Notes under the pieces: generated by a model
Databases searched by the model: none
The model's input: the letters and a program-made list of their open reading frames with translations, nothing else
Told to the model about the DNA's origin: nothing
From: Paramoeba atlantica
Taxonomy: Eukaryota > Protista > Discosea
Length of the DNA stretch: 64,000 nucleotides
Assembly: GCA_977017575.1 (NCBI GenBank)
Contig: CDRNVI010000053.1
Coordinates: 434,001 to 498,000 of the forward strand
Direction: 5' to 3'
Position numbers and translations under genes: made by a program
Shown: positions 1 to 64,000 of the stretch, piece after piece
Layout: the number at the start of each line of letters is the position of its first letter
Position numbering within the stretch: position 1 is the stretch's first letter

Positions 1-1203
1 TGGAACGCCACTACATTTTGTACAGTTCTTGCCGAGCATTCCTCCAAAACTTTAGAAGCTTTTAATACCTTGCAATTCAGTGAGCACGAATCCTCTCCTG
101 CATCACTAATTTCAGAGAAGGAGGCTCATGTGGTACGTAGAAGAGGCATGGATGTCTTTATCGGATTCAAAAACGGTGATAGAATGCGCTTACAATCGAT
201 TCGTGATGCTTTGGAGCTACCTTCAATATGTCCTGCAATTGTTGTCCAGCACATTCTTAACTACTTGAAGAGCATTCCCATCAGGTATTGCAGTACAACT
301 CTTATTCTGCAAAACGTGCACGGAATATGCGAAACAATGAAAGAAGTGAAAGGAAAACTAGTTTATAACGAGAATGCACCTCACAAGCATGATAAAGTAC
401 GAGAGAGGCGAATAGAAAAAATGTCTCACGAAAGCGTTTCTCGATCTCATAAAGATTCTTCAATCGAGTCTTCGGACAAAAAGGCCACTCTCTCAGTCCA
501 AAACGATTCCATAGCTTCGAGAGTACGGGCTCGTAGAGAAGAACCTGCACAACAAAGTCTTCCAATGCTACGCTTTACGACGTCACCAACTTTAGAAAAA
601 GAGTCCATGAAGGAGGACGAATTAATGCCGATTGTGTTAAGTTCTCAAAAAAGAAGGCAACGACCTCAACTAGACACCAAAAAGGAATTCGTGGAAACAC
701 GACTAGTAAAGGGAGATTCTCACATGAAGCATAATAGTTCTGCCACTGAATGCAATTTCGATGATCCTTTCCCAACGGAGAACACTAAAAAATACATAGA
801 TCATCATGCTGGTGAATATTCAGTGGTAGTTTCAAAGCGACCACCGCCCCCTCCTTTGAAAGACCCACGCCAAGAGATTAAGGGATATGCACTTCCCCCA
901 GAAATCAAGAAAGCTCGTGAAAAATGTGCAAGTGTCTTCCACGAAAAGTTTGGGGACAACAAAAAAGCCGGAAGGCTTTGTGTGTTTTGTTTAAATTGTC
1001 ATATGTTGGAAAGTCTTTTTAATGGTGCAACAGCGGAATGCGAACTGCATTCCGAAGTTATTCCTTCAACGGAACGTGCATTAAGGTACCGCCTCACCTA
1101 TCACCCTAGGCTTTGCTCTGTGGCTGTGCGGAGATATCGTTCTTACTTACGAAACAATCGCATTTCAAAAATTCCAATTGATCACGTTCTTTGTCTACAT
1201 TAA
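1..1203 (+). CDS. Hypothetical protein, probably 5'-truncated by the window edge; C-terminal Cys/His cluster
   Basis: The frame of the 70..1203 ORF is open back to base 1 (WNATTFCTVLAEH...). Charged low-complexity middle; C-terminal CVFCLNCH...CELH. No family recognised. Confidence 0.6.
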   Translation, partial: WNATTFCTVLAEHSSKTLEAFNTLQFSEHESSPASLISEKEAHVVRRRGMDVFIGFKNGDRMRLQSIRDALELPSICPAIVVQHILNYLKSIPIRYCSTTLILQNVHGICETMKEVKGKLVYNENAPHKHDKVRERRIEKMSHESVSRSHKDSSIESSDKKATLSVQNDSIASRVRARREEPAQQSLPMLRFTTSPTLEKESMKEDELMPIVLSSQKRRQRPQLDTKKEFVETRLVKGDSHMKHNSSATECNFDDPFPTENTKKYIDHHAGEYSVVVSKRPPPPPLKDPRQEIKGYALPPEIKKAREKCASVFHEKFGDNKKAGRLCVFCLNCHMLESLFNGATAECELHSEVIPSTERALRYRLTYHPRLCSVAVRRYRSYLRNNRISKIPIDHVLCLH

Positions 1204-1667
1204 GTTTTATGGATCTGTATTAAGGAGTAGAGTACCGCATTAGGAATAGTCCGATCTATATTATTATTAAAAAAAATCGAAATAGAATATCGGTACAGTA
1301 AATCTATTCGTATTTTAAGCGCCACGAAACATTTATGCGCTAGCGCTTTCTATTCTACGTTGAAAAAATGGGTCTTTAATTCTACGGTCTATATGATTGA
1401 TTTATCAAGCGACATGCTCACAAGGAGAACTATTGATTCCATTTCTGTTTAGCAATTTAGCATTGAAACCTCTTCGTGCTTATCTATTGACTCAGAAATG
1501 GTAATCAGAACTGCTCAAAGTAACAATGGACACCGCTCCAAAAATGATTTCAATTAAGCTTGCTAATTATTTCCCAATGAAGCTTACTAGTAAATATTTC
1601 GCAATGGGAAATTCTAGTAAGAAACAGATTGACGCTACAAGCTAGTAAGGGGTCTTGTTACACTCTA

Positions 1668-4600
1668 ATGCTCGAAGGCCTTTCGCTCGCGCAAAAGGGT
1701 ATTGCTGCTCGCTTGTGTTTTGGCTTAAACAAACAAGATTCCGATTTGTTGCGACGAATACTTCATAAAAGTCCTGCTATGATGTGCGTTACAAAGTCCC
1801 GTCCAGACGCAAAGAAATACAATGCGCTTCTGCAGCATTTATATGGGCTAGATTGGATAACATCATTAAAATTGTACAGCGAACTCTTTAACACGAATGG
1901 ATCTAAGGAACCATTAGTGCTGGAAGAGGGGGGAAAATCATATAAGGCTAATCCAGACAAAGCCACTTTCCGGGTGTTATTATCCACCCTAATTTATTCT
2001 GGTCACTGGCAAAAAATGTTATCACACTACTTTGACAGGTGTGTACCAACTCTGTCAGATCACGAACTTTCATATTTTGGTGGTAAAATCCACTCCAGGT
2101 TGATTGGTTGTCATCAACGTGTGCTAGCGCACCGCGTGTTGGAGTTCATGTGTCGCAGGAACTTTCCACTTCATCGTTTAACAGGAAGTTTCTTAAAGTC
2201 CCGCGCTACCGAAGGATGGATGCAGGCTCTTCGTAGTTTTTATTTTATTAGGAATTGGGATAAATCACAGCTCACTTCTGTATTTGCTTCGGCTTGCGTA
2301 CGGAGTTGCAGTGAAAATGATCAATGGAGAGCGGCGCTTCGAATCAACACTATCTGTAAAGATCTTAATCTTGCTATTTTCGATGAAGTCAACTTAAAAA
2401 CGGCATGCTGTCTTATTAATCACGGTAAATGGGAACTGTCTGCAAAGTTTATGCACTTGATGAATATCTCAGAGTTGACTGAAAATACTGGTTCTGAAAC
2501 GTGTTTGTCGTCTACTATTCCGCGAAAGGGTCGTTTGCACAGAGAAACATCGAACGATACATATAAACAGGCATGTACTCTTAGTGCTTCATCATTTTGG
2601 CTCGAAGCTTTACTATTAGTGAAGCATGATTCTCCGGAACGCATAACATACGTTGCATCTCTCGGAAACGCGTGGGAATTCTGTCTCTCGTACCTTCAAT
2701 CTTTCATGAAAAATGTTCAAAACGTTTCACACTCTACTCCTTCGTCTAGGAAAATATCTTCTCCAGAACTGAAAAAATATATTAAGACTACCACTAGAGA
2801 TTATAGTAACATTCCGTGGAAAATGATAAAGAGTTGTATTATCGCCGGTTCTCAAAGTCCTATCGCTTCCAAACCATGCACAGAGCTATTGAGGTCGTAC
2901 ATCGAGAGAGGAAATGTCTCGGACGATACCTGGAAGCAAGCGCTTGATCTTCATAATTTAGCTTTCGATAAATTATTCGCAGCACTACCATGGCGACTTC
3001 ATCATGCAGAGGTACTGTTTCCATCCTTGCATAAGGTACCTCCAGCCCAACGCTACAAAATTTTCTTCGTTTCGTCAATTCGCTCACTTCTTCGGTTTCA
3101 GATCATTTCAGTTAGTGAAAGTATGGAGCTATACAAGAAATATTACCCACCGATATTTCAAACCTCTTCGTCGTTTTATTTGGATGATCTAATTTCCCAC
3201 GATAGAGAAAAATACGATAGGGAGCACGCGGAGAGCTGTCCGGGACTCGATAGTGAAAAAACGTTAATTGAACTTGCTGGTGAATTTCCCGTCATAACAT
3301 ACTCAGTGGAATCTGAATCCAAAGCGCACTGGAGCTATGGAAATAGGTGGACAATGGCATTTGAATTGCTTCATCACATCACTTCCCGCCGGGAATCGCT
3401 TCAGTGTAATACCTTGCGGAATAGCCATTTTCATCATGCAGTTTCTATGAGCTCGTTTTTAGCCAAGGTACCTTATCTTACTGTGCTTCGCGGTCCTCTA
3501 GAATTGTGCCGCGTTCAGCATCTACTACGTCCCAAAAATGTGGATATTATATTGCGCTCACTTCTACTGGGCGGATACTATCTAAATGCAATAAACCTTG
3601 TCAGGCATTTTCCCCGTTTTGGAACTCATTTGTCTACGAGCACGCTTTTATTCTTTTTATCTTGTCTTGTTCTCCCTGCAACATCGATTCAAAACTACAT
3701 CCCGAATGAAGAGCTTCGGGATCATACATGTAGCAAGAATGCTTGTAGTGTTAAGGGTTTGCTAGAAATCGAAAAGAATAGAGATTGTGAGCCATTAAAG
3801 TCATATCTTGATGTTGAAATTCAAGTGAGTAATACGCAACAGTGGAAGCAGCTGACAGATTTAAGAAGCATGTACAGAAAAGTAGACCTCATCCGATTTC
3901 AAAAAACTAGAAACTCGTGTGGTGCTTTAGCACCACAAGATGTACTCGGCTCAAATGAAAGAACTTCTGTTTGGCAGACTCCCCCTTTCACGGCTCTATG
4001 TCATATTCATTTACCCACCGCTTACGCTCTCCAGCATCGTCATGCTGTGCCCCATTCGGATGTTATGGTGTTGCATCGTGCTGAGGATACCGCAATTATT
4101 AGCAAACCCGCTGGTCTCGATAGCATTTCGCACGACGCAATTTCGTTGTACGGTGCGACGGAGCAGTGTCCCGACGTGTCCAGCGCGGTGATACATCTGT
4201 TTCCGCAATGCGCACAAATCCGAGCGCATGGACTTTTGCACAGACTCGATGTCTCAACGTCGGGGTTGCTTGCCGTGGCACTGTCCCCTCGTGCCGCATT
4301 AGTGGTTATGCAACAGAACTTAACGAGATCCAAAAAGAAGCGCTACATGTGTCTGACAGTTCTGCTAGACCCTCGTCAAAAACCTACGTATGAGGGCGTA
4401 ATACGCACACCGTACTCGTTGCTGCGAGAAAGTGGGCACATGATGAAGCTGGAAGGCGAGCTGGAGGCAGAGACCACTTATCGTATTCTGGAAGCATTGC
4501 AAGGAAACATATTCCTCGTGGAATGTCATTTGCACACCGGCCGCCAGCATCAAATACGCCTACACATGAAGGAAATTGGTTTTGTATTGCTTGGTGATAA

Positions 4601-4769
4601 TCGGTACGGGGCTGGAATATCCTGCACACCACTTTTGTCCCGAGTAGCACTACACGCGTGTGAACTCACATATCAAACACCCGATGGGGAATCGGTCACT
4701 ATAGAAAGTACCGTTCCCCATGACATGCAAAAAGCACTTGATGTACTTCGTCCACAGAGCTTAACGTGA
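1668..4769 (+). CDS. RluA-family pseudouridine synthase with a long N-terminal PPR-like helical repeat region
   Basis: C-terminal motifs ISKPAGL, HRLDVSTSGLL (catalytic Asp), HTGRQHQIRLHM, LLGDNRYG, LHACELTY. About 10 W-x-x-A-L-type helices upstream. First ATG at 1668 (ORF track starts at TTG 1629). Confidence 0.85.
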   Translation: MLEGLSLAQKGIAARLCFGLNKQDSDLLRRILHKSPAMMCVTKSRPDAKKYNALLQHLYGLDWITSLKLYSELFNTNGSKEPLVLEEGGKSYKANPDKATFRVLLSTLIYSGHWQKMLSHYFDRCVPTLSDHELSYFGGKIHSRLIGCHQRVLAHRVLEFMCRRNFPLHRLTGSFLKSRATEGWMQALRSFYFIRNWDKSQLTSVFASACVRSCSENDQWRAALRINTICKDLNLAIFDEVNLKTACCLINHGKWELSAKFMHLMNISELTENTGSETCLSSTIPRKGRLHRETSNDTYKQACTLSASSFWLEALLLVKHDSPERITYVASLGNAWEFCLSYLQSFMKNVQNVSHSTPSSRKISSPELKKYIKTTTRDYSNIPWKMIKSCIIAGSQSPIASKPCTELLRSYIERGNVSDDTWKQALDLHNLAFDKLFAALPWRLHHAEVLFPSLHKVPPAQRYKIFFVSSIRSLLRFQIISVSESMELYKKYYPPIFQTSSSFYLDDLISHDREKYDREHAESCPGLDSEKTLIELAGEFPVITYSVESESKAHWSYGNRWTMAFELLHHITSRRESLQCNTLRNSHFHHAVSMSSFLAKVPYLTVLRGPLELCRVQHLLRPKNVDIILRSLLLGGYYLNAINLVRHFPRFGTHLSTSTLLFFLSCLVLPATSIQNYIPNEELRDHTCSKNACSVKGLLEIEKNRDCEPLKSYLDVEIQVSNTQQWKQLTDLRSMYRKVDLIRFQKTRNSCGALAPQDVLGSNERTSVWQTPPFTALCHIHLPTAYALQHRHAVPHSDVMVLHRAEDTAIISKPAGLDSISHDAISLYGATEQCPDVSSAVIHLFPQCAQIRAHGLLHRLDVSTSGLLAVALSPRAALVVMQQNLTRSKKKRYMCLTVLLDPRQKPTYEGVIRTPYSLLRESGHMMKLEGELEAETTYRILEALQGNIFLVECHLHTGRQHQIRLHMKEIGFVLLGDNRYGAGISCTPLLSRVALHACELTYQTPDGESVTIESTVPHDMQKALDVLRPQSLT

Positions 4770-5036
4770 CCGGTGTCCCGCGTGATTAAGGACTGTATTT
4801 CTATGTATTGAAGTTCTCGCATAAAACCTTGTTTCTTTTGCTTTTACAGTCGAAACAAGTAGGAGCTTAAAAAGTGGACTTTACCACACTTTTCTACCGT
4901 ACCTTAGTCGTATCTTATGACATTTTGGGCCTCTTTATCGTATTTTCAATTGTAGTCCTTAACATTTTACACAGTATACAGTTAAATTTAAACTCTATTT
5001 CCCACGCTACAAATAGCACTTCTTGATTCTGCGAAA

Positions 5037-5351
5037 ATGAACTTACCACCACCTCCCCAGATCCCAGGTTTACCTCCAACACCTCCATTGCAATTAGTTT
5101 CAACTAGTGAGAAGCTGAACGCTATTGGAGAGTATGCCTCTGTTCACTGCTTCAAGAATTGCGTAGGATATTTTTCCGAGGACAGCTTACCTTACCATTA
5201 TGGTGAGAGAACTTGTGTAGAGCGATGTGCTGATAAATTGTATGATTGCTTTCACTTATCTCGAGAGGTACGAAAAAAGTTAGAAATGAAAGCAAAGGCG
5301 AGGAAATACTCTCCCTCGTGGCTTGCATTATATGATCCGAAAAAACAGTAG
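5037..5351 (+). CDS. Small Tim chaperone (Tim9/Tim10/Tim8-13 family)
   Basis: Twin CX3C motif (CFKNC...CVERC) in a 104-aa protein; the specific paralogue cannot be assigned. Confidence 0.8.
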   Translation: MNLPPPPQIPGLPPTPPLQLVSTSEKLNAIGEYASVHCFKNCVGYFSEDSLPYHYGERTCVERCADKLYDCFHLSREVRKKLEMKAKARKYSPSWLALYDPKKQ

Positions 5352-5633
5352 GGACCCTCTCAAGAATCAGCAAGAAATGTAAAGCGCGTTGCGAATGGCA
5401 GGACCTTTCTAACGAGTACAAGCTTCGTATGTTCAATCAGATGCTATTCAAATCTGATATCATGCTCATAAATAATCTTTTATGTACGATGCCGTATGAC
5501 GTACTTTTATGATACTTTAATACATGATACGGCACTAAAATGTATGGACGATGAAGAATAACGTACTCATCAAAAATGATTTATTAAAACTTAGCCGCTG
5601 TAGAAAATCATTTACCCCTTTTTTTTACTTTTT

Positions 5634-6215
5634 GTGATGAAACTGGTTTTTCAGACTCAGTCCTCGATTCTACGGCATTCCCGTGGTCAGTTTCGAAACC
5701 TTTATTACCATAATATTTGTACAGCACATCAAGGTCGCGTTTCCTTGAATTCAGCGAAGCCGTCTAAGACGCCAGTAACCATGAAGGATAGAATTCCGCT
5801 TCCAGGAACACAGGTGCATGACGGGAAGCGTAAGCTCGCGATATTAGCAGATGCAGTAAAAGTAAGTAGTGAGAGTTATCCGTTTATAGATGAGATCGTC
5901 AAGACAAAGGGTACTGTATGCTTACGTCGGTATTTCGATTACGAAAGTCGCCCTCCTTGGAAGGTACTTGAGGATACGTTTGGCTTTGAGTGGTTTAGAG
6001 TGGATGGGTTTATACCTATTCACATGCAAATTATATCTGATGCGGCCCACCTCATTGAATATCACAAGGAAAATTTGATTACTGCCGTCGTAATGGTTGT
6101 GACACAGCGAGAGGCCGAGGCTTATTCGAGGTATTTCGAACGGCTTAAAGGAAACGGTGTCAGTGTGTATGTCTGTCACGAACGCGCCTTGTTTCCTACA
6201 GTTTTAGAGGAATAG
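5634..6215 (+). CDS. Degenerate NYN/LabA-like (PIN-fold) protein, possibly mitochondrial
   Basis: LAILADAVKV...RRYF...IISDAAHL...VVMVV...RLKGNGVSVYV follows the LabA/DUF88 pattern. N-terminus is Arg/Ser-rich and lacks acidic residues. Confidence 0.5.
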   Translation: MMKLVFQTQSSILRHSRGQFRNLYYHNICTAHQGRVSLNSAKPSKTPVTMKDRIPLPGTQVHDGKRKLAILADAVKVSSESYPFIDEIVKTKGTVCLRRYFDYESRPPWKVLEDTFGFEWFRVDGFIPIHMQIISDAAHLIEYHKENLITAVVMVVTQREAEAYSRYFERLKGNGVSVYVCHERALFPTVLEE

Positions 6216-6509
6216 ATAAATGCCTGGTACCAACGTAATAAAAGACCCGGTTGCTTTGAGCTACTCGAAGGATTGTTTTGTACGCATTATTTGGGAGTGG
6301 AGTATTACATGTAAACTTACTAGTACTAAATTAATTCGTTTCTCTACTTAATATAATGGCTTACTAAGAAATATTCAATTTTGCACACCTCAGTTTTACA
6401 CCTCTGATGTTTCGCTTTTTCCGAATTTAAAATCACTGGGCTCTGATTCTTAGCCGTTTTAACCTAGCAAACTGCTTGCAAGTCAATTAAAAATCAATTT
6501 GGAACTCTG

Positions 6510-9083
6510 TTGTACGTATCTTTTGTACTTTACTTCCTTGTTGCTACCCTTGACGCAACTGAAAATCAGAGCCTACTATCTGATTCTTCTATTGGTGGCG
6601 GTAATAAGCTAGACGATGAAGTCCTCATGTCTGGACATGACCCAGACCGTCATGCCGCACTCACTTCTTTTAAAAATCAAACGACCCAAAAAAATCAGAA
6701 TCTGTCAAGCAATATTCAAAACAGCACCTCAAAGGGATGCGAATGTGCCTCATGTCACGATCGCGACAACAAGGTTGATTCTCACCCAAGTGACAATGTT
6801 TTGAAAGAAAATGCATCGGCATTTTTGAAGACAAAGCCGTCCTATGATGCAACGGGATCGAACCGCCATAATTACCTCACCGATCCTTCTACGATAAATT
6901 CTTTGGACAATACTGAAAAGAATCAGAAACAGGTTGAAGACTTCTTGGTAATTTTAAGAACAACTGCGGTTGCCCAAGCCCAAAATGTTCTCCGAAAGAG
7001 TGCGCAACAAATGTTAGCACCCACCTCATCTGGGTTCAAAATATGGCGATCTGTCGAAAACTTCACTGCTAACGATACGGATGCGGATTCACGTAGCAAA
7101 TTAAATACACGTAACAATATCCATAATGAGTTAGTCGGAATAACTAATTCAAAGGACTTAAATTTAATGGCTTCCTATCCGGCTTCATTCCTTCTATGTT
7201 ACGCGGATTGGGATCCTACAACTGCGCACTTGTTGGAAACTCTAAATTCATACCTTCGTACTAAGAATGCTGTGAATATAAGTTCGCAAAGACTACCGTG
7301 GCATAGTGGTACTGTTAATCAACAGTCTGTGGCTTTTTCTGCCAATTATTCACTACCTGTCTTTACGTATAATATTTTTAGAGACACAAAATTTCGTCCC
7401 GTTTTGGGTTCTTTAAAAGGTCTGTACTTCATGCAGAGTACCGAACGAGTTCGCGCATTCGCTGGTCAAAATAATGAACGTGACCTTACTGCATTCCTGG
7501 AAAGGATGACTATATATACTTACAAAATGGAACTCTGCGACGACTCGTTAAAAGAAGCTGTATCTTTGTTTGAAACCATTGCAGTTCTATACTCTCCGAG
7601 TAAAAATATCTTAACTTTACCTAACTTCGATGCGGCTTTAGAGGAAATGTCAGAAAAAATACCTTTATTCTACAATTTCACAATTCCACCGAACTTTTTA
7701 TACGGTCCCTTGAAAGAAAATTTTATAGCTCTAACGATATACAGGAAGCCGCAAGCATTTTCGAGCAAACCTTATATGGTAGAAGTCAAGTACTGGACGT
7801 GCGAGAACGCTTTTAGTGGTTTCAAAGACATGAATGGCCGACACATTACTCCGCAGGGCCTACAGCTTGAAGTCCTGCGCTCCTTCGACGATATGCTTTC
7901 TAACTACCCATCCGAACTTCACGTTTTAAATTTTCAAAATGAGTTAGAGCGTACGCGAAACATGGGAAAAAAGATGATTGTTCTTTTCCAAAGAGACTTA
8001 TCGAAAGAGGGTACCCATCTTAAGAAGAGCATTATTTCGTCGAACTGTGTAGAATCCTTGACTACTATTTACGAAGGCCCGTCTGGCCAACCAACCGGAA
8101 GAAAACAAGGACGCGAAAAATATAATTTCTATTATTTTAATGAATTACTGTACCAAAATTTTTCCAATCGGTTGTGCATCGCGAAATATCGGCAATGGCT
8201 CCCTGAAAAGGAGTTTGCAAATCAGGTATACAACGACTTGAAAAATCTGGTTGTGTCTAATTTTTCCACACAAGCGCAAGAGCTCAATATACCAAGAGGT
8301 CTGGATCATTGTGTGTACGTCCTAATTGATCCTAAAGCCTTAAATTATATCCGATTCGTAGAGTTTCCCCAAAACAGAGAAAGTGGAATAGAGGAATTTG
8401 GAGGCATGAAGGATTGCGTACCAAGAACGCAACCACTGATTTCACGTGCACGCCATGTTTCACAAGATAAGACAAGAAAAGCAGATATTTTACACGTCAA
8501 TGACATGTGGTCTTATTTGAATTACTGTTCTTACCAACTTATTGGAGAAGAAATCCTTCGCAAACCAAATGCCATAGCTTATTACAACGTGGGGGAGTGT
8601 GTGCTCTCTTCCCCATTCCAAGCCCTCGTGTTGCTCACTTCCCCAAGTCATGGGCATAGTCTTTGTGCTCAACGAACTGTCGATCAGATTTGTGAGCTCA
8701 AAACATTTTACGATTGGTCCATAAAAATAGGTGAATACGATATCGAATATAATGGCCTGTTTCCACCGTTCAAAAATATAGTGCGAGGATACCCAGAATT
8801 CTTGTATGTGAACAAGACTCACGTAGTTATCTATACTGGAATAGATCGGACTGTACGTGGAGTTTTGCATTTTCTTCGTACGCACATGTATGATGTTTCT
8901 CATATTGCAAATAGTGAGTTAAGCATCGATACACTAATTTCTGGGGCAATTTCTTCAACTAACACACTTCCGTATCATCTCTCTAACGTGTTTAACAGCC
9001 CACGGAATGGCGAGCAGCTTTTTCTAGGTATTCAGCACAACACGCATCATTTATACGGAAATGCGACAGCTGAAATTATTTAA
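6510..9083 (+). CDS. Divergent PDI-like/thioredoxin-fold protein lacking CxxC motifs
   Basis: FLLCYADWDPTT and LVLLTSPSHGHS...IGEYDIEYN...VRGYPEFL...YTGIDRT resemble PDI a/a' domains without the cysteines. Hydrophobic N-terminus. Start uncertain (TTG 6510; first ATG 6627). Confidence 0.5.
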   Translation: MYVSFVLYFLVATLDATENQSLLSDSSIGGGNKLDDEVLMSGHDPDRHAALTSFKNQTTQKNQNLSSNIQNSTSKGCECASCHDRDNKVDSHPSDNVLKENASAFLKTKPSYDATGSNRHNYLTDPSTINSLDNTEKNQKQVEDFLVILRTTAVAQAQNVLRKSAQQMLAPTSSGFKIWRSVENFTANDTDADSRSKLNTRNNIHNELVGITNSKDLNLMASYPASFLLCYADWDPTTAHLLETLNSYLRTKNAVNISSQRLPWHSGTVNQQSVAFSANYSLPVFTYNIFRDTKFRPVLGSLKGLYFMQSTERVRAFAGQNNERDLTAFLERMTIYTYKMELCDDSLKEAVSLFETIAVLYSPSKNILTLPNFDAALEEMSEKIPLFYNFTIPPNFLYGPLKENFIALTIYRKPQAFSSKPYMVEVKYWTCENAFSGFKDMNGRHITPQGLQLEVLRSFDDMLSNYPSELHVLNFQNELERTRNMGKKMIVLFQRDLSKEGTHLKKSIISSNCVESLTTIYEGPSGQPTGRKQGREKYNFYYFNELLYQNFSNRLCIAKYRQWLPEKEFANQVYNDLKNLVVSNFSTQAQELNIPRGLDHCVYVLIDPKALNYIRFVEFPQNRESGIEEFGGMKDCVPRTQPLISRARHVSQDKTRKADILHVNDMWSYLNYCSYQLIGEEILRKPNAIAYYNVGECVLSSPFQALVLLTSPSHGHSLCAQRTVDQICELKTFYDWSIKIGEYDIEYNGLFPPFKNIVRGYPEFLYVNKTHVVIYTGIDRTVRGVLHFLRTHMYDVSHIANSELSIDTLISGAISSTNTLPYHLSNVFNSPRNGEQLFLGIQHNTHHLYGNATAEII

Positions 9084-9284
9084 AGAAATGGAAACAAAAA
9101 ATAGAGATACTAGACTAGTCTACTGCCTCATTCATCTCTTTGAATCAGTTTGTGTTACCGCGAATCTAAGTTCGATATACTGATGCGTATTTAACATAAT
9201 CTGTATGTAGTAATTTATTGATACAAAGCATCATCTCTACCATACGAGCCACTCTTTAGGCATAATTCCGTAATTTTTACTATA

Positions 9285-10304
9285 ATGATTGCATCGAGCG
9301 CTTTGACTACCCCTCATCGAGATTTCATAAATGACTGTCAAGAGGATGACATTGGCCGATTTCGCGCCACATGCAGCTCAGATGGTACAATAGTCATACA
9401 CCCTCTTGGGGACAACACGAACACAGCGTGCCAAACACTCTTTGGGCACGACGGCCCAGTGTGGAGCATTGCATGGGCACCGATAGCGCTCATATCCAGG
9501 GAACTTTTCCTTGTCTCTGGTGGATACGATGGCCGCGTTATCTTGTGGAAAAATAGCATTCCTGAAACGGGCTTGGGGGCCTTCGAGAAGTGCGATACCG
9601 AAATTTTAAGCGCTGCTGTGAACCGAGTGGCATGGTGTCCTGCAGAGGCGGGATGGCGTCTGGCATGCGCCCTCGTGGATGGCACCATACGCGAGTCCAT
9701 TTGTGAGAACAACAAGTGGGGTATCTTCGCACTTGTGGGAAAGCACGATGCCTCCGTCAGAAGTGTTGCCTGGTGTCCTGTAGTGCCTCGAGCACAGGAA
9801 GTTCCGTGTCCTGTTTTGTGCTCAGGTGGGATGGACGCATGTTTAATGCTGTGGCAAACTACAGGAATTACAGGAAACTACAGGAACTACTGTAATAGAG
9901 GAGAGTGGTTGTGTCTTATTAAGCTACCTCTCGAGAGTCCGATCCATGATATCGGTTGTGCACCGCGTGGTGCCTACGAGCAGTCGATACTTGCCGTTGC
10001 AACACAACAAAAGAGTGTACGAATTTATCATATTAACTTAGAAGATATTTCGATTGCGGATGAGAAAGAAAAGAATTTTTTAGAACAGTTAGCTACACTT
10101 CCTCTGGAAAGTGTACCGTGCGCTGTCTCTTGGTGTCCATTTCAAAATGCATACATGATAGCCGTATCGTTGGACAATGGGAGCGTAGCCGTGTATTGTG
10201 GCACTGAGGATTTCACTAAACTCCATTTTCCGGGGGCATCTATCGTAAAACGTTTACCTACTATGTGGACCGAAACGTCTACCGCGCTTTTGGAAGATCT
10301 ATAA
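9285..10304 (+). CDS. SEC13: Sec13-like WD40 protein (COPII/nuclear pore)
   Basis: TLFGHDGPVWSIAWA...LVSGGYDGRVILWK and AVNRVAWCP...LACALVDG match the Sec13 WD repeats. Confidence 0.75.
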   Translation: MIASSALTTPHRDFINDCQEDDIGRFRATCSSDGTIVIHPLGDNTNTACQTLFGHDGPVWSIAWAPIALISRELFLVSGGYDGRVILWKNSIPETGLGAFEKCDTEILSAAVNRVAWCPAEAGWRLACALVDGTIRESICENNKWGIFALVGKHDASVRSVAWCPVVPRAQEVPCPVLCSGGMDACLMLWQTTGITGNYRNYCNRGEWLCLIKLPLESPIHDIGCAPRGAYEQSILAVATQQKSVRIYHINLEDISIADEKEKNFLEQLATLPLESVPCAVSWCPFQNAYMIAVSLDNGSVAVYCGTEDFTKLHFPGASIVKRLPTMWTETSTALLEDL

Positions 10305-10457
10305 GGGTAATGTTTCGAAACATTTCATGCATTCATGTTCAGATGTTTACAAAAAAAATGGAATTACGTTATCCCTATCGCATTGCCTACCTACGGGACA
10401 TAGTAGATACCCTGTGACATAGGGTATCGAACCATACGTAACCCTTTTACATTTCAC

Positions 10458-11438
10458 ATGTTCCCTATAAAGTTGTCCTCGTCTACTTTCTCCTCCCATG
10501 TACTTCCCCTAATGCCCGCCGTCGACACCCACGTTGGCACCCTCTCCGCGGCCGCCCTACTCTGGACCCCCATCCTCCTCGGCACCCTCGCACCGGCCAC
10601 CTGGCACCCCACCCCCGCGACCGCCTTCCCCCTCCCCTACGCCCTCCCCCTCCTCCCTCTCCTCCTCCTGCTCACCGCCTACCTCGCACGACGTCCCTCC
10701 GGGGAGGGCCTCATGTCCCTCTCCTTTCTTCTGGGTCTATGCACCCAGTGTTACCTCCACCCCACCGCGGAGTACCCCGCCCCTCCCCTTGGGGGGGTGA
10801 ACGTCCCCCCCCGTGCCCCCCCCTCCCCCTCTTTTTCTTTTTTCTCCCCCTCTCTCACGAACGCCCTCCATGCCGTCTCCCCGCTCTACACACTCCTCTC
10901 CGAGCACGGCATCGCGGCCTGGGCCGCCACCGCCGCCCAGCACCCCCGCCGGGTGCTGTGGCTGCTCGCCTGCGTGGGCTTCGGCCTCACCAGCGCCTGG
11001 TTCTGTAAGCGAGCGGACAGGGCCCGGGGTAGGGGGCGCCGGGAGGGGGGGGCCTGGCGCCCACGGTACCCCCTCACGGAGCGGCTCTACCTCGTGCTGC
11101 CGTTTGCGCTGGGGGAGGGTGTGGGGTTGTTCTGGGCGCGCGGCCGCCGGGCGACCGTGGAGGTGCTGGTGGCTATTTTTTTAGGTGAGGCCACGGTGGG
11201 GTTGTTTTTGATGGGGTACCATGCGTTGCGGCACGCCGGGGTGTATGGGGGTGACTTGGTGGGGTGTGCGCGGACGATGCTGCATGCGAGTTTGTGGAAT
11301 CTGTGTGGGGCGGGGTGTGTGGTGGCGCTGAGCTTGCATTTTGTGATACACCCGTTGCTGCACCAGTTGTTTCATAGAAACGTGTTGATTAGCTCGTTTG
11401 GTATTGCATGTGAGCTTATTTTTTATGACATGTTTTGA
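10458..11438 (+). CDS. Hypothetical multi-pass membrane protein
   Basis: 326-aa ORF with about 6-7 hydrophobic segments; no family recognised; lies in a C-to-G skew domain. Confidence 0.55.
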   Translation: MFPIKLSSSTFSSHVLPLMPAVDTHVGTLSAAALLWTPILLGTLAPATWHPTPATAFPLPYALPLLPLLLLLTAYLARRPSGEGLMSLSFLLGLCTQCYLHPTAEYPAPPLGGVNVPPRAPPSPSFSFFSPSLTNALHAVSPLYTLLSEHGIAAWAATAAQHPRRVLWLLACVGFGLTSAWFCKRADRARGRGRREGGAWRPRYPLTERLYLVLPFALGEGVGLFWARGRRATVEVLVAIFLGEATVGLFLMGYHALRHAGVYGGDLVGCARTMLHASLWNLCGAGCVVALSLHFVIHPLLHQLFHRNVLISSFGIACELIFYDMF

Positions 11439-11641
11439 GAGCAGCGGGTGTGGATGGCGTATAGAGGGGGGTGTCGGAAACGGGAAAGGTTGAGAATAGA
11501 ACCCCTTGTATCTTGTATTCTTGTTATCCATAGTCTCCCATGCATGAATGGACGATCCCATGAGGATTGGCCCGCAACATGAAAAAAAAGATTTGAATTA
11601 TTCTTATTCTTCTTTTTAAGCCAATCCACCGTCACCCACCC

Positions 11642-13051
11642 ATGTACCCCCCCTCTCCTCTACCCCTCCTCCTCCTCCTCCTCCTCACCCCCCACCTCCT
11701 CACCCTCCCCACCTCAACCGACCCTCCCCCACCCCACCTCCTCTACAACCCCTTCCCCCTCCCCTGGCCCCCTTCCCCACCACCAAAAACCCACAACCCC
11801 TTCTACCCCCCCACCCGAGCCTGCCCCCACATGTGGGACGGCCCCACCTGCTCCCTCTGCCCCGTTCCCTACACCGGTCTCCACTGCAACACCTGCCGTC
11901 TCCCCCCCTCCCCTACCCTCCCCTACGCCCCCCAACCCTACCCCTACTGCGCCCCCGGCCCCGGGGTCCCCTCCGGGCTGGCCCGGGCGAACCACCTCGA
12001 GGCCACGGCGCGGGTCAACGCGGGGGAGGGGGGGGGTGCGCCCCGGTGTAACCGCACCGAGGTGTGTGGGGACCGGGCGGAGGGGGTGTACTACTGTGGG
12101 GAGCGGCAGGCGTGTGTGTGTGAGGGGTGCACGCAGATGTGGGAGCAGGGGGAGGGGGAGGGGGAGGGGGAGGGGGAGGGGGAGGGGGAGGGGGAGGGGG
12201 AGGGGGAGGGGGAGGGGGAGGGGGAGGGGGGAAGTGGGGGGAGAGTGTGGTGGGGGGTTGAGGGGGGGGGACGGGGGAAGGGGGGAGAGGGAGAGGGGGG
12301 AGAGGGACAGGGGGTTCAGGGGAAGGGGGGGAAGGGTGTTCAGGGGGGGGAGGGACAGGGGGTTCAGGGGAAGGGTGTTCAGGGGAAGGGTGTTCAGGGG
12401 GGGGAGGGACAGGGGGTTCGGGGGAAAGGACAGGGGGTACAGGGACAGGGCGTTCAGGGGAGGGGACAGGGGGGAGAGGGAGTGGGGGTTCAGGGGAGGG
12501 GACAGGAGGGAGAGGGAGTGGGGGTTCAGGGGGAGGGTAAGGGGGAACCGTGGCAGGGACAGGGGGGAGGAGGAGGGGGAGGACGACGCTGTGATGTTTG
12601 TCCATGGCCGTACGCCGGGGAACGGTGTAACCGGTGTGCGGTGCAGGGGAGGGTTTTTCCGTTTTGTGCGGAGGAGAGTTGGGTGGAGTGGGTGGTGGGG
12701 AAGGTGTGGAGTGGGGGGAGGGCGATCCCGGAGAGGTTGCGGTGTGGGACCGTGGAGAGGGAGTGTTATGGGAACGCGAGGAGGGTGTTTTATCATCCCG
12801 GGTTGGGGCATTGTGTGGGGGAGTGTGTGGAGGGGTGGACGGGGAGTCGATGTGAGTACTGTCCAGTGCCGTTTACCGGGGTGAAGTGTGATGGGTGTAT
12901 GGACCCGACACTGCGTTTTCCGGCTTGTTATGAGAGTGAGGAGGAGAATCGAAGGGCGCGACAGCTTTATGCATATCGCAGAACTGCGGTGATTTACCCA
13001 GTAGGGTATTTGTCTGAGGAGGAGGATTCGAGAGGAGAACGAGCCTTCTAG
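11642..13051 (+). CDS. Secreted EGF/laminin-EGF-like Cys-rich protein with a Gly/Glu/Gln repeat linker
   Basis: Leu-rich signal peptide. Repeats CPHMWDGPTCSLCPVPYTGLHCNTC, CDVCPWPYAGERCNRC and CVEGWTGSRCEYCPVPFTGVKCDGC. Confidence 0.7.
   Translation: MYPPSPLPLLLLLLLTPHLLTLPTSTDPPPPHLLYNPFPLPWPPSPPPKTHNPFYPPTRACPHMWDGPTCSLCPVPYTGLHCNTCRLPPSPTLPYAPQPYPYCAPGPGVPSGLARANHLEATARVNAGEGGGAPRCNRTEVCGDRAEGVYYCGERQACVCEGCTQMWEQGEGEGEGEGEGEGEGEGEGEGEGEGEGGSGGRVWWGVEGGGRGKGGEGEGGEGQGVQGKGGKGVQGGEGQGVQGKGVQGKGVQGGEGQGVRGKGQGVQGQGVQGRGQGGEGVGVQGRGQEGEGVGVQGEGKGEPWQGQGGGGGGGRRCDVCPWPYAGERCNRCAVQGRVFPFCAEESWVEWVVGKVWSGGRAIPERLRCGTVERECYGNARRVFYHPGLGHCVGECVEGWTGSRCEYCPVPFTGVKCDGCMDPTLRFPACYESEEENRRARQLYAYRRTAVIYPVGYLSEEEDSRGERAF
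12149..12226 (+). repeat. (GGGGAG)13 perfect tandem repeat encoding (GE)13
   Basis: Counted directly from the sequence. Confidence 0.95.
12290..12560 (+). repeat. Degenerate G-rich minisatellite (GTTCAGGGG/GGACAGGGG units) encoding GQGVQG repeats
   Basis: Repeated gttcagggg and agggacagggg blocks; boundaries approximate. Confidence 0.8.
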
Positions 13052-13230
13052 GTTTGAGCAAGTGGTTGAGCAACGAGTGTTCATAGATTCCGTAGATTGT
13101 AGGTTATTAGTTAGTTTATATTTGCATATGTGTCATCGTATTAAGGGTACAATAAGGAGTTGCGTGTGATGCTTTTTAAACCGCATAAACGAAACTTAAA
13201 TTTGCAATATTCCCAGTACAAGTGTCCTTT

Positions 13231-14034
13231 ATGGATCGCAACTCATCCACCCCGTCACTCAGTGTTGTGATTCCGACCTATCGGGAATGCGAGAACCTTG
13301 AGCCCCTTATTGTTCGTCTATTTGCCTCTTTCCCAGAGAACAGTATCAATACTCCAAAAATTGAAGTCATCGTTGTGGATGACAACAGCCCAGATGGAAC
13401 AGTTGCTGTAATGGAGCAATTGCAAGAACGTTTTCCTGCTGTTCGGCTTATAGTCCGCACGCACGAACGTGGATTAAGTAGTGCAGTACTCCGTGGGTTT
13501 GAGCACACTACGGGGGACATTCTACTTGTTATGGATGCCGACCTGCAGCATCCACCCGAGTTTGTCAAGCACCTATACCGGCCGTTCCTCGAGGACGAAA
13601 ATATTCAGTTCGTTGTGGGAACACGGGAAATTCCACCAAACTCCTCTTGGTCAAACACACGCAAGCTTATCTCAACGTTTGCGACTAGTCTCAGTTATCC
13701 TCTTACGTGTGGACAAATGGCGGATCCGATGACTGGATTTTTCGCCCTACGTCGTTCGAAGTATAATTCGTATCGTGAAGCAGTCAGTGCGGTTGGATAC
13801 AAGATTGCCCTGGAACTGTACGTGAAATGCCATTGTACCCCAAAAGAGACTTCCGAAGTCACATTTCCCTTTGGTGTGCGTCGGGCTGGGGAGAGTAAGC
13901 TATCCGCACGTGTCGTATTTCAGTATCTGCAGCATCTGGCGCAGCTCTACTTATATTCCATGGGGCCACTGTTCGCATTACTTCTGTTGATCATTCTGCT
14001 GATGATTTCCTTGTACGATCTCCAAAAAAAATAG
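13231..14034 (+). CDS. DPM1: Dolichol-phosphate mannosyltransferase (GT2) with C-terminal TM anchor
   Basis: LSVVIPTYRE, VIVVDDNSPDGT, GLSSAVLRGF, VMDADLQHPPE, DPMTGFFA, GESKL and a C-terminal hydrophobic helix. Confidence 0.9.
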   Translation: MDRNSSTPSLSVVIPTYRECENLEPLIVRLFASFPENSINTPKIEVIVVDDNSPDGTVAVMEQLQERFPAVRLIVRTHERGLSSAVLRGFEHTTGDILLVMDADLQHPPEFVKHLYRPFLEDENIQFVVGTREIPPNSSWSNTRKLISTFATSLSYPLTCGQMADPMTGFFALRRSKYNSYREAVSAVGYKIALELYVKCHCTPKETSEVTFPFGVRRAGESKLSARVVFQYLQHLAQLYLYSMGPLFALLLLIILLMISLYDLQKK

Positions 14035-14292
14035 ACTCATCCTTTTATTGGTCTATTTCATGGCAATTTAATCGACACTATTCATTTAGTGTCTAAATTA
14101 GACAAATTAGTTTCGACGAACGACTTCGTTTGACGAATTCTTTTCTGACACATAATTTTATAGAGATGTCCGTGTGCGCATGGACTGAATGATAATGCGT
14201 TGTGAAAAAAAAATTCACAGAATATTCTTTCAAACGTATTCTTCTCTTCCTCTCTTACACGCCCCCATGCTCCCACCCCCCACCCCCTCCCC

Positions 14293-15669
14293 ATGACCCG
14301 ACCTTCCTCCCCCACCACCACCCCACCCCCACCTGAAATCGACTTCTCCGAGACCTGGATCCGTCCCCACACCATCACCGTCGCCCTCCTCGGGGCCGCC
14401 GGGATCTGTCTCCTCCACTACCTCACCCACCTCCCCGACGACCCCCCGTTCCACGCCTCCCACTACGGCGCCGCCCTCCTGGCCTCGGTCGCCGTCTTCC
14501 TGGTCTTCTCCTGCGTCCATCTCCCGGACTCCATGCTTACCCGACCCCACCCCGCGGTCTGGCGCCTTCTCCTCGGGGTCGCGGTGCTCTATCTCATGTT
14601 TATGGTTTTCCTGCTGTTCCTGAATCTCCAGGACGCCCGTCAGGTGTTTGGGTTTCTCGACCCGATGCTGCTGTCCCCCCCAGAGGAGAGGCTCTACGCG
14701 GAGGACTGCAGGCTGTTCCCCGTGGAGGACCCGTACCGGGCGCTACGTGCGTTGCTGGATGAGTTTTTCGTGGCCCACGCGCTGGGGTACTGGGTGAAGA
14801 TGATTGTGCTGCGGGATGGGTGGTTGGTGTTTGCGGTAAGTCTGGGGTTTGAGGTGCTGGAGTGTACGTTTCAGTACTGGTTGCCGAATTTTAAGGAGTG
14901 TTGGTGGGATCACCTGCTGTTGGATGTTTTTGGGTGCAACGCGTTGGGGATGGTGCTGGGATATTACACGTTGAGGTATTTAAACGCGAGGGAGTATAAC
15001 TGGGTGAAGCTGGGTGAGGTCAAGGGGTTGGGGAAAAAAGCAAGGCGTATTGCGCTGCAGTTTACCCCACGTTCGTGGCATATCCAGCAGTGGGCGTTCT
15101 TTAACAGCCCCGCACATACCTTGGATGTTACTTTTGTTCTTTTTGTGTTCCTACTCCAGGAGTCAAACTGTTTCTTCGCAAAGCATATACTGTGGATGCC
15201 AAGTACGCATCCCTTGGTCGTCGGTCGGGTCGTTATGTGGGGATTTCTTGCTCTTCCCTCGATTCGGGAGTTTTATTGCTACCGTCGTGAAAGCACGGGA
15301 AAGAAAAACCGACGACTAGGAACCACCGCCTGGGTGTGTAGTCTGGCGCTCTTTTTTGAGACACTGGTTATTCTGAAATACGCCCGACAAGGAAACTACT
15401 TTGCCGAAAACCCTTTGCCTCATCATGTCAAATTCATGTGGTCCGTGGCGCTTGTGTCATGGATTATTTGGTTTGTTGTACGGTATTGGAGGTTTTGGCA
15501 GTGTGGTACCCATAGCATAACACGGCGCGTTTGTTGTTGGATTCTATATGGGATTCCTTTTGTGGCATTGGCTATGCTGTGCGCTATTGCAACACCCGGG
15601 ATTGAGCCTATTTCGGATCCCTGTAAAATATTTGTGGGATATCTTTCCGGTGTACCCGTCTTACATTGA
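14293..15669 (+). CDS. Base-exchange phosphatidylserine synthase (PTDSS/PSS family)
   Basis: RPHPAVWR, DEFFVAHALGYWVK, LPNFKECWWDHLLLDVFGCNALG; multi-TM. Confidence 0.92.
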   Translation: MTRPSSPTTTPPPPEIDFSETWIRPHTITVALLGAAGICLLHYLTHLPDDPPFHASHYGAALLASVAVFLVFSCVHLPDSMLTRPHPAVWRLLLGVAVLYLMFMVFLLFLNLQDARQVFGFLDPMLLSPPEERLYAEDCRLFPVEDPYRALRALLDEFFVAHALGYWVKMIVLRDGWLVFAVSLGFEVLECTFQYWLPNFKECWWDHLLLDVFGCNALGMVLGYYTLRYLNAREYNWVKLGEVKGLGKKARRIALQFTPRSWHIQQWAFFNSPAHTLDVTFVLFVFLLQESNCFFAKHILWMPSTHPLVVGRVVMWGFLALPSIREFYCYRRESTGKKNRRLGTTAWVCSLALFFETLVILKYARQGNYFAENPLPHHVKFMWSVALVSWIIWFVVRYWRFWQCGTHSITRRVCCWILYGIPFVALAMLCAIATPGIEPISDPCKIFVGYLSGVPVLH

Positions 15670-15843
15670 GATGAACAATAAACTGTTTGTACGATCCACC
15701 TAGCTTGATGTGGAAAATCTCTGATGTTGATTGGAGTATCGTTTCGACCTATAGTAGTATTATTCGAGACTTTCTGATTTTTGGGCTTAAAAATAGTCAT
15801 ATTTCTGTGAGGGCATTTTCTTATCTTTTCTTTACATCATTTC

Positions 15844-16509
15844 ATGTCGGCACCTGCAGGAGGCAGTGACGTCGCTGCCACTTTTAAACTAATTCTTGTC
15901 GGAGATGGAAGTACCGGGAAGACAACCTTTGTGAAACGGCACAAGACTGGTGAGTTTGAAAAACGCTACATCGCTACCGTTGGCGTTGATGTTCATCCTT
16001 TGACGTTTCATACTAATCGTGGGGTTATTTGCTTCAACGTCTGGGACACTGCTGGCCAAGAGCGCTTTGGGGGACTCCGCGATGGGTACTACATTGGGGG
16101 AAACTGTGCCATCATTATGTTCGACGTTACCTCGCGTTCAACGTATAAGAACGTACCGAACTGGCACCGGGACATCGTTCGTGTGTGTGATCCAATTCCT
16201 ATGGTTCTGGTAGGCAACAAAGTGGACTGTTTGGAACGTCAGGTCAAGGCAAAACAGATTACTTTCCACCGCAAGAAAAATTTGCAGTACTACGATGTCA
16301 GCGCGAAAAGCAACTATAACTTTGAAAAGCCGTTCTTATGGCTGGCGAAGCGACTGGCGAATGACCCGAATCTGACTTTTGTGGAGGCAAGTGCGTTGAA
16401 GCCCCCAATGATATCCATGGATGCCGCGATGGTGCAAGGTATGGAGCGTGACCTCCAGGAGGCCTCAGCTATGCCTCTACCCGACGATGATGATGACGGA
16501 ACTTTTTAA
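15844..16509 (+). CDS. RAN: GTP-binding nuclear protein Ran
   Basis: [47 protein letters not shown] and an acidic C-terminal tail. Confidence 0.98.
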
Positions 16510-16901
16510 AGTATGGTCCTGTGATGTCCAATGCGAAAGTTTGCTTCGATTCGTTCATAATTTAATTATGGTTACAAATAGGGAATGGCACTTTAGTGGG
16601 CTGTGAGCATTCAGAATCTTATGTGGCACAGAGCAAGAACACCACTATATCATCACTTTACGGATAAGATCGAGTTTTAATCAACGGATTATCATACGCG
16701 TGAAAGAGAGAACCCGAAGTACAATACTTTAGTATCAGAAATAGGCTATAACTTTATATAATTTTTGTTCTTGGGTTAGAAGATTCTCCTGGTTTTCTTT
16801 TTTGATTACTATTTAAGATTTTAATTTTTAGATTCTCTACTTAGACTAGACATCTTATCTTGTCAAGAGTTATTATTGCCGCGTTTCGAACATGTGAATG
16901 A

Positions 16902-17747
16902 ATGCTGCGAAACACTCAAACCACAGGGTTATTGCGGCGCATTACGTATACATTAGTCCAAGTTCCAGTTACGCAACCTCTTCTTACAGCGGATGAACTT
17001 AGCCTTAAGCTTGGGGAAACTCTACAAGTTGAACTCCAGAGAAATCGATATACCAGCTTTTTGCAGCTCTTACGTTCTCATCCTAAGCTTTTTGCCATTG
17101 AGGGGGAAAACCGCGTTCGCACACGAGTCCCTGCTTCCGTACTTTTTGATCTTCATGATGCAATCAAAGAAGCAGCACGCTTTGGGTGGTCCGGTACCAC
17201 AATGTCTCCTGGCATTGGAGAGATTTGCGGCTTTCTACACCCTGCCACAACAGAGTTTTTGCACCGCGAGCGGATTATATCGTTTCGTATGTTTCTGGAG
17301 GAGTACATGTTTCCGTGGGTGGTCCTCGTCATGGGATCCACGCGATGTCGTTGGATCGAATCTGAACGAACGATTGCGAAAATTCGAGCGGCTCCGGAGG
17401 GCACAATAGTGGAACACCGTGAGGTCAGTGTGTCCAAGCATAATACAAGTAATTTGGTCGGCGCATCGCTACGTGACGCGACGGATGCAAGCTCGTTTTG
17501 GGACTCCAACCCTCAATTTTGGACAGAGGCACAAAAACAAGGTGTTTTGGATGCAGGGAATGTACTTTGGGAGCATCTGCCCTCGGATGGCACATCTCGT
17601 GATGTGATTGACGTTATGCACGAGTCCCGGTTGAACCTGCGGCACGACCGGTACGCTCAACTTGGCCGCAAGTTGTATGTCTTTCCTCATCCAAAGATTG
17701 GGTGTTCTGCTGCACCTGGGAAGCGCTTCAAAATATGGAGACGGTGA
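16902..17747 (+). CDS. Hypothetical protein with a mitochondrial-type presequence and possible LOTUS/winged-helix repeats
   Basis: MLRNTQTTGLLRR presequence; RYTSFLQLLRSHPKLFAIE and ISFRMFLEEY...WVVL resemble OST-HTH. Confidence 0.5.
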   Translation: MLRNTQTTGLLRRITYTLVQVPVTQPLLTADELSLKLGETLQVELQRNRYTSFLQLLRSHPKLFAIEGENRVRTRVPASVLFDLHDAIKEAARFGWSGTTMSPGIGEICGFLHPATTEFLHRERIISFRMFLEEYMFPWVVLVMGSTRCRWIESERTIAKIRAAPEGTIVEHREVSVSKHNTSNLVGASLRDATDASSFWDSNPQFWTEAQKQGVLDAGNVLWEHLPSDGTSRDVIDVMHESRLNLRHDRYAQLGRKLYVFPHPKIGCSAAPGKRFKIWRR

Positions 17748-18358
17748 AATACAGTGACGAACGACACTTGTCTGAAAGACCAGAATTTGAAAGAGCTTGG
17801 TTGCTGCACGCTGCATAGGATATCGGCGCTCCGCGCCAGAGATCGTGTGTATGGTGTTATATTATATCTAAGATAAGTATAAGTGCAAGATAATCTTACA
17901 CTTCATTCTTGGTGTCCACGTGACCTTGGCTCCAGCCATTTCGGAAAAAACGTACCAATGAACAGTACCACGAATGATGATGACTGGTGACATCAGCAGT
18001 TTTTCCTGACTTTTTTCCGTTCTGTTCTGTACTTGCCCTGCGATCCTATGTACATGTGCTTATCCAAATATGTATGTAAAGGACATGTTTATAATTGGGG
18101 CGTCAAATTTAGAGAAATCGCAAATAAATTATATTTGAAAATCATTTATGTCTTCAATGAACTTTGCGAAGCTCAGAACGAAACTCTTTACAAGCTAGTA
18201 AGTACATACCATAGCATTCCTCAATTTATAGGTGATGGCACATGGAGCTACACGATGTGTACAAAAACGTAGCAAGTACGTTCTAGTTTCCTTATGTACG
18301 AGCTCAGACATGACCTTTCAGTGGGGAGGGTAAGATCTGTTCGCACAAAAAGGTGGTA

Positions 18359-19648
18359 ATGCTGGTGACTCAAACGGGAGATGCTACGGACCTTCTCAGC
18401 AGTGCATTGGCCAACCAAACACAAGAAACCTCGGAAATCTACGCTGTACCCCATTACACGGCTCCACTGCGCGATTCTCGATTTATTGAGACCTCCGAGA
18501 TTCTAGGTCAGGGCGCATTTGGGCGTGTCGTAAAAGGAATCCGGAGGGACACAGGTGAGAATGTAGCGATTAAAGCGATCCGCAAGCCCGACCCACTCTC
18601 TCTCACGTATTTGTCGCGTAAGAGAGCCTTGCAGACAGAGATCGCGATTTCTACAAAAGTAACTCATCATAGTGTGGTTGAGTATATCGGAGTGTATCAG
18701 GACGAGTCTTTCATCTACTTTGTCATGGAGTATTGTAGCAAAAAAGACTTGGAGTCGTATGTCCTGAACCATGGGCTGGAAGAGATTGAAGCCATTGCGC
18801 CACGGATCGTCGCAGGGCTGGTATCCGCTTTAAACTACTTACAAAATATCCAGGTGATACATGGAGACATTAAGCCTTCGAACATTCTCCTTACCTCTAA
18901 TTTTCATGTCAAACTCACAGACTTCGGTTCTGCGCAAAACCGGTGCGGTGAGGTCGACGTGAACTTCGCGGGCACGGCAGAATACCTCAGTCCGGAAGTT
19001 ATCATGAAGTCAACCCCTACTGTGGCGTCGGACTTGTGGGCAGTAGGATGCGTTCTGTACTTTCTATACGTCGGGACCTCACCCTTTTCCCGTGGTACAG
19101 CGTACAAATCCATGTGCAGTGTGAAGAACGCGGAATTTACATTTCCTCCGTACTTTCCGTACAACGCTCGTGATCTTGTTCAAAGATGTCTGCAGAAATG
19201 CCCGAGCGACCGCTTTGGCATGGACCGTAGAAATAAGTTGGAAGCATTTAAAAAGCACCCTTACTTTGACTCCGGATTGTGGTGGGACACTGATTCGTTC
19301 CCATCGACAACTGCTTCGGTAGATTGCACAGCTCATATCCAGCGTTACCTCAAATGTGAGGAGCATGCGATATATTTTTCTATTGTACAGAAAAGAGGGA
19401 ACTACGGCTCGTACGTCAGACGTTTGCTTCTTCTTTCGGATCGACCACGTCTTTCGTACATAGACTTACAGTCCGGTGTCTCTAAGGAACTTCTTTGGAA
19501 CGCGGATCTTTGTGCCACAGTTCTAAATAGAGATGAATTTTTGGTCAACACGTCTTCACGTGAATACCACTTTGTGGACGGGAGACATAAAGCCCCTTTC
19601 TGGTGCGGTAAAATAAACTCCTTTTTGAAAAAAATGCATTTTCGTTAG
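18359..19648 (+). CDS. PDPK1: 3-phosphoinositide-dependent protein kinase 1 (AGC kinase plus C-terminal PH domain)
   Basis: GQGAFG, VAIK, HGDIKPSN, DFG, FAGTAEYLSPE; PDK1-type PH tail RRLLLLSDRPRLSYID...FLVNTSSREYHF...WCGKI. Confidence 0.85.
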   Translation: MLVTQTGDATDLLSSALANQTQETSEIYAVPHYTAPLRDSRFIETSEILGQGAFGRVVKGIRRDTGENVAIKAIRKPDPLSLTYLSRKRALQTEIAISTKVTHHSVVEYIGVYQDESFIYFVMEYCSKKDLESYVLNHGLEEIEAIAPRIVAGLVSALNYLQNIQVIHGDIKPSNILLTSNFHVKLTDFGSAQNRCGEVDVNFAGTAEYLSPEVIMKSTPTVASDLWAVGCVLYFLYVGTSPFSRGTAYKSMCSVKNAEFTFPPYFPYNARDLVQRCLQKCPSDRFGMDRRNKLEAFKKHPYFDSGLWWDTDSFPSTTASVDCTAHIQRYLKCEEHAIYFSIVQKRGNYGSYVRRLLLLSDRPRLSYIDLQSGVSKELLWNADLCATVLNRDEFLVNTSSREYHFVDGRHKAPFWCGKINSFLKKMHFR

Positions 19649-19837
19649 TGTATTCAATGAGCACGATATTTAATGAAATGATTATGTTTCATATGCCCTT
19701 TTGAAAACGGGTACTAGATTTTTTTATAATGTTCTATACTCGAAATTAATTGGAAGTACAGTACGTAAGGTACTAAGAGTTTGGACCATGATATTCACCA
19801 TGTATGGTATAGTTTCGGAATAAACATAGGATGCATT

Positions 19838-20284
19838 ATGGCTTTAATGAATGTATCTGACTCAGAAAATGAGAACAGTAATACGTCATGGACGAATGAC
19901 AGCGAAGACGAGTGGGCACGTCCTATAGTCTCTACGAACGACACTACGTCGCGCACGTCGCTTAGATCCGTTGTGCAAAACGACGTGCGTGATGAAGCAA
20001 TTTATTCAACTTCACATCCTGAAAACTCTAGCACTTCAATCAACGTAATCGTCATTCGTTTCCAAGAGGGTGGGACTGATATTGCGGAGGAGACATTCTC
20101 TGAAGAATACACTGTTGAATTTTTGAAATGTTACCTGGAAGATCTCGATTCGGAACGATTCACATACTCCTCTCTTTCCCTCTACTATCACGGAAAATGT
20201 ATGATTGATCCTCTCAGCCTGAGTGATATTTCAGGACTGGAAGGTCCTGGGCCGCATTGTGTTGACGTGTGTATCAACAACTAG
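19838..20284 (+). CDS. Ubiquitin-like domain protein with an acidic N-terminus
   Basis: TVEFLKCYL...LSLYYHGKCMIDPLSLSD resembles a beta-grasp UBL. First ATG at 19838. Confidence 0.55.
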   Translation: MALMNVSDSENENSNTSWTNDSEDEWARPIVSTNDTTSRTSLRSVVQNDVRDEAIYSTSHPENSSTSINVIVIRFQEGGTDIAEETFSEEYTVEFLKCYLEDLDSERFTYSSLSLYYHGKCMIDPLSLSDISGLEGPGPHCVDVCINN

Positions 20285-20574
20285 TGTGTTTGCATAATAA
20301 ATAAATAACTAGTGTGTTTACACAATAAATCTGCAGCGATTCCAAAATCCACCATGGAAGGAGAGGACTAAAAAGGTGTGTAATAGGAAGGTGTGTAATA
20401 ATTTCCTTGTCTGATGCCTCCCGTCTACCTACCTTGGGGTTTCTTTTCCAGGTTATATTTTTGCAAGTAGTTATTTATTTGTGACTATTCAAAAAATTAT
20501 AGCTTGAAAAGTGCCCGAATAAAAGAAATTTTATTACCCTTTATTCTACTCTTTGTTCGGGAGATGAGGATACG

Positions 20575-21477
20575 ATGAGGTACCTGCAACTTCCTGAGAT
20601 AGACGAGGTGAATGTTTATCTTGGAAATGTATTGGATAGTACAAGCAAACAATCTGTTTCAACTTTCTTAGCTTCAAATTGCCGAATTGAAGCATATAGC
20701 ACAAGACACGAAAAGAACGACAGGAAGCTTACGGCGAATTTGATCCAAAATCTGCCTAATGTATACAGTGGAAATTTGGTAACAGATCAATACGAAGAAC
20801 TCATGCGTACTCAGGAACAAGAGGCCGTCGACGCGCAACAAGAACTAACGATCTCCCCTCAAATACTCCCTTCGCCCTCTCCTGTTGTTGCGCAAAACAA
20901 CAACAACTGTATTTTCCTGAGTTCTACCGCGCCCCACTTGGGGACGACGGAATTTATTTCACAAGTAAATTACGAAGAATACGCAACAGCTATATGTGTG
21001 CTTCATCACACCTATAACGGCGAACGTGACTTCACAACCTTATCCCCAAGTGAGTTTACCAAAGTGCAATGGTCCGATGTGGAATCCGACGTAGGTCCTC
21101 GTGTTGGATGCCACACATCATTATTGAAGATACAGTGTTGTGTAACGCATTTGGTGGGGGCGAGTAGTGAGCTATGCATTTTGTGCTACAAGGGTGTCGT
21201 ACAGTATCCATCCGCACAGCCACACCGTGAAATACTTTGGTCACGTCATTACTTCTTCTTACCAAAGTCACAGAGAAAGGCGCTCATACTTCTGTCACTG
21301 TCTGGAGAATCAGCGTCGTCCGTGCCGGATGCCTCGCAAGAAATATTTAGCACAGAACGGTACGGATACATCGACAGAAATGATCAAAGTGTATCACAAA
21401 AAACTTTGTCCCTCAATAGTTTGGACGATTGGGGAGATGAGGTGGATCTTGATTACACAGGCCTTCAAATTCAGTAG
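20575..21477 (+). CDS. MAF1: Maf1, repressor of RNA polymerase III
   Basis: MRYLQLPEIDEVN...CRIEAYS, DFTTLSPSEF, LWSRHYFF and an acidic tail. Confidence 0.75.
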   Translation: MRYLQLPEIDEVNVYLGNVLDSTSKQSVSTFLASNCRIEAYSTRHEKNDRKLTANLIQNLPNVYSGNLVTDQYEELMRTQEQEAVDAQQELTISPQILPSPSPVVAQNNNNCIFLSSTAPHLGTTEFISQVNYEEYATAICVLHHTYNGERDFTTLSPSEFTKVQWSDVESDVGPRVGCHTSLLKIQCCVTHLVGASSELCILCYKGVVQYPSAQPHREILWSRHYFFLPKSQRKALILLSLSGESASSVPDASQEIFSTERYGYIDRNDQSVSQKTLSLNSLDDWGDEVDLDYTGLQIQ

Positions 21478-21715
21478 TGTGTTCTTCGACACTCATATTG
21501 CAAATATCTTGATTGCCCTTAAAAGTTGTATATTCATCAGGCCATACTTTCTTGGTAGTTCGATTTTTAGTTTTTGTCCCTGTTACTTTCTTTCGTCAGT
21601 CTTGCTGCAAAATTACTGTAAGGAGAATCTGTTACTCCATTTTCTCTGCGTGAATAATTTTGTTCTGAATTGCTTGTGAATTTATCTATACTTTCATATT
21701 TCTTTATCACTTCAC

Positions 21716-21997
21716 ATGGGTAAGCGTACTGCGAAAGTGGGAATCGTGGGTAAGTACTCCGTGCGGTACGGTGCAAATCTTAGGAAACGAGTGAAGAAAC
21801 TTGAAATTTCCAGTCATAGCAAGCACTTTTGTCAATGGTGTGGACGCTTCAGCATTCGTCGTCAAGCCGTTGGAATTTGGAAATGCAAAAAGTGCCAAAA
21901 GATAGTAGCCGGTGGCGCATGGACGCTCACGACCCCGAACAGCACGACAGTGCGCTCTACTATTCGACGTTTGCGCGAGCTTTCCGGAAGCGCGTAA
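21716..21997 (+). CDS. RPL37A: 60S ribosomal protein L37a (eL43)
   Basis: [19 protein letters not shown], a C2-C2 zinc ribbon, AGGAW and STIRRLRE. Confidence 0.97.
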
Positions 21998-22309
21998 GCT
22001 AGATACCGCTGAAGTTTTGAAGATATTGCAGGTTGTAAAGCACAAAGTTTGAAAGCTTCACGATGCATCGCACACGAGTTCATCTTAAACCACCTTTCTA
22101 ATTACATAATCTTTATTTATTTGTTTTACTTTTTTTAGTTCATGATACGTTGTTGCGTCAAACCCACGGCTTAAGTTTATGTCCGTGTACTATGTTCATC
22201 ATACATCTGTATCTGTGGACCCCTAGAAATGAGATTTTTTCTTGTTTTTCATTTACTCGAACCCTTTTAGCGCAGTTGAAAACTAACATGTATACCAATC
22301 CCGAAAAAA

Positions 22310-23155
22310 ATGTTACCACCTTCCGACACTCTCTGGATCCAGATAATTATAACGTTCGCAGTCACACTTTCTTTTCTGGTGCTTGTATGCTGTGTACTTA
22401 TGATTCGCAGCCGACGACGTCATAAAATTCTGACGCGTGTCGCCCGCAGAGTACGATTGGACCTTCATCATGAGAATTCAGAAGCCAGAAAGAAAATCAT
22501 CGAAAACTCGCTGGACCTTCTGAAACACAAAATTGACCCTCCCCCAGTTACCAAGCGAGAGGTACCTGGCTATGTTGAGAATGTATGTCCCGATGTTCGC
22601 CAGGAAGCGCTCAACGCCCATGAAAAATTAAATTCTATTATGAGCCGTATTCCAGATCTGAGCGGGAGGGTTCCTTACATGACATTCCGAGAGCTTATTC
22701 ACTGGTTAGAAAAAAGGGAGTCGCGATTGACTCAACACGCATTAGATAGCCGTAAAAAACCACCAGACAAACCAAATGGTACAGAGAATTTGAACTCGCG
22801 AACGTATTGGCAGCACTCACCTTTTTCTGCTAATTCTTCAAGTCCTGCCGATCGCAAATTGCCCGCCCAGGGACTGCGCACCCCTCGGTCCTCCAGCGAT
22901 TCTATATCGAAAAGGGGGCCCGATGATCTCTACAGGAAAAGCACGGAAATTAAGAATCCTGCATCAAAAAAGAAAAGTAATCACGATGTCTTTCGTTCCC
23001 AAAATAATATAGCATGGAGCAATGACGAACTCATCCAGTTCCACGAATCTGTACGATTTGGGCCTCCACGTATTGTTGAGGAGGTCGAGTACATTAACTA
23101 TATGAACGCTATAGACAACATAATGGCCAAAGCGCGTGAAGCTGTTGTCCTTTAG
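22310..23155 (+). CDS. Single-TM protein, possibly NICE-3/C1orf43-like
   Basis: N-terminal TM followed by a basic patch; C-terminal FHESVRFGP...EYINYMNAI resembles the NICE-3 YETARYG...EYLRYQEAL motif as I recall it. Confidence 0.4.
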   Translation: MLPPSDTLWIQIIITFAVTLSFLVLVCCVLMIRSRRRHKILTRVARRVRLDLHHENSEARKKIIENSLDLLKHKIDPPPVTKREVPGYVENVCPDVRQEALNAHEKLNSIMSRIPDLSGRVPYMTFRELIHWLEKRESRLTQHALDSRKKPPDKPNGTENLNSRTYWQHSPFSANSSSPADRKLPAQGLRTPRSSSDSISKRGPDDLYRKSTEIKNPASKKKSNHDVFRSQNNIAWSNDELIQFHESVRFGPPRIVEEVEYINYMNAIDNIMAKAREAVVL

Positions 23156-23409
23156 AAAGTGTCTCAAATTATGCAACAAGTGAGCGCTCATGACTGGCTT
23201 ACTAGTGTTAATATGGAGATCTAGTTATACCCACAAATGCGTCACTATGCACGCATGTAGTGCTGCAATTTTTTTAAACCCGTACCAGGAACTTATGAAC
23301 ACTGACGCTCTGCATATCAAAGTTTGTAACTACATATTTTATACGAATTTCAAATGTATGACAATAGTCGATGAGTCAAAATGGGTATGGCGCATGTCGG
23401 GCTGGGAGA

Positions 23410-23431
23410 CTTTTTTCTGCCTCTTTCCCAG
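23410..23431 (+). promoter_or_regulatory. Candidate trans-splice acceptor (polypyrimidine tract plus AG)
   Basis: cttttttctgcctctttcccAG lies 17 nt before ATG 23449. Similar pyrimidine tracts precede Ran, 5634, 22310, 37348 and 57545. Confidence 0.55.
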
Positions 23432-23448
23432 AAAACTATCCAAGTATT

Positions 23449-24201
23449 ATGAGCGGAAAGAGGAGCACGGCACACGAAGATGCGTCGATGGAACTCTCTG
23501 ATCACTGCATGTTCGAGTCTCCACACCTCGGAATTTGGCCTACTTACGTTTCTCTTACTGTCCCGAATGCCATTGCACAACAATTACACGCATATGCAGT
23601 TGATATTTGTAGCAAGCTCAATACCGAACTTCGCGCATTTTTCCACTTGATTGAGTGTGAAACGAGTAATAAATATAATGACATGAAGGCCTGGATCAAA
23701 GCGATAGATGCCGACTCGCTTCATATTTCGCTGAGCCGCTGTTTGCTGCTTCAACGACACGAGTATATGGCATTAAGAGCGGATTTGGCAGAGACGTTGT
23801 ATGGAACTCTCTCGCAGGGTGAGAATAATGCACGAAGAATTCTTATTCGTATACAAGACATTCAATTATTGGGTAGCTGCATAGTCTTTATGGTTGAGGG
23901 CTGCGACCGACTACAACTACTTCAGTACCCGTGTGACAAGGCGGGCCGCAAAGCATGCCAGCCACCGTACAAAGATTCTTTCGCATCAGTTGCGGGGAGC
24001 GCGTCTTTGCCTAATAGCAAGATGAGGTACTATCACTGTTCGATCGTTCAATTAGGTTCTGATATTCCGATTGCTTTCCGAGATCATATTGCTTCTTTTA
24101 TTTCTCATATTTCTTCCCCCGAAATTCACTTCCACGTTGAAGAGCTAAAGCTCTATAACGGTCAACAAAACGTGGAACGTTTTACGCTTATAAGCTCTTA
24201 A
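23449..24201 (+). CDS. USB1: U6 snRNA phosphodiesterase Usb1 (2H phosphoesterase)
   Basis: WPTYV, SLHISLSR (HxS 1) and YHCSI (HxS 2). ORF track starts at 23371; ATG 23449 follows the likely acceptor. Confidence 0.75.
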   Translation: MSGKRSTAHEDASMELSDHCMFESPHLGIWPTYVSLTVPNAIAQQLHAYAVDICSKLNTELRAFFHLIECETSNKYNDMKAWIKAIDADSLHISLSRCLLLQRHEYMALRADLAETLYGTLSQGENNARRILIRIQDIQLLGSCIVFMVEGCDRLQLLQYPCDKAGRKACQPPYKDSFASVAGSASLPNSKMRYYHCSIVQLGSDIPIAFRDHIASFISHISSPEIHFHVEELKLYNGQQNVERFTLISS

Positions 24202-24376
24202 GTAGCCTATAACTCTTAAGTTTATAAGTATATCTAGTACTAGTACAACATCTACTAGTATCTAGTATATCATCTGCTTTTTCAGCAACAGTGCGATAAC
24301 TGTTTTGTTATTCCTACCGTGTAACGTAAATATTATTGCAGAAGTTTTTGTCACTTTTCTTGTCCTAGCACAAGCA

Positions 24377-25849
24377 ATGTCCGATAACAATCAAGAGAGC
24401 ACTTTTTGGCGAAATACCGAATCCTGGCAAGCGAAGGCTGTCAACCCGCGAGAAAATAGTCCGCCGCGATCACCGCAACGTACTCCTATGAGTTCCCCAA
24501 GTCACATGTCTCCCAACAAGCCGAACTTTGAGGCCACTGCGGCAACACGAGCCGAACCACAGCTACCAACTCCGTCCAACGTCGCCGACACCCGGGTCAA
24601 TCCCTCAGACTTTCCCAAAGACGACACGACTGTCACGGTGCAGGATGGGACGAAACCTTCCAAGAGCGAGGAGGAGCTTGCCAAGTACACGCATGACCCC
24701 ATCGAGTACACGGACTCCGCTTGGCATTACATGGACATGATGGTTGTGACCATTCCTATTTTTATGGGATATGCCACACTGGCCCTCATGCAGCGGAATG
24801 TGCGCGACCGTCTCGGCATTGAAAACGGTACCCACGAGGCACGCATTTTTAACGCTGGTGTCAGTTTTCTGTACCTTGGAAACCTCCTCTTTCGCCTGTT
24901 GCACAATTTCGTGTTTACGTTCCTCCGTCCCCGACACCGTGTGTACCTGAGCTACTACGGCATCATGCTCGCCATGAACCTCCTCGGATGGCTCGTGTTT
25001 GTGGGCAACGTGAAGCATCTCTCGATTGTGTTCATCAGCTATCTACTTGGCGGGATAAGTATCGGGACGTTTGAGTCCAATGTGATCTCCGTGTTGACTC
25101 CCTACGGTCACCGTGCGAAGTCGTGGGCGGTCACTGGGATTCCGATTGGGTTCAACATGATTGCCATAGGTGGGTTTATGCTGATTTACTTCTGCGATCA
25201 TTACATGTGCAAGTTTGCGATCTACATGACCGTGTTCACCGCCAATGTTGTCGGTGCGACGTACTACCGCTTCAAAGTCAAGGATCTCCCTTCAGGCTCT
25301 AGCAATGACGACGTGTACAAGTTCCTTTCCGATTTGAAAAAATGGCGTGAGTGGTTGGTCCCCATCTGGGCCTACTGTGCTGCGTTGACGTTGGACAAAT
25401 TTTGTCTTGGACTGTTCGGATCCATTCATCTCTACATGTACACCGACGACCATCTTCCCGTGTGGCCTGGAAGCAGCGCGACCATTCCGAAAAACCTCTT
25501 CTACTGTCTCTATTCGTTCTGTTGCTTGATGGGGGATTCCGGTTCTCGAAAGATTGCATACATTGACCGTGCGCGACAACCGATGTACTTCCTGCTCATG
25601 TCTCTCGTAGGTGCCATTCTGGTGCTTAGCAAGGTGTTGATCTTCTCGTTGATTGGCATTATTCTGATTTTCTTTGCTAACGGGTCGATTTACGCCCACA
25701 CGACGCGACGAATCGATCAGCGTGTGTCGAAGCGCTTCAACCTCATTGCGCTCAGCATTTGGCTGTTTATCGGGGATCTTGGTTCCTACACGGGGTCCAA
25801 CCTGAATTCCCATATTCCTCGCTGGATCAGCCATTTGCACCGCTGGTAA
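24377..25849 (+). CDS. CLN3/battenin-like MFS membrane transporter
   Basis: About 11 TM segments; GTFESNVISV...W..TG, FANGSIY and IGDLGS resemble CLN3/BTN1. First ATG at 24377. Confidence 0.65.
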   Translation: MSDNNQESTFWRNTESWQAKAVNPRENSPPRSPQRTPMSSPSHMSPNKPNFEATAATRAEPQLPTPSNVADTRVNPSDFPKDDTTVTVQDGTKPSKSEEELAKYTHDPIEYTDSAWHYMDMMVVTIPIFMGYATLALMQRNVRDRLGIENGTHEARIFNAGVSFLYLGNLLFRLLHNFVFTFLRPRHRVYLSYYGIMLAMNLLGWLVFVGNVKHLSIVFISYLLGGISIGTFESNVISVLTPYGHRAKSWAVTGIPIGFNMIAIGGFMLIYFCDHYMCKFAIYMTVFTANVVGATYYRFKVKDLPSGSSNDDVYKFLSDLKKWREWLVPIWAYCAALTLDKFCLGLFGSIHLYMYTDDHLPVWPGSSATIPKNLFYCLYSFCCLMGDSGSRKIAYIDRARQPMYFLLMSLVGAILVLSKVLIFSLIGIILIFFANGSIYAHTTRRIDQRVSKRFNLIALSIWLFIGDLGSYTGSNLNSHIPRWISHLHRW

Positions 25850-26057
25850 ATGGTAAAGTAAGCGTTTCATTTCATAGTGTTTACTGAAACAAAGAGCGTT
25901 CTTTGTGCTGCAAATTAGAAAAATGAGGGCGTAACATACCGATGAGCATTTAATAAATGCTACCATAAATTCTATAGTTAAAACATAATTTTTCTTTTCA
26001 CTTGTCTTTTGTGAATATGTTTTTTTCCATATAGACAGCGGTTTATAAGCGGGAACA

Positions 26058-26339
26058 ATGTGGTCATTATTTGTCAGATTTCTATTATCTTCTTGTAGAA
26101 GGAAAAAAGTTTCAAAATCAGGGATTGCTCAAATGAGTTACCGCACTTCTAATCGATTATTTTACTCCTATATTTTGGGCTTCTTCTGGGCTGCTGTTTA
26201 CTTTTTTACACATCCGATTCAATTATTAAAACTTAGCATCGCATTATGGGGAATGTTCAATATAATCTTTTTTGTGACGTTTGGGCTTGTCACGTTGAAT
26301 CTCTTCCAGTTGTACGATGAAAATTTTAATACTGTATAA
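26058..26339 (+). CDS. Possible small two-TM membrane protein
   Basis: 93-aa ORF in the gene-strand orientation with two hydrophobic segments; could be spurious. Confidence 0.3.
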   Translation: MWSLFVRFLLSSCRRKKVSKSGIAQMSYRTSNRLFYSYILGFFWAAVYFFTHPIQLLKLSIALWGMFNIIFFVTFGLVTLNLFQLYDENFNTV

Positions 26340-26402
26340 CATGAAAATAGAAAACTGTCCGCGTCGTATGAAGAGAGTATGTTCTGAGTACGTGGATAGT
26401 GG

Positions 26403-27431
26403 ATGTTCCACAAAATGTCTATATCTCTCTATGCTGAGTTGGAATCAATACTGAAAATAGTACTTTTCATGACATCATTCTACAATGGAATAGAATCTAC
26501 ATCTGCAACGCAACGCTCGCTATCTCCTGATCCACGGCCGCCCACTGACATAAGTGAAGCCGCATGGCCCAAGCTTAGTCCTGCTGTTTCTCGTCACAGG
26601 TGTGATTCTTGGTGTGATTCCCCAGAGATCCTCGAACAGGATGCCACTAAACATTTGCATACTACTTCACTAGGTGCGGCATATAACACTGATCATTACA
26701 CTTGCAAGAATTCCACACCAAACCTCTGTAAAAAAAGGATAGACAAAATTAAAGGTGTTTCTTTTGATTGTGTCGTGCAAAAATTGGCATTGTGTGAGAC
26801 GCAAACCAGTGATATGTGTTCAATTGGCACAGAAATATCAGCACAGCAAAGCACAATACAAGAAGTTGATCGATTCTTAAATTCACCATGTAGCACAATT
26901 TTGTATGAAGAATCGTCTTCTGAGCGTATCGCTGATGATAAAATAACGCAAATTGGTCAAGTAAAACATGCCCATGGAAACATCAAGAAATTATGGAATC
27001 GACTGCAAGAGATGAAGCTTCCCAACTTAACGGTTTTTAAACAAAACAATCGTTGCTCTCATCCTCTGCGCGCAGGTGGATATTGGGCAGTTTGGACACA
27101 AGGAGTGGAGGGGATAGGGCCCACTGCAAGCATACGTATGGAGCAACGAAACTTCAAAATTTTAGGGAGCTGTCCCAAGTTTCGGCAGAATAAGGAGCAT
27201 CATACTTTCGAGATGCAAGCTCCAATTGGCGCTGCTAATGAAAACAATTGTTCACAGAATATTTTCTCGTATGAAAACAAAGGTGATGATACTCGGGAAC
27301 TCGATATTTCTATTTATGAACTGTGGATTCACGCTCATCGGGCTAAAATTGTTCTACTTGTTCTTTTTATCGTTTGCGTACAAATTTATATGGATAGAGT
27401 TTTGCATTTTTCGGATCATGATACTCTATGA
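26403..27431 (+). CDS. Hypothetical tail-anchored protein
   Basis: 342-aa ORF with a single C-terminal hydrophobic helix (KIVLLVLFIVCVQIYM). Confidence 0.55.
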   Translation: MFHKMSISLYAELESILKIVLFMTSFYNGIESTSATQRSLSPDPRPPTDISEAAWPKLSPAVSRHRCDSWCDSPEILEQDATKHLHTTSLGAAYNTDHYTCKNSTPNLCKKRIDKIKGVSFDCVVQKLALCETQTSDMCSIGTEISAQQSTIQEVDRFLNSPCSTILYEESSSERIADDKITQIGQVKHAHGNIKKLWNRLQEMKLPNLTVFKQNNRCSHPLRAGGYWAVWTQGVEGIGPTASIRMEQRNFKILGSCPKFRQNKEHHTFEMQAPIGAANENNCSQNIFSYENKGDDTRELDISIYELWIHAHRAKIVLLVLFIVCVQIYMDRVLHFSDHDTL

Positions 27432-27850
27432 AAAGTAGTTCGTTCTGCAAAGCTTTTCTTCGTTTTATTTTCCTTCGATATTTCAGTTCAGTTTGTTAAT
27501 CTCGCTTTACGTAAATATAGCTTTCTTGCCTTGCATGAAGTATTTAGTGCGTCACTTAACCTTTAATTTCTTGGTTAAAGTGAGTAAGAATTGTGCGCAA
27601 TATTTTGATTGATTTTATACATGTCCCTACACAGTCTCATATGCCATAATTCACTGTTCATATCCTATTTACACTCGCTATTCATACCCGATTGATTGAA
27701 TTTCAAGCAGATCTGAAAAGCCAACAAATTATTTACTTTTGATCGAAACCAACAAACTAGGCTGTTTAATGATCAATATTATTGGTGAAAATATTCTAAT
27801 AAACTTAATCAGCAGAATACCTTGTCATTACACAATATATAACTACAAAT

Positions 27851-28489
27851 ATGAGCACCGAAATTCAACCCTCTACCCAGGTTAATTCCACCAGCACCCT
27901 TCCCACCCTTCCAGAGATGGACCCTGTTGCGGCTACTGTGGAAATCCGACGGTACGAGTCTGGGCTACCCACCTTGAAGGTCTACATGGATGAGCGCAAC
28001 CAGTACCTGTTTCTCCCTTCTGAGCACGTGTACGGCACCGAGGGCGCGGAACGGTTCCTACGCGCGGCGCCGGGAACCGCACAGAATCCGGTGCTATGCC
28101 GAACCCTCGCTCGGGGTTATCTCTGCCCTCGTGGGGCAACCTGTGGGTTTGTTCACGCGGACTTGGCTGCAGCAGAGTTGAGCGCGGAGTACCGTAAAAC
28201 AGATGTCCATCGGAATGATGCCATTGAGGTGGGATATCTGCGCTATCCGACGCTACCAGAGGGAACTACGCTTCCGGTGCCGCAGAAAGGGAATGAGGCA
28301 TTCACCATATCGCTTCACTCCGAAATGCTTTACAAAACAAAGGGAGGAGAGAATTTATATCGGATGTACACGCAAAGTGGGGCTCCCGCAGGGCCTCGAC
28401 GCTACACACGGTGTAATTTTTTCGAAATGAAAAAGATTTGTCATAAAGGGACGGATTGTGGTCATCTACACGTCGCGTATGACGAATGA
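27851..28489 (+). CDS. Two-finger CCCH zinc-finger RNA-binding protein (kinetoplastid ZC3H-like)
   Basis: Two exact C-x8-C-x5-C-x3-H motifs: CRTLARGYLCPRGATCGFVH and CNFFEMKKICHKGTDCGHLH. Confidence 0.85.
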   Translation: MSTEIQPSTQVNSTSTLPTLPEMDPVAATVEIRRYESGLPTLKVYMDERNQYLFLPSEHVYGTEGAERFLRAAPGTAQNPVLCRTLARGYLCPRGATCGFVHADLAAAELSAEYRKTDVHRNDAIEVGYLRYPTLPEGTTLPVPQKGNEAFTISLHSEMLYKTKGGENLYRMYTQSGAPAGPRRYTRCNFFEMKKICHKGTDCGHLHVAYDE

Positions 28490-28692
28490 GAAGGTCTCCA
28501 CGGCTCGGGAATATGATGCGTCTGTCACGAAGCTATTATTAAATCAGAAAGCTCAAACAGCGTGTCAGAAAATTTCTTTCCGGGTGTTTTGTAATACACA
28601 ACATTGAAAAATTGGATTACTATGATCGTTGGAAACGGAATTTTAGAACATGTTAAGGCGAAAGTACGTGTAGATGTATGTACTAAATCCAA

Positions 28693-28710
28693 CACACACA
28701 CACACACACA
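28693..28710 (+). repeat. (CA)9 microsatellite
   Basis: Read directly from the sequence. Confidence 0.9.
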
Positions 28711-28913
28711 GAACTGCACACCAGACCATATTCAATGGTTGTATATGTACATCATGCACATGTACTGGGGATCTACATGTACTGTATTTCCACTGTATCA
28801 TTTGTGTAGAGTTACTATGTAGTCAATCATGTTTATGTTCAGGAGATTGTCGTCATTCAGGATAGAAGATTGTGCTGTTCGAAGAAAATAGGTGTCGGTT
28901 CAAGCTTTCCTCC

Positions 28914-30785
28914 ATGCTTTGGAGTGGTTCGAATCTTTTAATCAATAAAGGAATCATACACCAAATATTTACTTTTCAGCGGTCCTGCAAGTCTTCCGGT
29001 GCAAAAGGCGATCCTCTCGGGATCAAATTACGAGACCTCTTAAGGAAATACGCAAAGATGTCGCCTTTCAATCGGAATGTCTTGGTGCCACAGCATGCAT
29101 TATTGGAACACGCTACCAATGTGCATTCGAATATTCGTGAGCCGTCGTCCAGTGCAATTTATTCAATACCATCCGATGATACAATAGAAATAATACACGA
29201 ACTTTCGGAAAGCATACTCCGGCGTGAATCAAGCCAAGAAAACGCACATGAACATCGGGGGAAAAGCAACGGTGATCCTGTGTCATTTTCGATACTAGGG
29301 CAATTTTTACATCTGTGCGAGCTGTTTGGGGGTTTCGATAGAAAGTATCATCCGGATCACACTACTGTCTCATATAATTTGGCATTTTCACAAAAACTAC
29401 AAGAAATGACTGCAAGGGAAAATCATTTCTTGACAGCAGACACTGTATCAAATTCTGACTGCACGTTTTATATCGCTTATACCGCTGCAAGGCTGGTACG
29501 TTGTGTGTTGTCCTCGAGATCTACAGTTCAGCTTGATCTGAAGTGTAGAAGCAAATTTATTTCAGCTTTGTGCCGCGTGGGCGACTTAACTGTAGCTGGT
29601 GAACTGATAATTCAAGCTGCTAAGAACCGAACTCTAAAAAAGCGTGATCTGGAACCTATAATATTGCACACACAAAATAAATTTGTCACTGATTACGTGA
29701 GAAGATTAGCGAAAGAGCACGATATCACGCTTGAGGATTGGGTCTACGGAATTCTACTTCAGCCTTCAACGCAAGACGGTGATGCTGCTGAAATTCATGA
29801 GCTATTAACCGAAATGCAGGACGATCACCCAATTATGGATCCACGAAATTTCGAGAAATTAAAGCATGTTTCCCATTATATGTCCCCTACACTGTGTCGC
29901 AATGAATCCCAAATCAGTAAGAGTTCTAATGTAGCACCGAACAGTGCAGAAAAAGCGTTCGTATCAAGGCGTACGTTGCATGGCTTCTGCAATGTTTGCC
30001 TTCGCCCGCTAAAGCTGTTTCCTTTCTCCGACAATCTTCGTGCCGAGCTGTTGCGTGATATCCAACAAATACCTCTGATACGTCCGAAATCCCGCGATGT
30101 TGTTGATCGCTTTTTTTCTAAGCTAAGAAGTACTCCCATGGATATTATTGTAGATGGCGCTAACGTCGGATATAGTGGTTTGTGTAGAGGGCCTGACAGC
30201 GATGATATCTGTTCTGTTCCTGAAAGATTGCGTCCCCCCGCACTTGTGTCACATCGGGAGCCTCCCACCAATTTTCATATTTGGTTTGAACATATTGAGG
30301 CTATACTTCAATGTGCAGCTCAACACAACCTGCGCCCCGTGGTGATGTTGCATCAGAGGCATGTTCAGCGAACTCTTCTTTGGGATAAATATCATAGCTT
30401 AGTTGCCCGGTGGGAAAAACATGGACTTCTCATTCCTACCCCAAATGGTATTGAAGATGATATATGCTGGCTATATGCAGCTGTGTTTCATAGTACTACC
30501 CTTCGACGCGTATACGTTGTCACCAATGATTTAATGCGAGATCATCACTTTTCTCTGCTTTCTCGGCGTTCATTTATGCGCTGGCGCGACACATGTCGAG
30601 TACGCTACAAGTTGTTTCCACCCGGAACCGTAGCGCGGCTAGAATTTCCGCTGCCCTACTCAAATACAATGCAATTCGATGAAACCAGTCGTAATTGGCA
30701 TATTCCAGTAGCACCCGAAAAACCAAGTGATGAAGAGTTCAATGCGAAATGGTATTGCGTACAAATTGCCTCTGTGCGCAAATGA
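28914..30785 (+). CDS. PRORP: Protein-only RNase P (PPR plus Zn site plus NYN nuclease)
   Basis: IIVDGANVG, EDDICWLYAA and VVTNDLMRDH keep the catalytic Asp set; Zn ligands CNVC, WHIP, WYC. First ATG at 28914; possibly the mitochondrial isoform. Confidence 0.92.
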   Translation: MLWSGSNLLINKGIIHQIFTFQRSCKSSGAKGDPLGIKLRDLLRKYAKMSPFNRNVLVPQHALLEHATNVHSNIREPSSSAIYSIPSDDTIEIIHELSESILRRESSQENAHEHRGKSNGDPVSFSILGQFLHLCELFGGFDRKYHPDHTTVSYNLAFSQKLQEMTARENHFLTADTVSNSDCTFYIAYTAARLVRCVLSSRSTVQLDLKCRSKFISALCRVGDLTVAGELIIQAAKNRTLKKRDLEPIILHTQNKFVTDYVRRLAKEHDITLEDWVYGILLQPSTQDGDAAEIHELLTEMQDDHPIMDPRNFEKLKHVSHYMSPTLCRNESQISKSSNVAPNSAEKAFVSRRTLHGFCNVCLRPLKLFPFSDNLRAELLRDIQQIPLIRPKSRDVVDRFFSKLRSTPMDIIVDGANVGYSGLCRGPDSDDICSVPERLRPPALVSHREPPTNFHIWFEHIEAILQCAAQHNLRPVVMLHQRHVQRTLLWDKYHSLVARWEKHGLLIPTPNGIEDDICWLYAAVFHSTTLRRVYVVTNDLMRDHHFSLLSRRSFMRWRDTCRVRYKLFPPGTVARLEFPLPYSNTMQFDETSRNWHIPVAPEKPSDEEFNAKWYCVQIASVRK

Positions 30786-30820
30786 TCAAAAAAATGTATT
30801 ATTTCACGTATTACGACATG

Positions 30821-40618: not shown

Positions 40619-43600
40619 ATGATCCACCTAATTCTTTTTTTATGTCTTCTCTGCTCTCCACTTCAAGCCTCTGAAGTTATTGAACTAACGCGTGAAAACT
40701 TCTATCAATATACGGATGTCGGTCACACTGCTGTAGAATTTTACGCGCCGTGGTGCGGTCACTGTCAAGATTTGACTCCAGAATGGGAGGAAGCGGCAAA
40801 AACTACAAAATCGATAGTATTCGGTAAAGTGGATGCGACAAAAGAGGAAGAATTGGCGCATGAATACAACATTCGTGGTTATCCTACAATACTGCTCTTT
40901 GAAGAAGGGTCTGCTACAGAATACACCGGTGGTAGGAAGGCTACGGAGATAGTGGAGTGGATGGAAAGTAGGATTCAACCGCCAGTGCGCGAGGCTTCGT
41001 CCATGGAATCTTTAGGAATAAACACAAGAAATACTGGAAAAATTAGTTTGGCATTATGCTATCCGCTTGAGAGCCACATTGGAGAAGCATTCACTAGTCA
41101 TGCGCGCCGATTGCGCAGCAACTTTTCATTTTTTCATGTCGCTGAGTGTAGCACCCAGTCAAGTCATGCAGTTTTTATGCATAAGCCTTTCGAAGAAGAA
41201 ATTTCTAAGTTTCGGGGTAATCTTGAAGATAACGAGGTTTTCGATGCGTGGCTTCGAGCGGAATCCTTCCCCGCTTTGGCCGAGATTGGTCCGGACAACG
41301 TTAAATCTTATATGGAACGCGGTTTGCCATTGGCATGGCTCTTTGTTGACCCTACGCACGAAGAACGAACATCTCAGGCGTTGAAAACCGTTCGTGACGT
41401 TGCTCTCCGATTTCGAAACAATATGAGTTTTGTGTACCTTCCTGGCAAGGAGTACGCACAAATTATGAACCAACTTGGGCACAATGGTACTATTTTTCCT
41501 TCGTTTTCCATTGACAGGAAGACGAATGAATATTATGCCTTTCCTCCTGGAGAAGAACTGGAAGAAAAGAATCTTTCAGAGTTTTGTGATGCATTCTTTA
41601 GCGACCGATTGCAGCGTTCCTTGAAATCTGAGCCCAGTCCAACTCAGTCTCTTTGTGAAGGCTTAACTACTATCGTAGGAACAACATTTCAGAAGATCGT
41701 ACTTGATCGGGAGCAGGACACTCTTGTAGCATTTCATGCCCCTTGGTGTGAGCCTTGCAAAAAATTGATGCGCTCGTATCGTCGTTTGGCGATCGCCCTC
41801 CAAGGAAGTGAAATAAACGTGGCTCAAATTGATGTCGGGTCGAACGATCTCTCTGGCAATGTTACTCTATCCTCGCTTCCCACTGTTTTACTTTTCCTTA
41901 ATAATAAAACTGAACCACTACGCTACCCTGGACCATATACTGCAGAAAGCCTACTAGAATTTCTTAAAACTCATACGAATACGGAAATCACAGTTTCTGA
42001 GGGCGACGACCTAATTTCCGACATTGCCGCTGAAGAGATATTAACACTCGATAGGTTTCGCGAATTACTTGCAGAAGACACAGCGCGGGTAATGCTTTTC
42101 ACTAATACAAGAGGGGCGAAGTACTATGAGTATAAAAGAATTTGTTCATCTCTCAGTGAGATAGCTAACTTGGCATTCGTGCAAAACGAGAACATCGCGC
42201 ACCCTCATCATGACGGCTCTCTAGTGCTTTACCGTCCATGGATGGCTCATAACGAGAGAAATTTAACGTTTACAGGTGATATTTCTAATCACTCAATGCT
42301 TACTCAATGGATAAAGGACAACAGTTTTCCTTTGATAGATGAAATTAATGCCGAAAAACATTCAAGATACGCTAGTCGAGGTCTTCCGATGCTTTGGCTC
42401 TTTGCTATACCAGAGGATAAAGAATCAGAAAAAGCTAAAGATGTTCTTTTGGCAGTTGCAGAACATTTCAAAACTAAGATGAGTTGTGTTTGGTTAAATC
42501 ATACAATGCACCCCAGAATGGCATCTCGATTTACGCTGTCGGGTGAAATATTTCCTGCTTTAGCAATTGATGACTTAGCGACACGATCGTTTTACGTGTA
42601 TCCTGAAGAGAGGTCATTGGACTTTGATTCAATAACAAAATTTACCCAAGATTTTCTAGATGGCAATTTGAAACGTTCACTTTTCTCTGAGCCCATACCC
42701 CACAGAGAGACATTCAAGGGATTGACCACATTGGTAAGTAAAGCATTAGAGAAGTATGTAAATAAGGGCGATAAGGACTTGCTTCTTGAGTTTTATTCAC
42801 CGGAGTGTGGCTACTGTCAGGAATTTGATCCAATATATCGAAAGATAGCGCTTTCATTACGCCCAGTGTCTAATCTTATTGTCGGATCTATAGATGCAGT
42901 CGCAAACGAAATTATGTCCTCCTTTACAATTACTGGTTACCCGACGCTCTATTTCTGCCCGGTCGGAAAGGAACACATTCTTTACGAAGGACCACGCGAG
43001 CCCTACGATATACTGGAATTCGTCAAGCTGCACGCAACCGTTGATATTAATATAACTACGAAAGACCTTGACAATCCAAAGAACATTGTGGAAGTTCTTA
43101 CAGATTGGGGAGATCTTGAAGACTTTAAAGGCTATTCTGATGCAGCCCTTGTATGCTTCGCTCACGAGTCGGGTCAAGTAGCTTCCCATTTCAATGCTAC
43201 GATTTCTCTTTTTCCGATATATGTTGATGCTGCGATATACGTGTGCCGTGAAATACCTCATGAATTAGACAACCATGTCGTCCTTTTCAGGGCGTTGGAC
43301 AACGAAAATGTTACATTTACGGGAGATCTGACATCCGCAAGTGAGCTGCACGAATTCCTAGAATCTGAGGCATTTCCTTTAATAAGCGAGATGAATCCTA
43401 TGTTACATCACCGCTATGAAGCAAGAGGGCTTCCTCTGGTGTGGATTCTTCTCAACCGAACTGACATCGAGCGAAGTGTAAATACGCTCACGATTGCTCA
43501 AGTTGTTGCTGGGATGTATCGGAAGAAGTTCAGTTTTATACACGTTGATGGCTCGGAACAAGTTGACATCAGCGATATGTTTCAATTCTCGGGTTACGTA

Positions 43601-43834
43601 TTTCCAGTGGCTGGGATTGATGACCCGGAATCAGGCAATTATTATGCCATGCCGGAAACAACCGAATTTACAACGCAATCATTGAGTGATTTTTTGGAAG
43701 AATTTTTATCCGGCACGCTTGAACCCGTTTCCGAAGAGGCAATATCACCGGAATCTGATGTTGAATGGGAACAATCAGAACGCGATGAATCGCATTCTAC
43801 TGAACTTCCTTTAGAAATTATGGAAGAACTTTGA
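40619..43834 (+). CDS. Expanded protein disulfide isomerase (a-b-b'-a'-b-b'-a''-b-b')
   Basis: Signal peptide; WCGHC, WCEPC and ECGYC sites; three GLP(L/M)xW b' modules; acidic tail ending MEEL. Confidence 0.88.
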   Translation: MIHLILFLCLLCSPLQASEVIELTRENFYQYTDVGHTAVEFYAPWCGHCQDLTPEWEEAAKTTKSIVFGKVDATKEEELAHEYNIRGYPTILLFEEGSATEYTGGRKATEIVEWMESRIQPPVREASSMESLGINTRNTGKISLALCYPLESHIGEAFTSHARRLRSNFSFFHVAECSTQSSHAVFMHKPFEEEISKFRGNLEDNEVFDAWLRAESFPALAEIGPDNVKSYMERGLPLAWLFVDPTHEERTSQALKTVRDVALRFRNNMSFVYLPGKEYAQIMNQLGHNGTIFPSFSIDRKTNEYYAFPPGEELEEKNLSEFCDAFFSDRLQRSLKSEPSPTQSLCEGLTTIVGTTFQKIVLDREQDTLVAFHAPWCEPCKKLMRSYRRLAIALQGSEINVAQIDVGSNDLSGNVTLSSLPTVLLFLNNKTEPLRYPGPYTAESLLEFLKTHTNTEITVSEGDDLISDIAAEEILTLDRFRELLAEDTARVMLFTNTRGAKYYEYKRICSSLSEIANLAFVQNENIAHPHHDGSLVLYRPWMAHNERNLTFTGDISNHSMLTQWIKDNSFPLIDEINAEKHSRYASRGLPMLWLFAIPEDKESEKAKDVLLAVAEHFKTKMSCVWLNHTMHPRMASRFTLSGEIFPALAIDDLATRSFYVYPEERSLDFDSITKFTQDFLDGNLKRSLFSEPIPHRETFKGLTTLVSKALEKYVNKGDKDLLLEFYSPECGYCQEFDPIYRKIALSLRPVSNLIVGSIDAVANEIMSSFTITGYPTLYFCPVGKEHILYEGPREPYDILEFVKLHATVDINITTKDLDNPKNIVEVLTDWGDLEDFKGYSDAALVCFAHESGQVASHFNATISLFPIYVDAAIYVCREIPHELDNHVVLFRALDNENVTFTGDLTSASELHEFLESEAFPLISEMNPMLHHRYEARGLPLVWILLNRTDIERSVNTLTIAQVVAGMYRKKFSFIHVDGSEQVDISDMFQFSGYVFPVAGIDDPESGNYYAMPETTEFTTQSLSDFLEEFLSGTLEPVSEEAISPESDVEWEQSERDESHSTELPLEIMEEL

Positions 43835-44149
43835 TATCATAATTTTGAAATGCGGTCGGGACGGACTTATGTATCCTGATGAAATGTTCGCATAAGCAGA
43901 TCATGCACATGTATGGGCGATATGTTTTTATTCCTTTAAGGCCTGATTCTAGGAGGGTTGTAGATGAACACGCTAGGAGATTGGGGTATATGGTTAAGTA
44001 ACTCATTCTAGTTCAATACGTTTCTTTAGTTCTTTCTTGTAGCCGCCTTTAATTATTTCTTGTACTGGTACCTGGAATTATTACCTTGTATTACATTATT
44101 TCTTTGGTATTTAAAGGCGTTAAGTATTTACGATTTCTGAAGAAGGCAC

Positions 44150-45589
44150 ATGTCACTACTCTTAACGCTTCTGAGCTTTCTGTTCCTTAGCACCGGACGC
44201 ATCTCTGCCTCGGACGTTGTGGTTGGCACCCCAGAAAATTTTCATGAAACTATCAAAGAGGGAGTCATAATGGTGGAATTTTATGCTCCTTGGTGCACTC
44301 ATTGCAAGAAGCTAGAGCCGGAGTGGGAGAGTGCGGCTACGGAACTTAAGGGACAGGCAACATTCATGAAGTTCGACGCTACCACCGACGAGTCACTGGC
44401 CCGAGGCTATGGCGTGAAGGGCTTTCCCACTATTAAAGTGTTTGTCGACGGAGAAGTGGGAGACTACGAAGGAGAGCGTACAGCCAAAGCACTCGTTGCT
44501 TTCGCCAAACGTAGACTTTCTTCACCCGTTGTTGAAATCAGTGATGCAGAAGCTTTAGCTGCTTTTAAAGCGGACAATGTTGTGGGTATAGTCCTTTACA
44601 CTTCCCCCAATAGTGATGTTTTCAAAAGTTTTGATCGTAATGCCAAGGCTTTGCGTGAGACAGTACCGTTTGCTGTCGTATACGACAGCGTTCTCCTTGG
44701 TGAGTACACCTTGGACTCCATAGTAATGTTCAAGCGTTTCGAAGAAAACGAAACTAGGTTTGAGGGAGATATTGCTGACCGAAAAGCCTTTGAAAAGTGG
44801 GTGCTGGTAGAAGCTTTTCCACTATTAGGGGAAATAGGACCTGACAACTACCGTAACTATGTGAAACGCGGCTTCCCCCTTGCTTGGCTTTTCGTTGATC
44901 CTTCCGTGGAGGATGCAACGCTTGAAGTTCAAAAACTTGTACGTGGAGTGGCGAGTAAGTACAAAGGGGCGTTGAGCTTTGTCTATCTCCCGATACAAGA
45001 TGGAAATTACCTACAAATGGTCCGTCGCTTTGGTTTAACTGGTGATAAATATCCAGTTTTCGCCATTGATGCGGCCGAAAATAAGTACTTCGCCTATTCT
45101 GAAGATCAAGATATTAGTGCAGAGGCATTAGAAGAATTTTGTTCCAAGTTTGTGAACGGTTCCTTGGAGCGTACCGTAAAATCTGAAGCAGTACCAGAGG
45201 TTGCTGAAGTGGATGGACTGACTACTGTTGTGGGGAAAACGTTCTTATCCGTCGTCAAGAACACGACAAATGATGTTCTTCTTGTGCTACACGCCCCATG
45301 GTGTGGGCATTGCAAACATTTGGCCCCTACATACGGTTCTCTTGCATCAGCGCTACGAGATGTGCCGACTATTACAGTAGCACAAATGGACGCGACAACG
45401 AACGACCCCTCGGAAGATTTTGATGTCCAAGGCTTTCCGTCAATTTTTTTCATACCTGCAGGAAAGGAAAAGATGATGTACGAAGGTGAACGAAGTGCAT
45501 CCGCTATGTTGGCGTATGTCAAGGAACACGCCACGCACCACATCGATGTAGATGAAAGCGCAGTCGGACAGCCTTCCGAAGGCCAGTGA
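44150..45589 (+). CDS. PDI: Protein disulfide isomerase, canonical a-b-b'-a'
   Basis: Signal peptide; FYAPWCTHC and HAPWCGHC; GFPTIK and GFPSIF. Confidence 0.93.
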   Translation: MSLLLTLLSFLFLSTGRISASDVVVGTPENFHETIKEGVIMVEFYAPWCTHCKKLEPEWESAATELKGQATFMKFDATTDESLARGYGVKGFPTIKVFVDGEVGDYEGERTAKALVAFAKRRLSSPVVEISDAEALAAFKADNVVGIVLYTSPNSDVFKSFDRNAKALRETVPFAVVYDSVLLGEYTLDSIVMFKRFEENETRFEGDIADRKAFEKWVLVEAFPLLGEIGPDNYRNYVKRGFPLAWLFVDPSVEDATLEVQKLVRGVASKYKGALSFVYLPIQDGNYLQMVRRFGLTGDKYPVFAIDAAENKYFAYSEDQDISAEALEEFCSKFVNGSLERTVKSEAVPEVAEVDGLTTVVGKTFLSVVKNTTNDVLLVLHAPWCGHCKHLAPTYGSLASALRDVPTITVAQMDATTNDPSEDFDVQGFPSIFFIPAGKEKMMYEGERSASAMLAYVKEHATHHIDVDESAVGQPSEGQ

Positions 45590-45898
45590 CAAGGATTGGA
45601 TCACATTAGGAATTCTAGAAAAGGCTTTGCTCGAGTTTAAAACGTTAGGTTCATTATACAAGTTGTTAGTGGATTTACTACTCCTCATTCTTTGTGGGCG
45701 CACTATCATCCATTTATCAAGAATTGCTTTTTTGCTGTTTTACAGTTGAATATTGGTTAATACAAAAATCATATGTTTAAGCTTTTACTGCTGCTTTGAA
45801 TTCCAATACATTTATTGAAATATTTCTAGTGAGATTCGAGCTGAGATTCAAACAATTATTTGCTGAAATACATCAGATAATAGATTACTGCTATAATA

Positions 45899-47149
45899 AT
45901 GCCGAATCTCCATGTATCTCTGTACAGAACTGTGCTCAAGAAAGCGAACTCAATTTTGCGTGCATACAACGGAAACTTACACTGGGCGACAAAATCCATC
46001 TTTGGTAATGCCATTCATCCTCTCTATTGGAACACCATAGGCTCCACCCCACGTGACATCATACGACACTATTTCACTAAAGGCCTCCCCCCCGGTCTCC
46101 CTCCCCGTACCCGCTCCCTCATTGTCTTCGAACTCCTCAAACGCATGAACCTCGCCGTCGCGGACCCCTCCTCCGAGCGCAGTCTCCTTCACCCCATCTC
46201 CCTTCGTCGTGGCGACGCCCCCCCCTTCCACGTCACCAGCTACCAGGAAGACGCCCTCCCCCCACCCCCTCGACTCACCCTCCGTGGCGACCCCTTCTGG
46301 GCCATCCAACTCTGCTGCCCCTCCGTGTGCTTCCCCTGGAAGGAGGAGTTCACCTGGGTCAATCCCCCCCACCCCCTCCCCCCCTCTTCCCCCCCCTCCT
46401 CCCCCAAACTCCTCTCCACCTCAACGATCACCACCACCGCGAAAGTCGAGGTCGCGGTCACCACTCGACTCATCTGCGCCCATAAGGAAACCCACAACCA
46501 CGTGTTTGAGTACCGCATCAAAATCACCAACACGGGGAGCCCCGGGCGCGACCCCACCGTCCAGGTCCTCTCCCGGCACTGGTACTTCCTGGACTGGCAC
46601 TGCGAGACGCTGGTGGAGGTGGTGGGGAAAGGGGTGCTGGGGCAGTTCCCGTGGCTCCCCCCCGGCGAGAGCCACACCTACACCTCCGGGACGGATCTAA
46701 GCTCCCGGCATGGCGTGATGAAGGGGCTGTTGCAGGTGGCACGGTTTGCGTGCCCTCCCCCGCGTGGGGGAGGGGGGGGGACAGCCGTGGAGGAGGAGGA
46801 GGGGGGGATACCGCCTGAGGGGGATGTCGTGGAGGCGTTGGAAAGGGAGCTTACAGCAAAGGCGTCTGTGGTGCAAGGGGGTGTGAAAGGGGGGGAACAA
46901 GAGAAGGGGGAAACGGGAAACAAGGGGGTGGATGATAAAAAGCGGGAAAAAAGGGAGAGAGGTAAAGAAAAAAGTCATGGTGTAAAACCCGACGTGTCGA
47001 AGTGTTCTGAAAGTGTATGCTCGGACGTTCCTGTATCGAAGAATGAGAAAAAAGTTGAAGCACCTAGCGATTCGCAACCTTCTCAACCTCCGGAAACGTT
47101 CATTGATATGATTGACGTTTTCGTTGCACCGACTTTATTTTCCGGTTAA
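45899..47149 (+). CDS. ApaG (DUF525) domain protein with an N-terminal LYR-like motif
   Basis: FEYRIKITN...VQVLSRHW...EVVGKGVLGQFPWLPPGESHTYTSGT...GVMKG; N-terminal VSLYRTVLK. Confidence 0.85.
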   Translation: MPNLHVSLYRTVLKKANSILRAYNGNLHWATKSIFGNAIHPLYWNTIGSTPRDIIRHYFTKGLPPGLPPRTRSLIVFELLKRMNLAVADPSSERSLLHPISLRRGDAPPFHVTSYQEDALPPPPRLTLRGDPFWAIQLCCPSVCFPWKEEFTWVNPPHPLPPSSPPSSPKLLSTSTITTTAKVEVAVTTRLICAHKETHNHVFEYRIKITNTGSPGRDPTVQVLSRHWYFLDWHCETLVEVVGKGVLGQFPWLPPGESHTYTSGTDLSSRHGVMKGLLQVARFACPPPRGGGGGTAVEEEEGGIPPEGDVVEALERELTAKASVVQGGVKGGEQEKGETGNKGVDDKKREKRERGKEKSHGVKPDVSKCSESVCSDVPVSKNEKKVEAPSDSQPSQPPETFIDMIDVFVAPTLFSG

Positions 47150-47468
47150 GTCAAATCCCTTCTTTTGCACCGTTTGAACATTTTTAGTCAGTTTGAGTTG
47201 GTTGGAGATTTACTCCATGTATAACCAAGGATATAGCTTTACTCTATTTGCACAAAACGTGCCTATAGAAAGCCTGTTGTGGGATATTCTGCATTGTTGA
47301 TTTTCTTAAAATGGCGTTTATTATACGCTATACTATAACGTATAATTTTGTAAGATTATGGAGACGTTCCCATAACTGGGCGTCAAGAGGCAAAAGTAAG
47401 GGAATGGGGCTGTTCTACTTTACAGTGTGCGTAAGCATTATTTTCCTTTGCTACAATTCCTTATCACC

Positions 47469-50400
47469 ATGAATGCCCCTTTCAACAACGCAGCTCTTGA
47501 GCGCATGGAACACGACTGGATCAATGCAAACAAAAGAAAATATTGTCCTGATCATACGAGCAAAGTACATTCTACTGCACGCGATGCACTTCCAGTCGAA
47601 TATCTACGGAAGCTTGTGCGCGACAACTGTGATTTGACGGGGAAGAAAAACCGGGAAGAACGTGCGCTTCATGTTTCTGCGCTGCGTTATCTACCCCAGG
47701 CGATCATGAAACTCTGGGAAAATATTCCAATGCCTTGGGAAACTGTACGCGAAGCTACCGTCGCTTTTCATACCACAGGAGCTCTTACGATTATTACAGA
47801 AACTCCAAAAGTTTTAAGTTCTGTATTTAAAGCGCAATGGGGCGCCATGTGGACCAGGATGAGGAAGGAAAAAAGCATTCGAGTCCACTTTCTGCGTGCA
47901 CAAGTCACGCCTGTCTTTGATGATGAAGAGCCTCCCGTAGACTATGGAGACGTCGTGCTCGACCTTCCTGAACAGGATTCGGTTCCATTTGATCTCGATG
48001 AGACTGAAAACGAGAAAGCTATGGAATTGCTGCTTGCAACTACGAACCTTTCAGGGAACGAGGGGGTTATTATACCAATCCAAACGCAGCTTACTTTCTT
48101 TCGACAATGTCGTATACTCGCTGGTGAGGTGGGAGACTCAAATTATTTTTACCTGTTTGCTACAGATACGTTTCTTACCGGGAAAGCACTCGGAGTGGCA
48201 ATTCCTGGAGCTCCTCGATTTCAGCCTCTGTATCACGATGCGCATGACGAAGAGGAATGGACAGAGTTTAATGACCTCAATAAAGCCGTTATTCGTCAGC
48301 CTCTTCGAACCGAACACCAGCTTGCTTTTCCACATTTGTACAACTCTCGTCCTCGGAATGTTTCGATCTCTTCATATCACTTTCCGCTCATGATGTACCT
48401 ACGATGTGTCGACCCTGAACTCGATGCTTTTTCGTACGATCCTTGCGTATGTCCAGTACCATACTCAAAAACAATTCATGATTGCGATCGGGATGGTGGT
48501 TTTCATGAAATTAATAACATGCCTCTCGACTTCATGCCATTTTTTTCGAACCTTCCATTGTGTACCACCTCTACGGCACCCGCTGTAGAATTATTTTGGA
48601 CAAATCTCACTTCCCGACGTGAATTTCCCCTTTGTCGAACCGAGATACAATTGGTAAACTCATGGAGCAAAGAACGTAGTTTAGATTCATTGCCTGCCAA
48701 GGTTCGAATTTCCTACCAGAAGATTTTAAAGCAACATACGCACAATTCAATGGTTAAGAGGAAGAAGGATTTTGGTATATGTGAAAAGCAGGACAATCCT
48801 CATCAGGTTTCCCTCCGTTCGTCGAAACAGAGCTTAGGCGATTTTCTCCTTGAATCAAGAAATTTTATTAGTTCGAGAGTTGACTGGTTAGAAGCTGGAC
48901 TGCAATTGTGTCGTCAAGCGCATAACATGCTGACACTACTTCTTCAGCGACGAAATATGGATTTCCTTCATTTGGACTACAATTTCCATCTCAAACCAGT
49001 AAAAGCACTTACTACAAGGCAACGCAAACGTAGTCGGTTGGGACCTGCATTTCACCTTCCCCGCGAAATTATGGGGCTTACAAAATCAATGTTGGATTTA
49101 CACGTCAAACATCGATTAGGCGAGCTCGATGCTTTCCAGCTTGCGGATGCATTGCAATACCTTTTTACTCACGTGGGAAAACTAACTGGATTATACCGAT
49201 ATAAGTATCGAATTATGCGCCAGATAAAGTGGGCTAAAGATATCAAGCACATTCTTTATTATCGTTTCAACACCGGTCCGGTAGGCAAAGGGCCTGGTAT
49301 GGGTTTCTGGGTTCCAGTTTGGCAAATGTGGCTTTCTTTTTTTCGTGGAATAGTACCAGTTGTGCAGAGATACATTTCGAACATGTTATCACGTGAATTC
49401 GAAGGAAGAAACGTCAAGGGAAACGCTAAAAAGGTAACTAAGCAAAGATCTGAAGCTAATTACGATCGCGAGCTCCGCCAAACTATAACTCAGGAAGTGG
49501 CCGATATGATACCACCTGGAATGAGGGAAAAGAAAATCAAACTTGTGTTGCAGCATTTCAGCGAAGCCTGGCGACGAAGAAAAAGCAATCAGCCTTGGAG
49601 AGTTCTCGGTCTTTCTCCAAATATTGAAGCACTCATATTGCGTTTCGTAAAACGAAAGGAGGAGTGGTGGGCAATGTCAGCACAACAGAACCGCATGAGA
49701 GTTATTTCCGGTCAAGCTGTTGATAAAGCATCAGTCAGAAAAAATCACGGACGCTTGGTGCGCCTACAACTGAAGACTGAGCAGGAACGTCAAAAAGATT
49801 GGATTTCGAACGGACCATATCTCTCCACAAATGACTTTACGGGAATATACACACTCATGGCAAAGTGGTTGGCCAGCCAGAAATTTCAACCAATACCCTT
49901 TCCTCCAGTAAATTATAAGCATGACATGAAAATATTACGGCTCGCTCTTGACAAGCTTAAAGAAAATCACGGAGCTCCTGGTTCTCGTACGACGTCAACA
50001 GCCAAGACAGAACAGCTTAAAATCGAAGAAGCTTTCAATAATCCCCAATCAACGATCAATGGTATCAAAAAGAGGTTGATGCAAATGCGCTCCTTTAAGG
50101 ATATGACAATTGAATATGTGGACTTCTTTACTCATATGCTTCCCGTATATGACATTGAACCAGACGAAAAAATTATGGATGCATACCTTACGCAATATTT
50201 GTTTTATGAATCAAGCCGTAGGGGTCTCTTTCCGAGTTGGATTAAGCCAAGCGATGATCTTCCTAACCCAGCCCGTCTATACAATTGGTGTCAATCAATT
50301 AACAATGTTCCGGGGGTATGGGAGACCTCTCGAGGAGAAAGCACTATTTATGTTGAGACTAAAATTGAACATTTATCTGACAAGGTTGAACACACTTTGT

Positions 50401-53400
50401 TAAATCAAATGCTTCGCCTAGTCATGGATACTCATCTGGCGGATTATATGACGGCCCGCAACAACGCATCTTTAACTTACAAAGACATGAATCATACCCA
50501 AAACTATGGTATTATTCGCGGTTTACAATTCGCTCCTTTTTTAATCCAATTTTGGGGTCTTGCCATTGATCTTACGATCCTTGGCCTCGCACGAGCTGCA
50601 GAGCTGTGTGATGGGCGTGATAGTCCATCTCACGCTATGAATTCCCGTACAGCATCCGATTTTCAGGCCCATCACATAAAAATGTATCTGAGGTATTTGG
50701 ATAAGGTTCATATACTTTATCGCTTTTCTCAACGGCATGCTTCTGATCTGATTGCCAAATTTCGACCCAAGTTGTCAGGAACTTCCGATTTGGGTAGAGA
50801 GATAAACTCTTATAAAATACATCAACATTGGCCCAAAGATATGCGTATGCGTCTGCTTAGTCACGATGTATGCCTTGGTCGTTCGACATTCGATTTTGTG
50901 AAAAAACGAATTCCGGTTTCTCTTGCATCTATCACATTGGAAAACACGTATATTTCGGTCTACTCTCGGGACAACCCCCAGCTTCAATTCTCTATGAATG
51001 GCTTCGAGGTATGCATTCGCCCTCGTGCGCGCATGCTTGACCCAGCGATCGTTCCTGAGGATCAAAATATTTGGTCCCTAATAGATCATATCTCAAAGGC
51101 TGCCACCGCGTTTGCGTATCTCCGAGTAGCGGAAGAAGAAGTAAAGCAGTTGGAAATTCGTCTTCGTTTAGTGCTACTAAACAGTGGACAAACTCCGTTT
51201 AAGAAACTGGTTGAAAAATGGAATACACAGCTAGCCGCTTTTGTTGCCTACTATCGAGAAGCAATTTATGGTACTCCAAGCGTCCTTCCGGTTTTACTAA
51301 AAGGGGAAACCAGAATACAAAATAGAATTAAAGTGCAACTTAACTCAAAGATGGCAAAACGTTTTCCCCCTGTTGTGTTCTATGCCCCCACGGATTTGTG
51401 GGGATTGGGTATGTTATCCGTTGGTCATTCCTTAATTCCACAAACCGACCTTAGGTATGGGAAGCAAAGTTTATCTGATACTACTCACTTTCTATCTGGG
51501 TTATCTCACGATGTAGGAGTGGAAATTCCGAACGTTTTGAGATACATAACACCGTGGCAAGAGGAGATGAACGAATCTGCGCGAGTGTGGAGAGAGTATC
51601 GCCTTAAAAGCGAAGACGCAACGCGGAATAATAGAAGGATTGTTTTGGAAGACATAAACGAAATGAGAGGACTTGGTGTCCCAAGAATTGCAACTGCATT
51701 TCAGGCTGATAAGCAAACGCTTCTGTATGATGTCGGGTGGCGCGTTCGACAGGAGTTTAAGGTTCACAACGTACAGCGACCACAACCTTTTTGGTACATG
51801 AATGTAAGACATGATGGCAAACTTTTCAATTTTGATAAATACAAGGCTGACGTCGTACAAACCTTTGGAGGGATTGAATCCATACTTTCTCATTCTATAT
51901 TTGGGGCGACAGGATACGAGGCCTGGGAAGGACTCGACTGGAACCGCATAAGCAAGTTTGAAGAAAACATGAAAGGAAAAAAGATTTCGCATGCACAGCG
52001 CGGGGGTTTAAGCAAGATTCCCAATCAACGTTTCGCGTTATGGTGGTCACCCACCCTGAATCGATCTTCGGTGTATATGGGGTTTTTAACGCAGATCGAC
52101 TTGACCGGAATCATGATGCACGCTAAATTACCGTTAGTCAAGGCGTCCTTGGTTCAGATTTTTCAAAATCATCTTTGGCAAAAAATTCATGAAGGGATTG
52201 TTGTCGATATATGCAAAGTCTTGGAAACAAGACTTAGCAAGCTTGGTATTCAATCGTTACAAAAGTGTCACACTGCTCCCCGAAAGAGCTTTCGAATGTC
52301 CAGTGGAAGTGCGGACATTACAATGTTGGCGACAGGGCGCTGGTCTCTCTCAAGGCCTTCTCTTCTCTCCGAGTCAGGGGATAAATTTTCGTTCACATCC
52401 GCAAAAAACTATTGGATCGATGTTCAAATTCGTTGGGGAGATTACGATTCCCATGATGCTGAGAAATACGCCCGTTCGAAATTTCTATCTTACACAACTA
52501 ACCGTGGAGAACAAATGTATCCTTGCCCAACAGGGGTAATGGTCGTCTTTGATTTAGCATATAACGTACATTCAGCTTATGGTTACTGGATACCTGGTCT
52601 GAAATCATTTCTTGAAGATGCGCTACAAAAGATACAGCTGTACAACACGGAACTTTATAGACTCCGAAGTAATCTTAATGCCAAACTACAACTTGCACCA
52701 CGAGAAAAGTCTGAGCCACCATTGTCCATACAGAATTGTGATGATTTGTTTTCTGGAAAAGCAGCTTGGATTGTCGATGGTTCATGTGCACATCTTGCTA
52801 TTCCTCAAAGGACTTTCGAAGGAAATCTCACTACGAAAGCCATCAACGGAGCAGTTCTTGTTATAAATCCGAAGAGTGGACAACTCTTTCTGCTTGTTGT
52901 ACATGCTGATACCTGGAAAGGACAACGTCGTTTGAGTAATTTGGCCAAGTTGAAAGTCGCAGAAAGCGTTGCCGCCCTCGTTCGTTCACTTCCAAAAGAT
53001 GAATATCCCAAGAGCATCATCAGCATGCAGAGGCATAGTTTAGAGGTCCTAAATGGAACTCTTTCTGGTCTTACAAATACTGTAATTAAAGGTTCAAATT
53101 TACTTGTTCCCTTCAGAGCTTTACTAAAGGTTCCGAAGATACATGAAATTGTTTCTACGGCTGCTAAGTCGCAGTCCCATATAATTGGCTTGTACGATGA
53201 TTGGCTTGATACTATTAGTCCATTAACCGCCTTCTTTCGCCTCCTCATTCTCCTTCGTGCTTTGAATGTGAACGAGAGTCGATGTCGCACTATTCTCCGT
53301 TCCGTAGCAAGATCCAACCCCTCTTCTCACCACATGTGGCCGAAACTGGAGGCTGGCGAGTGGCTACATGTTGAAACTTCTTTAAAAGATCTCATTGTTG

Positions 53401-54452
53401 CAGATTATTGCAAACGAAACGCAGTAGATGTATCTCGTATAACACCCACAGAGATTCGTGATATTTTGCTTGGGCAAGAAATTGCATCGCTCTCAGTTCA
53501 ACAAGCTCGAAGTGAACTTATTGATCGAGCAAAACAGACCATACAAACGGACGCTATTAGAAAGTCGGGAAAAATAAAAGAATCACGAAAGGGTAACACA
53601 AAGTCATTCGTACCTCGTAGCCATCATAGTAAAACGGAATGGAGACAACGTGCTCTTGCTACGCGTGCCAGGCCTGAAGTAAGTGAAGTTGACACGCTTT
53701 CTCCGAAGCATGTGCAGTCACGTGAAAGCGTAATTTTGCCTAGCAACATTCTTTATATGGTTTCACGTTGTTCAGACGTGTACAATAAAGTGGTCGTTCT
53801 GCTTTATGGTAGGAAACTTGAAGCGCAGTGCCAAGTAATATGCGCAGTTTTTCCCGCTCAAATTGGTACACATGAAAATGTTACGTTCTCCTACCGACAG
53901 TCTGAACACCCATTGCTCAATTCCTTAACACTTATTGGCGTCCTCACAACTTGTTTCGAACTTGAATATAAACCAACGAACTCAGATTTGATAATGATGA
54001 CTAACGTAGCGAAAGATAATTATTCGGATGCTCATGACTTGTTTTACATAACTGTGTTTCTACACGGAGGCAAGGCAACTTTGGCAACATATCGCACTTC
54101 CTCCAGTGGGAACGAAGTAATCAAAAATTTGTCAGGCAACCCAAATGAAGATTCCTCTACTACTGAGCTATTAGAAAATGCTTTCGCACAGTGTGAAATA
54201 CAGCTTGGACAAGAATCATCCGGCTTTTATTTGGTTCCAGAAGACGGAATATGGAATTATAGCTTTCTGGGCGTTTCACCACCGCAGTATCCGAGCACTC
54301 TTATAGTAGATGCACCCCATGATTATCATAATCCATATCACAGAAAAGAGCACTTTATTCGATCAAACGTTGAAACGACAACTTATTCTTCTCCTGTTCA
54401 AGAAGTTGATTCCCATTTTATTGCAGATCTTGGAGATGATATGGCATGGTAG
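47469..54452 (+). CDS. PRP8: Pre-mRNA splicing factor Prp8 (divergent, intronless)
   Basis: GKLTGLYRYKY, RFNTGPVGKGPG, RFPPVVFYAP, LWWSPTLNR, HLWQKIHE, TFEGNLTTK, LYDDWL and a C-terminal Jab1/MPN-like region. ATG at 47469. Confidence 0.97.
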   Translation: MNAPFNNAALERMEHDWINANKRKYCPDHTSKVHSTARDALPVEYLRKLVRDNCDLTGKKNREERALHVSALRYLPQAIMKLWENIPMPWETVREATVAFHTTGALTIITETPKVLSSVFKAQWGAMWTRMRKEKSIRVHFLRAQVTPVFDDEEPPVDYGDVVLDLPEQDSVPFDLDETENEKAMELLLATTNLSGNEGVIIPIQTQLTFFRQCRILAGEVGDSNYFYLFATDTFLTGKALGVAIPGAPRFQPLYHDAHDEEEWTEFNDLNKAVIRQPLRTEHQLAFPHLYNSRPRNVSISSYHFPLMMYLRCVDPELDAFSYDPCVCPVPYSKTIHDCDRDGGFHEINNMPLDFMPFFSNLPLCTTSTAPAVELFWTNLTSRREFPLCRTEIQLVNSWSKERSLDSLPAKVRISYQKILKQHTHNSMVKRKKDFGICEKQDNPHQVSLRSSKQSLGDFLLESRNFISSRVDWLEAGLQLCRQAHNMLTLLLQRRNMDFLHLDYNFHLKPVKALTTRQRKRSRLGPAFHLPREIMGLTKSMLDLHVKHRLGELDAFQLADALQYLFTHVGKLTGLYRYKYRIMRQIKWAKDIKHILYYRFNTGPVGKGPGMGFWVPVWQMWLSFFRGIVPVVQRYISNMLSREFEGRNVKGNAKKVTKQRSEANYDRELRQTITQEVADMIPPGMREKKIKLVLQHFSEAWRRRKSNQPWRVLGLSPNIEALILRFVKRKEEWWAMSAQQNRMRVISGQAVDKASVRKNHGRLVRLQLKTEQERQKDWISNGPYLSTNDFTGIYTLMAKWLASQKFQPIPFPPVNYKHDMKILRLALDKLKENHGAPGSRTTSTAKTEQLKIEEAFNNPQSTINGIKKRLMQMRSFKDMTIEYVDFFTHMLPVYDIEPDEKIMDAYLTQYLFYESSRRGLFPSWIKPSDDLPNPARLYNWCQSINNVPGVWETSRGESTIYVETKIEHLSDKVEHTLLNQMLRLVMDTHLADYMTARNNASLTYKDMNHTQNYGIIRGLQFAPFLIQFWGLAIDLTILGLARAAELCDGRDSPSHAMNSRTASDFQAHHIKMYLRYLDKVHILYRFSQRHASDLIAKFRPKLSGTSDLGREINSYKIHQHWPKDMRMRLLSHDVCLGRSTFDFVKKRIPVSLASITLENTYISVYSRDNPQLQFSMNGFEVCIRPRARMLDPAIVPEDQNIWSLIDHISKAATAFAYLRVAEEEVKQLEIRLRLVLLNSGQTPFKKLVEKWNTQLAAFVAYYREAIYGTPSVLPVLLKGETRIQNRIKVQLNSKMAKRFPPVVFYAPTDLWGLGMLSVGHSLIPQTDLRYGKQSLSDTTHFLSGLSHDVGVEIPNVLRYITPWQEEMNESARVWREYRLKSEDATRNNRRIVLEDINEMRGLGVPRIATAFQADKQTLLYDVGWRVRQEFKVHNVQRPQPFWYMNVRHDGKLFNFDKYKADVVQTFGGIESILSHSIFGATGYEAWEGLDWNRISKFEENMKGKKISHAQRGGLSKIPNQRFALWWSPTLNRSSVYMGFLTQIDLTGIMMHAKLPLVKASLVQIFQNHLWQKIHEGIVVDICKVLETRLSKLGIQSLQKCHTAPRKSFRMSSGSADITMLATGRWSLSRPSLLSESGDKFSFTSAKNYWIDVQIRWGDYDSHDAEKYARSKFLSYTTNRGEQMYPCPTGVMVVFDLAYNVHSAYGYWIPGLKSFLEDALQKIQLYNTELYRLRSNLNAKLQLAPREKSEPPLSIQNCDDLFSGKAAWIVDGSCAHLAIPQRTFEGNLTTKAINGAVLVINPKSGQLFLLVVHADTWKGQRRLSNLAKLKVAESVAALVRSLPKDEYPKSIISMQRHSLEVLNGTLSGLTNTVIKGSNLLVPFRALLKVPKIHEIVSTAAKSQSHIIGLYDDWLDTISPLTAFFRLLILLRALNVNESRCRTILRSVARSNPSSHHMWPKLEAGEWLHVETSLKDLIVADYCKRNAVDVSRITPTEIRDILLGQEIASLSVQQARSELIDRAKQTIQTDAIRKSGKIKESRKGNTKSFVPRSHHSKTEWRQRALATRARPEVSEVDTLSPKHVQSRESVILPSNILYMVSRCSDVYNKVVVLLYGRKLEAQCQVICAVFPAQIGTHENVTFSYRQSEHPLLNSLTLIGVLTTCFELEYKPTNSDLIMMTNVAKDNYSDAHDLFYITVFLHGGKATLATYRTSSSGNEVIKNLSGNPNEDSSTTELLENAFAQCEIQLGQESSGFYLVPEDGIWNYSFLGVSPPQYPSTLIVDAPHDYHNPYHRKEHFIRSNVETTTYSSPVQEVDSHFIADLGDDMAW

Positions 54453-55036
54453 CATGTTCTGATTCCGGAAAAAGTGTATCATAGGTGTCTGCATTACACC
54501 GTGGTATTGTTTTCCGCTGCGTGTAGAGCACGTACGTTTTATGAGCAAAGTGGGGATATGCACCCTCACAAAATTTTGAACAATTCGATTATTTATACTG
54601 GTATCCCTTCTTGTGATATAGAATCTCACAAGAAGATATAAATGGGATTTCCATGTTGCAGACAATTTTTATTACGGCTTTATTATTTTTGTAAACAGCG
54701 CAGTATATTTTGATGCGATTCTGTATATCAATTAAACGCTTTGATTGTGTGAACTGAGTGGGCAACTCGTACGTATCGTAGGAATTTCATTTTACACACT
54801 TCCATATAGTAGTTGAACTATTATACAGGAACCAAGTTCCTGTGTCACGAAATAGTATTCCTGGAATGAAGAGGTCATGTACACCTCTATTATGGCATAG
54901 TAACTACCTCATGCAAAGCGCTTCATTGTTTCTTCTAGTGTTCTAGTTTTGTGGTTCTTTTAACAATATGATGTTAATATTGTACTATCAAGTAATTTGT
55001 GTGTACGATTTTGTTTCTCACAAATTCTCCTTATTT

Positions 55037-57208
55037 ATGACTTCATCTGACGCAGGTATTTACGATGAATCAAGTGAGATCGCCTCTTTGCCTGCGAGAT
55101 TTATCATTAAGTCCAAGAGAAGAGGACAATCCATATCTTGCAAGCGTCACGTTTTAGTCAAGCCTGAAGGGGGCGGACCTTTACATGCGCTTTTACGTGG
55201 CGCAAGGAAGGGGGAAACACTCCAGATAGATACTTTACCGGAATGCTTCTTACAGGAATCTTCGTCACCCGATTGTTCCAATGAAGGTGTGGATGCAGAA
55301 AATAAAGCATTCGAAGTGGAAGTCTGCGATAGGTTTACGCAGTATGACGTAAGTGCAGGTAATAGCGATTTTTTCGTTAAAGAAATATTATCGTCCAGCA
55401 AAGACGTTGATTTATTTACCCCAGATTTTGAAAGTAAGGTAGCCGTGGACATTAATGAGGTGATAGATCTCGATTCCTTTTTTCAGCAATTAAGCGAGCA
55501 CGAAAACAATTTTCAAGAAGTGGAGATTGGAGATGGACGACTTTCACGGCACTTTGAAGACGCAATTTGCTCAATGAAATCAAACGAAGTGGCTTTATTT
55601 ATGTTTCCTTCTTTGCTTTCCGATGCAAAAGAAAATTCGCAACCTCCATCCGAAAAATACTACCGCTTTGAGCTTCGTTCTCATTCAAGAGTGTGTGCCT
55701 TACATTTAGATGATGCAGAAAATATTAGGCACGCTGAGCAAAGAAAAATTGAAGGCAATACTTTATTGAAGAAAGATAATTTGCCTTTGGCTGAGAAAAA
55801 ATATCTCCGAGGCCTTGAATTTGTCGCTCAAATAGGCAAAAAAGGTTTAAATTTCTTGTTGAAGAAACTTTCTACCACAATATCTTTGTATAATAATCTT
55901 TCTTTGGTCTACCTGCGTCAACATAATTGGCACAAAGTAGTCGATGCCAGTTCAAAATCAATAGCTCTAAATTCCAAACCGAACGAAAACACCAAGGCAT
56001 ACCTCCGAAGAGGGGTCGCATACCGTTTTCTTATAGAATTCACCAACTCTAGACGGGACTTCGAAATGATTCTTTCATGTGATCCGAATGACACCGAGGC
56101 ATTGCATCAAATGAAGACTTTACAGGAAACGTTGCACAATCATGAGACGTATGAGAAGCGTGTATATCGAAAAGCCTTTGCGAAAGGCTTTGATTACGAC
56201 GATGTACGCTATCAAGGATATGTCTGCTCTTGGAGTAGATCAAAGGGTTGTGGAAGAATTCGTCACGTTGAGACTAAAAACGAGTATTTTGTACATTTTA
56301 CTGATGTACGTACCTGCCGTGATCCCGCTCAGCTCTATGTCGGCGAGCGGCTGGAATTTCAACCAATAAAAACAGAAGAAAGACTGAGAGCAGGAGATGT
56401 CACGTTGCCTGGTGGTATTCGAATTCCGAAAGTAGAGGAATTTTCCAAAGAGATGGATCCGCAGAAACAAGTGGAACAGAGCATCAAGAAAGCCCTTTGG
56501 GAAGCTGAGCTCGAAAAGAATACTTCAGAATTTGGCCTGGGGTCGGTTTCCTCCGAATCAAATAGACACTTTACATATGGAACATGCAAAGAGTGGAACC
56601 TAGATCGAGGATTTGGTGTTATCACTAATGATAAAATTGAATCTACAGAGTATTTCGTTCATTGTAGAGATATTTTGAGTTGTCTAAAACCTCGTAAGGC
56701 TTTATTTGTTGGCGAAAAGGTGCGTTTTGAAGTAGACGAAACGGAAATTGGACGACGCCGAAAACGTGCCATTCGGGTTACTTCGCCTAATGGGCAAGAA
56801 TGTAGCGGTATCGAATGTCTTTCACAAGAAGAGCAAGAAAGATCGATTCAAGGAGGACGAAAACTCCAGAAGCCTTCTCGATCGAATGAAGAAACAGGTC
56901 TACTACAGCGAAGACATACGGGAAAGTGTATAAAATGGATTTACGAACGGGGCTTCGGTTTCGTAGAGTCGTACGACACTGAAGTGGAGTATTTTGTGCA
57001 CGCAACTTGCTTGGAAAAATGCAATGGAAAAATCAAAGCTTTGCGCATAGACGAAGAAGTTGAATTTGATGTAGAAACAAAAAATGGAAGACAGCGCGCC
57101 ACAGCCGTAACCGCCATTGGGGGATCTCCTGTTTCAGGATTACAAGAAATTCCAGATGCAGATGCTCCTATGGAAGCTAAAATTGTTCAAAATGAAAGTA
57201 TTGAGTGA
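55037..57208 (+). CDS. FKBP-like/TPR co-chaperone fused to three cold-shock domains
   Basis: FEDAICSMKSNEVALF (degenerate FKBP); TPR RKIEGN/YNNLS/KAYLRRG; three CSDs with RNP1/RNP2-like motifs (KGCGRI..YFVHF, RGFGVI..YFVHC, RGFGFV..YFVHA). Confidence 0.85.
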   Translation: MTSSDAGIYDESSEIASLPARFIIKSKRRGQSISCKRHVLVKPEGGGPLHALLRGARKGETLQIDTLPECFLQESSSPDCSNEGVDAENKAFEVEVCDRFTQYDVSAGNSDFFVKEILSSSKDVDLFTPDFESKVAVDINEVIDLDSFFQQLSEHENNFQEVEIGDGRLSRHFEDAICSMKSNEVALFMFPSLLSDAKENSQPPSEKYYRFELRSHSRVCALHLDDAENIRHAEQRKIEGNTLLKKDNLPLAEKKYLRGLEFVAQIGKKGLNFLLKKLSTTISLYNNLSLVYLRQHNWHKVVDASSKSIALNSKPNENTKAYLRRGVAYRFLIEFTNSRRDFEMILSCDPNDTEALHQMKTLQETLHNHETYEKRVYRKAFAKGFDYDDVRYQGYVCSWSRSKGCGRIRHVETKNEYFVHFTDVRTCRDPAQLYVGERLEFQPIKTEERLRAGDVTLPGGIRIPKVEEFSKEMDPQKQVEQSIKKALWEAELEKNTSEFGLGSVSSESNRHFTYGTCKEWNLDRGFGVITNDKIESTEYFVHCRDILSCLKPRKALFVGEKVRFEVDETEIGRRRKRAIRVTSPNGQECSGIECLSQEEQERSIQGGRKLQKPSRSNEETGLLQRRHTGKCIKWIYERGFGFVESYDTEVEYFVHATCLEKCNGKIKALRIDEEVEFDVETKNGRQRATAVTAIGGSPVSGLQEIPDADAPMEAKIVQNESIE

Positions 57209-57544
57209 AAGTCTACTTTTAATCTTTTTATTCTGTACTTTCTTAGATATCTTTTTTCAACACGTACAATACTATAACTCTTCTTCTGCAATGCGTGTAT
57301 TATAGTTCTATCTATTCTTGTTTGTAGTTTCGTTTTCTCCTAATATTTGTTTTCTGCTACGTGAATTTCTTTTCAAAAATACGACACACGTATCATGCAG
57401 TGTGCAGCTCAGACGTTATCTCTCCTTTTGCTCTTAGCAATCACTGGAAATTAATGTATCCATAACTCCAGTAAGATACAGTAAGCATAAAATACGAATT
57501 TGTACAAATAATACATATCCCTCCTTTTCTGTTTTTGAACTGTC

Positions 57545-58801
57545 ATGCCCGAATTTGACAGTAGCACAGACGATTATGATGAAAACATAAACTACGGCGA
57601 TGCGAAGGATGAGACTATTCCTAAAATTGGAGTTCAGATGGACTTAGCACAAAGTGAGGGACATGTTCAAAAGACATTACTTGAAATTGGTGAAGGCAAG
57701 GCAATTGGATCTTCACGCGCCGTAGTTCGACTCCTGTACAGTGCACAAGATGCAGATTCATGCTGTGAGTCAGAGTTTGAAGGTTTTTCCGACTACAATA
57801 AACCACTCTCGGTTGAGTTGTGGAAGGACGAGGAGTCAGATTTTCCTAGGGGTTTTACCATGGCCCTTCGAAGCATGAAGAAGAAGGAAAAGGCCGCGTT
57901 TCTTGTATCCCCGAAATACGCTTATGGGGACAAAGGTTACAAATCTCTCCCCTCTGGTCACAGAGTTAAATATGAGATTGAAATTGTTTCATGGGCTCCG
58001 ATTGAAGACGTCAGTAAGGAGCGCGACAACTCAGTTATTAAGCAACAAATCGAAGAAGGCGATACTACCTCCTACTATACTCCGGAATATGAAACTCTAG
58101 TCACGGTAGATATTCTTGGGCATAAAGGCAAAGACAAAGTAATGGATAAACAAAACATTTCAATTCAAATCGGTAATGAAGAATTGTCGGACAATTTAGA
58201 ACGAGCTATTTCTCGCATGAAGAAAGGAGAAAGATCTGAAGTAACGATCAGCGACGTGACAGGCCCTGTAGAAGTATATGAAATCAAGCTGCACAACTTT
58301 AAACGAGTTGATCCATGGGCGGCGAAAGGACCAGAAAAAACAGAGGAGGCAAGACAGCGCAAAGACGATGGCAATAAACTTTGGAGGGAAAACAAACTTG
58401 TGAGAGCAGCACAGAAATATAAACGAGGGCTTGAGTTTCTCACCAGTGAATATGGGTTAAACGATGCAGAACTTTCTGCATTCAAAGATCTCAAGGTTCA
58501 GCTGCACAATAATTACGCACTGGTTTGTGAGAAACAATATCTGTGGAAAGAAGTTGTCGAACACTGTACGGGTTCATTGCAACAATGTAATGATGCGCAG
58601 ATTAACACCAAAGCTTATTTAAGACGAGGTGTTGCGAATCGTCACCTTGGGAATTTTTGCGATGCACATCGCGATCTTGAGAAAATCCGTGGTTCAAAAA
58701 GCGCGGCGAGCAATGTCAACGCAGAGCTTCAGATCCTGAATGCGCTGGAAAAGGCACAATACGAAAAAGAAAAAGTTCTCTACGGAAGAATGTTTATGTA
58801 G
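57545..58801 (+). CDS. FKBP-type peptidyl-prolyl isomerase with TPR domain (FKBP52/ROF1-like)
   Basis: MKKKEKAAFLVSPKYAYG, LERAISRMKKGE, RKDDGN, KAYLRRG and terminal EKVLYGRMF. Confidence 0.88.
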   Translation: MPEFDSSTDDYDENINYGDAKDETIPKIGVQMDLAQSEGHVQKTLLEIGEGKAIGSSRAVVRLLYSAQDADSCCESEFEGFSDYNKPLSVELWKDEESDFPRGFTMALRSMKKKEKAAFLVSPKYAYGDKGYKSLPSGHRVKYEIEIVSWAPIEDVSKERDNSVIKQQIEEGDTTSYYTPEYETLVTVDILGHKGKDKVMDKQNISIQIGNEELSDNLERAISRMKKGERSEVTISDVTGPVEVYEIKLHNFKRVDPWAAKGPEKTEEARQRKDDGNKLWRENKLVRAAQKYKRGLEFLTSEYGLNDAELSAFKDLKVQLHNNYALVCEKQYLWKEVVEHCTGSLQQCNDAQINTKAYLRRGVANRHLGNFCDAHRDLEKIRGSKSAASNVNAELQILNALEKAQYEKEKVLYGRMFM

Positions 58802-59354
58802 GTTTTGTCCGTAAATACTGCAAAATCATATTCCACTACAATGTGACTGCAAAGATACTACATTGTAAGGATAGAGCTGATTATTTGCATTCTGTTGCGA
58901 GTTTTTTTCTAGGTTCTAAACGGTCGTCAAATTCTACAAGATTTGGCCAGAGCATATCAACGCATTAAAGGTATTATTCGATCTAAATGCTTCTAAGCAT
59001 TTATTTGTTTCATTGTTCAGTTCAATGTCCAGGGTGATATGAGATAAAAAATCTTACGCTGTATATGCATGCAGGTACAAATGCATCATGTATAAATGTA
59101 TTTATAAGCTTGTGTGACGCATACAAATAATACAGTAGGAAGTAGTCCATGTACGTTTGTCCATATAGTACATGGATGTATATGGATAAATGCGAGCATG
59201 TTATACTCGAAATTCTGGCCATGTGTATGACCGCAATGGTGTACTTCTAACATGTGTTCTAACATGCACCCTTCTAGCACGTGTTCTATATACATCCTAC
59301 ATCTGCATTAATGTACTTATGTATGCGTGTACCTACGCGGTCCAATAGTGTTGC

Positions 59355-60947
59355 ATGAACTTCATACTACTTTGTTGTAACGCTTTTGCGTACGTCGAAA
59401 TACACTGCGTACACAGCCATGATTCGGTACTGCGACCAAGATGTTTTCCTCTAGCGTATAATCAAACGGATGAGTCGTGCGTTCCATGCTCATCGAATGA
59501 CAGTTGTGTAAGATATTTTCTTATGTGTGAAGCAGGGAGGTGTGTTCCTACGATACCAATGGCGCAATATGTGAGCAGTTCGTGGATGATTCTGATGCTC
59601 TTGCTTTTTTTGCTTTGCATAAGTTCTGAAATTCATAAATTTCCTTTGGAATATACCTCACTAGCATGCTTCTTATTTGTTGGTTATCCACTTTGTAATG
59701 CTGTCTCATTGATGTTGTGTCTTCTTTTGGGACGAGCTTCTTACGTACTTATCAATTTATGGAGAATCAACAGACAGTGTCTCCAAGATACAAAGCCCAT
59801 TCTTTCTTGGGATGTTGCCTTGCTTTTTTTACCAAGTCTTCTTTCATCGACTGCACTTGGTTGGTATCTTTCCCATGTATTGCCACATGGCATTCATTAT
59901 AGCTTCGTTGCTTTGGCCTCCCTCATTGTCAGCTGGAACCATTTGAAATCTGATTCGCGTCAAAGTATTAGTGATTACAATGCTACTACGTGCCATTACT
60001 CCGTCTACACGAATTATTCGCTGGAAGATGGAATCTCTAATAGTAGAAATAGTAATCAAACCACAGATACACAGGCAAGTGATGCAGAGCTAAGAACTCA
60101 CTGTAATAACGAATTATCGCATACGATACGCTTTTCACCCACCGCGGCACGAGCACCGAGTACGTGCATTTCACATCGCAAACATTTTTATAATAATTCA
60201 TCGGCGGAAGGAGAGAATCGGGGATTTCTTTTGGATGAAGGGATTCACCAAGAAATTCCTTGTTGTGAAAAGCATGACACACGGAGTCAAATTCCGTGTA
60301 TATGGGTGACTATGGGAGTTTACGGCGTCATATGCAGTGGATTCTTCTTTTTGACACTTTATCTTTCCCGCAAAGCACACTTGGTGACATGCGGGAGCTC
60401 AAAATACTGGAGCTTGACGTATTTGGGCTGGAATACATTGACAGTAATTTCTTTTCTTCTAGGAATGTGGTACTATCGAACTAGGCCGGCGAATTCGGGC
60501 TTGGTGTGGAATAGAAGCGCATGTTTCTACTATCCCACATTAGCTTCGTGTGTGGGAACCAACGTAATCTGTTTGGGCGTAGATCCCGGACGAATTGTTG
60601 ATCCCCTTCTTAGTGCAATGGGTTTTATGTTTGCCCCCAAAGGTACAGTTACCCTGTGCACTATCACTATTTTGAGTTTGAATCTCTGCTTCTTCATATT
60701 TAACGATGGTGCATCACCTACTCTAGCTATTTCCATTGTTCTCATTGGTTTTTGTGGGACTTGGTTACACAGAAAGCTTCCCCCAACAGCTTTTGTTGAA
60801 AGCATACAGCTTACTGTAACGCGAAAGTTAGGTTACATTTCTGTTATTGCCTCTTGCTTGTGGATCAGTCTAATGGGTATTTCTTTTGCAATTGAAGAGT
60901 GGCGTAAGAATTTTCTTTTTCAACTCCTACCTCTATGTGGACCTTAA
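59355..60947 (+). CDS. TauE/SafE-like (TSUP) membrane transporter with a small Cys-rich N-terminal domain
   Basis: PILSWDVALLFLPSLL resembles the eukaryotic TauE PLIDYDLALL motif; about 9-10 TMs in two blocks around a hydrophilic loop. Confidence 0.55.
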   Translation: MNFILLCCNAFAYVEIHCVHSHDSVLRPRCFPLAYNQTDESCVPCSSNDSCVRYFLMCEAGRCVPTIPMAQYVSSSWMILMLLLFLLCISSEIHKFPLEYTSLACFLFVGYPLCNAVSLMLCLLLGRASYVLINLWRINRQCLQDTKPILSWDVALLFLPSLLSSTALGWYLSHVLPHGIHYSFVALASLIVSWNHLKSDSRQSISDYNATTCHYSVYTNYSLEDGISNSRNSNQTTDTQASDAELRTHCNNELSHTIRFSPTAARAPSTCISHRKHFYNNSSAEGENRGFLLDEGIHQEIPCCEKHDTRSQIPCIWVTMGVYGVICSGFFFLTLYLSRKAHLVTCGSSKYWSLTYLGWNTLTVISFLLGMWYYRTRPANSGLVWNRSACFYYPTLASCVGTNVICLGVDPGRIVDPLLSAMGFMFAPKGTVTLCTITILSLNLCFFIFNDGASPTLAISIVLIGFCGTWLHRKLPPTAFVESIQLTVTRKLGYISVIASCLWISLMGISFAIEEWRKNFLFQLLPLCGP

Positions 60948-61274
60948 ATGCAGATCAACGATCCTGCAAAGTGCTGCTTTCTGCCGGCATGTAATGAACG
61001 TCGCACACGAGTTCGATATGAAATATTCAACGCGTGTCCGTACATGTCCTTAGTAATGTGCTTTAAATGTGCATGTGTGAAAGTAAAAAGGAGACTAGCC
61101 TGAAGGTAAACATACATATGCCGTATACTCGGCGGTTTATATGCTCGACAAGACATGCCCAACGGGAACCGCCAAATTCAAGTTTTAAGACGCTCCGTAT
61201 TTAACTTAATTGTCTACTAGAATATGCTGTATTTCTTTGTTTATTTGTTGTTCTTTGTCTATTTGTTTCATTAA

Positions 61275-63005
61275 ATGGCAAGTTCAGTTAAGGCCATCGC
61301 ATCTGGAGTTCCCACTTTGCCCCATGACCCCACGCGACGTATTCTCAAGTATCTCCCACCTCCTCGGAGGCCTTGGCATCCATCAACGTTCCGCAGAGAA
61401 AATGTCACGCAAGAGCAGCTTCAAATTGAGTGGAGTAAAAGCCGAACCCGCCATGGACCAGGATACATCAACAGTGGGTATTCCACAGCGAAAGAGCATG
61501 TCTTTGATGATTACTCAACCCCTCCCACTCCGATACATGAACTTGTGAAATTCATGCCGGACATTCGTGTTCCAGGTCTGCACAGCACTCCAGAAAGTCT
61601 CATGCATGTTCGCAATGGACATCGTGTTACACATGATTTGATTCATTCGTACGACGGCTTTGTCTCTGGTCACAAAAAGTATGGTCCTAAAGGAGAGCGT
61701 GACCCTCAACTTATCGATCATGATAACATCAGTCCTATGGACGAAGGTTTTCACGGGATTCACCCCTCCGTTTTTGGATCACGCGCGCGCATTTACCGAT
61801 ATCTACGCCGTCCTCCATATTCAGAAGAGCGAATGTACTACCGACGTTACGTTGCACCGTTTCCGGCTCCCCCTTCTGAGCGTCGAATGCAGCAAGAAAT
61901 TATTCGCCTCTGTGACGAAGAAAAGAATCTTGAAGCTGCATGTGCGACTTATCGCCTTTTGGTCCATCGTCCAACTGCAGAGGTCGTGACGGCAATGTTG
62001 AAGTGTTGTGGGTACTGGGGGTTGCTTAGCGACGCGGCAGCACTTTATTTGGATGTGTCTGGCACAGATCGCAAGATGGCACGGGAGACCTCTGTCTTGA
62101 GTGCATATTTGGATGTTGCTCTTCAAGTTAATCACCCGCAGCATGTGCTTACTGTACTCGGCATAGTGCATGGAACAAAGACTGATAATTTTCGTTACCG
62201 AGAAGTTCCTAGTACCATCAAATACGAACTAGGACGTCGAGCTTTGGTATGGATGTTGACTAAGTCTTACCCACATGCTCGCACGGTCTACAAATGGCTT
62301 TACGATCAAAAACTATTGAACTACGACGTAGAAGAAGTCGCTGGAAACAAGATAGGCGAGTTACTAACCGAAGTTATGACGAGATCTGAAACCTCCGAGA
62401 GCGACAATGACTCAGTTGCAGAAAGTATAACTGACCTGCTCTCCGAAAATAATTTAGTTGTACAGCAAAAGATATCTCAGAAAATTCTTTTGCTTGTCAC
62501 ACAAATACACATGGAATATACATTTTGTCATGAGGGAACCTTCACTATCACATGGTTGGAGAGGGAATTCTTTCCTATCGATCTTCATGCCGTTGTTCGG
62601 CTATCACGTGATGTCGCTCGCGCGCAGCGATCTAATGCAACAGATATCGCTGTACACGAAGGGGAGGAAGTTTCAGATGTAGATATTGCATATTCAGTTC
62701 ACAAAATTCTACTGCTCCTCTCTCCTGATCTTCGTCGGCCTTCCCAAAGCAGTTTGCTTCCCTATCTACACAAATCGAAACCTTCTCGCCACAACCCGAA
62801 TGTACGAGTGGTACCCGCAGCGGAAGAGCTGCAACACCGTGGATTATTACCTTTCCAAGCCGGTTATTCCTTTTATCATGATAAGAATGGTGCGGTGCGA
62901 ACGGTAACAGAATCTTACCCAATACTTGATAGTACCAATGTGGCCCAAATGTATCACGGTCGTGACGCCGTGCAGAGATACGCGAAGCCGGAAACTTGGT
63001 TTTGA
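61275..63005 (+). CDS. PPR-like helical-repeat protein, likely a mitochondrial RNA-associated factor
   Basis: PTAEVVTAMLKCCGYWGLLSDAAALY and ETSVLSAYLDVA resemble PPR units; basic N-terminus. Confidence 0.5.
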   Translation: MASSVKAIASGVPTLPHDPTRRILKYLPPPRRPWHPSTFRRENVTQEQLQIEWSKSRTRHGPGYINSGYSTAKEHVFDDYSTPPTPIHELVKFMPDIRVPGLHSTPESLMHVRNGHRVTHDLIHSYDGFVSGHKKYGPKGERDPQLIDHDNISPMDEGFHGIHPSVFGSRARIYRYLRRPPYSEERMYYRRYVAPFPAPPSERRMQQEIIRLCDEEKNLEAACATYRLLVHRPTAEVVTAMLKCCGYWGLLSDAAALYLDVSGTDRKMARETSVLSAYLDVALQVNHPQHVLTVLGIVHGTKTDNFRYREVPSTIKYELGRRALVWMLTKSYPHARTVYKWLYDQKLLNYDVEEVAGNKIGELLTEVMTRSETSESDNDSVAESITDLLSENNLVVQQKISQKILLLVTQIHMEYTFCHEGTFTITWLEREFFPIDLHAVVRLSRDVARAQRSNATDIAVHEGEEVSDVDIAYSVHKILLLLSPDLRRPSQSSLLPYLHKSKPSRHNPNVRVVPAAEELQHRGLLPFQAGYSFYHDKNGAVRTVTESYPILDSTNVAQMYHGRDAVQRYAKPETWF

Positions 63006-63346
63006 TTTCTTTTGAAATTTATTTGAGTGGAAAGGCATTTTCAGGGAAATACCGCTATAATATCAAACGAATACAGATTACAGGACAACGATTTTTTATT
63101 GCATTGCAGCTTATGAACGTTGTACAGAAAGCTTATGTACGTTGTACAGAAAGTGTTTTTAGGAAAAAACACAAGATTCATGTAAACATGCATAGTGGTC
63201 CGGCGACCCGCAACACATTGAACAGAAAATATACTTCGAAAGTAGTGTATACGAACCAAGTATCTTTCGCTTGTCCCGATTTTCTAGTTTCAGAGTGTGC
63301 ACATTATTGCGGACATGTATTAAGTTATGCCTAGCTTGTAAGAGAA

Positions 63347-64000
63347 ATGATTAATTATGTATTCAAAATATGGTCGCAAATAAGTGATAGTGAAGGGGCC
63401 GACCAGTTAACCGCAGACAAAGAACCTCTCACACTTGTGTTCGGCTCACAAACCGGAACTGCGGAATCTTACGTAGAAGTCTTGTGCAACGATGCAGACA
63501 CATTTGGTATTCCACATGAAAAAATTGATCCTGTACAATATGAGCCTAATCTGCTGCTGATGCGTTCCACCATAATATTTATTGTATCTACATATGGAGA
63601 AGGGCAACCTACAGATAATTTCTTCGAGTTGTTCGAACGTGTACGTATTCTAAAAGAAAAAGAATCCAACTCCCGGCTTCGTCACTTATCATATGCGATA
63701 TATGGAATTGGAGATTCAAATTATAGGCATTACAACCGAACAGCCAAAAATTTAGAATCATACCTCGAATCGTTGGGCGCGAAAGCGATTCTTCCATTGC
63801 GCCTTGGTGATACTCAGAATTCTTTAGAGGACGATTTTGAGGGCTGGAAATTTCGACTATGGGAAGTTTTATGCAACGTATACTGCGTCGTACCGCCGAA
63901 AAATTTTGAAGAAGTAAAGTTACCTAGTTTTTCTGTTGAACTTCAATACGAAGCTGCGGTTGCTGTTCGTCCTTTTCCGGCGATTCCCCGCTCGCTTGCA
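63347..64000 (+). CDS. Diflavin reductase (NADPH-cytochrome P450 reductase-like), FMN domain; 3'-truncated by the window edge
   Basis: Not in the ORF track; my translation gives LVFGSQTGTAE, IVSTYGEGQPTDN, YAIYGIGDSNY and LGD...LEDDFEGW. Confidence 0.88.
   Translation, partial: MINYVFKIWSQISDSEGADQLTADKEPLTLVFGSQTGTAESYVEVLCNDADTFGIPHEKIDPVQYEPNLLLMRSTIIFIVSTYGEGQPTDNFFELFERVRILKEKESNSRLRHLSYAIYGIGDSNYRHYNRTAKNLESYLESLGAKAILPLRLGDTQNSLEDDFEGWKFRLWEVLCNVYCVVPPKNFEEVKLPSFSVELQYEAAVAVRPFPAIPRSLA

What the first reader, a model, noticed from the sequence alone, without database searches (positions are those of the whole stretch)
10480..15040. Three adjacent ~1-kb domains where the + strand flips from extreme C-richness to extreme G-richness
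Seen (boundaries by eye): C-rich ~10480-11000 then G-rich ~11020-11490; C-rich ~11625-11990 then G-rich ~12010-12910; C-rich ~14250-14650 then G/T-rich ~14740-15040. DPM1 lies between them with ordinary composition. The bias spills into non-coding flanks (G-rich after the stop at 11438; ccccaccccctcccc before ATG 14293), so it is a DNA-level property. Each domain is symmetric: both strands read C-rich 5' then G-rich 3' around a centre. Established: this sign of skew inversion marks bidirectional replication origins and divergent transcription/R-loop sites, and G-runs form G-quadruplexes. Inference: these may be a distinct class of intragenic origin or Pol II entry elements inside a polycistronic unit. 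I do not know of a description of this pattern.
Basis: partly seen in the sequence, partly recalled or inferred. Interest (0 to 1): 0.8.

Follow-up and report, generated by a model that had tools for sequence, protein, structure and literature searches.

The report
C-to-G skew-flip islands inside genes
In this kinetoplastid-type genome, stretches of about 1 kb that start at the 5' ends of some genes have had nearly every free base changed first to C and then to G without breaking the proteins. The signature is real and I found no description of it; its cause is unproven but looks tied to the transcript rather than to replication origins.

Summary
The window holds four bipolar islands: the three reported and a fourth in the ApaG gene at 46020-46980. 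GC reaches 0.65-0.78 against a window mean of 0.44. GC skew runs from -0.5/-0.9 to +0.4/+0.9, while the background sd is 0.12.

Contigs from three separate samples carry the islands in the same context. Amino-acid composition does not explain the skew. At four-fold sites C is 63-72% in left arms and G is 61-65% in right arms, against a background near 20%, and this holds at codons of conserved residues. Phosphatidylserine synthase, ApaG and Sec23 stay colinear with their homologues.

GC-biased gene conversion is rejected, because on the G-rich arm T-versus-C choice is not shifted towards C. There is no shared motif, no specific hairpin and no universal G4.

Four more islands lie on another contig of the same assembly. 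All eight are confined to one gene. The C-rich edge sits at the gene's 5' end in seven of eight (p about 5e-7). Adjacent AT-rich intergenic cores are untouched. Five related loci show none.

This argues against plain replication origins and for a transcript-linked, strand-asymmetric process, whose mechanism is inferred. The scan has noted such islands on many other pieces of this genome.

The parts
10470..10950 (.). Island 1, C-rich left arm (C 0.50, G 0.16)
   Evidence: third codon positions are 55-77% C
10951..11495 (.). Island 1, G-rich right arm, including 57 nt of non-coding sequence after the stop
   Evidence: G3 is 47-62%
10458..11438 (+). ORF A, a 326-aa predicted membrane protein with no recognised family; it is entirely covered by island 1 and the flip lies exactly at mid-ORF
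11501..11619 (.). Intergenic core between islands 1 and 2, with ordinary AT-rich composition (GC 36%) although it lies between two extreme arms
11620..11998 (.). Island 2, C-rich left arm (C 0.58, G 0.10) with a sharp left edge 16-22 nt before the ATG
11999..13175 (.). Island 2, G-rich right arm (G 0.55); it fades through the 3' end of the ORF into a G/T-rich 3' flank
12150..12590 (+). In-frame G-rich low-complexity expansion (GE and GQGVQGKG-type repeats, about 150 aa); it is absent from both paralogues and varies in length between strains
11642..13051 (+). ORF B, a 469-aa secreted-type cysteine-rich protein with EGF-like CxxCPxP[YF]xGxxC motifs in both arms; a real gene with paralogues
13222..14034 (+). 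DPM1-type glycosyltransferase with ordinary composition, lying between islands 2 and 3
14250..14681 (.). Island 3, C-rich left arm with a sharp left edge about 45-50 nt before the ATG
14682..15080 (.). Island 3, G/T-rich right arm that fades out in mid-gene
14293..15669 (+). Phosphatidylserine synthase (PF03034), colinear with homologues; every invariant residue of the alignment is kept inside the island
46020..46589 (.). Island 4, C-rich left arm with a gradual edge 120-170 nt inside the ORF
46590..46980 (.). Island 4, G-rich right arm
45899..47149 (+). ApaG-domain protein; the DUF525/ApaG domain (residues 195-280) spans the flip centre

Best explanation
The islands are footprints of a lineage-specific, strand-asymmetric process that acts in place on existing genes and is bounded by the gene's transcript. 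From the 5' end of the mRNA footprint to about +220 to +690 nt, every site not held by protein function is driven to C on the sense strand, which means to G on the template strand. Over the next 400-600 nt or more, every free site is driven to G on the sense strand. Purifying selection keeps the proteins intact, so the signal sits in synonymous sites, tolerant residues, UTR flanks and in-frame low-complexity expansions. All of this is shown.

The following is inferred. The strand that becomes G-rich is the one left single-stranded on each side of the flip point. That would be the sense strand downstream, through R-loops of the sense transcript. Upstream it would be the antisense strand, through short antisense transcripts that start at the flip and stop at the intergenic region. 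Base loss on the exposed strand, followed by insertion of C opposite the abasic site (the Rev1/Pol zeta 'C rule'), turns A, C or T into G on that strand and leaves G unchanged, so G is a sink. G-richness in turn stabilises R-loops. In kinetoplastids G/T-rich coding-strand elements themselves start Pol II transcription. The process would therefore reinforce itself and give sharp, saturated islands that behave like miniature divergent transcription-start regions embedded in genes.
For: The islands are real DNA, held by three samples. The shift is strongest at synonymous sites. At four-fold sites the background is A27 C21 G20 T32 %, the left arms are A10 C63 G15 T12 %, and the right arms are A11 C16 G61 T11 %. 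It holds at codons of conserved residues in PSS, where C3 is 64% on the left and G3 is 56% on the right. All three other bases feed the favoured base, and there is no dependence on neighbouring bases, as expected for lesion bypass that inserts one fixed nucleotide. On right arms, T-versus-C choice moves slightly towards T (66% against 58%, p 0.012), as expected for an exposed strand and opposite to gBGC. All 8 islands are confined to a single gene. The left edge lies -141 to +40 nt from the ATG in 7 of 8 (binomial p 4.7e-7). The intergenic core 11501-11619 is untouched, and tandem paralogues 275 nt apart differ from extreme to weak. This transcript-delimited behaviour points to an RNA-linked process. 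The arms meet in-silico R-loop criteria: at least 40% G over at least 200 nt, and 96% of all G-cluster motifs in the window fall in islands. From the literature: Rev1/Pol zeta insert C opposite AP sites, giving T>G on the non-transcribed strand, and this rises when R-loops accumulate (PMC6063437). GT-rich 210-416 bp elements drive directional Pol II initiation and H2A.Z deposition in T. brucei (PMC5579346). GC skew marks R-loop-forming CpG-island promoters (PMC3787257).
Against: No RNA run holds the locus. Antisense transcripts, R-loops, H2A.Z and the true mRNA ends are therefore all unobserved. The model does not by itself explain why the flip lies within about 700 nt of the gene's 5' end. 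The pattern is not perfectly mirror-symmetric: sense-strand A is depleted in both arms (left-arm R-sites A 37% against 61%, p 6e-4). In T. brucei, R-loops map mainly to intergenic regions and do not follow GC skew (PMC6294496). The presence or loss of Rev1, UNG, AP endonuclease or RNase H in this genome was not examined. Only 8 islands were examined, three of them in paralogues, and edges were partly set by eye.
Confidence: 0.4

Rival explanations
1. The islands are fixed replication origins. The skew jump would be the mutational footprint of bidirectional initiation, with the leading strand G-rich, as at bacterial origins and at human constitutive origins.
For: The polarity (C-rich then G-rich) is that of an origin S-jump. 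Initiation-linked mutagenesis is reported to raise local GC, create skews and create G4s at human origins (PMC9645720). A spacing of one per several kb is compatible with the many low-efficiency initiation sites of Leishmania (PMC12890776). The scan notes many such islands across this genome.
Against: Origins should not respect gene ends. All 8 islands stay within one gene, 7 of 8 start at the gene's 5' end (p about 5e-7), and AT-rich intergenic cores next to saturated arms are untouched. Three islands within 5 kb, and adjacent tandem genes that each carry their own island, are odd for origins. In Leishmania the initiation sites are AT-rich and depleted from coding sequence (PMC12890776). Sense-strand-specific A depletion in both arms is not expected from replication.
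Confidence: 0.17
2. The islands are recurrent double-strand-break or recombination hotspots inside genes. Resection on both sides would be followed by error-prone fill-in synthesis that over-inserts G in the newly made strands, possibly with the gene's own transcript as template or bridge, which would set the sharp 5' limit.
For: The geometry fits. The new strand is the minus strand on the left and the plus strand on the right, and it is the new strand that would be G-rich. Arm length (about 400-600 nt) resembles resection or conversion tracts. The islands carry repeat expansions, strain indels and a homopolymer frameshift. The X2 strain shows mosaic divergence around the locus.
Against: No polymerase is known to me that over-inserts G opposite all templates (own knowledge). 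With the Rev1 C rule acting on resected 3' overhangs, the predicted polarity is the reverse of what is seen. Classical GC-biased conversion is excluded. Divergence between strains is not higher in island 1 (about 1.0%) than in the flank (about 1.8%).
Confidence: 0.13
3. The pattern is selected at the level of the mRNA or of a DNA function. For example, GC3-rich 'optimal' codons might raise mRNA level, with C and G kept apart to avoid local hairpins. Or the skew might be selected because it sets chromatin or Pol II entry.
For: The islands match the presumed mature-mRNA footprint, UTR flanks included, and spare intergenic cores. Codon choice controls mRNA level in trypanosomes (PMC5896880, title and abstract only). 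The per-site bias (an odds shift of about 10-fold) is of a size that weak selection could give in a large population (inference).
Against: Codon optimality does not explain UTR involvement, partial coverage of long genes, the obligatory C-then-G order, or the absence of islands from orthologues in five related loci. An all-C design would avoid structure better than a flip. As RNA the arms pair with each other heavily (55-64% of predicted pairs are cross-arm), which should hinder translation, and the pairing is no better than in arm-shuffled controls. G or C runs are not in clear excess over synonymous shuffles.
Confidence: 0.12
4. The islands are hotspots of ordinary GC-biased gene conversion, like the 5' GC3 gradients of grass genes.
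For: GC3 is high and anchored at gene 5' ends. In left arms the disfavoured purine sites also shift mildly from A to G.
Against: gBGC is blind to strand and cannot create a skew of +/-0.9. C-to-G and G-to-C transversions are strongly directional. On right arms the T/C choice at two-fold sites is T 66% against 58% in the background, the wrong direction.
Confidence: 0.04
5. The pattern is an artefact, either a chimeric or mis-basecalled assembly or a side effect of proline/glycine-rich protein composition.
For: Gene callers fragment these regions. Low-complexity repeats break the short-read contigs. There is a possible homopolymer error in a C-run.
Against: Three samples, including a diverged strain and a probable Hi-C short-read library, carry the islands in the same context. 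Every invariant column of the PSS alignment, which includes the window's own protein, is kept inside the island, which random miscalls would not allow. Four-fold sites carry the strongest bias.
Confidence: 0.02

Closest known systems
GC-skewed CpG-island promoters that form R-loops (bidirectional class), and the strand asymmetry at the 5' ends of human genes (Ginno et al. 2013, PMC3787257; Polak and Arndt 2008 and 2009, cited there)
   Same: GC-rich islands of about 1 kb. The skew is negative upstream and positive downstream of a start point, is limited to roughly the first kb, and is linked to single-stranded exposure of the non-template strand.
   Different: Here the flip lies inside coding sequence of a unidirectional polycistronic unit, not at a promoter between genes. 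The skew is far stronger (up to 0.9). It overwrites codon choice, and the upstream arm ends at the gene's own 5' end. No start site has been shown.
GT-rich dispersed Pol II promoters and the G-over-C, T-over-A skew at divergent strand-switch regions of trypanosomatids (Wedel et al. 2017, PMC5579346)
   Same: The same phylogenetic neighbourhood. In T. brucei, G(T)-rich tracts of 200-400 bp on the coding strand are enough for directional initiation and H2A.Z deposition. A back-to-back pair has the polarity seen here.
   Different: The known elements lie at the starts of transcription units, between genes. These lie within genes, several per 10-60 kb, in one long same-strand gene array. Only some right arms are T-rich as well as G-rich.
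Replication-origin skew jumps (S-jumps) and initiation-linked mutagenesis at human constitutive origins (Murat et al. 2022, PMC9645720)
   Same: An upward GC-skew jump with a local rise in GC, thought to be produced by mutation at a fixed initiation site.
   Different: Origin jumps are weak and are not tied to gene ends. These islands are saturated, confined to single genes and anchored at 5' ends.
Transcription-associated AP-site bypass by Rev1/Pol zeta in yeast (Owiti et al. 2018, PMC6063437)
   Same: It gives base changes towards G on the non-transcribed strand (T>G, C>G), enhanced by R-loops. This is the only known chemistry I can name that makes G a sink on one strand.
   Different: It is known as a laboratory mutation spectrum at reporter genes, not as a force that reshapes genome composition. 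Its action in this organism is pure inference.
5'-to-3' GC3 gradients of grass genes, attributed to GC-biased gene conversion (own knowledge, not checked in the library)
   Same: A GC3-rich zone anchored at gene 5' ends, present in only a subset of genes.
   Different: As far as I know the grass gradients involve no obligatory C-then-G strand flip. The test for gBGC fails here.

Membership tests
Replication-origin skew jump | Skew switches from C-rich to G-rich (and from A-rich to T-rich) in the 5'-to-3' direction at the initiation point | tested here: met
   The GC skew flips with this sign at all 8 islands. The AT component is only partly mirror-symmetric.
Replication-origin skew jump | Position set by replication and so independent of gene boundaries and gene polarity | tested here: not met
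   8 of 8 islands are confined to one gene. 7 of 8 left edges lie -141 to +40 nt from an ATG (p 4.7e-7). The flip is never beyond 0.63 of gene length.
Replication-origin skew jump | Mapped initiation of DNA synthesis at the centre | not testable with these tools
   No replication data are available for this organism.
GC-skewed R-loop promoter (CpG-island type) | G-rich non-template strand with G clusters followed by at least 40% G over at least 200 nt (in-silico R-loop-forming sequence) | tested here: met
   Only the islands meet the 40% criterion in 64 kb. 206 of 214 plus-strand and 129 of 135 minus-strand G-cluster motifs lie in islands.
GC-skewed R-loop promoter (CpG-island type) | A transcription start at the flip, with RNA-DNA hybrids over the skewed arm | not testable with these tools
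   The only RNA-type run offered does not hold the locus.
Kinetoplastid GT-rich Pol II start region | G/T-rich tract of 200-400 bp on the coding strand | tested here: inconclusive
   The right arms hold 39-55% G. T is enriched in islands 1 and 3 but not in islands 2 and 4.
Kinetoplastid GT-rich Pol II start region | Located at the start of a polycistronic unit or at a strand switch | tested here: not met
   All islands lie inside genes of a single same-strand array spanning the whole 64 kb.
GC-biased gene conversion hotspot | Weak-to-strong bias acting equally on both strands, with no C/G skew | tested here: not met
   Right arms: T/C two-fold sites are T 66% against a background of 58%. Directional C<->G transversions occur at four-fold sites.
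G-quadruplex element (origin G-rich repeated element type) | Canonical G4 motifs on the G-rich strand of each arm | tested here: not met
   The PSS island has no G3+N1-7 motifs in either arm, and the ApaG right arm has none. Runs are about as expected from synonymous shuffles.
Inverted-repeat, cruciform or mRNA hairpin element | Arms complementary beyond what their composition gives | tested here: not met
   Arm complementarity has z 1.6 (island 1) and -0.3 (island 3). The high z in islands 2 and 4 comes from simple repeats. Cross-arm pairing equals that of arm-shuffled controls.
Low-complexity protein coding bias | Skew explained by amino-acid composition | tested here: not met
   The bias is strongest at four-fold sites and at codons of conserved residues, and is present in UTR flanks.

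The most novel reading that the evidence does not exclude
This lineage of early-branching kinetoplastids has a previously undescribed, transcript-delimited hypermutation regime. An RNA-guided process (R-loop or RNA-templated) would rewrite the first kilobase of selected genes, first towards C and then towards G, up to saturation. It would create self-reinforcing intragenic divergent initiation zones, and it would act as a new engine of protein low-complexity expansion and gene divergence.
Probability: 0.25. Interest if true: 0.9.

Novelty: new variant of a known kind. Interest (0 to 1): 0.8.

Why it matters
Local strand-asymmetry jumps are used across biology to infer where replication or transcription starts, but they are normally weak and lie between genes. 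Here the same sign of asymmetry is driven to saturation inside conserved housekeeping genes. It is bounded by the gene's own ends and is absent from the nearest sequenced relatives. If the cause is mutational, this is a natural experiment. It would show how far a strand-specific repair or bypass bias can reshape coding sequence while selection holds the protein, and how such a bias spawns proline-rich and glycine/glutamate-rich insertions. If the cause is functional, it would reveal intragenic Pol II or replication entry sites in polycistronic genomes, where start signals are poorly understood. There is also a practical point: gene predictors fail in these regions. PSS was called 117 residues short, and ORFs A and B were fragmented. 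Annotations of such genomes will therefore systematically miss or truncate island genes.

Tried and rejected
(1) Amino-acid composition as the cause: rejected by codon-position and conserved-residue analysis.
(2) Assembly or sequencing artefact: rejected by contigs from three samples.
(3) Insertion of foreign or mobile DNA: rejected, because PSS, ApaG and Sec23 are colinear with homologues and domain models across the islands.
(4) A shared sequence motif at the centres: no 9-mer is shared by three or more centres.
(5) A designed inverted repeat or hairpin: rejected.
(6) Selection for G-runs or G4s beyond composition: only a weak and inconsistent excess over synonymous-codon shuffles, and no dependence on neighbouring bases.
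(7) gBGC: rejected.
(8) Islands at the orthologous loci of relatives: none in about 20 kb around PSS in Perkinsela CCAP 1560/4, in two Perkinsela-like ENA genomes, or in the syntenic L005.
(9) RNA evidence: the single RNA-type run does not hold the locus.
(10) Homologues of ORF A: none by Pfam or Atlas. The word-based search for the ORF B C-terminus was blank, but the exhaustive search found paralogues.
(11) Using the weak-island paralogue to polarise substitutions: not interpretable as direction, because that paralogue has its own island with a different flip point.
(12) Literature: no paper found that describes such islands in kinetoplastids.

Full report
OBSERVATION. Island 1 runs from about 10470 to 11495, island 2 from about 11620 to 13175, and island 3 from about 14250 to 15080. 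The flip centres, taken as cumulative-skew minima, are at 10950, 11998 and 14681. GC reaches 0.70-0.78 against a window mean of 0.44, and GC skew reaches -0.90 and +0.90. Outside the islands the skew has mean 0.006 and sd 0.117 and never exceeds -0.41 or +0.32. A fourth island of the same form lies at 46020-46980, with its centre at 46589. These four are the only places in 64 kb with at least 40% G or C over 200 nt, and 96% of all G-cluster motifs on either strand fall inside them. DPM1, which lies between islands 2 and 3, is ordinary.

IS IT REAL DNA? The window is contig ctg3970l of ENA assembly ERZ24900291. Logan contigs from three samples hold the islands. X1 is identical to the window. 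X2 is a strain about 1.3% diverged. In X2 a single 2.5-kb contig joins the normal flank, island 1, the intergenic core and the left arm of island 2, and a 14-kb contig joins the right arm of island 2, DPM1, island 3 and the sequence beyond. X4 gives short contigs whose loose ends carry GATC, which I infer to be a Hi-C short-read library. Every invariant column of the PSS alignment, which includes the window's own protein, is kept inside the island. Random miscalls would not allow that. An artefact is excluded.

WHAT ORGANISM AND WHICH GENES. All ORFs of more than 180 aa lie on the + strand, forming one polycistronic array, and there are no tRNAs. The PSS protein is closest to that of Perkinsela sp. 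CCAP 1560/4 (53% identity), then to two Perkinsela-like ENA genomes (50%) and a free-living prokinetoplastid transcriptome (49%). The genome is therefore an early-branching, kinetoplastid-type one. Island 3 covers the first 60% of phosphatidylserine synthase, which aligns colinearly with ten homologues. Island 4 spans the ApaG domain. Island 1 covers all of ORF A, a membrane protein with no recognised family. Island 2 covers all of ORF B, a cysteine-rich secreted-type protein. ORF B is a real gene: an exhaustive search found two short paralogues (48% and 39% identity over the C-terminal 150 residues) and many giant repeat proteins with the same module.

NOT AMINO-ACID COMPOSITION AND NOT AN INSERTION. 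Third codon positions are 55-85% C in left arms and 52-92% G in right arms, with A3 near 0-5%. Pooled over eight islands, four-fold sites read A10 C63 G15 T12 % on the left and A11 C16 G61 T11 % on the right, against a background of A27 C21 G20 T32 %. In PSS, codons of residues conserved in at least 6 of 9 homologues show C3 of 64% on the left and G3 of 56% on the right. The identity of the protein to its homologues is not lower inside the island than outside. The island is therefore an in-place recoding held in check by purifying selection. Where the protein tolerates change, the bias also shapes residues: Pro/Leu/Ser/Thr on the left and Gly/Glu/Arg/Val/Trp on the right. It also produces in-frame low-complexity expansions. 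One example is the block of about 150 residues of GE and GQGVQGKG-type repeats at 12150-12590, which both paralogues lack and which varies in length between strains.

THE SUBSTITUTION PATTERN. All three other bases feed the favoured base, transversions included. The chance of C3 or G3 does not depend on neighbouring bases. G and C runs are roughly what synonymous-codon shuffles give, and the PSS island has no canonical G4 motif at all. At two-fold pyrimidine-ending codons, T is 25% in left arms against 58% in the background, but 66% in right arms (p 0.012). At purine-ending codons, A is 23% in right arms against 61% in the background, and 37% in left arms (p 6e-4). Two conclusions follow. First, this is not GC-biased gene conversion, since on the G-rich arm C is not favoured over T. 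Second, the pattern is nearly but not perfectly mirror-symmetric, because sense-strand A is depleted in both arms. There is no shared motif at the centres. The arms are not specifically complementary. As RNA the two arms would pair heavily, but no more than arm-shuffled controls do.

THE NEW FINDING: ISLANDS ARE BOUND TO GENES. The ORF B paralogues lie in tandem on another contig of the same assembly, ctg3990l. In 31.6 kb that contig carries four more islands. One lies at the 5' end of Sec23, whose zinc finger and trunk domains are intact. One lies at the 5' end of a 563-aa gene. One is extreme and covers paralogue 2. One is weak and covers paralogue 3, only 275 nt away. Across the eight islands, none crosses an intergenic region. 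The chance of confinement for one randomly placed island is about 0.28-0.50. The C-rich edge lies between -141 and +40 nt of the ATG in seven of eight, where 0.094 is expected by chance, giving a binomial p of 4.7e-7. The flip lies +224 to +690 nt from the ATG and never beyond 0.63 of the gene's length. Where an arm reaches a gene end its edge is sharp. The 119-nt intergenic core at 11501-11619 keeps 36% GC although it lies between two saturated arms. Where an arm ends inside a gene it fades gradually, as in the PSS and ApaG genes. These statistics have limits: eight islands, three of them in paralogues, with edges partly set by eye.

DISTRIBUTION. About 20 kb around the PSS orthologue was examined in Perkinsela CCAP 1560/4 (two assemblies), in two Perkinsela-like genomes, and in a fifth relative that shares the WD40-PSS-Ran gene order. 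None shows any island. The scan's own notes list many 'skew-switch islands inside genes' on other pieces of this genome. I verified this only on ctg3990l.

MECHANISM. What is shown is a strand-specific drive that is transcript-delimited and anchored at 5' ends. It pushes bases to C and then to G on the sense strand, it acts in place, and it is specific to this lineage. What follows is inferred. A process that respects gene ends and gene polarity is more likely linked to RNA than to replication or to random breaks. The only chemistry I can name that turns A, C and T alike into G on one strand is base loss on an exposed strand followed by insertion of C opposite the abasic site by Rev1/Pol zeta. 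In yeast this gives T>G on the non-transcribed strand and is enhanced when R-loops accumulate (PMC6063437). If the sense strand is exposed downstream of the flip by sense R-loops, and the antisense strand is exposed upstream by short antisense transcripts that end at the intergenic region, the observed polarity follows. G-rich non-template strands favour R-loops (PMC3787257). In T. brucei, 210-416 bp GT-rich coding-strand elements are enough for directional Pol II initiation and H2A.Z deposition (PMC5579346). The process could therefore reinforce itself, which would explain the saturation, the sharp edges and the all-or-little differences between neighbouring genes. I put this at about 0.4. 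It does not explain why the flip sits within about 700 nt of the 5' end. T. brucei R-loops are mainly intergenic and unrelated to GC skew (PMC6294496). No RNA or chromatin data exist here.

RIVALS.
- Replication-origin footprints share the polarity and have a human precedent (PMC9645720), but they are contradicted by the gene-bound placement (0.17).
- Break hotspots with G-biased fill-in synthesis fit the geometry and the local instability, but they lack a known polymerase bias, and the C rule predicts the opposite polarity (0.13).
- Selection on the mRNA or on a DNA function fits the mRNA footprint, but not the UTR involvement, the obligatory order of the arms or the absence from orthologues (0.12).
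- gBGC (0.04) and artefact (0.02) are contradicted by direct tests.

COMPARISON AND NOVELTY. The closest known things are the following:
- GC-skewed bidirectional CpG-island promoters
- the GT-rich start regions and strand-switch skews of trypanosomatids
- origin S-jumps
The islands share the sign of the skew and the approximate scale with all three. They differ in four ways: they are intragenic in a same-strand gene array, they are saturated (skew up to 0.9), they are bounded by the gene's ends, and they overwrite codon choice. Searches of the paper library found no description of such islands in kinetoplastids. I class this as a new variant of a known kind (a local strand-asymmetry jump at a presumed initiation site), with a real chance that the underlying process is new.

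VERDICT. The 'origin' reading is weakened by the gene-bound anatomy. The 'Pol II entry / divergent transcription / R-loop' reading is the best lead but is untested. Interest 0.8.

Noticed in passing
L009:15345-16448 (ENA ERZ24900291 ctg3990l): Paralogue 2 of ORF B reads in two frames. The N-terminal part (from the ATG at 15345) and the called gene (from 15747) are offset by one base within a run of C near 15665-15672. This is either a homopolymer error in a low-coverage long-read assembly or a real frameshift inside an island.
   Followed up: partly
window 10458-13051 and 14293-14643; L004 gene calls: The automatic gene calls for this contig truncate PSS to 341 aa, skipping the C-rich N-terminal 117 residues. 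They also break ORFs A and B into short fragments on both strands. Islands defeat gene predictors. Long antisense ORFs such as 11714-13084 (-) are by-products of composition that is poor in stop codons.
   Followed up: partly
window 9285-15669 compared with L003:8030-11347 and L006:6688-11344: In the two Perkinsela-like relatives the DPM1-PSS pair starts at a divergent strand switch; in L003 the gene across the switch matches the window's WD40 gene, in L006 that gene was not matched. In the window, and in L005, the WD40 gene lies on the same strand as PSS. In the window ORFs A and B lie between the WD40 gene and DPM1. The cluster of three islands therefore lies where relatives have a transcription-unit start.
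   Followed up: partly
window 9300-11845 compared with 12508-15290 (run X2): The X2 strain differs from the window at about 1.3-1.8% of sites in 9300-11845 (contig depth 20.6). It is identical over 12508-15290 (contig depth 54.2). This suggests heterozygous haplotypes with a nearby switch to identity, from loss of heterozygosity or recombination.
   Followed up: no
window 11811, 11900, 12471-12508: Length differences between strains inside island 2: a 15-nt CCA-repeat insertion, an 18-nt deletion and a 36-nt skip in the G-rich repeats. The island arms are prone to indels.
   Followed up: no
window 11642-13051; L009:15345-17598; proteins P0060-P0066: ORF B belongs to a family of cysteine-rich modules (CxxCPxP[YF]xGxxC, EGF-like). 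It occurs as small proteins with two to three modules in this assembly and as giant proteins with up to 59 matched stretches (5351 aa) elsewhere. No Pfam family matches it.
   Followed up: partly
window 27601-27900: The only other 300-nt window with skew below -0.35 has low GC (0.33) and no G-rich partner. It is not an island.
   Followed up: no
L005:12321-12995 compared with window 15844-16509: The Ran GTPase is 94% identical between the window and relative L005, whereas the neighbouring PSS, WD40 and 281-aa genes are only 30-44% identical. The relatives are deeply diverged and only the most constrained genes stay close.
   Followed up: no

What the first reader, a model, noticed from the sequence alone, without database searches (positions are those of the whole stretch)
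55037..58801. Hsp90-type immunophilin fused to three cold-shock RNA-binding domains, beside its unfused paralogue
Seen: degenerate FKBP, then a TPR keeping carboxylate-clamp-type residues (RKIEGN, YNN, KAYLRR), then EKRVYRKAF, which is where the neighbouring paralogue ends (EKVLYGRMF). Three CSDs follow, each closing with T-x-x-x-G (TLPGG, TSPNG, TAIGG), as in Y-box/Lin28 CSDs. Established: FKBP-TPR proteins dock on Hsp90/Hsp70 EEVD tails, and CSDs bind single-stranded RNA. Inference: duplication then fusion created an adaptor tethering the chaperone machinery to RNA or RNPs (translation control, RNP assembly or stress response). I do not know this architecture from characterised proteins.
Basis: partly seen in the sequence, partly recalled or inferred. 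Interest (0 to 1): 0.7.

Follow-up and report, generated by a model that had tools for sequence, protein, structure and literature searches.

The report
Chaperone-docking protein fused to RNA-binding domains
A trypanosome relative has one expressed gene joining an Hsp90-helper-type docking module to three RNA-binding cold-shock domains; its few close kin share the layout, which suggests, without proving, a tether between protein-folding machines and RNA.

Summary
Window 55037-57208 (+) is one 723-aa gene with these parts:
- a decayed FKBP domain;
- an FK2-like domain;
- a three-repeat TPR domain that keeps all Hsp90/Hsp70-tail clamp residues (K237, N241, N286/N287, K320, R324);
- the FKBP51/52-type seventh helix;
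- three Y-box-type cold-shock domains, starting 8 residues after that helix.

A transcript contig carries the spliced leader joined at 55007, 30 nt before the ATG, and runs through the TPR/CSD junction. No Met codon lies between residues 359 and 473, so the CSD part cannot be a separate gene.

The neighbour (57545-58801) is the only other FKBP-TPR gene in this genome and is unfused. The two proteins are 29% identical, so the duplication is old.

The layout is rare but not unique. Among 1.84 billion representative proteins only three others share it:
- two from Perkinsela-type kinetoplastids, one public as KNH06288.1 and named only a PPIase D-like protein;
- one metagenomic form that apparently has a single CSD.

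I found no paper describing it. A complex model puts the organism's own Hsp90 tail (…MQEVD) in the clamp (score 0.65, best control 0.00). That shows likeness, not binding.

A chaperone-to-RNA adaptor role is plausible but untested. The first stage of the scan also noted this layout on another piece of the genome, probably the near-identical contig C15 copy.

The parts
55007..55036 (+). 5' UTR. The spliced leader is joined at 55007, 30 nt upstream of the ATG.
   Evidence: The 4313-nt contig of run X3 begins with 20 nt of SL tail (ACAGTTTCTGTACCTTGTTG) and then matches the window from 55007. A 23-nt string ending in this SL tail occurs about 700 times in the genome. The two bases before the junction are AC, not AG, in both haplotypes. 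This is unexplained.
55037..57208 (+). Coding sequence of the fused protein (723 aa plus stop).
   Evidence: The second haplotype on contig C15 is 99.6% identical and keeps the frame open. Collinear orthologues are P0151, P0004 and P0005.
55094..55309 (+). Remnant of the first FKBP (FK1) domain, residues about 20-91, shortened and without a PPIase signature.
   Evidence: There is no FKBP_C hit. It aligns with the neighbour's FK1 only with large deletions. The AF2 model gives low to medium pLDDT with some strands. Foldseek aligns 391 columns to full-length FKBP52 chain 8ffv_D.
55310..55687 (+). FK2-like (non-catalytic FKBP-fold) domain, residues 92-217.
   Evidence: FKBP_N_2 at E 0.021. phmmer matches FKBP52 from residue 161. 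It aligns with the neighbour's FK2. pLDDT is 80-97.
55712..56188 (+). Three-repeat TPR domain with the two-carboxylate clamp (K237, N241, N286/N287, K320, R324/R325), followed by a long seventh helix (353-384) that carries the E-x-x-x-Y motif.
   Evidence: HMMER alignment to FKBP51. The clamp residues are invariant in alignment A1. pLDDT is 93-98. Foldseek hits include the FKBP52-MEEVD and FKBP38-MEEVD complexes. The predicted contacts with the Hsp90 tail use exactly these residues.
56210..56416 (+). CSD1 (residues 392-460). RNP2 is kept (YFVH). RNP1 is degenerate (KGCGRI).
   Evidence: Pfam CSD. Taken alone it scores 25.4 bits, just under the 27-bit cut-off. pLDDT is about 90. The motif is canonical in Perkinsela and in P0005.
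56459..56530 (+). Helical linker between CSD1 and CSD2 (residues 475-498).
   Evidence: AF2 secondary structure. A helix-forming linker sits at the same place in the Perkinsela orthologues.
56570..56794 (+). CSD2 (residues 512-586). RNP1 reads RGFGVI and RNP2 reads YFVH.
   Evidence: 35.4 bits.. It is degenerate in the Perkinsela orthologues.
56915..57136 (+). CSD3 (residues 627-700), fully canonical Y-box type: W634, RGFGFV, YFVH, VTAIGGSPVSG.
   Evidence: 43 bits. Aligned to YBX2 and YB-1 at E 1.6e-8. Foldseek to the YBX2 CSD gives TM 0.83. It is canonical in all orthologues.
57545..58801 (+). Unfused paralogue: FK1 (FKBP_C) + FK2 + TPR immunophilin, 418 aa, ending where the fusion's CSD array begins.
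   Evidence: It is the only other FKBP-TPR gene in the genome.

Best explanation
Window 55037-57208 is a single expressed gene of a Perkinsela-related (prokinetoplastid-type) kinetoplastid.

The gene encodes a non-catalytic, FKBP52-like TPR co-chaperone module whose seventh helix runs directly into three Y-box-type cold-shock domains.

The most likely mechanism has three steps:
- The TPR clamp docks on the C-terminal xEVD tail of cytosolic Hsp90 (here …MQEVD) and perhaps of Hsp70 (…VEEVD).
- CSD3 and CSD2, which keep their binding motifs, hold single-stranded RNA.
- The protein thereby bridges the chaperone machinery and mRNPs or other RNPs.

The gene arose from the lineage's FKBP-TPR immunophilin by an old duplication and the gain of CSDs, before this organism and Perkinsela diverged. 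The unfused copy next door remains the ordinary immunophilin.

Shown here: the gene structure, the domain identities, the retention of motifs, the conservation in relatives, and the presence of the xEVD tails.

Inferred: both binding activities and the bridging role.
For: One gene
- The ORF is continuous and only about 8 residues separate helix 7 from CSD1.
- There is no Met between residues 359 and 473.
- The SL-capped transcript contig runs from 55007 through the junction.
- The second haplotype keeps the frame.
- Three collinear relatives exist.

Co-chaperone module
- phmmer to FKBP51/52 gives E 2e-10.
- Foldseek to FKBP52 and FKBP51, including their Hsp90 complexes, gives E 6e-19.
- Clamp residues N241, N286, N287, K320, R324 and R325 are invariant across six sequences. 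K237 is K or R.
- The genome's own Hsp90 ends in …RMQEVD and its Hsp70 ends in …KVEEVD.
- The complex model scored 0.65 against a best control of 0.00. That mark was reached by 51 of 78 solved complexes and 2 of 108 mismatched pairs. The runs agreed in at least 52% of contacts and the partner pLDDT was at least 48.
- The contacts are K237, N241, N286, N287, K320 and R324 with Hsp90 residues 697-705.

RNA module
- Pfam CSD scores E 8e-26.
- CSD3 aligns with the YBX2/YB-1 CSD through the GG-x-PV-x-G tail.
- Every species keeps at least two CSDs with W, RNP1 and RNP2 motifs.
- The AF2 model gives pLDDT of about 90 or more for all three CSDs.

Loss of catalysis
- None of the three-CSD proteins gives an FKBP_C hit.
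Against: - No binding of any kind has been measured.
- FKBP-TPR complexes with MEEVD are solved, so the complex model may score high from memory. It shows likeness, not binding.
- CSD1 here and CSD2 in Perkinsela have lost RNP motifs. Some CSDs may therefore serve protein contacts instead.
- CSDs also bind single-stranded DNA.
- The Hsp90 tail is MQEVD, not MEEVD.
- The two haplotypes differ by 7 non-synonymous and 4 synonymous changes in this gene, which does not indicate strong constraint, though the numbers are small.
- The transcript evidence is one assembled contig. That contig also runs on across the next gene, so it cannot exclude minor internal processing.
Confidence: 0.55

Rival explanations
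1. It is an RNA-binding protein whose FKBP-like/TPR half is only a protein-protein scaffold unrelated to Hsp90 or Hsp70. The TPR might bind another acidic C-terminus, or the cytoskeleton as proposed for Leishmania FKBP52. It might also simply stabilise or dimerise the CSD array.
For: - FK1 has decayed and the branch of the fused clade is very long: 2.0 changes per site against a median of 0.9. This suggests a changed function.
- Trypanosomatid FKBP-TPR and Cyp40 proteins have been linked to the flagellum and cytoskeleton (PMC9538636, read).
Against: - All five clamp positions and the helix-7 tyrosine are kept in lineages only 25-30% identical overall. This is hard to explain unless an xEVD-type ligand is still bound.
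- The predicted docking uses exactly those residues.
Confidence: 0.2
2. The CSD array binds single-stranded DNA rather than RNA, for example at transcription, replication or chromosome-end structures. It would then bring Hsp90 to chromatin.
For: - Y-box CSDs bind both ssDNA and RNA (established knowledge).
- Earlier notes of this scan report unusual strand-skewed islands and a purine-only telomere repeat in this genome. I did not test those notes.
Against: - No nuclear-localisation signal or DNA-specific feature was seen.
- The closest CSD in the same genome is an RBP16-like protein, whose trypanosome counterpart binds RNA (the RBP16 function is from my own knowledge).
Confidence: 0.1
3. The fusion is a gene-model artefact. 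Two adjacent genes, a TPR protein and a CSD protein, would be read as one ORF and expressed as separate trans-spliced mRNAs.
For: - Kinetoplastid genes are tightly packed and co-directional.
- Contigs cannot exclude rare internal SL sites.
Against: - There is no stop codon, no intergenic spacer and no Met codon between residues 359 and 473.
- CSD1 begins 8 residues after helix 7.
- The same collinear ORF is found in two Perkinsela-type genomes and one metagenome scaffold.
- The SL-capped contig runs through the junction.
Confidence: 0.03

Closest known systems
FKBP51/FKBP52 (FKBP5/FKBP4) large immunophilins, Hsp90 co-chaperones. The kinetoplastid counterpart is the T. brucei FKBP-like protein Tb927.10.16100 (PMC9538636).
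   Same: The order FK1-FK2-TPR-helix 7 is the same. The two-carboxylate clamp residues and the helix-7 tyrosine are kept. These are the best sequence and fold matches.
   Different: FK1 is truncated and has no FKBP_C signature. The C-terminal tail after helix 7 is replaced by about 330 residues holding three CSDs. Identity is only about 17-25%.
Perkinsela sp. CCAP 1560/4 KNH06288.1, 'peptidyl-prolyl cis-trans isomerase D-like protein' (P0151/P0003), and its relative P0004 from an ENA assembly.
   Same: They are true collinear orthologues with a decayed FKBP, a TPR with the clamp, and three CSDs. They are 29-31% identical to the window's protein over about 500 residues, E 6e-45 and 2e-41.
   Different: In these proteins CSD2, not CSD1, is the degenerate domain. 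There is no FKBP-TPR paralogue next door; the local gene order is CorA-eRF1-fusion-DER1. The public name does not mention the CSDs, and I found no paper on the protein.
Y-box proteins (YB-1, YBX2) and kinetoplastid RBP16-type CSD proteins.
   Same: CSD3 aligns with the YBX2/YB-1 CSD including the GG-x-PV-x-G tail. The genome's own RBP16-like CSD is 35-46% identical to the three CSDs.
   Different: Y-box and RBP16 proteins have one CSD plus a basic or RGG tail. This protein has three CSDs, no RGG tail, and a co-chaperone module in front.
Unr/CSDE1, a multi-CSD RNA-binding protein.
   Same: Several CSDs sit on one chain. Foldseek hits Unr CSD789 and CSD456 (E 3e-8 and 5e-8).
   Different: The TM-scores are low (0.11-0.28), so the resemblance is domain by domain only. 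Unr has no TPR or FKBP part. No orthology is implied.
Other immunophilins coupled to RNA biology: the cyclophilin-RRM proteins PPIE/Cyp33 and PPIL4, and FKBP6/Shutdown in piRNA loading with Hsp90. These are named from my own knowledge and were not tested here.
   Same: The concept is the same: a prolyl-isomerase-family or co-chaperone module joined, physically or functionally, to RNA-binding or RNP assembly.
   Different: The domain types and lineages differ. None of them combines an FKBP-TPR module with CSDs.

Membership tests
FKBP51/52-type FKBP-TPR immunophilin (Hsp90 co-chaperone) | N-terminal catalytic FKBP (FK1) domain recognised as Pfam FKBP_C | tested here: not met
   The fused protein gives no FKBP_C hit, only FKBP_N_2 at E 0.021. 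The neighbour meets the feature (E 1.3e-16). The Perkinsela orthologues also lack it.
FKBP51/52-type FKBP-TPR immunophilin (Hsp90 co-chaperone) | Second, non-catalytic FKBP-fold (FK2) domain followed by a three-repeat TPR domain | tested here: met
   phmmer to FKBP52 matches residues 161-383 with chain residues 189-417. Foldseek to full-length FKBP52 and FKBP51 gives E 6e-19 over 391 columns. pLDDT is 80-98.
FKBP51/52-type FKBP-TPR immunophilin (Hsp90 co-chaperone) | Two-carboxylate clamp residues (K, N, N, K, R) in TPR helices | tested here: met
   K237, N241, N287 (with N286), K320 and R324 align with the FKBP51 K…, N, K, R positions. They are invariant in A1, with K or R at position 237.
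FKBP51/52-type FKBP-TPR immunophilin (Hsp90 co-chaperone) | Helix-7 extension with a conserved acidic-x-x-x-Tyr motif after the TPR | tested here: met
   YEKRVYRKAF aligns with FKBP51 RDRRIYANMF. The model has a long helix at 353-384. The role of the motif in Hsp90 binding is from my own knowledge.
FKBP51/52-type FKBP-TPR immunophilin (Hsp90 co-chaperone) | Binds the C-terminal MEEVD-type tail of Hsp90 | tested here: inconclusive
   This was tested in silico only. Score 0.65 against a best control of 0.00; the mark was reached by 51 of 78 solved complexes and 2 of 108 mismatched pairs; contacts agreed in at least 52% between runs; partner pLDDT was at least 48. Similar complexes are solved, so the pass may reflect memory. 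The tails exist: Hsp90 …MQEVD and Hsp70 …VEEVD.
Cold-shock domain (PF00313), Y-box type | Match to the Pfam CSD model above the curated cut-off | tested here: met
   The whole protein scores 90.1 bits against a 27-bit cut-off, with 3 stretches. Taken singly, CSD3 scores 43 bits, CSD2 35.4 bits and CSD1 25.4 bits, the last just below the cut-off.
Cold-shock domain (PF00313), Y-box type | Nucleic-acid-binding aromatic motifs RNP1 (G-[FY]-G-F-[IV]) and RNP2 (F-V-H), plus the strand-1 Trp | tested here: met
   CSD3 has W634, RGFGFV and YFVH. CSD2 has W520, RGFGVI and YFVH. CSD1 is only partly compliant: W399, KGCGRI (RNP1 lost) and YFVH.
Cold-shock domain (PF00313), Y-box type | Binds single-stranded RNA or DNA | not testable with these tools
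   This needs EMSA, fluorescence anisotropy or CLIP.
Unr/CSDE1 multi-CSD proteins | Five or more canonical CSDs interleaved with non-canonical CSDs, with orthology to Unr | tested here: not met
   There are only three CSDs. Foldseek TM-scores to Unr fragments are 0.11-0.28. The best sequence relatives of the CSD part are Y-box and RBP16-type domains.

The most novel reading that the evidence does not exclude
Prokinetoplastid-type kinetoplastids have a dedicated adaptor of their own. It is a catalytically dead FKBP52-like co-chaperone whose helix 7 continues into a CSD array. It physically couples Hsp90 or Hsp70 to specific mRNAs or RNPs. In organisms that control genes almost wholly after transcription, this would link chaperone state directly to mRNA fate or RNP assembly.
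Probability: 0.4. Interest if true: 0.65.

Novelty: new variant of a known kind. Interest (0 to 1): 0.45.

Why it matters
Hsp90 and Hsp70 are known to help assemble RNPs, but usually through multi-protein adaptors. A single chain that carries both an xEVD-tail clamp and RNA-binding domains would be the simplest such tether known. It would give a direct handle on how chaperones meet RNA.

Kinetoplastids regulate genes almost entirely at the RNA level, so a lineage-specific chaperone-RNA link could bear on stress responses. In Perkinsela it could bear on life inside an amoeba host.

The claim is cheap to test with recombinant domains. The find also corrects a public annotation: KNH06288.1 is named only as a PPIase D-like protein.

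Tried and rejected
- Word-index protein searches with the fused protein, the neighbour and P0005 found essentially only the queries themselves. This reflects low sensitivity, not absence of relatives.
- A scan of JGI metagenome contigs with the four-protein alignment found only separate TPR or CSD genes and no further fusion.
- The ESM Atlas feature search returned only ordinary FKBP-TPR clusters and no TPR+CSD cluster.
- Rfam found nothing in 54000-60000.
- The repeat search found no DNA-level repeats between the CSDs or between the two genes, so neither duplication is recent.
- The contigs carrying unfused P0007 and P0152 have no CSD gene beside them and share no synteny with the window.
- Four literature searches found no description of a TPR or FKBP plus CSD protein.
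- I tested whether all CSD-bearing forms make one clade on the FKBP-TPR tree. That was marginally rejected (p-AU 0.026). The group was named after I had seen the tree and long branches are involved, so I draw no firm conclusion.
- I considered a mitochondrial role because of the likeness to RBP16 CSDs. The N-terminus is acidic and does not look like a presequence. I ran no predictor.
- The two-genes reading is rejected, as set out under the rival explanations.


Full report
**What is in the sequence**

The long + strand ORF 54968-57208, read from the ATG at 55037, gives a 723-aa protein.

- Pfam finds three cold-shock domains (PF00313, E 8.2e-26). It finds only weak traces of FKBP_N_2 and TPR.
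- phmmer against all PDB chains is clearer. Residues 161/200-390 align with the FK2 and TPR domains of FKBP52 and FKBP51 (E 2e-10). Residues 631-706 align with the CSD of YBX2 and YB-1.
- The AlphaFold2 model was built on a 40-sequence alignment and has mean pLDDT 80. It places these elements:
  - a poorly defined stretch at 20-91;
  - an FKBP-fold domain at 92-217;
  - seven TPR helices at 226-384 (pLDDT 93-98);
  - CSD1 at 392-457, a helix at 475-498, CSD2 at 512-582 and CSD3 at 627-693.
- Foldseek puts full-length FKBP52 and FKBP51, including their Hsp90 complexes, on top (E 6e-19, 391 aligned columns). Unr CSD fragments and the YBX2 CSD follow.

**It is one gene, and it is expressed**

- Only about 8 residues separate the end of TPR helix 7 from the first strand of CSD1.
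- No Met codon lies between residues 359 and 473, so CSD1 has no start codon of its own.
- I laid public runs on 54400-59400. Run X3 has a 4313-nt contig whose first 20 letters are ACAGTTTCTGTACCTTGTTG, and which then follows the window from 55007 to 59301.
- That string is the 3' end of a kinetoplastid-type spliced leader. A 23-nt string ending in it occurs about 700 times in this genome.
- A second contig shows the same leader joined after the AG at 59276-59277, in front of the next gene. The SL junction proves an RNA origin.
- An older run, X1 (2015, possibly RNA), covers only coding parts of both genes.
- A contig cannot exclude minor internal processing, and this one also runs on over the neighbouring gene. 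The transcript evidence is supportive, not final.
- Oddity: the two bases before 55007 are AC, not AG, in both haplotypes.

**Second copy in the genome**

The genome (45.7 Mb, 248 contigs) holds a second copy on contig C15. It is 99.6% identical over 5.1 kb including the flanks, so it is most likely the other haplotype. The frame stays open. The 11 differences in the gene are 7 non-synonymous, mostly conservative, and 4 synonymous. An earlier first-stage note, s1-370494, flagged the same architecture on another piece of this genome. That piece is probably this C15 copy.

**The neighbour**

- 57545-58801 encodes a 418-aa FK1 (FKBP_C, E 1.3e-16) + FK2 + TPR protein. It aligns end to end with FKBP52 (E 6e-23).
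- It is 29% identical to the fused protein over 300 residues (E 7e-27). It ends exactly where the fusion continues into CSD1.
- A six-frame search of the whole genome finds only these two FKBP-TPR genes per haplotype.
- The low identity and the lack of any DNA-level repeat show that the duplication is old.
- The neighbour's FK1 differs from wheat FKBP73 FK1 at several pocket positions. Its own PPIase activity is therefore not assured either.

**Relatives elsewhere**

An exhaustive HMMER search of 1.84 billion representative proteins gave 1290 hits at E ≤ 0.001. Apart from the window's own protein, only three match the TPR and CSD parts in one collinear stretch.

- P0003 (cluster mate P0151) is Perkinsela sp. 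CCAP 1560/4 KNH06288.1, named 'peptidyl-prolyl cis-trans isomerase D-like protein'.
- P0004 lies on a 1.35-Mb ENA contig that is syntenic with the Perkinsela locus: CorA, eRF1, the fusion, DER1, then TTL. There is no FKBP neighbour.
- P0005 is a complete-looking 442-aa ORF on a 1395-nt metagenome scaffold, with FKBP-TPR and one CSD. Its stop lies in a G-run 29 nt from the scaffold end, so 'one CSD only' is not secure.

Further points:

- Pfam confirms CSD plus TPR in these proteins, and none of the three-CSD forms gives an FKBP_C hit.
- The closest unfused hits are from the prokinetoplastids Papus and Apiculatamorpha, followed by diplonemids and a euglenid.
- Together with the SL sequence, this agrees with earlier notes of the scan that the organism is a Perkinsela relative.
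- Trypanosomatids are reported to have one FKBP-TPR gene and Bodo saltans two (PMC9538636). No fused form from them appeared.
- The metagenome scan and the Atlas search added nothing.

The architecture is therefore rare and lineage-restricted. It is inherited and already public, though unremarked.

**History of the gene**

- On an FKBP-TPR tree, the window's two genes, the Perkinsela fusions, Papus, Apiculatamorpha, P0005 and P0007 form one well-supported clade (97/98).
- Inside that clade the three-CSD proteins group together on long branches (91/79). P0005 sits with the unfused P0007 (100/98).
- Forcing all CSD-bearing forms together costs 15 log-likelihood units (p-AU 0.026). I named that group after seeing the tree, so the result is weak.
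- CSD1, CSD2 and CSD3 each align with their counterparts in Perkinsela. The triplication therefore predates that split.
- The genome's own RBP16-like CSD is as close to them (35-46%) as they are to one another. It is a plausible source family, nothing more.
- Whether fusion followed duplication, or an unfused copy arose by loss, stays open.

**How it probably works**

- The five clamp positions (K237, N241, N287 with N286, K320, R324) and the tyrosine of helix 7 are kept in proteins that are otherwise only 25-30% identical.
- The organism's cytosolic Hsp90 is a tandem array of at least 28 copies and ends in …RMQEVD. Its Hsp70 array ends in …KVEEVD.
- A complex prediction paired TPR 218-392 with the last 45 residues of Hsp90. 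It scored 0.65 against a best control of 0.00.
  - That mark was reached by 51 of 78 solved complexes and by 2 of 108 mismatched pairs.
  - The runs agreed in at least 52% of contacts, and the partner pLDDT was at least 48.
  - The confident contacts are the clamp residues with Hsp90 697-705.
  - Similar complexes are solved, so this shows likeness, not binding.
- On the RNA side, CSD3 is canonical in every species. CSD2 is near-canonical here and decayed in Perkinsela. CSD1 is decayed here (KGCGRI) and canonical in Perkinsela and in P0005. Each species thus keeps at least two CSDs that look competent.
- FK1 has lost its signature, so catalysis is unlikely.
- My best reading is a non-catalytic co-chaperone that bridges Hsp90 or Hsp70 and single-stranded RNA. 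I give the functional part about even odds. I give the gene structure and its conservation more than 0.95.

**Verdict**

This is a new variant of a known kind, an FKBP-TPR immunophilin with a CSD array, and it was not described in any paper I could search. Interest is moderate.

Noticed in passing
window 55005-55007: The spliced leader of the fused gene is joined right after an AC dinucleotide, not AG, in both haplotypes. The nearest upstream AG is at 54991-54992. The next gene's junction, after the AG at 59276-59277, is canonical. The evidence is one contig only.
   Followed up: partly
G000 C12, C48, C88, C90 (e.g. L018:961-3075): Cytosolic Hsp90 sits in tandem arrays of at least 28 near-identical copies. 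Its tail reads …EGEGRMQEVD, with Q where most eukaryotes have E. The cytosolic Hsp70 array on C46 and C71 ends in …GPKVEEVD.
   Followed up: partly
G000 C37:7040-8094 and C39:21327-22384 (L005, L007): A tandem pair of RBP16-like proteins (134 and 133 aa) has a presequence-like N-terminus, one CSD and an RGG-rich tail. Their CSD is 35-46% identical to the fusion's CSDs.
   Followed up: partly
G000 C223:5570-5758 (L004): A 69-aa bacterial-type cold-shock protein ORF scores 85.6 bits to PF00313. It may come from a bacterial contig in the assembly or from a transferred gene.
   Followed up: no
G000 C144, C177, C181, C182: Hsp70-like matches here have in-frame TGA or TAA codons. They could be pseudogenes, introns, or DNA of another organism or another genetic code within the assembly.
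   Followed up: no
L032 (ENA metagenome scaffold, 1395 nt), 38-1366: This FKBP-TPR gene has a single CSD. Its stop lies inside a G-run 29 nt before the scaffold end. The other frames stay open and read RGG-like, so a sequencing slip could be hiding a longer tail.
   Followed up: partly
window 57545-57990 (neighbour's FK1): The unfused paralogue's FK1 differs from wheat FKBP73 FK1 at pocket positions: FDSSRD becomes FEGFSD, and VIKGW becomes FPRGF. Its PPIase or drug-binding activity may be weak.
   Followed up: partly
window 47427-54452: The upstream gene is an intron-less 2341-aa ORF that I take for PRP8 from its size and sequence, without running a search on it. The X3 contig over its 3' end stops at 54864, about 410 nt after the stop codon. 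That is a likely poly(A) region.
   Followed up: no
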